A stretch of 53,602 nt of DNA from the NCBI GenBank assembly GCA_001938485.1, contig MQRK01229288.1:1-53602 (forward strand), written 5' to 3'. The DNA comes from Girardia tigrina. Its lineage: Eukaryota. This document shows positions 1-53,602 of the stretch, piece by piece. Every line of letters begins with the position of its first letter. The first letter of the stretch is position 1. A program made the position numbers and the translations under genes. The notes under the pieces were generated by a model. The model was given only the letters and a program-made list of their open reading frames with translations, had not been told where the DNA came from and did not search any database.

Positions 1-836
1 ACACACTATTTCGGTCGTGACCTATTACACAACAATACAAAGATCACACCTCAAACATTCCATACATAAATTACACAACATACAATTATTAGTTTCGATA
101 ATAATTCTCCTCACAACTATATATGATAAATAGTATACATGAAAACAAACATATTTATCTTGATCAAATGTAGAAAAGTTATGAAACATTAGAATTTAAA
201 ACTGAATGTTATGTTACAAGATGCTTAATTTTTGTCTTTCATAATGTAGTGAGCCCGAAGAAAGAACAACGTATTAACAGTCACTCAAAGAATTTTGGAG
301 TTTTGTAATAAACAATCCTGCTTGCAGCTTCTACAGAAGTTGGAAGGATCGTCAGAAGAGCATTGTAAAGCAAATCAAGACTAGGAGTACGATTCTCTGT
401 TGCATAAAAAACATTGAACCATTCACAAGGAATTTCGAAAGTAAATTCGAAGGACCTTATCCAGTCAAATTAATAACAAATAACACGGCACTCTTAAACA
501 TCAATGGGAAAGATAAATACGTAAACTTAAGAATTAAACTAATCAAACAAAACAATAATAACCACATTCCAGATACGAATAAAAATGACAAAAGCAACAA
601 AAATGACAACAAAATACAAGAGAACTACAACATTATAAACGAAAACACTGATGACGACATCTTCAAAAATTTTAAAGTATTAATAAGAAACAACAAAAAC
701 AATACCATAGAGGGACCATTCAAAATCCACGAAAAAAACAAGAAAAGCTTTACAATTACAACTGCAAACTCAACAATCAAAGCAAACCGCAAAAGACTAA
801 TTTTAAATTTTGTGATATTTTTTTTTACCCTTGTGA
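1..836 (+). mobile_element. Ty3/Gypsy LTR retrotransposon remnant (integrase C-terminus with GPY/F motifs)
   Basis: Start-less open frame 278-836 reads FESKFEGPYPVKLI (GPY at 452) and NTIEGPFKIHEK (GPF at 713). FGRDLL near base 10 resembles the end of a retroviral-type protease. Confidence 0.55.
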
Positions 837-3109
837 CTCTATCTCCTTTGTGATTCAACAGTTCCTTTGTTCTTATCACAATCTCCTTCCGTTAATTGTT
901 ATATACAATTATAGTATTTAATAATTTATATTTTCTTTTTATTTGTTATAGTATTTACGAAGTTGCGAAAACAAGTTAATAAGGTTCTTCGACCTCATTA
1001 GCTCGCTTCCGTAATATAAATCATAAAAGAAATCAAGTCATTAGGAATGGTGCCGTAAAATGGTGTATTTGCCTCTCTCAAGTTCAATCTATTTATGAAA
1101 CACATTTTGTGTTTCTGCCATGTTCAAAAAAGTTCATATATGTTTTTGTTAAGCTGAAAAAGTTCTTCAGATGTACTTTCAACTTCAATTTTGTAGATAA
1201 TAGCTTGACAATTAGCTCGACATATATGAAATTAAATATAAGTTTTCATAGGACCACCTGTTCACAAAGTACTATGTAAAAACGTTTTATAACATGTTAC
1301 ATATATTAAAAATGTAACATGTTCAGACATGCAATTATTTAATAAGAAAGATGTTTTCAATGAATATCAATATGTATATGTTTATTGACCATTTTACTGG
1401 CCAATACTTTTTCGGATGTTATGCCATCGAAGGTTGTATGCTGCGGCTGTATTTGTGCTGAGCAATTTGAGAATGTTATACACGTAAACTGCTAATGTTT
1501 TGTTCATGTAGAACATAAACATTCATATGAGCGGTAATTGAATTTAAAAAATGACGGGAAGAAACACGTATGGATCTTTTGAGACTGTTTCGAAAATAAA
1601 GACAGACAAAGTAGTTCTTTTACTAAACCCATAAAAGTAAAATATTAAACAAGTTTAGAGTCTCAATATTTCACATGTCAAAAGCTTTAAAAATAACAGA
1701 ACATTAAAAAATATCAATATTATTTTAGTTTGGAATTTATAAGTAAACATATAAAGGACTATTGGAGTCTTTTAGACAAAGAATGTTTTGACATTCTAAA
1801 GCAAGGACAATGGCCATGAAACGGCAATGACTGAAACATACTCAAAAAGCCTCGCAATATATTATGAATGACATTTACAAATAATACTTCAAACAATAAG
1901 TAACAATAAATGCTTTCATTTAATTAATTTTTATTTAATCAAACTTATTAGTATTAGCTACAAAATTTATAATTTTAATATTTCGTGTTAAAGTTCGATA
2001 AAATAATTGACACATCTGAAAGTATTTCCCTATTTTCTATTATTAACAGGCATCTTGAACAAAGGTTGTCGATATTGGACACCAAAATCCTTAACCTACT
2101 TTTACACTAAATATTTATTAAATTCAAACAAATTTATGATCATTTAAGAAAAATTTTATTATAAATTACTTAAATAGTATAAGGGTTTTTTTCAGAATTC
2201 CAATTAAAAATTATATATATTGTTACATTTATTTGTAAATTCCTCTCTCCTTGCCGAAATACTATTCAAATCAACATGCTATCATGTTATATTGAATAAA
2301 AATTCACTGATACTTTATCGTTGAATTTTATTGCTTGCTGCATAATATAAGACAATAATAAAAATTAATTAAAGAAAATTAAATTATAATAAAAATAAAA
2401 AAGTTTATATTAAAAGATTTGATTTTTGTTCAACGAAACAAAGAAAAATTTATTAATGATCGATTCAAATCAATTAGCTGATTTGTGTGTGTGCCGCTTA
2501 TCTTGTCAAGTTGCTAGTGAATGAAACGCCTCTCTTTAATTGGTCAACCAAATAGAATGAGCCTTGATTTAGTCATGATTTCACTTTTTATGATTTGATC
2601 AATTGTGAAGTTTTATCAAATATTTGACCGAAAGAAAAAACGAAACTGATCTTGCGAAATTTTTTTGAAAGCTTTTGAATGATTATAATTTTGAACGTTT
2701 AAATGTATGTGAAATTTAGTCACTGTTATATGAATTCTAAATTACTACTTATTTATCTAATTAATTTGAATTTTGTATTATGAATTTTGTTGAATCCGAT
2801 AAAAAAATTATTGAACGAATTATTTCGATTAAGGATTAAAGATAAAAAATTATTATCATTTGATGGGCAAGCATTTACTCTCTACAATAACATGGTCCCA
2901 GCACGAATACAAAATGCTCCAGCTTTAATTACGCGACTACCACTCTACTTCTACCACCATCCGGTATCAGAATGTTTAAAACGATAGATATCAAATAACA
3001 GTTACATTATCATAATTCTTTTAAAGTTATGAGTTTTAGTGGCGCATGTATTATAAATTTTAGATCAATAGATAAAATTAGAATTTTGAGTCTTAATAAA
3101 ATGTTTCTA

Positions 3110-4788
3110 CAGTGCTGGAAAAAAGTTTTTGACAGTGCACTTTTTTGCGATTTTTAGTGAAAATATATTACTAAAACAGTTTTTCAACCCAATATTTTTA
3201 ATACAACCTTATAAACGTATATTTTATCTATTTTAAGTAAAGAATTAATACCAGAATTTTTTAATTTCAATCAAAAGAGAGAAATCATTGAATGATACAC
3301 TTTTATTTAAAAACGATAAAATATCAAGCTAAAAGTTAATCAGGATAATATGGCATAAAATGAATAAAATAGTAACAGGAATTGATAAAATGCGTTAAAG
3401 AATCATAGTTTAAGCCAATCGAGTTCAATATTTGGTTGGGTACCCTCTGCTTCGGTTAATAGCTGCGATACGTCGTGGCATGCTCTCAGCAAGTTTCTGG
3501 TACTACTCTGCAGTGGTCTCTAGGCACCATACCCGTTTGATTTCCTCTTTTAATTGACTTATAGATGTTATTTCGATCTCACTGAGTTTCCTCTTCATGT
3601 TGGCCCACAGATGTTCAAATGGATTCAGGTCTGGGCTGTTGGATCGCCAGTTAAGCAACTCAATTTTGTTGACCTGAAACCATTTCAGCGCCTTTTTTGA
3701 ACAATGGCAAGGGGCATTGTCTTGCTGGAAAATTGTACAATCATGGACGCACATAAAATGAGCCAACTCTCTTCTAAAATCTTGATATAACCATCAGTAT
3801 TGAGTCTTTGGTTTAAATTGAGAAGTGTAAGCCTCCCTCGGTCATGGTGGGAAAAACAGCCCCAAGTCATGGCAGAAGCTGGTTGCTTGCTAGTCTTCTT
3901 TGTGTACCTTGGGTTCACCGGTGATGAGCCAACTGATCTTCGAATTGTCTGATTGGGGCAATTGTTGATTTGGAATGAGCTTTCATCACTGAACATGACC
4001 TTTTTCCACTTTTCAATCGTATAATTCTTGTATTTTTCACAAAATTGTAATCACTTCTTTCTCATTGCACTTGTAATGATTGGTTTTTTCACAGCTTTAA
4101 TGGATGAAATTTTAAATTCCTTGCACAGGCGATTTCTTATTGTACGTGTAGTAACATTGCTGCACTGCACTGCCAGATTGCGCCTGATTTGGGCAGAAGT
4201 AATAAAGGGATTCTTCACTGCTGGCCTTCTCATTAGTGCATCAACTCGGGGCGTGGTTGCTTTAGGCCTGTCTGATTTAGTTTTAATTGAAGTATTGCCT
4301 TCGGATTTATATCTTTTGATTATATTGACAACAGATTGATGGGAAATTCCCTACTGAGCTGCAATTTCTCTTGTTGACAGACTTGTATTGCATTGTAATG
4401 GTATAATAGCACCTCGAATCTCTTGGTCAACTTGTTTTCCAGGCATAGCAAAAAAAAATCACGATTTGATTGGTTGATGAGGGAAGAAAGAAGGATAATG
4501 CATTATATCAAATACAAGGGATGCAGCTTATTTTGCATGCATTGTACATATAAGAGTATATTCACATATACATGGCCATGCATACATTTTATTATGTAAG
4601 CATTATGTATGCTCACATAATATCCTTAAATAGTCTCATTCTATTAATTCTTTACTTAAAATAGATAAAATATACGTTTATAAAGTTTTATTAAAAAATT
4701 TGGTTGAAATAATACATTTTCATTTGGTAATACATTTTCACTAAAAATCGCAAAAAGGTGCACTGTCAAAAGACTTTTTCCAGCACTG
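3110..4788 (-). mobile_element. Full-length Tc1-family DNA transposon
   Basis: TA|CAGTGCTGGAAAAA...TTTTTCCAGCACTG|TA with TA target duplication. TIRs of ~145 bp (3110-~3250 and ~4640-4788). Internal DD34E transposase. Confidence 0.95.
3425..4446 (-). pseudogene. Tc1 DD34E transposase, disrupted
   Basis: MPGKQVDQEIRGAII start, VMFSDES, FQQDNAPCH and SPDLNPFEHLW with 34 residues between D and E. Ends GYPTKY*. Several stops/frameshifts split it into ORFs 4051-4233, 3685-3996 and 3503-3766. Confidence 0.93.
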
Positions 4789-5126
4789 TATCCCATAATG
4801 AAAATACTGTTGAGATAAAACTGTGGCTTCAGAAAAGTTTTGGAGATTCTAAGGTAAGAGATTTCGTTCAAATTAAGAGATTATTACCGAAACTGAGACA
4901 TTTTTTGAGAAGAAAGACGATGCGTTCTACATAAAAGGAATTGAAAAGTCTAAGGACGATTTGAATGTATACATCATTCTTCAATGTTGATGAATAAAGT
5001 TTCATTTCTACATATATTTCTGTTTTTCTTACCGAGACGGGAGATTATTGAGTAATGTGTTGCTTCAATTCATCATATTTTCATATTACTAAAACAAAAA
5101 CCTGGTTCTACAGAACTACTTATTTA

Positions 5127-6692
5127 CTAGAAAGTTTATAGGCGGCAAGCCGCCGTGGAAAAAAAAACTTAAAAATTTAGTAATTTTTAAAAAGTTTTTT
5201 ATACTGCACCTGAAAGTTAGCTATAAAAACTCACTCAATTACTTTAAAACTTTTATTTAATAAGTAATAATTTATAATTTTAATATGTTATCAAAACTTT
5301 TTTACCCAAATATTATTACAATTGTTAAATTCAGATGAATTGAAGTCTTTCGTAAGATGAAAATCAATCAACTGAAAGGAATACACATTAAAAAATGTTT
5401 TTACTTCATTTTATTACTCTTACCAAATAAAGTCAGTGCTTTATATCCAAATAACCTTGATATCTAATCTTAGTCTACTTACTATTGAAAGTAAGAGATC
5501 TTTGAGCGTGACGTACAAACAACTTTTTATTCTATTATATAATATATTTTAAAATTAATTAAAAGACATGATATCTTAGTTTTTTATTTCCAAATTTTCT
5601 TTAAAACGTAGTTAATAATAGAAAACAATATAATTTATTATAAGAGCTAAACTTTCTAAAGAAATAAAAAAATAATAAAAATGTTTTTATTATTTAATAT
5701 CTTTAGTTATACGTAAGTAAATTTGCTTCTTAAAAGTTTCTCTTAACTGTTTTATTTTCTATTCAGTTTATTTATATATTATATGTAGAATGATTATATT
5801 ATATTCGAAAAGTCGAAATTAATCAGCTTAATTGTAAATGTTTTGATTTATATAATTTACTTTCATGTTCACTGTTTGTATAATTTACCAGTAAACAAAG
5901 TCCCTATTGTTTTCCTCTCCCGATAAATATTTATTTAAAAAAAACAACATTTTTAGTGCATTTGAGATTTACATTGTTGTTTTATACAAATAAAAAAATA
6001 TTTCTATTTATCAAGTCGTTATTTTATATTATTTTGTTAAAAATTGTTTCTTCTGTTTTTTATTCGAAAATGTGAGTAACATTTTAATTTAAAAGTGAAC
6101 ATTATTGTTCAAGTTTTATTTTAGAACTTTAAATACTATACGTAAGAAAACTAGGAGATAATAATCAATGATCTCCGAACTTCCTCATTCAAATATCAAT
6201 AAAATATTAAAAGAATAAAGATAATAGTGTTTTAAATAAGCAATAATTATGACACAAATAATGTATTATTTAGTATAAACAATCACAAGAGAATAATAAA
6301 AATAAAGCGCCGAAAACAAACAACTGCAAAAATACATGAAATTTGAATTGTTTGTAGAATCATTTGAAACTGTTTTTGAGGGCAAAAGAAACATTAATTT
6401 ATTTTGAAAAAAAGTTGACGTCAACCTGCTCTTATATACGACTAAGGTTTAAACATATTTCAATTGCATTTGTCATACCTTCTTTAATTGATGCGCGAAC
6501 AGACAAATAGTTAATTGAATAGAGAGCGTGAAGCAATCTCCGGCGGCATATTAATTTTATTTAAAAAAGTTGATGCTGACCTGCCTCTATTTATGAAAGA
6601 GTGTGAAATGTTTATTTGTATTTGGTGACACAGTCTTCAATTGAATCGGGAAAAGACAAAGAGACCAACAGATCAAAATTATCTTTATATAA
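5127..6692 (-). mobile_element. Putative non-autonomous Helitron (3' end well supported, 5' end tentative)
   Basis: Minus strand reads GGCGGCttGCCGCC hairpin (5141-5154), 10 nt, CTAG, T. Near 6692 the minus strand reads TTATATAAAGATAATTTTGATCTGTTGGTCTCTTTGTC, resembling Helitron 5' regions. A ~157 bp diverged tandem duplication lies at 6393-6692. Confidence 0.45.
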
Positions 6693-6853
6693 CATTATCT
6701 TTAAAAAGCATTATTAAATAATAAATTATTGACTTTTTTAGACAAACGTTCTATTTTTTCTTCGAAAGATTTTTAAAACTTTTACAATTGATATTTGTTG
6801 AGGATGATGTAGAAAATATGTTTTGTAATCAATATTTGATTAATACTTTAGTA

Positions 6854-6856
<3 letters not shown>

Positions 6857-6889
<33 letters not shown>

Positions 6890-6983
6890 GTTTCAGAATG
6901 AAATAAATTTATTGAACCAAATTAAAAAAAGTAAGAATTATTTATTCAAAAAGGTTTAGATAAAAGAAATAAATAATTGTATA

Positions 6984-7033
<50 letters not shown>
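6857..7033. repeat. Two (TA)n microsatellites
   Basis: TA runs at ~6857-6887 and ~6988-7033. Confidence 0.95.
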
Positions 7034-7036
<3 letters not shown>

Positions 7037-8156
7037 AGTAATAATTTTAAAAATTGTTGACTGGAATTCGTTTGTTTAAACAAGTTATTGTTACATGATT
7101 TTGACATCGAATAAAATTATTGCTCGCAATATCGATTTCTTTTCATTAAAGAAAAATATTCATTAACTGAAATTGAATGTCTAATTTAAAAGAACAGATA
7201 ACTTTGCAGATCTCTTTTGTCCTAGAATCGCTGAGAACTATTTAAACATTTTAATGATGTCTAGTTTGCTTCTACGGGGTTCAAATATTCTCCTTTATAT
7301 TTTTTTACTATGATAAAACATAAAATTTAATATTGTGATATTTTAAAATTACTAATAAAGCCTAAATACTGAACGTTGCTGCCCTGGGGATTATCATCAA
7401 AAAATTCATACCGATTATTTTTATTGGGTCAATAAGCAACTTAAAAAATAGTGGAGCTCCGATTTGCGTGCGGCTTATGGGAACCTTCCCTTGTAAGAAG
7501 ACTCGTACCATAGTATGTGGTGAATCAGAAAACCAATAAAGGCATAATGTTACGGATTTTTCTTAAAGACATTTTATTAAATTATTTAATAATTTTTAAA
7601 ATTTTCTATTTAACGTTTTAAATTTTTTATTTTTTAAAAACTACCGAATTTTATTTCAATTCAAATTTATTTTATTGTTTGTTATTTATAAAGTAGGGTT
7701 GATTGACATTAGTTTCTAATGTAATTCTAATGTAAATGTTACATCAATCTCCCACCAGACAGAACAAACCCCAGATAATAATTCAAATATTATGCAAAAA
7801 TAAAGTATTTCTATTTATCTAAACTCCCAAATTCAAACTCTCTTTGGTTAAAAAAATATTTTCCATTGTTTTTTTCATATACAAATAACTAAAACCAATG
7901 GTATTCGGATGTTTCATTACCGGATGGATTCATAATATTTATTATTATTCATTTAAACTTGATTGATGTTTTATTTAATGTTTTTATTAACAATAATCGG
8001 ATTTTGATTCTTGGACAGCCAAATTTAAATTATTTAAAATCTTTATTTGAAACGTCAAAAATCATGTTGCTAATGGAACCTTCAAAAAATCTTCTGATTT
8101 GTATTTTATTTATTTCCAATTAATAAATGTCGCACTCCTTTTTGCATTCCAATTAA

Positions 8157-8679
8157 CCCTTCGTAACATGATGTGACACTTCTGTAACAAACCGTTGTAA
8201 CTCTTACATGATCTCTAACTATTAACATATCACATTTTAAATCACTGTTGCATATCTGTTACACACCGATCTATACAACATCGGTGATTTATTAGTACCT
8301 ACAGGTGGCGCTGGTGGTAGGATGATGAATTTGGTAGTTCTCTCTATTACATTGTGTGGAGTGTGCGCATGAAAATTTCTTTAAAAAATAAAAATATTTG
8401 TACTATTGATATTGTTGATATTTTTGAAAAAACACAAAGGTAAATTGATTATTTTGGATTTTACTTACTTAGTTCTATAAAATAAATTGAAATATTGTTG
8501 TACCATTTTATTTTTGCAGCGTTGTAACACAATGCGACAGAACTGTAACACTCCTTTTTTTATAATTTTTTATATGTTTATGTTCAAAATAAATAAAAAC
8601 AAAAAATACATGTTTCATTATTTACAAAAAGCTACTGTTTCACAAAATATTTATGTTTTAGATATTGAGTTACGAAGGG
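8157..8679. mobile_element. piggyBac-type non-autonomous element (MITE)
   Basis: TTAA|CCCTTCGTAAC ... GTTACGAAGGG|TTAA: 11-bp perfect TIR, TTAA duplication, subterminal TGTAACA motifs. Confidence 0.9.
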
Positions 8680-8709
8680 TTAAATAAGTAATGTCTGAAC
8701 TTAAGGATT

Positions 8710-8945
8710 TTCTCCGACGGCATTCTTACACAAACAATCATTGTTAATGAGATCATAGCAACATTCAATGATTGCTCCTATTCAATCATCAATCAATGTG
8801 CTGTTTTTTTCAGGGGATAATAAGAGCAGTGGCTATGTTGATTGCAAGTTTACATAATGCAAGCGGAGGTCAAAGAAAGGCAAAGAAAAAATATGTACAA
8901 CTTAAATAGAAAATCAGACGTGTCATTGAAAGTTACTGTAGTTAA
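8710..8945 (+). pseudogene. MULE/Mutator transposase C-terminal fragment
   Basis: YTNNHC... and KKKYVQLK*KIRRVIESY follow the TNN..E.W..HP..KKY pattern also seen at 43752-44010. Heavily degraded. Confidence 0.4.
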
Positions 8946-9899
8946 GTTGTTTGTATTTTTTGAACGAAATCGTTCATTTGTACTTCTAATAAATTTAATA
9001 TTTGTAATGTTTGTTTCAGTTCTTATATTTAAATATATATATTATTTGTACATTTTCAAATTTGTTTGACGTGTAATATTATTTTAATGCGTATATTATT
9101 GTTATATATATATGTAATTCAGAATAATACATCTTCAATTTATTTACCTTTGCTAAATCTACCAGGGTATTCGAATTGTCTCGAAGTTTTCTTTGATCTA
9201 TTTTTATCTTTCGTAATCTAAAAATAAAGTATTTTAATATTTTTTAAATATTTATAAATTTTATTATTTTCAATGCCGTTCTAAACTTAGTTATTAATAT
9301 CTTTTAATAACAGTTTTAAGTTTACGTGAGATTAATGTTTGCTTTTTGATTATATTGGACAGTAGATACATTTTTGGAAATTAATTAATAACATCAAGTA
9401 ACCCGCATGGAATTTTAATGGGCCAAAATATTTTTAAATAGCGAGTATGGAATATAATTCATATCGAAATGATACAGAGACATGAGAAAATAGAGCGGTT
9501 TTTCTATGTATTGAAGTTTCTATAGTGCATAATGCTTAGTGTTTATTGAAACTTTGATGAGGCACTGAGATTTTGATAAAGGACAAATAGAGATTTTCTT
9601 TCGTAATCTTAGACCTTCTTCACTTCAATAGAAAGCATCTACATGATCGTCTTCTGGATATCGGTGTTCATTTAACATAACGAAGTAAAAGTACTTTATA
9701 TATATTTCAAAAAGCTAAACTTAATGTTAAAATATTAACTTTTGATTAAATGTTGATACAATGTTGATACAAACCCTGAATCCTACAAAAATTAATTATT
9801 TTTTTTCACATTTTAAAAGATATTTTTCCTATTTTTATTGTTCTTTTTGTGGAAGATTTGTATTTATACTAAAGGTTCTTTATAATAGCGTCTGAGAGA

Positions 9900-10450
9900 C
9901 AAATTTTATTACGGAAAGAAAATCTTAGACAATGCGACATCTAGAAGCAGTTATGTTAAAATATTGTAGTGACCCTCCTTTTCTAAGCCACATTGTCATA
10001 ATCATTGGCTAATGGAAAATAACGCATGTAAAATTTATTCCCTCATTTAAGCCTATGTCACGTTAAAATGCAAAATTTTGCATTCAGACACAAACTTCTC
10101 AAATATATCATTCTTCTGAAAAATAACTACGGAGCTTCTTCTTTCATAAACTCTTTTCTGTATCCGTAAAATTAGTAAACTACATAATATTTACGTCGTG
10201 CTGGATGAGACTACTGACTCCTTTAATTACCACAAGTTTGACCACTTACATACAGCGATGTGATTATTACAGTTATAGAGAGACAGTTAATTCAATATTC
10301 ATTTATATGTTTTAGTTCATTCCATTCTGTTTCCCACTGCACAATTAAAGTGAATAGTAAGGATATATTGAGTCTTTAATTCACAACTTTTTATGTTCTA
10401 AGTAATTATCTTTAGAGAAGATTCTAAACTGTAAGCCTTCAACAGGGTGC
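9900..10450 (+). pseudogene. hAT (Charlie/SPIN-like) transposase remnant
   Basis: VVLDETTDS near 10200 matches the hAT first-aspartate LDESTD motif. A KPH-like motif lies upstream. Confidence 0.4.
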
Positions 10451-11310
10451 ATTTTAATATCCATTAATTAGTAGTTTTTATATTAGTTATTATTAATATT
10501 CGAATAAAAAATGTGTGATCTAATTTCTTAACACTAGAAAAACAACCATATGACTATGTACTGAAAAGATAATCATTCGCTTTAAAGGAGCATGCTTATT
10601 GGACCTTTGTATTTTTGGTTTGTAAATTATTTTTGTTTATCCCATGCAGGGTTCACTAACGACTGAGTTGACTGAAAAGGACAACAAAATTCACGCACCA
10701 ATTAAAAGGAGACAACTAAATTTTACGAGACGGGCGCCTCTGAGACGTACGTTATCTATCTAGACCCTATTAGGACCATTGCAAAAATACTTTTAGAAAG
10801 TCATTAAAAATATCACAATCACTTTTTATGTATGCGATTTGAAGTTAAAATCTTTAAGAAAGAGAAAATGTTTAGAAGAGTGTAAAAGGTATAAAAAAAT
10901 AAAATGCCTACTACTATATTTTCAATGGTTTAAAATCACAAATCGTTAAAATCACAAATAAAACTGTCTTACAATTTCGTGAAGAAACAAAAACTTTTAA
11001 TTAAAAGAAAATGTTGTAAACGATATAGTGGAAAGAAAACCAAATTTATACTTTTAGTCTCTTAGGAAAACGTTTCTTTTTGAACTTTTCCAAACTTTGT
11101 ACACTTACTCATTTTCGATGACAATAAATGGTAATATGAAAATATGATCAAAGAAAAGTTTTAAGGTCTCAAAATTAAAACATAACCATCCCATTGAAGT
11201 TCCTGAACAATATTAGCATAAAAAGACCGACTTATAAATTTTAAGTAGTTTTTAGTATACAGAAATATAATTTTTAAATAAATAAAGACCAGTAAACCGA
11301 TTTAAAGTCT

Positions 11311-11495
11311 AACTAGTAATTCGAAAAATATTTTTTTATATCCGTGCTTTATGTGGGCGGAACTCTGCTCGGCCAACAAAATTTTTGATGGTTTATTGTG
11401 TCTCTTTTAAAAATATATTTTTAATTAAAATTTCATTGGCAAAGTAGAGTTCTGTCTGCATAAAGAATGGACATAATTTTTTTGATTTACTAGTT
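11311..11495. mobile_element. Foldback MITE-like inverted repeat
   Basis: AACTAGTAA..TCCGTGCTTTATGTGGGCGGAACTCTGCTCGGCCAA mirrored by TTGGCAAAGTAGAGTTCTGTCTGCATAAAGAATGGA..TTACTAGTT. Imperfect arms of ~65 bp. Confidence 0.7.
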
Positions 11496-11987
11496 TTAAG
11501 AATAATAAGATAATGTAATTTTACGATTAATAAACGAATGTTTCATTTGTTTATAATTAATTTTCAAGCTAAGTAAAATAAAAACATATTTTTTCCATTA
11601 TAAAAAAATATTATCGAATTTTAGTTAAATTTGTTTAAGCCTTGATGGTTCAGTTCCAGTTAAAGTAATGGCAATAATTTATTAAAGCTGGTAAGTCATA
11701 AATAAAACTTAGTTTTATTTGTATTTTTCTTTGATTAATGAGATTAATCAACATGGAATTAATACATCAAAATTCAGAACAAAGTAATTTAATCATAATT
11801 GGAAATAAATCTGAATATAATTAAGAAAAATTAGTTTCAAAAAGCTATTAAAATGTATTACTATTACTTGATTGTTTAGGTTATGAGAAATGAGTTATTG
11901 TTTTACCGCCTTTTTGGATTGTGAACACATTTCGTTCTGATACAAATCCAATTAATGCAAACATCTAAAAAACCTTTTTTTGATTTA

Positions 11988-13141
11988 TTAGGTTCTCAAG
12001 TATGAAATATGTAAGCATGATTACAATAAATCCAAATAGTTATCATTTGACAATGTCTGAACATTTTGTTACTCAGTTTTTTTGTTTGATTGCTACGTAT
12101 TTTGCCCATAGAACACATCAATAAAAATTAATGAAAATTATTGATAATTTGTTTTCATGAGTATTTGAAAAATTGAAAAAAAGGAATAAATTTGAACTAT
12201 TATGAAGTACGAGTTCCTACAGAGAACATCAGTACAAGAAACTATGCAAAATATTAATAGTGTATTCTAGGAACAATGTTACTGCTGAGTAGACAGTCTC
12301 AAATGCGTTCAGATAATTTGTGAAAGGTAATATAACCTCAATAATGAGTCTCAGGGTCTTCCAGGAACGCATGTAAACCATAACGAACTGACAGTAATCA
12401 TCACAAAGGGCTCATGATTTATTGCTAACGTACAATAAACAATATTGAATCATTTGGCTCACATTGGTAAAGTAAAAACGTTGGATAAAAGGATTCCAAA
12501 TGAGTTGACTGAAAATCTGAAACAAAAGCTTTTGGATGCTTGCTTGATCATGCTTTCTTGTTTTAAATGGAATCACTATTTAATTCGAAGTCACTGGTGA
12601 TTAAAAGTACATCTAATACGTACAGCAAGATAGATTGACACAAATAAAGCACTAAAAGAAGTTCAAAGCACAACATTCATGCTGAGTGTTTGGTGGTCTA
12701 CCAAATGGGTAATCCATTTTAACTTCCTTAAATCTGGTTCGTCTATCACAACAGATTTGGAAAACAGATCGACTCTATCTTGCTCCTAGACAATGGTAAA
12801 CCACATGCTTCACTTAAGGCCGGTACAAAATTACAGGAATTTGAGTTGGAACTTCTGCATTCTCCATACTCTCCATACTCCCCAGATTTAGCTCATAATG
12901 ACTATCATTTCGTACTCAATTTAACAACTTTTTGATAGGGAAAAAATGCAATTACATGACTTTCCTTGAAGATATAGATTCTCGCTCACCAAATTTTTAT
13001 GCAAATGTCCTCAACAAGCTGCCGCTCAAATGGCACAAGTATATCGATAATATGTGTGCATACTTTAAATGACATAAATATTTGCTAAATTGTGAATAAA
13101 ATTTAACTTTATTTCTACAAATGTCATACTTTACGACGTAA
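11988..13141 (+). mobile_element. mariner (DD34D, Hsmar1/cecropia-like) element, degenerate
   Basis: TA|TTAGGTTCTCAAGTATGAAAT ... ATGTCATACTTTACGACGTAA|TA termini. Motifs IPNELTEN, VTGD*K, MLSVWWS, LLDNGKPH, PYSPDLA. Confidence 0.9.
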
Positions 13142-13818
13142 TAGTTAAAAATGAGAGTCGTCATTTTAATTCGATAAATATGTATCTAGATAAAGATAGT
13201 TTTAAAATGTTTTTATATTTGAAAATTTAGCACTCATTCGATGTTTTGATCATGACGTTAAAATAAACGTTTTTTAATTATTGTACCTTTTTAACATTCT
13301 ATAAGCTTTCCGCATAGTTATGACTCAAACAAAATTATTTTTCATTAAAATATTATGGAATTGATCTTGAAGTCATTGAATTCTTTTAGAAATTTGTACT
13401 AATGTGTACGTTTTTTAAAAATACTAATAAAAAATTAATCCAATTGAAAAAATGACGATTCCTATCACTTATTTACTAATTATATTTCTAAAAATCAATT
13501 TAGTACAAATTTGGAAAATTTTTTTATCACCTGAATCATGGTTTTTCGGTCAAGCTAAAATTTTAATATGATCATATATGCTGATAAAATGCGAAATAGT
13601 GGCAGAATAGAATGTTAATTAACGTAAAGTTGAGGTCAATCTGCATAGCCCGCATCAAGACGGTTCTGTTGGTGTATCGCCTTCACCGAAAGGCGCCAGG
13701 AGCCGACTTATATGACCGACTGTTAAATAAACACAGAATTCGAAACAATAAATAATAAGTTATTATAATTATGATTTTAAAATTAAAACAAAAAGTTTCA
13801 AAGACAAAAATTCAGCTC

Positions 13819-13848
13819 ACCCATCATATATGACGGGTATTTTTCTAG
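13819..13848 (+). mobile_element. Helitron-like 3' terminus
   Basis: Hairpin ACCCATCATATATGACGGGT followed by ATTTTT, CTAG and T. Confidence 0.55.
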
Positions 13849-13879
13849 TTACAATATATTTATCTAACTATTTATATAA

Positions 13880-13935
13880 GGGTATCTGGACAAAATATCG
13901 AGGCTGCAATATATCGGACAAAAATATCGAGTAAC
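13880..13935 (+). repeat. Isolated MULE-like terminal repeat (GGACAAAATATC units)
   Basis: gggtatctggacaaaatatcga...ggacaaaaatatcga. No partner end found. Confidence 0.3.
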
Positions 13936-14427
13936 AAAATGAAGTTTGAATTATGAAAACTTTTATTTAAAAAAATAATAAAATAAATTTGTATTGTTTT
14001 TATTATTACATGATATTTTTTGTAAATATTTTTTTAGATATCCAAAAACTTTTCGTATAATTGGAAATAATTTACATATCATTATTATTACTTTTCGTGC
14101 AATAATGAATACTTAAAAATTTTCAGAATTAATCATGGAATTTAAAAAATAGCTTAAAAAATTTTAGTAACTAAAACTTTGTAATTTAAACTTTTTTTGT
14201 TTTACTTTTTTACCTAAAAAACTAAGATTTAGTTCATATAATCCTTTTCTTAGGAACTTCATCCAAACGATTCGAAAATATACCCGGATGTGGTTAAAAA
14301 TTGAACAATATATTTTTGGAAGTAAAAATAATCAACTCATAAAAAATAACAAAGATTTAAATAAGTCTTCTGCAGTTGTTCTTTGGTATGATTATATATA
14401 ATATATGAATATATAATTATATCTAAG

Positions 14428-15450
14428 AAAATATTCGCCATGCATGTTAAAGGAAAATCAATAAGGGAAATTTCAAAAATGTTATAGATAAGTAAATCGA
14501 CGGTGTTCGATAACATTAAAAAAGCTAAATACCGTCAGAATAACTCATCACAAAAGAAATCTGGACGACCAAAGTTGACTTCCGCTACTGATAACCGGTG
14601 TTTGAAGAGGTTAATTCCTCAATATCGTCGTGCTACTGTTCATGAAATCAACGAGAAATGGAGTATGCAAACAGGCATTTCTTCTTCTCCGTCCACTTGT
14701 CTACGTCGAATACATGAATTAAATTATTCATTTTACAAGGTAAGATTTTCTTAATGAAATATAAGCATTCTTTAAGGATAAAAACAAACCGTTTCTATCA
14801 CCTATTCAAAAGAAAAAGAGACTTGAATGGGTTCTTAATCATAGTAAATCGAGCCAAAAATTATTGGAATAAAGTTATTTTTTCAGACGAATCTCGTTTT
14901 TAATTGTCTTTTGGGCGAAAATGGAAAATCGGTCTTAAGACTTAGTACCGCGTCATTATTATCAGACTGTTTAAACCGAACTCTGAAATTTCCAGAAAGT
15001 GTAATGATTTGGGGTTGTATGACACGTAAAGGACTTGGTAGTCTTCACTTTATAGAGGGCACAATGAACTCTACAAAGTATACCGAGATATTAATGGAAA
15101 GTTTCATCCAATCTATTACGCAATATTTTGACAATGAAGATTTCATTTTTCAACAAGATGGAGCATCTTGTCATACTTCTAAATTTACAAAAACTTGGTT
15201 GATGAAAGATAATATGTCCTTCTGAACATGGCCTTCAGGAAGCCCAGATTTAAGTCCCATAGAGAATGTTTGGGCAGTTATGAAAAAGGAATTACGAATA
15301 AAACGTCCTAAAAATAAAATTGATTTGAAGAATAAAATTTTAGCAATATGGAATAGTTTTCCCATTGATAAATGTCAGGATTTATACAATTCAATGAATA
15401 TAAGAATGGAAGATGTCATAAAAGCAAAGGGCGATGTTACAAGATTTTAA
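14428..15450 (+). pseudogene. Tc1 DD34E transposase pseudogene with a 37-nt intron (14740-14776)
   Basis: HVKGKSIREIS, SGRPKLTS, VIFSDES, VMIWGC, FQQDGASCH and SPDLSPIENVW (D34E); ends AKGDVTRF*. Removing GTAAGA...TTTAAG restores YSFYK|DKNKPFLS..KRLEW. TIRs not identified. Confidence 0.9.
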
Positions 15451-16244
15451 ATAGTAGGTGCCCGAATTCTTTGGAATTTGAGAACAAATTTTTAAATGTG
15501 AATAAATTTTTTATTAGTTAACTTTTTTTTATTTCTTCAAATTATTTTAGAATTGTATTTAGATTATCGTTAAATATCAAATTAATTCATCTATAATACA
15601 AATAAGTGCATATTATTTATAATTTAAAATTTTTAATAAGAATTATTTTACATATGAATTTGGTACAATATTCAATATACTTCCTTTGTCAAATATCAAT
15701 AAAATTCTAAATAAATAACAATAACAATATTTTAACTAAACTAATTGTATTCATCTTTATCAATCATTAATGCAAAAAAGTAGAGTATCGCCAAAAAAGA
15801 AATTAATTCTGGGGAAGCAATAAAAAAGATGTACAAATCACTTCGAATATTCTATGAAAGGATAATTGTCCAAATATATTTGACTGAGTAAATAAATTGA
15901 GTGGTTGAGTTTTTTTCGGAAAATTCATGTTGTTATTGTAATAAAAAAGGCTCAGACAAAATGACAAGAAATTTAATTGAATCTTTTTAAATGAATAAAT
16001 AATACAGGACTAGATAATTTGTCGTTTATTTAAATGGATATTGTCTATTTATTTTTTGGAATTAGGTAATTAGACCACAATAAATGGTACTAAATTTCTG
16101 CTCTAACTTTCTGAATATCTCCAAAGTATTTATTATTATAATTTAATTAATTAATCTCTTAGGGATTATTGATTTTATATTTAAATAATAATTGTTATAC
16201 AACTATATTTATTTAACTAAAATAACACCATTTCAATTTTTATT

Positions 16245-16284
16245 AGAAAACATGTTTCGTCACTTTTGTATCATCTCCAGTTCT
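16245..16284 (-). ncRNA. Degenerate minimal type I hammerhead ribozyme
   Basis: AGAA-CTGGAGA-T-GATAC AAAA GTGAC-GAAA-CATG-TT-TTCT. Stem I AGAA/TTCT; core and stem II mutated. Confidence 0.6.
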
Positions 16285-16570
16285 GTATGTTAGTAAAAAA
16301 GTCATTTTTTATATCGTAATATGACCATCACGTCACAATATGTTACGTCAGAATACTCTAATATGATTGGACGAATCACTCTGCACATTTAAACTAGGTT
16401 TACAAAACTTTATTAACAATTTTCAGTAATTGTTCTTTCATAATTGTGATCAAAGTTACTAGTTAAACTATCAAAACTATCTTTGCATAGGAGTGTTAAT
16501 TAAGTATTGCAAAAGTTTTTAGACGTTTTTTTAAATTTTTCTCGAGACTGATATTTTATGATTTTTTATT
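16245..16570 (-). mobile_element. Penelope-like element 3' end (GIY-YIG C-terminus plus pLTR)
   Basis: Minus strand reads FDHNYERTITE..IKFCKPSLNVQSDSSNHIRVF* (stop at 16348), matching the end of ORF 47884-48288. Confidence 0.8.
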
Positions 16571-16769
16571 TATTTAGAAGCATTTCATAAAAGCTGATCG
16601 AAAAGTATCTTTATAATAATTTAATCGTACATTTCATTTTAATAAAACCAGGCTGTGAGAAGTGGTTGCAACGTCTATATCAGAATTCATTTTTTTAAAC
16701 ACCAAAATTTATTACTATAACAATTCACATTTCTAAAACAAATTTTCCTGTTAATTTAATTTAATTATC

Positions 16770-16988
16770 NNNNNNNNNNNNNNNNNNNNNNNNNNNNNNN
16801 NNNNNNNNNNNNNNNNNNNNNNNNNNNNNNNNNNNNNNNNNNNNNNNNNNNNNNNNNNNNNNNNNNNNNNNNNNNNNNNNNNNNNNNNNNNNNNNNNNNN
16901 NNNNNNNNNNNNNNNNNNNNNNNNNNNNNNNNNNNNNNNNNNNNNNNNNNNNNNNNNNNNNNNNNNNNNNNNNNNNNNNNNNNNNNNN
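16770..16988. other. Assembly gap (N run)
   Basis: Run of N. Confidence 1.
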
Positions 16989-17540
16989 ATTTTTAATTTT
17001 TTAAAATATTTAATAAGCAAATTAATATAAAAATATTTTACCCTTTAAATTAAAAAATAATAAACTATTCAGGCGAGATAAAAATTTAAAATTAACCCCT
17101 CATACAGGCATTTAGTTTACTGTAAATTTTATAAAAATTAAGTATACTGTAATCATAAAAATGTTGAAGATCTTGTGAACTCCAAGATAATATTTAGTGA
17201 AAGAATTGAGAGAAATATAAGAGATAAAACTCAAATGCTATTTCAATAATATTTAAAATGTGTAGTCATACAAATTGTCGAAATGTTTCAATCAAAACAA
17301 AAATATTCCACTGTTTGGATAGGTTTCATCTTCAAGACACAATTAACAGCTCATTGAAGTCCTCAAGAGAAAGGTAAAAAAAAGAGTAAGAAGAATTGAA
17401 CATTCATAAAGGAGAATATTAAAACTCAAAATCCCTTAAACAAAAAATAAATATTTATTCTTAAATATAATAATAACAAATATCCGTTTAATTTTTAATT
17501 TTAATTTTTTTGACTTTAAAATTATCTATAATGCTGATTT

Positions 17541-17720
17541 ATGTATTCCTGAGAAGAAATATCTCCAATACAATGTCAAATACCGGAAACATGGATTTAT
17601 CAATTCTCCAGTAAAAAGACAATTGCTCCTGTGTCTTGTTTGTGGAAAATCTTTTTATCAACTTGTCAACGGCACGGGCAATCCTAATGAAACATTTGAA
17701 AGCGTTTAAATTACCAAATC
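17541..17720 (+). pseudogene. BED-type zinc-finger N-terminus of a hAT (Buster/Charlie-like) transposase
   Basis: KKYLQYNVKYRKHGFINSP, frameshift, LLCLVCGKSF ... LMKHL, matching the Y..Y..GF...C.IC...L..HL pattern. Confidence 0.55.
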
Positions 17721-19848
17721 TTGTAAGTAATTGATGGCACTGGTAAAGCAATTTTAAAAAGAAGAGAACTTTTCCATTAAACATTTAACACTGTTTTTAT
17801 ATTTCAAAATACGGTTTTATATATATGAGGGGTTAATTTAAATTTTTATCTCGCCAGAATAATTTATTATTTTTTTAATTTAAAAGGTAAAATATTTTAA
17901 TATTAATATGCTTATTCAATATTTTAAAATTAAAAATGATATAATAAAAGAAAATCATAAAAAAATTAAATATCTATTTAAAAATAAAAAAATATCTATT
18001 AATGTATCGATCTTAAAATTAAAAATGTTAAGAAAACTATAAAATATTAAATATTTATTTATTAATAAAAATATTTTTAATAAGCAATTTTAAATAAATT
18101 TTAAATAATTTTTGAAATAAATTTTCAGGATTTTAAAAATTGAATCGAAAAGAATTTAATAGATTAATCTGCGGCGAGATAATTAAATTAACAGGAAACT
18201 TTGTTTTAAATATGTGAATTGTTATAAATAAATTTTGGTGTTAAAAAAATGAACTCGACTATCGATGTTGCAACCACTTCTCACAATATATAAATAATTT
18301 ATTTCTAAAATATAATTAAATATAATATAATATAAATTGATTAAAGATAATTTTAGATATTTTCTGTTTAATTAAAAAATCTTTACATCATCTCTGAAAC
18401 TTGTAATCATTCTAATCAACACAAATGCAACTCAAAGATTCAATTACCCGTGAATCGCCTTGAGGAATTTTCTTTGGTGAGACCTGATTCGGTTTAAATC
18501 AACGTTTTCTACGAGTTTTGTGAATTTATAAATAAGCCATGTTTCTCTCAGAACGTTGGCCGCGCAATTGCGCATCTGAATCGAAAATAAATAAATGTTT
18601 TTTGCAAAAATTGTACTCATTATTTTACTAATTTTCTTAACAAACTTATGTAAAAAAAGAAAATGATAATTTTTTTATAAATTAAAATTCATTTAGTTTA
18701 TTTGATATATATGTTTTTCTGATACTATAATAAGTGATGGAGTATTTACAATATACTCACCCCGTTTGCTACACTGATCTCTTCATTTTTATATTATACA
18801 TGAGAATATACTATTTAGAAAAATAACAATATACATTAAAATAATAATAATTATTATTGTTATGAATAAATTTAAATACAATAGATGCTTTTTTTACAGA
18901 AAACAATAAATATTTAAAATGTGAAGACAAAATAACCGTCATAACAAGCGCCTAATCCTTTCAATGAATTGTAAAACTGTTAGGATTATCAAAAATATCC
19001 ATATATATTGTTATGGACCACAACAGAATGTTTATTCTTATTTTGATTATTTTCATGTTAAGAAAAATTAATTTTTATTTAATAATATATATATACAAAA
19101 GAAATGCACCAAAATTAATTTTAATCACAAAAGTATTTTTAATAAAAAAATGAAGATATTAAAGGAACAGCTGATCACTCCGCCGACACTCAACAAAGAT
19201 TTCCGAGGCGTGAACATGAACATTGAAGGTCGATAAAACATCGTTTTCATTCTGACAGCGATCAAGGGTGACTACAATTAGGGTTAACTACAATTCACCC
19301 ACCATATTTGCAATAAAGCGGAAGTTGAAGTTGCCAAACGAGCTGCTGAAATTACCGAAGACGAATTGGAATGAATCAGAACGATCTGTCAAACCCCTCG
19401 TTCTACAAATTTACAATTTGGTTCTTGAACAGACAAAGAGACGTAAAGGATTACACTACCAAGAGAAGGTCCACGATACATTCAAAACATTGTTAATCAA
19501 TATACATATAACTAGTTGAGGAGAGCAGCACTGGTAATCACAAGCAAAAAATATATGCTATGAAAAACAATAAAAGACGTCATTTGAGTCTGAAAAAATT
19601 TTTAATATAAAATTTTCCTTATTCGAGATATATTTTGACTGATTTGTAAATATAAATGGTAATTGTGCAATAAACCTATATAATATCTAATGAAATACAT
19701 TTAGCAAAGTAGAAAAGAGCCTTGTTTGAAATGTTGTGCAATTGTTAAAAAATTTTATTTCAGAAAATTTCCCCTTTCAAAAATGATTTGAACAGGGATT
19801 TTAGATTCCTCGGTCGTGTCCCTTGGTTGCGTAGTAATTTTACTTTAA

Positions 19849-20815
19849 CCCACTCACTACCGGAGACCCGTATATGGGTTTACGACTTATAACTTTTGAA
19901 CGAAGAGGAATTTTTTAATGCGGTTTTATCTAAATATTACTATTAACTTTTCTAGTCCAGCTCTCTCGCTCTCTAGTTCAACTCAATTTATTGCATCAGA
20001 ACAAAACTGGAGCATGTGGAACAGTGAGAAAAAATCGTAAAGGATGCAAAAATTCACTGGAAAATCACGAAAAAGGAGTGGTTTTCGTCTTCAGCTCTTC
20101 TAGCAATGAAATGGAAAGACAAACTAGATGTCTACATGTTATCGACTGTAAATAGTACAAATTTCTTGAATAGTGGAAAAATTGATAGAATAAATGGAAC
20201 AGAAATTATGAAGCCCACTCTAGTCATGGAATATTCATAAAAAAATTGGAGCTGTTGATGAAACTGACATGCAGATATCATTCTCTGCATCAATTAGGGA
20301 ATCTTTGAAATGGTATAAAACACTTCAGAGATATAGTCCTTCAGAGAGAAATAGAGTTGTTAGACCTTCTAATGATTAATGACCTTCTAATGACCTTTGA
20401 GATTAGTTACTCGTCACTTTCCTAACAATGTTCCACAAGATCCAAAGAATAGAGAACGAAGTAGAAGAAATTGTATTGTTTGTAGTGTGAAACAAATTCG
20501 ACAATGAAGTTATTTCATGTGCTTTGACTGTAATGTGCCATTATGTGTACCAAATTGTTTCCGAATTTACCACACTAAGCTTCATTTTGATGTAGATGAG
20601 TGATAAAAACCAATTCTAATCAGCAAAATATAATAATACTGCAATATTCATTGAAAACTCTTGTTTGTAGCTTAAAAAACTCATTTTTGTAACTCTTATG
20701 TAATAAATATTTCTAAGTCTTTTTTTAAATTTTTTTCATGCTGAATTACCTTTGTTACGTCTAAAACTTCAATAAAATTAACATATCTCCAAAAAAAAAT
20801 TCGGTACTCAACTGG
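19849..20815 (+). mobile_element. Internally deleted piggyBac element
   Basis: TTAA|CCCACTCACTACCG ... CGGTACTCAACTGG|TTAA. Motifs MKWKDKLDVYMLST, GAVDETDMQ, LKWYK, and the C-terminal Cys-rich domain CIVC..CFDCNVPLCVPNCFRIYHT. Confidence 0.92.
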
Positions 20816-20819
20816 TTAA

Positions 20820-21460
20820 ATTCCTTTTTCCCTTTCATTGTTTTGTTATGTTTACGGCATTTACAATCGAGAAAATTCAGTTTTTTACTCGGTTTTCATT
20901 TCAGAACTTTCAAAAATATTGAATTGCCTTTTTAACTTTTTTTATTTTTATAACATTTCATTTTTACACACATTTTTTGAATTGAATTGACAACGATTTT
21001 TATTTTGGAAAATTCTGACAAGAGTTTTTTAATCAATCACAAAAACAAACATGCACACACACTTCAACCAACCATTCTCTTTAATTTCATTCACACACAC
21101 TATTTTTTTACATATCTTTGTCCTATTGGACAGACATACACACATCCAACATCAATCAATATTTACACACACCAATTGATTCCAAAGATTTCTCATTCAA
21201 ATTTTCGGGGATTTTCAATCATCGAATTCAAACTATTTATGATCCATTCCATTTAACCCAATTCAAATTTAACTATTTCACTACTTTATATCTTTTAACC
21301 AATTTAATTCCATCAACCAATTTATTTAATTTGTTATTAATTTACTCAATTAAATTGTACATTCTTTTACTTTAATTTAATTAAATTTATTTAACTCTTA
21401 ATTATTTCTTTTAATTTAGTTACATAATGTTTTCAAACTGGCAAAATGTTCGGTCAAACC
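20820..21460 (+). repeat. Unclassified dispersed repeat (related copy at ~41050-41985)
   Basis: Both copies share GAAAATT(C/G)TGACAA, an ACACAC-CAACCA tract, a TTTAA-rich tract and terminal AACTGGCAAAAT..GTTCGGTCAAA. Confidence 0.5.
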
Positions 21461-23023
21461 ATGAATTAATTTTTGCTGCAGATTTCAAGCATAATCTTTT
21501 AAATTCTTAAATACATATTTATAAATATGAATAATTATCAGAAAGAGTACATCTTGAGGAGGAAACGATTTGATCACAAAAGAAAAGTGGCTGTCAAATA
21601 ATATTTATACCTTTAGTTTATCAATGTAAATTAGCTATCCGGATAATGTTGTACTAGACTATTTACCTTGGATCAATTATTACACGGAAATCGGATGTGA
21701 TTGTTAATATATTCTGATAGCTCTCGATAGTTTTATCTTTTTTCTTATCACTTTTATTTTTAAAACTAAAATCAATCGTTTGTCTTATATCAATTTGTAT
21801 TCGAATCTTATTCGGGATTAATAATACTAGTTTGATGTACTAGATTATGTAAGTAATTTCTCTATTCTTGTAATATTTTTACGTCATTTTTATTTTTGAC
21901 ACATTTATTATTGTTCCTGTGGGAAAAATTTGAATTGAAACAATGAATTATATAAAAAATTTAAATTGAAACAATGAATTATATAAATTATATAAAACAA
22001 TAAATGTATAAAAACATTTCAAATAAATTCAAGAATCGTGAATATTGATAAATTGTTGTTTGTTGATGAAAATTTTTCTTTAAAATCAGAACAAAAAATA
22101 AAAATTGATTTCAAATAGAATTTCATCAACAGCACAATATTACAAATTTGCATGTAGAAGTATGCATAATAATGAGAGAAAATAACAAAATCATTTCAGG
22201 CATTTCCCTCATTAATTAAATTTAAATTTAATTTAAATCAATGAAAGTCAAAAATTGATTTAATCAAAACGCACTTCCTACCGTATTTCATAATATTAAA
22301 TAATACTCGATTTTTAATTTTTATAAAATCGAGTAATAGATACTGTGAGGGAAATTTCGGAATGTTGTAAGTTTGTTGTTTGTATGCTGTTTAGATTTGT
22401 GACTCTCTTACTCAGATGGATTGATATGTTATTTGATTGATTATTTGAATCTAATGAGATTAATTTAATAAGATTAATTTTTAAATACTAATTAATTTAA
22501 AGTTTTATAATTATAAATTTTAATTATATTTTTAGTATATTAAATTTAACTTATTTAAAATTTAATATATTTAAAAAACTAATTTTATTTAAAAAAAATA
22601 CTTAATGCATTTTTATCCAATAAAATTTTGAGAAATTAAAAGTTAATATTAATCTTGTCCCATTAAATAATTTTAAGATTTGAATTTAGACACAAAACCA
22701 TATTGATCAAGAATGACGATTTCCGCAGAAATTGCTACTGAAAATATTAGTGTTGTTAATAAATGTTTACATTCAAATTGTGATGTTGCTAATAGAGACA
22801 TTTTAAGACGATGCATTATCCTTAAAGAATTCCAAAAAATGAAGGTTTTTTATACTCCAAAATATACTGTATTTCAAATAAATTAGAATATCTAGTAAAT
22901 GACAGTTTAATTCATATATCGCTACAGCAATTAAATTTATTAAATTCTTCTTAATTTACATATAAATATTTAAAAAAAGACAATAGTGAATTTTTAAAAG
23001 TCAAAAAATTTTCGTCAGAATAT

Positions 23024-23068
23024 ATTGTGATTAATTTCGACGGATCAACCGTCATCATCAGACTGAAT
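23024..23068 (-). ncRNA. Minimal type I hammerhead ribozyme, intact core
   Basis: ATTCAGT-CTGATGA-T-GACGG TTGAT CCGTC-GAAA-TTAA-TC-ACAAT, ~65 nt 3' of the GIY-YIG stop. Confidence 0.85.
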
Positions 23069-23690
23069 TAACAATGATATACTCGCGTTTATATATCAAA
23101 GCAATGTTTATGTAATCATTATGTCATTTAAATCATGAAAATAGTTTCAATAAAGTTGAAGAGGATGGTGTTTGGACATTGATTTTAGGATCAAAAGATT
23201 TGATCAACAATGTTTCACACATAACCCTCTCCCAGTAATTATCAAATTGTGAACACAAAATCTTAAAATTACTTACGTCAACTTTACTATTCAAACAGTT
23301 CTTCTTATGTTGAGCAATATTGCTATCACTTTCCCTGCGATTATGTTCCTGAATCCGTTTACAGAGATGAAGTCTCTCCGATGTATGTGGCGTCACACCC
23401 ATTACATTTATATTGATAAACTAAATTGGAACATAACCCAGTTGGAGTGATAGATTTACTACTAAACAAACTTCCTATCTTACATGATCTAGATACAATT
23501 TTTAAATTTAATAAATTATTTTCATCATGTTTCAAAATAGAGTTTTTGATTTCCTGAAACCCTCAGAGTAGGGAACAGTCAAAACAAAACCAATATTATC
23601 ATAATTATTATTTATCTGATTTTTGTTTTTGTCGCTATTTATTGCATTTGATTTTTCATTTTCATTTTCCGATTTAATTAATTTGTTTTA
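23024..23690 (-). mobile_element. Penelope-like element, inverted 3' copy (linker, GIY-YIG, pLTR)
   Basis: ORF 23133-23402 (RIQEH..ERVMCETLLIKSFDPKINVQ). ~23440-23690 is the reverse complement of ~23970-24235. Confidence 0.9.
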
Positions 23691-25100
23691 TAATGTTTTA
23701 CCATTCTTAGATCTTTTGATAGAAAGAGCAAAAAACAACCATTTTGAAACTGGGATCTATAGAAAGAAAACTGATACAGGGTTATATACAACCCCTAACA
23801 GTTTTTGTGAACCTAAATATAAAAGAAATATGATAAAAGGTTTGATCTATAGGTCTTGGGCACTTTCGTCTACGTACGCTAAATGTAATGAAAGTATTGA
23901 TAAGTTAATGAATTTACTTCATAATAATGGATATTCCAAATCGATAGTTGAAAAATTAACTCTTGAAACTGTCGATAAATTAATTAAATCGGAAAAGGAA
24001 AAATCAAATACAATAAATAGCGACATAAACGAAAATCAGATAAATAATAATTATGATAATATTGGTTTTGTTTTGACTGTTCCCTACTCTGAGGGTTTCA
24101 GGAAATTCAAAAACTCTATTTTGAAACATGATGAAAATAATTTATTAAATTTATAAATTGTATCTAGATCATGTAAGATAAGAAGTTTGTTTAGTAGTAA
24201 ATCTATCACTCCAACTGGGTTATGTTCCAATTTAATAAATATTGTTTATTTTTAAATATGTATTTAATTTTTGTGATTTTCTTTATAAATTTAATGGGTG
24301 TGAAAGTTTTATAATTTGGTTCTTAGTTTAAAAAAATCTATAAACTTTTTTAACAAGGAAAACATGGTTGTAATTCCATTTGATAACATTTTTGTTTTTA
24401 AAAATTTTCTAAGAAGTAGAAAGACTGTAAATAGTATTTATGCTATTTTAATAATCACTAGAATCTATAATTTAAACATCCAATTTTGATTAATGACAAT
24501 AATTCACATAATTAAACAAGTTTCTTGTTAATTCAAGTATTTCGCCAAAAACAATCTAAATTAAATTTTTCCTCCACTTCAAGTTGTAGAATTTAAGAAA
24601 TTTTAAAATTTTAAACTAAAAAAATAATTTTTAAATTACAACTAAAAATTTTTATAAAATTTTATCTTAAAACTAATTAATTTTAATTAACCATGAGCCT
24701 TTTATTTGAAAAATGATTTCTTAAAATATTAAAGTTTAATCCGTTTATTATTTATTTTAACATTCTTATTCCAAAACTTTGTTGACTGTAAATATTGTTT
24801 ATTTTTAAATATGTATTTAATTTTTATGATTTTCTTTATAATATAACTTTTAATTTTAAAACTTTTGTATTTACTTACTTTTCTAAAACTTTCAACAACG
24901 CCACATACATCGGAGAGACTTGTCGATATCTCTGTAAACGGATTCAGGAACATAATTCCAGGGAAAGTGATAGCAATATTGCTCAACATAAGAAGAACTA
25001 TTTGAATAGTAAAGTTGATGTAAGAATTTTAAGATTTTGTGTTCACAATTTGATAATTACTGGGAGAGGGTGATGTGTGAAGCATTGTTGATTAAATCTT
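23690..25100 (+). mobile_element. Penelope-like element (RT thumb, linker, GIY-YIG), 5'-truncated and interrupted
   Basis: LPFLDLLI..YRKKTDTGLY..KRNMIKGLIYRSWALSS (ORF 23623-24156). ATYIGETCR..RIQEH resumes at ~24899. Confidence 0.9.
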
Positions 25101-27059
25101 CTTAATTTCTTCTTTTATTTAGGATTTTCATTTACATTTCCATCTTAAAATTGTTCTTATTCTTTTAATAATATTGAACATTCTTCAGCTAATTGTTTCA
25201 AAGTTGCGTCTCACAGTTCTTTAAACATTTAAAATTTTCTTCAATATTATTTTACTATTTTTAGTTTTTTTTATAAAAAGTAAGGCGTTAAAAATTCACA
25301 GTGCGTTTCCGAACAGTAGATTGCTTTCTTATACGATGTAAGAAATCTTTTTGGCAACACAATCAGATGTTTTTGTGAGGGATATTCGAAAGATCTTTGA
25401 ATGATGTTTGAATGATGTGTGAATATGTTTATTGTACGCTTAAATTTAAGGCAGCCATCTCTCTCTGGTAAATGGAATCAATTCTTATCAAATTCAAAAG
25501 ACATTATTATGAATTGTGTAATTATTTAATTGTTATTTAACAACTAATAAAATATACAATTGTCTTAATCTTTGAAAATTTGGCAATTATTTAAAAAATC
25601 CAAGAATTCAAAAGTCATATCGCAACCGTTAAATATGAATTTTTTTTGTAAATAAATTTTTAAAGAAGGCTCCACCTTGTAATATTCTCAATAATATTCA
25701 TTTTCAATAACACAAACCTATTAAAAAGGACAAAATTTAATATAGAAGGGACATGTACAATAATATAAGGATGACAGTAAAACCATTAAAATCCATAATC
25801 ATAAAAAAATATTATTTCCACTTGTGTCTTAAATTATAAAATTAATTACGAAATTTTGATGAATAAATTTAAATATTATTTTGTCCGAAATTTTTTTTAA
25901 AAATGAAAAGCTTTAATTAATATTTTTTTTATTTTTAAATAATCTTTTATCGTTCGAACAATACAAATTTTATAATAATCTAAAAGAGAAATTTCTATAT
26001 CCGTTCAGATTAGTGAGGCTTTACGGCTTCGAGAACGCTATTATGATTGATTGGGAATATTTATTTCTAAAGAAGATAATTATTTTATTATATTTTTCTC
26101 AATTACTTAATAAAAAACATTAAAAAAAGACGCAAAGAAAAACTAATTTTCTACAATTTTAATTAAGTTAAAAAATTATTTAAAAATATAATTATAATTC
26201 GAAATGATAAACAAGAAAAGTAAAAATAATACACGTAATTTTAATATAATTTCTTTTAATTATTAAATATGTTTTTTTATTTAAAAATGATTTTTGATAA
26301 TCATTTGTTTTAAATTGAAAATAATAATATAAATATGCTTTTTGTTTTAACAAATGGTAAAAATGAAAAAATTATTATAGTTCACTGAATTTTTTTATAT
26401 TTCCGGAACATTTTATTGATACAAAAGAATAATATATTTTTAGTTGAAATATTTATTTTTTAATTTTTTGTTATTCATATCAAAGAAAATGAGAATTTAC
26501 GAAATTACATTACAATTGAAAAATTTTAAATAATTATTTTTAATTAGATATTTACACAAATATAAAAAATTGTACTTATCTTTACTCAGCAAAGTGTTAC
26601 GAATACTTATTTAAATATTTTAATGTATATTTTTTTGTTATTCTGTTTGTTCCTAATTTTCGAGAACTGTAATCATGTATATGCTCTTAGATGTACTGAA
26701 CTTTTCGAAAGTCTAAATATTGTACCTCGCAACCTCTTACTCTGTTCCAATTTACGAAATTAGGAACTGCGCGAAATTTCAGAACAGTCGGACTACTTTT
26801 AGGAGGCCCTCAAACACCTTTACGTTTTAACATAGTATGCATACTACATAATGATCACTTTCGAACATGTTATTATTTACAATACGAATAAACTATCATT
26901 TAAAATCATATATATATAAACACAAAAAGTCAAATCTGCATACAAATTTGTGTACAAGAGAAAAAAAGAAAACATCAAGTTTCAAGATAACAATCTTATC
27001 ATCAGGTCAATTCACACATATACACATTGTACAAATTTTTGAAAATAGAAAATAGACGC

Positions 27060-27685
27060 CTGGGTTTTATTATAGATGTGCTACTGATGCTGTATGTGTT
27101 CTTCGTTTTCGTTGAGTAACACTTTATGAAAAAGGATCGAGCAAGTATCTTGTCATTAATCTAAGTAAATTTTTTACAAAATTTAAAGAGTAATTAGAAA
27201 AAAATATTGCTTGATAGCAAAGACGATGAGTTGGTGAATCGATCTCGAGTACTTGATCAAAAACATTGGCTTAAAAATATTGATACCGAAACGAAGAAAT
27301 TCGAAACTTGTCGATCGGATTGCAACTCATAGAAAGGGAAATTATTCTAGGATTTCGTGAATACATCCTCCAAAAGACATATCCAGAAACACTTTTGCAT
27401 TTGGCAACTTCCCTGAATACCATTCTAATATCTTCCAGTCAATGCAAACACGGGTTTACGAAAATGAATCTAATTGTCATCCCGACAAGAGCTTAAAGAC
27501 TAAGACAATATCAGCACTTATTAATCTAACTTGTCGAACCATCTCTAAGACTTTTCAATCCATCAAAATACATTTATCTCTGGTTACGTAGAAGACGTCA
27601 TGCGGTAAGAGATACGAACAGCAACAAAAGAAGTCAGGGGGATATATCAGACGAAAATTGGACAAATTTCTGGGATATATTAATA
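27060..27685 (+). pseudogene. hAT transposase C-terminal (dimerization domain) remnant
   Basis: NTILISSSQCKHGFTKMNLIVIPTRA resembles the T.P.SS.ECERGFS.MN.I motif. Followed by LFNPSKYIYLW. Confidence 0.7.
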
Positions 27686-27771
27686 AAAACACTTGTTTTA
27701 ATTTTATACATATTGTAATATATTTTCATTATGAGATAACCGTTTCATTACCTTTATCCTCCAAAAAGCAC

Positions 27772-27780
27772 TATATATAA

Positions 27781-27836
<56 letters not shown>
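27772..27836. repeat. (TA)n microsatellite
   Basis: TA run preceded by TATAAA units. Confidence 0.95.
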
Positions 27837-27839
<3 letters not shown>

Positions 27840-29019
27840 TAAATAATTTACTTAAAGATTTAAAAAAAATAATTATTGGACATGTTTTGATGTTTTTACT
27901 TCATTATCTGCAATTAAAATTTCATATTTGTTCGAATTAATGGGATAATTTTGTTGTTTGTTTTTCATAATTCAAGATATCATTGTATAATTATTAAATA
28001 TAATTCGGATCGTATCATGGTAAAAGTAAATTATTTACCTTTAAATGGTTAAATATACATTTTACTACAAAAAATAAAGAAATAAATGTTATGAAATAAT
28101 AAATAAATATTACTCAAACTTTATTCCATAAATTCAGTGTTCGTCATAATTAAATTATGTCTCTTAATTATTCTATTCATTATAATTTTAGTCAAGCTAT
28201 AGAAAAAGCAACATTTAATTTTTAATTAAATAGTTTCTCATGTAAAAAATATACAAAACAGAAAAAAATATTTAAAAAATATACTTTCTTTTAACTATGT
28301 TATCAGATATACAATTTTATAAAATTTCTTTTCGATATTATAAAAAAATAATACGAACTGATGACAAGATTACATAAAAAGATTTAATAATTATTTTTAT
28401 TATTGTAAAGATAAATACTTAATAAGAAGAAAAAAGAAAAACAAAAGATTTATAAATAATGTTAATTAGTTTTATTAATTGTAAACATTGGTATTTGTTT
28501 AATTTCTTTCCTTTAATTATATTATTTATTTTTAATAACGATGGACTGTAGAACTCTATTTGTGGGACATTAATAGGTAAAAGGCGAACCCACTGTTAAG
28601 AACAAATGTACTTATGGGATGATCTTTTATTTTCTCAATTTTTGAGTCATATGTATCTCCAATATATACGTATAAGTTTCATATTCGTTTATCGAATTAT
28701 TTGTTTTGAAAACTTTCCACCAAAAATCACTTTCTCAAAAAATTTAATTTTGAAAATCGCAATTGTAGAAATTAATTTTAAAAAATCAAAAAACAGAACG
28801 CGACGAAATAAAATTGAAGAAAAGAAAAACTCAAAAGCAAGTCATAAGACAAAAGACGAGAATCGAAAAGAAAATACGATAGTATTTTTTTGAATAATGA
28901 ATGAAACGCGAAAAAGGATTTGAATAATGATAAAAACAAACTTAAAGTGTCTAAAAAGATCGATGAAAAGTTCTTCAAAATTTATCGAGAATCAAGGGGA
29001 GCTAAAAAAACCTGTTTAA

Positions 29020-29464
29020 GGTACAAAATTTGAAACGTTTTGCTCTTAGAAGTATCTCTAATCTTAAAATAGAACGGTTTTCTGCTTCAAATTTCTGGTT
29101 GAGGTTTAACATTAAGAGATTTTAACATTAAGAGGTTTAACATTAAATTGATAAAATTGAGCAATAAGCGAAAATTTGCTGATAAAAAACGTTGTAGAGA
29201 TGTCTTGAAAATATAGAAAATATTTTTACAAAATATACAGTTGAAAAAAGTTAATGTTAAACTGTATATTTTAACATTAAACATCTCGAATGTTTAAACA
29301 TCTACAAGATGTTTAAAGATTGGAGATGTTTATTGGATTAAAGTTAAACCTCTTAATGTTAAAATCTCTTAATGTTAAACCTCAACCAGAAACTTGAAGC
29401 AGAAAACCGTTCTATTTTAAGATTAGATATACTTCTAAGAGCAAAACGTTTAAAATTTTGTACC
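29020..29464. mobile_element. Kolobok-type MITE with ~125 bp near-perfect TIRs
   Basis: TTAA|GGTACAAAATTT ... AAATTTTGTACC|TTAA. GG termini with TTAA duplication; arms 29020-~29145 and ~29340-29464. Confidence 0.8.
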
Positions 29465-29595
29465 TTAAGCTACTACAAAACGTACCAAATACTCCTTAAC
29501 TATAGCTATTTGAAGAAAAAGGTGATGAAAAATTATAAAAGAATCAGAAGAACGACTTACAGTAAGTCGTTTAATGGTAAATAAAAAACCTTAAA

Positions 29596-31673
29596 TCTAT
29601 ATAATAATAGCACATGTCTGTATGTATATATGTTTGTTAAGGTTATGACGTTTTGACTTTTTAAAGAAAAAATAATTTTCTGTGTCATAAAATTATGAAC
29701 TTTTTTTAGAAAACATTACAAACAGGTTCGATTCCTCTCGCTTGTAAAAAAAGTTCACCCCGCAATTAAAATTATGATTCGTCGTTTATTTTATCATGTT
29801 ACTGATACGTGTGGCTTTGCTGCAAATCATTTAAAACTTGTATAATTTAGACGTGTTTAAAACTTTAGAACATTTTGAAAAAATTCCAGAATATTTTAGA
29901 ACTTTAGAACATTTTAGAACAATTTAGAAAATACTGAAATTTTATGATGAATGTACCAAGCCGGGAAGTTACGAACCCCTTGATGAAATTTTTGATATTA
30001 CTTAAGTGAATGGAGAATGTTTATCTTGCTGGACATGGTATATGGCTGGTCAAAAACTATTGCTCAAGAAATTTCTAAACTCTTTGAAGAATTTCACATC
30101 TGGAATTCAATACAGATGATTGTTGCAGATACCCCCAGCGTTGAGACTGGAAAAATTAAAGGTGTTATTGTAAACTTGTAACGAATGTTCACAGAGAAAC
30201 GTATCAACATACCTCAGTATATCTGTTTTCACCACCATGTATTTAGTAGAATCCTCCGTTTGGTCATGGATGAAGAATTTTTAAGTAAAACACAATCGCC
30301 ATACGTCGAATATCCATTTGTATCTGAAATATTGAAGGAGTACGAACAACTGAAAACACAGTTTGATAATGGAACAGAAGTAATTTTTGAAACATCAGGC
30401 TAGAGAGATGATATAAATTTTTTGTTTCATCTCGCTCAAACGTTCTGTTTTTTTGAGGAAAAGGAACATTTTCGATTGATCAGGTGTCAGAAAATACCCA
30501 ACATCAGCAGTGAAAGGTTGAATACCAGAGGTATACTAACGATTCTGGCCTTCATTTTAATTCCTTCGACAAAGTACAGCTCTGTTGAGAGTATGTCAAA
30601 TTATATCGAATGGGTAGGAAGACCATTGGCTTACAGACTAAGTGTACAACAAAAAGACTTTAATAACTTGACTGAATTACTGAACCTATACAAAATGGCT
30701 CTATGAAAAATCATTGGAAGCAAGAGCCACCCATACTACAGATACTCATAAGTAATCGGACCGCAGAGCGTGCAATCAAAGTAATGGAGAAAATTTATTC
30801 ATAATACAAAATTAAAGACAAATTGAACCTTGGATTCCTTCCATGCAACAAGCAAGATCAAGAGCAAGGTCACCAGTCTGAGTCATTGTTGGATTGAATA
30901 TTTATTTTATTACATGACTTTGACATTCTAAATACATTTTAATACATAGTAGTATTTATATCAAAATCAATTTTCAAATGGCAAGTTGAACTATTTTGAA
31001 AAGATTAGCAAGTAGTATCTCATTTCATGCTTTTTAGGAAAAGTTCATCAAACTATATTACAGGAGCATTGGGTTGAAAAAAATCATTATTGTATGTATA
31101 CATTTATGCATGTCCGTAACTCTCAATGTATCATATATTTAAAGTGCAAAATGCGGAAGAACCAGCGCGAAAGGACGTATCCAATCTGGATAAAACTGTG
31201 AAGGTTGTTAAATTGTTAAATCAACACCGATTTGGATGATTCCTACAAAAAATGTCGTGAAGAACTCTATTTCTCTATATCGAAATGGTTTTTCTATATA
31301 CATCTTTCCTCTTGTTCTTTGAGTAACCCTTCACCCATTTTATTACTGTCCAATTCTATTATTGTATACTTTTAAAATTTTTAAAAATATTAACACATTA
31401 GTATTGTAGGTGGAAAGTTATTGAGTGTTAATTAAAAAAATTAACCTAAACCTTGATCTAAGACCTACCCCTAATGTAAACTCTAATCCTAACCTTACAT
31501 TTCGAAAGTCAGAAGAAATTCAACGACTTAAAAAGAGAAAACAACATCGAATAAATGAAACTCCAAAGAGCTTAATTTTAATATTAAATATAATTATATT
31601 CATTGAAATTTTGGGAAATGAAATTTATTTGTTGTTTTTTTCACGGGCCGTCGTGGCGGGTATAAATTACTAA
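29596..31673 (+). mobile_element. Putative non-autonomous Helitron bracketing a transposase remnant
   Basis: A|TCTATATAATAATAG..GTCTGTATGTAT at the 5' side. TTTTTCACGGGCCGTCGTGGCGGGTATAAATTACTAA at the 3' side resembles the end at 5127-5160. Pairing of the two ends is an inference. Confidence 0.4.
29960..30860 (+). pseudogene. hATm-like DDE transposase remnant
   Basis: MIVADTPSVETGKIKGV, YICFHHHVFSRILRLVMD, KIPNISSERLNTRGILTILAFIL and SNRTAERAIKVME match the DTT.NTG / C.HH / ARW.S / N..AER..K pattern. Confidence 0.65.
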
Positions 31674-32519
31674 ATAACTTACTAAAATACATTATTTATT
31701 CTAGATTATTATGACTAAAAATATTTTCAAATTTTCAAAATTTGTGTATAAAAGAGAAACTTTCAGATATGAGAATTTAGCTTTCCGGTGATACATGGCG
31801 AGTAATTTTCTACTGTCTAAATAAATTGATTAAAATAATATCATATTGAATATATACGTAATAAAAGTGCGTAGATTACCACTGATATTTTAAGATTTGA
31901 TTAAACAATTTCAATGAAAAAATATGAAAACATGGTTAAATCACTTTATTTTTTCTTTTGGGACGAATCTGGTTTTCAAGGGATTTTAATAAAAAGCAAC
32001 CCTAAAACGGAGTTCCATGGTGTACAATAACAGATTCAGAGATGATTAATTATTGACATAATATAATTAAATATCTCTGGAACTGTTACTACTAAGTAAT
32101 CAAAATATGGACTTATCATAATATAATATTTTAACAAAATTTCTGCACTACTTGATTAACACATAACTTGAACAGACAGAGAAAAAGAAGGTACAAATGA
32201 TTAAAACAGATTAGAAAATTAGTTTATAGAGAGCGAATGCAGTTAATAATTTACTGCAAGTTAATAGTATGTAGCCAGAAATAAAAATAATTATTATAAT
32301 AATTATGGGATCGATCAAAAGTTGATCGATCTATTTAATTATAATTGCTAGCGGCCAAAAATAATAATAATTTAATAGCTATTATAATAAATATAATAAA
32401 CAAATTAATAATTATTATTACTACAATAACTATAATAATTAACTATAATATTAATGACGTAAAAAAATAAATATAAATAGCATAAATTGCATACATAAAA
32501 TATTAATGCAGAAATTCGA

Positions 32520-33481
32520 TCACAGGTATCTGTAGTTTTTCACGGTCTTGAGTGCAATATGTGGTTTTTTTATTGTAGTAGAGCAAGTTGGGAGTCTATC
32601 TGTTTACCAAACGGAGCTGTTTTTCTTTGAGTTTCCACATCATATCAAATCGGTTGCACTACACATCTGTTGTGATCGATAAACCAGGTTTCATGAAGTT
32701 ATAATGGATTACATTTGAGACAAACCACAAAACCTTAGTCATCATCTTTTTTTGATTAATTTTATGCTTTGGATAGTGTTTTTGAGTTTCCTTTGTCTCC
32801 ACACAGTTTTCTAAACATTTGAGATTATCATATTGGATTGACTTTTTCTTACAAGTAGTAATTTGATTCAAAAGTGATCACATTTATAACGAGAAAGCCT
32901 CATAAATGAAGCATCCAAAGGCTTTTATTTCGTATTTTGATTCAACTCAGTGGAATGCCCTTATCGATATTTTTCATTTTACCGATTTTAACCAAGGGAT
33001 TCAATATTTTTTGTATTATAACAGCAAACGTTAGCGATTAATCATGAGCACTTTGTAATGGATCAGACGCAAAGATTACCTTTAGTTCGTCCTTGTCTAT
33101 TTGTGTTCCTGGGCGACCCAAAGACTCAATATTGAAGTTAAAATAACCTTTAACGAATTTCCTGAACCAATTTAAGACTGTCTACTAAGTAGTAGTATTG
33201 TATCTGAATAAACTATTGATGTTTTGCATTATTTCTAATGCAGAGGTTTTACGTAGGAAATCGTACTTCATAATTTCAAAATTCTGCCTATCCATTTTTA
33301 AAATAGTGATTTTTAAAACAAGTTATCAATAATTTTAATTAATTATTATTGATGTGTTCAATATCCAAGATATGCAACAATCAAACATATGCCGCATCAA
33401 ACAAAATGTTAAGTCATTGCCAAATGATAATCATGCCAATTTATTGTAATCATGCCAATAATGTCATACTTGACGACCTGA
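32520..33481 (-). mobile_element. mariner element (same family as 11988-13141), 3'-truncated
   Basis: TIR ATGTCATACTTGACGACCTGA|TA at 33461-33483. ORF 32659-32871 (ITTCKKK..INQKKMMTKVLW..VIHYNFMKPGLSITTDV). Confidence 0.88.
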
Positions 33482-35514
33482 TAATTAAATTAGTACACAC
33501 CAATTGAAAAAAAATAATTTTGAAAAATTGATCAACTTTTAAAAATCGAGAAGAAATTCAGATCAAATCCCATACATTAATCGATCATTTTATTATCAAT
33601 AAATCATACAGAAATAATTTGTCTTTTCATGCGCCTAACAATGCCCATTTTATTACACATTGACTATTTTTTATTGCTTTTCCTTCCACGACAAAATTTA
33701 TATAAATAAAGAAGAGATCTAAAGACAGAAACGAAGTGAACAAATGCGTCGCTCGAGTACAAAAATGTCCTTTAATTAAATAGACGAAACAAACCTTTTT
33801 TTCTTAAATTATCACTTAGATTTTGTATTAAATGAAAAAGCAAACACAACCCGTTTCCATGAATTTTTTAATGAAAAAGTTTTTTATTAAATTGAAAAAG
33901 AATGTTTTCTAAAAAAATAAAGAAAAATAAAAATATATGTTGAAGAAATTCTTTTAAAGTAGAAAAATAGGATAAATTGTTTCGATTAATTTCACTATTT
34001 TTACATTTATTATTTCCACTTTTGTATTACAAAACAAAAAAAAGATTTATCAATCTTCAAGTTTTTTTTGTAAAAGAAGATTAAAAAAATATTTGTATTA
34101 GGAAGAAATAAAATATTGAATTCTTTTTGATTGTTCTTTGAAGTTAAAAAATTAGAAAGACTTTTTATTGTTTCTTAGCGAACTAACACATTGGCTATAA
34201 CTGTTGTTAGGTTGGAGAGGATTTTTAGAATCTTGTTTTAAAGAAGATTCGGAAATCGATATTATTCAAAATTTTAGTTATACAACACAATACCATATTT
34301 TCGAACAAATTTTCGAGGAACATTCCTTCTTTTGGTCAAACCTTTTATACATAACGATAATGTAATATTAATTGGAATACTTAACTGGTTACCTTTTGCG
34401 ATTTCCAAAATAAGTTTTATAACATTTCTTTTATTAAAATTTTATCCATTTAAAAGTTGTTTAAAATTATTTCTTTTTAATTCATTTAAAAAATATTTTC
34501 ATATCAAAAATATTTCAATTATAAAGTTATCATTTTAATCTTTAAACATTTTTTTTATAAAAAAAACTATTTTTTTTTATTTTTTATTATTATAAAATTT
34601 TCATTTTTAAAAAAAAAATCTTTATTTTAAAAATCTTAAACTAAACTTTCAATTTTCGATTTTAATTTAAAATATTTTCAACCGTGAACTTCTACTATAT
34701 TTTAATTTATAAAACATTTTTTTACTTTAAAATTTCGTTCAATATATTTTAATGCATGAAATATTTTTAAATATTTTAAAATTCCATTGATAGATTTTAT
34801 ATATTAAAATTGAAACATTTATGTGAGCTCCAAAACATCTTAACAACTGTTATTAGAAACACTTTTTGGATTATTCTTGGGAGAAAAGAGCTCTTAAAGA
34901 ACTCTTAAAGAGCTTTTGTTCATAGATATCTTTTTCTATGAAATGAAAAAATGATATTTTATTAATCATTTTCATTTAAACATACATTAACAATCATACC
35001 TTTTAAATTTTAATTTAATAATATCTTTTTCATATTATCAATATTAATTTTTTTACTTTATTTTTTTCACGTTTTGAACTTTAATTTTTCAAATAATTAT
35101 CTTTTAAAACTTTAAAACTGATCTTTGCATTATCAATAAATAAAAATTTAGAATTTAACTTTCAGTTTGAATAATTGTAAATAAAAAACATTGAAAAATA
35201 TCAATCGACCTTTGGATGGGAGAGATGCAGTACAAAAAACAACAAACTAAAGGCAACACATACTAGATCATTAAAAAATTCCTCACATTATCTATTCAAA
35301 GCAAATTCAAGAACTTCCTTCATCAGGCGATATTAGAAATAACTTTTAAATAAGTATCAAAAAGAGAAGGTGCTTCACCATTCAAATCAAAGTAATTTGA
35401 AATAATTTAATAATTCATTTAAATATTTAAAAGTTATGATAAATTATTTTTTAAATCCAAAAAGCGTTTGTCAAAATCACAAATATTTATTATTGTTAAA
35501 ATTTTATAATTGCT

Positions 35515-36198
35515 AGATGGGACTTTTTTCTGATTGGTTGTTCGTAGTTTTTTTCTGCAGCAGTATGGGTCGCCAGTCGATGCTCACTGCATGTGAGCTC
35601 AATACCTGAGTTCGTTCAAGCACTTCCAACACAAATAAAGGAGTACCCTGAAGCTGAAGCATGAACTCAAAATTATTCTACAGACTCATCCTCGTCCAAG
35701 ATAGCCTTTCCCTGGAGCAGAATAATATTTCTTGGATTGTGTTTAGGATCATGAAACTCGGAAAAGTTGAGAGTCTCACGTCCGTCACAAAAGGCCTTCT
35801 ACATTCTTGCAGACTATAGAATGTTTGATCGGACAGTGACAGTTCCAATGGACGTTTCTCTGCCTGATAGGAAGACATAATCCAGGGGCTTGCTATTGGC
35901 AGGAATCCATGTACGCAGAACATCTATGACAAAAGTGTAAAGCAAAACTGTGTATTCACACTATTTATTTTTAATGGCATCGCAGAGAAGTTTGTATTTA
36001 TCCAAGTTGTCCCTGTTTGCCCTTTCCAAGTTCTCCTTCTCATTAAAAGGACACTTGACATCAATCAATACTATCCGCTTACAATAAGGAAAGAATACTT
36101 ACAAATCAACCTTCAGAGTTGAATAAACAAACCTGCAGGTGACATTAACATACAGTTCACCATTGCAATACTCTTGGATTTGTCTTAAAATGTCAACC
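35515..36198 (-). mobile_element. 3' end of an RLE non-LTR retrotransposon (NeSL/R5/R2-type): restriction-like endonuclease domain plus 3' UTR
   Basis: One frame with only in-frame stops: STLKVDL*..IVLIDVKCPFNEKENLERANRDNLDKYKLL..TFVIDVLRTWIPAN..SNIL*SARM*. This matches the PD..D.PF..K..KY..VG.LG.W..N signature. Stop at 35673-35675. Confidence 0.8.
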
Positions 36199-36213
36199 TT
36201 ACATCTAATGTCA

Positions 36214-37070
36214 ATCTTTCATGATCTAGATATAATTTTTAAATTAAAAAAATTATTTTCATCATGTTTCATAATTAAGTTTGTGAATTTTCTGAAACCT
36301 TCAGAGTAGTGAACAGTTAAAACAAAACCAATATTAATAATTATTATTTATCTGATTTCTATTTTTACTGCTACTTTTTGTATTTAATTTTTCATTTTAG
36401 TTATAGATCCCAGTTTCGAAATGGTCATTTTTCGCTCTTTCTATCAACAGAATAAATAATGGTGAAACATTATTGTTTTCATATTATACTGTGAACTTTA
36501 TATTCGAATGTAAGGAATTCATATAATTTAAGAAAGATTCAACTTGTTTTTCATTATCAAATATTAAAAAAATATCATCTACATAACGTTTATAAATTTT
36601 AGCTATAATACCATGATATAGACTTATTTTATCTTCAATCTTTGAAAGAAGTATCGAAGCTAAAGTTAGAGCTAATGGAGAACTCATAGCTACCCCATTA
36701 ACCTGTTGATACCATCCATTATTAAATAAAAATCGAAAATTCGCTGTGGAAAAATATAAAATTCCCCAAAAAATATAACAACCTTGATAAATACCGCATT
36801 GTATAATGTAAGAGATGTTGATTGTTTTCATTTATGTTTTGCTATTTTTGAAAATATAAGTGAAAAAACATTTAATGATAAAATTGTGACACAATTTGAT
36901 TACAATTTTGGAAATGAATTAATTTTCTTTGATTACTATTTAAAAGCCATTATTAAATTTTTGAAGTGGGCAATTTCGTCTTCTGTGATTTTGATTATAA
37001 TTATACTTTCAAAGTAAAACGATTTTCTCGAATTAAAATTTTTTTAGAATTTCTTTATTTGAAATGTTTT
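36214..37070 (-). mobile_element. Penelope-like element RT/thumb fragment (same family as 23.0-25.1 kb), internally deleted
   Basis: ORF 36484-36831 (QVNGVAMSSPLA..YKRYVDDIFLIF..MNSLHSNIKFT). 36220-36480 matches 23484-23760. Confidence 0.9.
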
Positions 37071-37984
37071 TTTTTTATCTGTCTGTAACGTAAATAACTG
37101 AAAAACAGAATAAATAATCTCACAAAAAATATTAAATTGGCCTAGCACGATCCCCAAACGTCTGAGTATCTATTCAGTCATTTTCGCCTATCCTACCGCT
37201 GTTGGGTTTTCAACCTGCAGATCTGATGAAACCTTTAGAAAGAAAAATAGGAACGAATGTAGTTAGATATACATAAAGGTACGCTGGAGTCTAGGAATCT
37301 ATTTTGCGTTTGGGATTAAAATATGTTGTAAAAGTAAAACAATAAATGAATTTCCAATTAGACATTGCTATGTTATTCACATCGAAACAATATGTTTTTC
37401 TCACATATCATTAAAGAAGACGGAAATTAATTGATAATCTGCAAATATGCATTGTTATTAAAAATTGAAAAAAAATAATATAATAGGTAATAATATAAAG
37501 AGATAAAGTTGTATAAAGTAAAATAAATAAGTATGATATTGATTGTTAAAACACAAAAAAAATATTTAAAGTAAGAAATATTCAGAAATAAAATAATATT
37601 CTAAATGAATACTTCAAAAAGTCCTCCAGGTACAACTTTTTCTTTAATCAATATTATTTTTATAAAAAAATAAAAAGATAAATATTTTTGTTTAAATTAA
37701 AAAAATTGCAAAAATCTTAAGTTAGCTCTTCAAGTGTGACTTGAATTCAGTAAATGAATAAAACTGGAAATTTTATGATTTATCGAAACGCAACTTTATT
37801 TTGTTATTATTTCACATTTAATTTCGATATATTTATTTTTGTAAATTTTAATTAAATTAAATAATTAACGAAAATCGTGTGAGTCAAACTCTTTTATATT
37901 TTAGTAATTTTCAATTAAATACGTTAACGTTTATCGATTTTTAAATTTTTTTTACATAATCATATTTAAATAATAAGTAATAAG

Positions 37985-38270
37985 TCCTCAAAGCCAACCA
38001 AAAAACCACTGTTATCTGCAAAAACATATTTCAGATCGTGTTGCCTTCTGCAAGCGTTATGGGCATTGGACTGCAGAGCAGTGGGACTACGTGCTGTTTA
38101 GTGACAAGATAACCATATCACAGTTTCCTAGCATCTCTGGTAATGTTTGGCGACCTCAAAATAAACGTTCTCAAAATAAACTGTCAAGATGCTTGCAAAA
38201 TTAATGATTTGTGGTGCTATTTCATCGCATAGTCATGCAGGACTGTGGTTCATGCCAAAAGTAACCACCA
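37985..38270 (+). pseudogene. Tc1 transposase fragment
   Basis: KKPLLSAK..RVAFCKRYGHWTAEQWDYVLFSD and LMICGAIS..GLWFMPK. Confidence 0.8.
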
Positions 38271-39207
38271 AAAGGACCGAATTCGTTCTGCTCTCAAAAA
38301 TAAGGTTAAACACACAAAATACTAAATATACACTTTTTTTCGGGATTTATGTGCCAGTTATGACAGGTTTTGATAAAATTGTGTCTTATTATAATGTTCT
38401 AATAAAATCTTTAGCTTATAAACCAGATTAACTTGCAATCCAAAAAACTGTTTTCGATTTATTTGAGAGGAAACCTTTTGAGAGAATGTGACATAGACTA
38501 CATTGGTACTACTTATCGTTCTTGAAATACTCTTCTTAAAGGCTCCAAAATCCTTCAGAATATTTTATTTTAATGATTTGTTTATATTTGTAATGAAAAG
38601 AAGAAATCGTGGTGGGTTTTTCTCTTGCATTAACCTTATAGAATAATTAGACAAAGAGATGAGTAATTTTTATTTAGCAACACAATAGACACCAGATTGT
38701 TAATGAATATAATTTATTGTCAAATAATTCGACGGCAATAAGTATTTTTCTGGACAAGTCCAAATTAGTGTTACCAAAATTTTCAAATGGAATTTTTTAT
38801 GCAAATGCTGATTTCCCTGTTTAGTCTGTTACTAAAAATTTGTCAGGTGAACTCGCAATGCAAGTGGTTTAGGTGCCGGTAGTTTGATGGAAATTCATCG
38901 GCCTGAGTGCTATGTAAGACGAATTTCCAGTTCCGGCTAAACCAGAAAGCTCGAAAAATGGATATTGATTCGGTTGGATGCGTCACAGGAAAACAATCGA
39001 GAAATTAGCTTGTAGATTTTTCCAATGTGACTCAAATCAGCGGACTTTGATTAACCAGAATACTTAGACATTGAATAAGAACAATTTAATTATATTATTT
39101 TGTGTATGATGTTACATCATGTTCTGTTGTTAGCAATTATCAAATAATTTTTTGACTTCTTTTCTAAAGTTGTACAATGAAGAGTTAGAGTTAAAGTTGC
39201 TTTTTAA

Positions 39208-39445
39208 CACGTTCAAGACTAGGACGTGTACTACACGTCAAGATCTAACCAGTATATTTAAACGTTGCATTCACATTTTCATTGGGCTTAACTAACGGAT
39301 GACGTGTAGTACTTGTCATCAATTCTATTAGACCACATTATGTGATAAATGCAAGGTTCTTTATATTTTTATGTGCGTGACGTGTTATACACAGCATCCG
39401 TCACAATAGCCCATGGTGTCAGTACGACGAGCCGTCGTGAACTGG
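39208..39445. mobile_element. piggyBac-type MITE
   Basis: TTAA|CACGTTCA ... TGAACTGG|TTAA with repeated subterminal palindromes (GACGTGTACTACACGTC). Confidence 0.75.
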
Positions 39446-41278
39446 TTAAATAATCGAACGTTCGAATCTTTGGAGTTAGAAAGATTAATAGAAATATTTT
39501 TGGATTTCTGTGATAGCGTACATACATAAATTAAACGAAGCTTGAAATCGCTGCACTTTAAGCATTTTTGGGTTCTTGATCAAGATTAGAATTCATTAAG
39601 ACCAAAATTTTATTTCTATAACAATAACAATTTTTAAACAATTTTTCTTGAAGAACTTTTCTTTTATTTTCTTTTGACCAGATTAATTATACATAAAAAT
39701 ACTGGATTATAATACTGATAAGTTATTTATTAAATACGTTAATTAAAAATTGAATTTATTATTTTTTTTATTACGTTACTTTATAGGTTAACATTTTAAT
39801 ATTTTATAAAAAATCATTTACATATCTTATAAAAATCTACATAATTACTGTTTTATTTTGAAATCATTTTTAAACGAATTTTAGTTAAGTTACAAATATT
39901 TCTAGTAATTTAAAATTATTTAGATGCTATTATTTCAATATTATTTATTTAAAACCATTTACCTTAAATATAATTTTAGATCTTTAAAATATTTGAATAG
40001 TACATCTACTGTTAAAATTAAATTTCCAAACAATTTTTATTCTTCGTTAATTGTTTAAAACTTTCAACTATAATTATTTTTAATACAAATTTAATACAAT
40101 TTTAATTGTAATAAAACATGATTTTTTATTTTACAACTTAATTTTCAAAAAAACATAAATTATAAATAGTTTTTAATAAAAATTTTGGTCTACAATTAAT
40201 TGTAATAAAACATTATGATTTTTTTTATTCTACAACTTAATTTTATTTACAATGTTTGTTTACTCCCAACCATTTATTTAAAAAAGTCTTGTAAAAAAAA
40301 TTAAAATTTAATTACAATTTTTATTATTCATCCGAAATATTTATTTTAAAAGAAATTATATAAATAAATTATTTGAACTTATTTAATCATAAATATATTA
40401 CAAATTAATTATTCAAAAATTTAAGTCACCAAAAAACCCCTAACAATCAGCATTATGAAACTTCCAACATCGAGATGGAGAATATTCCGACAACATTCAC
40501 AAATCCGTAGCTGCAATTTGATGGTTTTTGTCTGATAAGATTGCGGTATTTGACGGAGAATGTCATTCCCATTGTCGCATGAATCACGATGGTAACGAGA
40601 ATGTCGCGACACTTAAATTCCAAAAATCCAAACAGAGAAATTTGACGTTATCTGCAGGTTACCATTAAATTTTCAAAGAAAGAACGAATAAATCCACGCA
40701 TTTGATTATTTCATTTTATATTATCGAATCGATCGATAATAATTAATTTTTTTATATTACGTATATTTAGTAGTTGGTGGGGAATCCGTGTCTCCACACT
40801 GTCATTTTGCAGAGAGAACTGCCTTTCAACATTATCATTATTAAATTCAGCGCATCCAGCGCGTCGCCTTCAGCGTATTCGGCTTGCAACAACGCGATAT
40901 AATTTTCCCATTTATTACCGATTACTTTTCCGTAAGTAAAAATTCGTATCGGAATAATCATGCTTGAAATTTTTATTTTTAAATTGAACACTTTTTATTT
41001 TTACAATATTCTATGTTTATTCTTCTGATCAACAATACTTCTTGTTCAGAAAATTTATTAATCGCTTTAAAAGAAAACTTTCCTCAAAATTATAAACGTT
41101 CACTTAAAACAAAGCCGAACAAATTTTGTTTTTTGAAAAATTTTATTAAACTTGACAATTGAAAAATTGGAATTGCATTTGAAATTGTCACTTCTTTTTT
41201 AAAACAAACTTGAAAATTGTGACAAAGTCACGTATACATTTTTTAAAAAAGATATAAACACACACACAACCAATCATT

Positions 41279-41678
41279 NNNNNNNNNNNNNNNNNNNNNN
41301 NNNNNNNNNNNNNNNNNNNNNNNNNNNNNNNNNNNNNNNNNNNNNNNNNNNNNNNNNNNNNNNNNNNNNNNNNNNNNNNNNNNNNNNNNNNNNNNNNNNN
41401 NNNNNNNNNNNNNNNNNNNNNNNNNNNNNNNNNNNNNNNNNNNNNNNNNNNNNNNNNNNNNNNNNNNNNNNNNNNNNNNNNNNNNNNNNNNNNNNNNNNN
41501 NNNNNNNNNNNNNNNNNNNNNNNNNNNNNNNNNNNNNNNNNNNNNNNNNNNNNNNNNNNNNNNNNNNNNNNNNNNNNNNNNNNNNNNNNNNNNNNNNNNN
41601 NNNNNNNNNNNNNNNNNNNNNNNNNNNNNNNNNNNNNNNNNNNNNNNNNNNNNNNNNNNNNNNNNNNNNNNNNNNNNN
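41279..41678. other. Assembly gap (N run)
   Basis: Run of N. Confidence 1.
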
Positions 41679-42039
41679 TCGTCTTTTATAAAAAATAAAA
41701 AACTGTTGTTTTGATTGCACTTTTCTTTGGGACTAAATAGGACAATCGATATCGATCACTAATTACTAGACACACTGTCGATATCGGAATTATCTTCTAT
41801 TTTTAAAAGATTTTAAATAATTTTCGAAAAATTAAAAAATCTAAGTTTAGTTATTTATTTTTTTTTTAATTCAATTTGTTTTATTTAATTTAATTAATTT
41901 ATTTAATTACTTTATTTAAATTGTTATTTAATTTATTTATATTACTTTTCCCGAACTGGCAAAATAAATGTTCGGTCAAATTAGCAATTTTCCGCTCCAG
42001 TAGTAGGTTACTACAGTATTCTTCAGAATTTTCTGCTTT

Positions 42040-42290
42040 AAATTATTTTTTATCTTGTGTATCTGTACATAATTTGTCTAATGTTACCCTAATGTTGTGT
42101 TCTATTTGCTTGTTTGTATACATATTGTCCCTCAAGCGCCTTCTAAGAATATTTAAACCCAGATTTGCAATATCAAACCTGGACGAGAAATTCCAAACTC
42201 AGTGAACAAGGTCTTTTATCATACTAATTCTATATTTTTCCTCAGAAAACTCTGTTTTATTGTGTAAAGACCTGTATCTGTTGCATGCCT
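42040..42290 (-). pseudogene. Penelope-like RT thumb fragment
   Basis: RHATDTGLYT..EEKYRISMIKDLVH*VWNFSSRFDIANLGL aligns with KSTDTGLH..KYSRIMVNGLVHREWNLS in ORF 47423. Confidence 0.75.
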
Positions 42291-42355
42291 GCCTTTAAAA
42301 TCATATTATTAAAAACAATTGAAATATTCAAATATACAAATAATAAATTTTCAAA

Positions 42356-42398
42356 TATTGCTGATGATGATGAATGAAATATCGAAACATGTTCAATA
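42356..42398 (+). ncRNA. Minimal type I hammerhead ribozyme, intact core
   Basis: TATTG-CTGATGA-T-GAT GAATGAAAT ATC-GAAA-CATG-TT-CAATA: 5-bp stem I, 3-bp stem II, palindromic loop 3. Confidence 0.85.
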
Positions 42399-42464
42399 AT
42401 TATGTAAAAGAAGCTTTAATCAAATTACATTTTCAAAATATGAAGTTTGTGTTCACAAGACTCC

Positions 42465-42465
<1 letters not shown>

Positions 42466-42515
<50 letters not shown>
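42466..42515. repeat. (TA)n microsatellite abutting the PLE pLTR
   Basis: TA run. Confidence 0.95.
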
Positions 42516-42518
<3 letters not shown>

Positions 42519-42899
42519 CGTATTTTATTATAATAAATATTCATTTCTACAAAATACGACAAACTGAAATATAATATCGAATCAAACAATATATTAATAT
42601 ATCACATTTCATAATAATTATCTGAAATGAATTATTATTAATCATTGATATTCTTTTTTTATTATTCTTACTTTCAATAATATTCTAATTATTTATATAG
42701 ATGATTTATTATTTATAATATTATTATTAGAATCATTAATTATTTCCTAATTAGAATTAATCAACAAAATGAAGTGTTGTTGCATAAATCTAGAAAAAGG
42801 GAACCTTTATATACTGGTAACAAATTTTCTTATCATAAACCCTTTAGGGAGTGATGGCGCGTTAAAAAGTCATTGAAAACTTCTATTATCTGACGCAAG

Positions 42900-43380
42900 T
42901 GTATTCGATTTGTTTCTGAGTTTGTTTAACGTGCTCACTTAATTTTAAAAGTCTGTATAATATTATGTTGCTCTCTCTCTTTTATCATGCATGGGCTTTA
43001 AATATTAACTATTTTTTATGATTTATAAAGCTTTTGATTTTATAAAACGACTTAGCTCAGGTTGCTTAGATTTCATAGTTTCTAGTTCATCATTGAAGAA
43101 TTCATATCAAAGCGGCCACAAGTTAAAGATAGACGATCAACTAATTATCCGTTGTTTATTAGTGTTTACAATTTATCGATTGTATATCTGTAGAAAATGT
43201 CATGAAAAGATGTTTCTTTTGAAATAAAACAGTAAAACGAGTCAAAAAACGAAGCAACTGAAAGTTTTATAGCATAAATTGTGGTATTCCACTCTCTAAT
43301 TATGATTGTGAAAACTACACTGCAATGAAACACTAATCTACAACAAGTGATAATTTTATTCAAAATAAGTCATTTCTGAA
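42900..43380 (-). pseudogene. Possible MULE transposase remnant
   Basis: C..VFH motif and YEFFNDELETMKSKQPELSRFIK resemble the E.FN..HP.L..FI pattern. Very degraded. Confidence 0.3.
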
Positions 43381-43394
43381 AGGTTTAAGAAAAC

Positions 43395-44119
43395 GGTGCC
43401 CAGACACCTCAACACATGACATTTTATCATATGACATTTCTCCAGATCCAAATCATCATACGATATTTCATCATACCAAAATTTCATTCTATAGAAAAGA
43501 AAAAAATAAAAATCTATTGACTTTTTGACCAACCCAATATAATCAAAGAATTAAAACATGAATTTAAAATAAACAATTAATTATAATTTAACTTTAAATA
43601 ATTAATATATTAATTTAAGATAACCAATGAAACTTTAAAAATAATTAAAAAGATATTAAATATTTTGTTTGAAAGTTCGTTACTTAAAATATTATAAATT
43701 TTATTATATTAAATATTCACATCAGAACATATTGGAAACGGCTTTTAGAAATTATAGTCGATTTACTGTTTCATAGTTGTTAATCATCATCTCTAACCTG
43801 GCCTTCAGTTGACGATATTTTTTCTTTGGTGGTTTTTCATGTCCGGATCGAAAATGGAGATATAAGGCATTTTTAAATTCAATTTCTTTTAATAAATCCG
43901 TCGAGAAATTTCCAGATTGTTGGATGCGTAAATTGAAATAAAGATTGCAAGCTAAAATGCCAAACTTCGACCGCGTTTGTTGTTCTTGATAAACCATCAA
44001 ATATTGCTTCATGATGATTCGGTTTGATAAAATGTCATATGATGAAATGTCGGTTTGATAAAATGTCATATGATGAGTTGGATCTGATGAAATGTCATAT
44101 GTTGAGGTGTCATGGAACC
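43395..44119 (-). mobile_element. MULE/Mutator deletion derivative
   Basis: TIRs GGTGCCCAGACACCTCAAC.. / ..GTTGAGGTGTCATGGAACC built of repeated ATGACATTT units. Flanks AAGAAAAC/AAGGAAAC (7/8 target duplication). Internal HEAIFDGLSRTTNAVEVWH..HPTIWKFL and PPKKKYRQL. Confidence 0.85.
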
Positions 44120-44509
44120 AAGGAAACAAGGTATGTATATATATAAACAGTTTTTTACATTTCAATTTAAACTAAAACTTATTACTATACAAACTTTCTT
44201 TTTTTTAAAAAAATATGTACAAAAAATTTAAAAAATATTTCTCTTAATGTTTTTTTTAAATAAATAAATTATCGAACACGTTTGAAAGTTTCATACTCCA
44301 CCATTAACAATTATAATTTAATATGTAAAGTTTCATAAAATGATAGTTTTAAGACAATAATTTTTTAATTTATTTTAATAATTAAAGATATTATTAGAAA
44401 AAATATATTTTTAAATTTAATTAAAGACATTAAGATTTTTTTAAAGAATTTAAAAATAAATGTCAATTTATAATCTTGATTAAAAACTGAACGCTATTTT
44501 TAAAAATTT

Positions 44510-44554
44510 ATTGTACTTAATTTCAGCGGATTACCCGCTATCTACAGACTAAAT
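44510..44554 (-). ncRNA. Degenerate minimal hammerhead ribozyme
   Basis: ATTTAGT-CTGTAGA-T-AGCGG GTAAT CCGCT-GAAA-TTAA-GT-ACAAT. Homologous to the 23024 motif; core and cleavage site mutated. Confidence 0.7.
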
Positions 44555-45100
44555 TAACATTAGTTTTCGAAGCTTATGTATGAGAATGGTGATTACATAA
44601 TCTATTACGTAATAAAGAATCTATTTGAAAATGTTTAACAGAGAAGTTGTTTGGGAAGCTTGAATAGTAATTTTTGGATCCATAGATATTATTAATAAGG
44701 CCTCGCACGTTATTCTCTACCAGTAATTTTTAAATCGATTACACAGAAGTTGAAAATCATTTTCTTCGATTTTCTTTTTACATTTTAAATTGTGTTCAGC
44801 AATATTACTCCTCTTTGATCCGTTTGCAATGATGACGAAATGTCTCTCCATTATATGTGGCGTTATATGCAAAGTAAATTGTAATTTGGTTATATAAAGT
44901 TTTCTAATTTCTACTAATTTTTAAAAAATTGTGAATCTTGTTTTTTTTCTAATATAATAATTGGTAATATGCGGTAATTTCTCTAAAATTCCATTTAGTC
45001 TATCATTAAGAAAGATTTCTTTCTTCCAAATATTTCGTTGCATATCAAAAGATATTTATTAACTTCTGTCAATTATTGTTCTAGACTTATGAGATAAATA
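44510..45100 (-). mobile_element. Penelope-like element 3' end (GIY-YIG plus pLTR)
   Basis: NATYNGETFRHHCKRI..SNIAEH..NYW*RITCEALLIISMDPKITIQ..LLNIFK* (stop 44621-44623). Confidence 0.82.
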
Positions 45101-45989
45101 CATTAAATAATTATGTCTACACATAAAAGAAAATGTCAATAGATATTAGAAAATATATATAAAATATAAATATAAAAAAAATTAATTAAACAATATTGTT
45201 AGATGTGTTTCGAGTATCTCTCAAATTATCGATTTTAAAAGACAACATCAAATTTCAAATTTTTATTAATCCAAAAATGCACTAATACACTTTATTTAAA
45301 CAAATTTAATCGAAATTAAATCCATTTATTATTAATTCATTCAATTGTTAACTATTTGTTTAATACATTTCAAACCGGTATAATAAAAATAAATATAGTA
45401 TTAATAATTCATTTGACTTTATTTTAATTTCCAACAATTAAATAATTTCATTTTCTTTTAATAAACTTCTGAAATTTTATCATGCTTCACATAAACTTTA
45501 TTTTACTATTTGATTTTTTTTAAATTTAATATTTTACTTTTAATTCAACTATTGTTTCAAAACTTTTTAAAACATTTTGTTGTAAAGTTCCTAACAAACA
45601 TAATTAAATATATTAAACAGAACTAATACAGTAATCCTTGAGAAATCTTGGGATTTAAAACTGCTTCATTAAAATAACTGAACAATAACATTTTTTATAA
45701 ATATATCTAATTTTCAGGTATATGTAATTATTTATAAATACTTATTAAATGCTGAATACTTTTAGTTTCCATTTTTACCCACCCTACAGACGCAGAAATA
45801 AACAGTAATTCGCTTTTTCAAAATTTTCTCGTCATGTCTATTTTTACATTTTATTAATCCGAACAAATGATTTTTAAACAGAAAGTTAGAGATTTAGTGT
45901 TCAATACAATTTAGTGTTCCATGGAATCAGATCATCATTTAAAAACTCTCAATAAAGTTGGAGAGTGTAGTTTGGACTTTAATTTTAAT

Positions 45990-46490
45990 ATCCAAAGACT
46001 TTATAATTACAGTTTCTTGAGCTTCCACTTCCTCCCAATAATTCTTAAATTGAATTAAAAAATTTTTAATTCCTAAAAATATTTAAGTCTTGCACCACCT
46101 CTTTTAATTCTGCTTTTGATGTATAATGTATATCTTGTAGATGTTTATTGAGATACAGAAACAAATAAAAATCCCTAAAAAATGTGATAAGGGCTGTGCA
46201 AAGCCAGTTTCATTATTTAGCTTGTAGAGAATGTACTTATGTATTTTGGAGCATTATCCTGGAGAAAATAGAAATTGTATTTGCGAGATTTTTGTCTGAA
46301 CATCCTGGCTTTAAGGACTTGCTCAATATAGTAACAAGAGTTAATTTTCACACTCTGGTCAGCAAAATCTATTTAACCACATCATGGAAATCCCAAAAAA
46401 TCGTTAGCATGAGATATTTCTGGTCAAAAGTTGATGCTTGTAGATTCTTGATGCTCATCTAATTTAGGAAGGTCGACCCCTAGATCCTGT
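45990..46490 (-). pseudogene. mariner transposase remnant
   Basis: LMLTIFWD..KINSCYYIEQV..FLQDNAP..DFYLFLYLNKHL..KAELKEVV. Confidence 0.75.
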
Positions 46491-47161
46491 TTACTTACAA
46501 AATATTGATAATTAAAAGTGTACAGCGTAGTGCTAGTACTAAATTCATAATGTGTATAATAAATATTTGAATATGATATATATTTTAATGAAGTATTTCT
46601 TGCGAATCTTAGTACTTATTGGGCATACCAAATACTGACTATTATTAATATTTTATTTACAAATTTATTTTAGGAATTATGGAATAAGGTTTAAATATGA
46701 GTATTAGAATTACTTAATATTTCTAAGTTAACTTTAGTAAATTTCGTTTTGAAAATAATAAGTTTTAACTGAGAAAAGATGTCAAAAATTAAAAATTGTT
46801 TAATTATTCATAGTTTCTTTTCATTATTTTTAGTTTCCTTTGTTCAGCTTTTACTATTTAAATGTCACAATTTGAACGTGTTATTTAAACTCCAAAAGCA
46901 AAGTGAATTCAATTTCCCTTTAATATTGAGATATTTCAGCCATAGGCAAATAAATAAATTACGAAAACGATTTAATATATTTCATAAAAAAATTATTTAT
47001 AAAATAAAATTATAAAAGTTTTAATATAAAAAAAAGAAAATAATACCAGAAAAAATATTTTTGAAAAACATTGAAGTCATATATTATATTAAAAAGAAAA
47101 TTATAATAATAACTATATAAATTTATTTTATTATTTTTAAATACAAATGATTTATAACACA

Positions 47162-47164
<3 letters not shown>

Positions 47165-47197
<33 letters not shown>

Positions 47198-47295
47198 NNN
47201 NNNNNNNNNNNNNNNNNNNNNNNNNNNNNNNNNNNNNNNNNNNNNNNATATATATATATATATATATAACAAAAAATATATATATATATATATAT
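47165..47295. repeat. (TA)n microsatellite containing an assembly gap (47198-47247)
   Basis: TA runs on both sides of an N run. Confidence 0.95.
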
Positions 47296-48600
47296 CCCCT
47301 ACCACCATTAATGGCGGCAATTTCCTTACAGAAGTCAATTACCCTTACTCTACACGAGATATGTAGACGATATATTTCTCATTTTCCAAAATAAGGGTGA
47401 TATTGAGGAGTTTTTAAAATTTATGAATGGGTTACATCCAAACACGAAATACACTTTTGAAATAGAAAAATCTAACAGTATTTCATTTCTGGACGTCCTC
47501 ATAAAAAGACCATCGATGAACTACAGGACACAGGTCTTTCGAAAATCCACTGATACTGGATTACACAGTGGTCCCAAAAACTTTTGTGACCCTAAGTATA
47601 GCAGAATTATGGTAAATGGACTAGTGCATAGAGAATGGAATTTATCTTTCTCATATGGGAATGTGGACTATGGTTTAAACGACCTTCAAAATAATTTAGA
47701 AAAGAATAGCTACAATAAAAATTATGTAAATAAGCTAATTAAAGATGCCATTGACTCCATATTTAGGAAAACAAATAATAAAAGTCACCACATAATCGAA
47801 GTTCCAAATACCACTGAGAATTTGTTAAACATCACCTTAAAGATACCATTTCTGAGGGAGCAAAAGATTTCAAAAATTCATTAATGAAAAGAACTCCTTC
47901 AATTTTTAAATTGAGGGTAATTTTTACCACAAATAAAGTTTCTGGTTTCTTTTCTAATAAATCAAAAACTCCATTGAGTGTGCAAGCAAATATAGTATAT
48001 CAGTTTAAATGTCACAAGTGCGAAGCCTTGTACATTGGAGAGACAAACCGTCATCTTCGAACTAGAATAGCTGAACATACTCAATCGAGTCGAAACAGTT
48101 CCATTCTTAATCATATATTGAATTGTAGGGATCGAGAAAATATAGGGAGTGATAAGGAATTTAGTGTTTTATGTAAAAATTTTGACAGTTATAAGGAGAG
48201 GATAATCACTGAAGCATTGTTAATTAAGCATTATAAACCATGCTTAAATGTTCAAAGTGATTCCTCAAATTATATTAAAATATTTTAATTCTTGGTTTTT
48301 TTTGTCTTCTGTTTCTTCTAAGTTTTCTTCTTTTTTGTCTCTTTTTTTTGAATAAAAAATTAAAATTTTGAATATTGATTTTTTAGAAGTTTTTTCTTGT
48401 TAATTTTTTTTAATTAAAGTAAATAAAAAAAAGCCTTAAATTGAGTAATATTGCGTAACAGTCTACCGCTATATAAAAAGGACTTAAATCTGAAATTTAA
48501 ATTAGTCAACTAAAGATGCCAATATGGAGAAACTAGTATTGAAAAATAAATTTTTGGAAAAATGGCTAATTTTTGTTTTATTAACCCGATTGCCATTGGA
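47296..48600 (+). mobile_element. Penelope-like element, 5'-truncated (RT YVDD, thumb, GIY-YIG, pLTR)
   Basis: LYTRYVDDIFLIF at ~47350; ORF 47423-47884 (SFLDVLI, FRKSTDTG); ORF 47884-48288 (IVYQFKC..LYIGETNRHLRTRIAEH..EALLIK..LN). Confidence 0.95.
48506..48542 (+). ncRNA. Degenerate minimal hammerhead ribozyme
   Basis: TCAA-CTAAAGA-T-GCC AATAT GGA-GAAA-CTAG-TA-TTGA. Stem I TCAA/TTGA; core G5 mutated. Confidence 0.7.
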
Positions 48601-49063
48601 ATTAATTGATAATTAATAATTAATAAATACAATATATATTTATTTTTCTGTCTTATCCTCAATGCAAGTTATGCCTGTCCAATCCAATGGGATTCCCATG
48701 AAAATGACATTCTTTTGAACTAGCTTACATATAACATTTTGCTGCCTAATTCTTTGCTCTACAACCTTTTTTTCAGTTACGTCACACTATTATAATTTAA
48801 GTTTCTTGTGAAGCACCAAAATGTAATTTTATATAATACAAGGCCAGTTGTATTTATCAGCTCATGTGTCCCACACAAAATAAATAATAAATAAAAGTAT
48901 AAAAAATGAGGTGCACAATTCTCTTGAAAGGTAATAAAATATAAAATAAGGATAGCTCTGACATAGCTACTGTTTCAAGGGAAATATAAATGCGTGCTGT
49001 CCTATACTATCCCATCCTCACATTTCCCATGAGAATAATATTCCTTTAAAAACAAAATATAAT

Positions 49064-53602: not shown

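Follow-up and report, generated by a model that had tools for sequence, protein, structure and literature searches.

Whether a Penelope element (PLE) can exchange its GIY-YIG nuclease for the RLE of a LINE is the question raised by a locus in Girardia tigrina. A sequence-only reading of the window, a stretch of 53,602 nt that is an entire contig of a 1.43-Gb assembly in 255,254 contigs, had described a Penelope reverse transcriptase (RT) and linker fused to an RLE. It had offered either a nuclease-swapped PLE lineage or, as the more parsimonious option, a one-off 5′-truncated LINE insertion or template switch. If a mobile PLE carried an RLE, the PLE pairing of RT with GIY-YIG would be broken.

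Layout and reading frame of the locus

The following pieces were distinguished.

36784..36894, plus strand: inverted 111-nt piece from the 5′ region of the Penelope ORF, 90-93% identical to other copies
36402..36771, minus strand: C-terminal part only of the Penelope RT (QVNGVAMSSP...YVDD), 87-90% identical to 19 family loci
36214..36398, minus strand: Penelope linker, after a net 234-nt deletion, with a stop at 36221
36199..36213, minus strand: filler of 15 nt, with 7 nt in common with each flank
35473..36198, minus strand: 3′ 726 nt of a NeSL-like RLE LINE, matching about 40 other places at 80-83% identity
36197-35670, minus strand: RLE remnant within the LINE part, with five stops and with the CCHC and RH motifs cut off
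35410..35477, minus strand: 3′ end of a Penelope pLTR with its tail; 50-56 of 67-69 columns are identical in comparisons with five pLTR tails

Six-frame translation of the assembly sequence, from which alone the junction is known, confirmed that the junction is real there and that the linker continues into the RLE on the minus strand without a frameshift (S*KI-DIRCK-VDIL...KVDL...IDVKCPF...DKY). The RT, which the sequence-only reading had placed in the same frame, lies in another, because a 2-nt deletion at 36336, in the linker, separates it from the RLE; only the linker and the RLE have a common frame. Today's frame contains eight stops (36486, 36399, 36221, 36101, 35963, 35816, 35801, and 35675), and the in-frame join is probably a one-in-three accident. 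Across the join, the G+C content rises from about 0.2-0.25 to about 0.35-0.45. The duplicated junction motif described earlier was also found: the filler at 36213-36199 has 7 nt in common with the LINE side and 7 nt with the PLE side, and 6 of 5000 random 15-mers from the window do as well in sharing sequence with both flanks. Such a filler may be a signature of end joining or of RT slippage.

Several boundaries had to be moved. The RLE element had been ended at 35515, but the LINE part, which includes a 3′ UTR with the exact family 3′ end, reaches 35473. Beyond it, a Penelope pLTR tail that the sequence-only reading had missed runs from 35477 to about 35410, overlapping the LINE end by 4-5 nt of microhomology. 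GIY-YIG is indeed absent at the locus. Penelope breaks just before GIY-YIG, but the switch is no clean nuclease boundary, as helix 1 of the RLE loses its RH motif. At the other end, the PLE part stops at 36894 rather than 37070. The RT piece has lost about 424 codons upstream (ORF offset estimated on one family copy), and its Pfam match covers positions 110-182 of 205 of RVT_1 at an E value of 5e-5, under the cut-off. The 36784..36894 piece matches other Penelope copies in the orientation opposite to that of the RT piece and represents a 5′ inversion of a kind common among PLE insertions.

Other repeats occur in the window. Directly upstream of the Penelope inversion, 36895-37232 is a further repeat with 76% identity to another locus (L053). 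Two stretches, 3685-4050 (minus strand) and 14848-15225 (plus strand), carry the motifs FSDES, VMIWGC, and FQQDGA, by which we take them to be Tc1-like transposase fragments; a Pfam search with them returned nothing at an E value of 0.01. Palindromic or inverted-repeat-bounded stretches at 29016-29468, 51280-51543, 16654-18285, and 3108-4790 are likely MITEs or DNA transposon ends.

The Penelope and LINE families and the decay of the locus

A family search with the Penelope part, in which the best 40 of 3076 candidates were scored, matched 36771-36402 and 36398-36214 to a high-copy PLE family at 81-90% identity. The gap between these two pieces is 237 nt in 5 of 10 copies versus 3 nt in the window copy, a net loss of 234 nt. 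Copies of this family translate into GIY-YIG (YQYKCNGC..YIGET), and the RT piece matches proteins containing both RT and GIY-YIG (P0012 and P0013). As noted earlier for the sister PLE at 23-24 kb, which stays Penelope past the junction point, all 15 family rows listed do likewise, most of them running readably into GIY-YIG. The family structure includes a pLTR, a tail, partial tandems, and inverted 5′ pieces. The sister element (22957-25100, minus strand) is younger and has GIY-YIG and a pLTR, with inverted pieces at 23690-24234 and 24898-25100. A different Penelope family is present on the plus strand at 47312-48288, with an RT piece and GIY-YIG (Pfam E value, 5.5e-7) in overlapping frames.

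The assignment of 35477 to about 35410 to the pLTR tail was supported by a best score of 64 against 30 pLTR tails, compared with a maximum of 55 in 1500 composition-matched window segments. Since this tail resumes after the LINE, the LINE sits inside one Penelope copy. Between the two joins, five gap-free family rows have 459-468 nt, and four rows with N have 440-662; the LINE thus replaces about 459 nt of Penelope, namely GIY-YIG and most of the pLTR.

The LINE part was compared with the genome using 35500-36230 as the query, and the best 40 of 369 candidates were scored. Identity to these other copies was 80-86%, and all of the non-window rows began at query positions 33-36, which places their start at 36198 or immediately after it. 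In 18 of the 19 other loci read, LINE sequence lies upstream of the RLE: a CxxC-HxxxxC knuckle and an RH motif (variously mutated) directly precede the window's first RLE residue, D..D-x-K motifs are also seen, and a YADD-type RT follows further upstream in long copies. LINE-type RT, CCHC knuckle, and RLE thus occur in one ORF in the donor family. The sole exception, L008, has its truncation almost at the base where the window copy is cut. Two further LINE copies, one truncated at -727 (L068/L008) and one inverted at -721 (L135/L102), break within about 6 nt of the window 5′ end, a hint of a hot spot of LINE breaks just after the RH motif. In L068, TTAGGG repeats follow a clipped 3′ end.

The RLE remnant alone gave nothing useful against Pfam and PDB, and its identity was taken from homologs of the family. 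Database proteins P0001-P0003 are 58-60% identical to one family copy; P0001 and P0002 carry Peptidase_C48 and RVT_1 (residues 63-154 of P0001 match Peptidase_C48 at an E value of 1e-10), and the best PDB matches of P0002 are R2 proteins. Family copies tile P0001 end to end, with about 50-70% identity over stretches covering nearly all of P0001 and P0002; residues 1-275 of P0001 align to one copy (L073) at 53%. The window RLE corresponds to residues 1134-1306 only of this Ulp1–RT–RLE protein (53%; E value, 2e-45). The domain order of the donor family is Ulp1–RT–CCHC–RLE. We call the donor NeSL-like because NeSL LINEs and one Utopia family, Utopia-1_TSP, are described as having a Ulp1-like protease at the N terminus (PMC4640811). 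There are hundreds of candidate copies of this family (among them L062-L081 and L098-L117), and some of them (L073 and L077) repeat the protease-like region.

The family 3′ end is a fixed motif, located at 35473 in the window copy, and the 5′ ends spread from -131 to beyond -3479 (42 loci, duplicates included), with the window copy at -724. No clear target duplication was found in these loci; the longest candidate was 6 nt or less in 40 of the 42 and 7 and 9 nt in the other two. No shared target site was found: 57 motif hits, a few of which are not true ends, gave 47 distinct 3′ flanks, which are AT/T-rich and otherwise unrelated. Targeting of Penelope as a family rule was rejected on these 47 flanks; besides the window, only two events involve a pLTR.

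No second copy of the PLE–LINE junction was detected. Among the best 40 of 1321 candidates, only the window spans the join, and an exact gapped junction pattern matched the genome once. A pattern allowing two mismatches gave 12 matches versus 8 in a reversed control, and LINE sequence was missing from all 10 other loci it returned; its sensitivity was estimated at about 50% per copy, so that old sister copies may escape it. Within the reach of these searches, the junction is single-copy, and CCHC, RH, and LINE-type RT precede the other RLE copies, leaving the nuclease-swapped lineage of the sequence-only reading without support.

The locus is decayed. The LINE part differs from its family majority at 0.245 of G/C sites and 0.103 of A/T sites, and the PLE part at 0.218 and 0.073, respectively, whereas other PLE copies are 1-3% and 16 of 18 other LINE copies 3-6% from the majority. 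Considering all differences in the RLE, we observed a nonsynonymous deficit (52 nonsynonymous and 33 synonymous versus 63.7 nonsynonymous expected, P 0.004), which we assigned to subfamily sites common to L068 and L074 (15/19). When the subfamily sites, defined with these two older copies only, were removed, the private RLE changes numbered 37 nonsynonymous and 14 synonymous versus 37.9 expected under neutrality (P 0.44), and purifying selection after the fusion was not detected in them. The corresponding figures for the RT piece were 28 and 12 versus 31.4 (P 0.12). The RLE module is incomplete, lacking CCHC and RH; a double mutation of RH (RH/AA) is reported to have abolished R2Bm cleavage (PMC4838377). 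Because the private changes are neutral and the RH motif is cut off, a functional fusion is very unlikely at any time, and very unlikely too is that a working RT–RLE protein was ever made from the locus. The locus is a dead, broken relic, not a nuclease-swapped Penelope lineage.

Origin of the composite

We consider it probable that the LINE entered the pLTR through target-primed reverse transcription of its own and that end joining removed the target upstream, leaving this single-copy sandwich. Priming would have used a short ATTT(T) microhomology of the pLTR, and the LINE cDNA, truncated at its 5′ end, would have landed inside a 5′-truncated Penelope copy; the 459 nt may have gone when the 5′ end of this cDNA was joined or at some later time, and the flank-copied filler may be the scar of that deletion. 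In favor of nesting, Penelope lies on both sides of the LINE in one orientation, and the LINE has the exact family 3′ end and a 5′ end within the family spread. At another locus (L062; G000:C87175, about 16450-18600), a 2.1-kb copy of the donor LINE lies inside the pLTR of another PLE subfamily; about 15-20 nt of target are missing there, and the 5′ join shows partial homology. Simple nesting accompanied by loss of target therefore does happen in this genome. Upstream target deletions, microhomologies, and extra bases are also described for 5′-truncated R2 copies (PMC2718515). Weighing against nesting, 459 nt is a long loss beside that at L062; the PLE and LINE parts show similar divergence, which a single event would explain equally well; solo tails and inversions start at most a few bases away from the pLTR base on which the window LINE ends; and a second, independent LINE copy has its 3′ end on that very base without upstream Penelope.

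This second copy (L098:2815) is younger, is cut at -1000, and is followed by 30 nt of Penelope tail. The same LINE–tail join is carried by five contigs (L098, L099, and L129-L131), which represent one event because their flanks are shared. An exact LINE-end-plus-tail pattern found the window only, missing this group, which differs at one or two bases. By chance, 0.013-0.035 same-base ends are expected among 140-369 copies, given that 235 kb of LINE-selected loci contain 9 pLTR-like sites; a T-run preference would raise this estimate several-fold, and the copy was found with a tail-containing query. We tentatively entertain, though we doubt it, that the join is not due to chance, either because the Penelope RT jumps onto foreign RNA 3′ ends or because the LINE prefers one pLTR base. 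In the former case, the RT would start in its own RNA, jump near the 5′ end produced by a putative hammerhead cut, and mobilize LINE RNA in trans; if true, a nonrandom LINE–tail join would have left two independent footprints in the genome, at L098 and at the window locus.

Second among the readings, and possible although less so than nesting, is a single Penelope-primed integration with template switches between PLE RNA and LINE RNA. The PLE protein would nick AT-rich DNA, start inside its own RNA, and copy the 65-nt tail; the cDNA would then switch at the ATTT(T) microhomology to the LINE RNA 3′ end and copy 726 nt, and a switch back to PLE RNA in the linker would leave the filler, with the usual inversion ending the integration. 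In its favor, the independent LINE copy with its 3′ end on that pLTR base has no PLE upstream, and its 30-nt tail stops at the shorter tail end. For Poseidon of Anolis, internal initiation is described at two sites, which delimit the tail (PMC11167929); a PLE-primed cDNA switching to LINE RNA would therefore look no different. PLEs are also described as carrying foreign sequence in trans (PMC3846280), and the parts are of equal age. Against it, two switches between unrelated RNAs are required, the portion of PMC11167929 used here contains no template jump and describes hammerhead cleavage as dispensable in vitro, and plain nesting is seen at L062.

PLE 5′ boundaries also bear on this reading. 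A putative minimal hammerhead, of the kind that PMC4209133 describes, was read by eye in the pLTR (core, stem II, and palindromic helix III), but it was absent from the minimum-energy fold, and an Rfam search of 7 loci gave no hammerhead. At L047, L119, L122, L123, L125, and L126, solo Penelope tails or inversion joins start 0-8 nt beyond the putative cut. With classes assigned by hand, the 8 pattern matches just 3′ of the putative cut comprised 5 boundaries or inversions, 2 internal deletions, and 1 unclear case, compared with 1 boundary, 1 internal deletion, and 5 small indels among the 7 matches in a control interval 18 nt upstream. The difference is suggestive of a hot spot of PLE 5′ ends and consistent with template switching, but is not significant (one-sided p about 0.11).

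It is quite improbable that three unrelated events built the locus, with a LINE at the end of a 3′-truncated Penelope and a later solo PLE tail on the AT-rich 3′ end of the LINE. Solo tails starting at the same base do exist (L047, L119, and L126), and the window tail is slightly closer to the L104/L047 variant (55/68 and 56/67) than to young copies (50-51/67), but position and orientation would have to coincide twice.

An assembly chimera of two repeats, which the fragmentation of the assembly might suggest, is more improbable still: Penelope is collinear around the LINE at both joins, the filler copies both flanks, and the parts are not confusable by an assembler because all of them are 10-16% diverged from their family majorities. 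Two DNA runs, possibly the source data, contain 48% and 37% of the sampled words; no RNA run was listed as containing them.

Least probable, and to our mind barely worth entertaining, is a once-mobile Penelope lineage with RLE in place of GIY-YIG and the locus as a decayed, truncated daughter, for although linker and RLE are in frame, the break falls just before GIY-YIG, the composite ends in a PLE tail, and very old sisters could escape the searches, one junction copy was found, CCHC and RH are lost, the private changes are neutral, and an RLE profile gave no score with any of 16 PLE-type proteins from the database (a weak test with a small profile and the window's other PLE family as the query). 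The parsimonious option of the earlier reading, a one-off insertion or template switch, is the one supported. The locus is not a new kind of mobile element; it is likely an ordinary nested insertion with deletion.

Comparison with known systems

No PLE–RLE element was found when searched for, and the window locus is not one either. It may instead be a snapshot of how nuclease swaps could begin, by nesting and end joining, in frame one time in three. It also offers a hint on later steps of Penelope integration, namely whether the RT changes template after copying the tail.

Like the Penelope-mediated capture in trans described for Adineta vaga (PMC3846280), the window locus has foreign sequence bounded by PLE cis sequences. 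In the A. vaga case as described in that paper, the cargo is enclosed by complete pLTR pairs and by target duplications, whereas the window has a tail only, and no target duplication beyond 6 nt was found around the whole composite. Like the 5′-truncated R2 insertions described in PMC2718515, the window LINE combines an exact 3′ end with a truncated 5′ end, upstream target loss, and extra bases; unlike R2, its target is a Penelope pLTR rather than 28S rDNA, and the loss is 459 nt.

The donor family, with its Ulp1-like protease, RT, CCHC, and RLE, resembles the NeSL-clade LINEs (nematode NeSL and Utopia-1_TSP), but its unrelated flanks set it apart from the target specificity that is typical, although not universal, of NeSL. 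The host family, with RT, linker, and GIY-YIG and a CxxC between motifs, resembles canonical PLEs with a C-terminal GIY-YIG, including partial tandems, two tail ends about 35 nt apart, and inverted 5′ pieces, a layout described for PLEs in PMC8557442. Unlike the canonical GIY-YIG PLEs described there and in PMC11167929, the window copy has lost GIY-YIG and most of its pLTR to the LINE.
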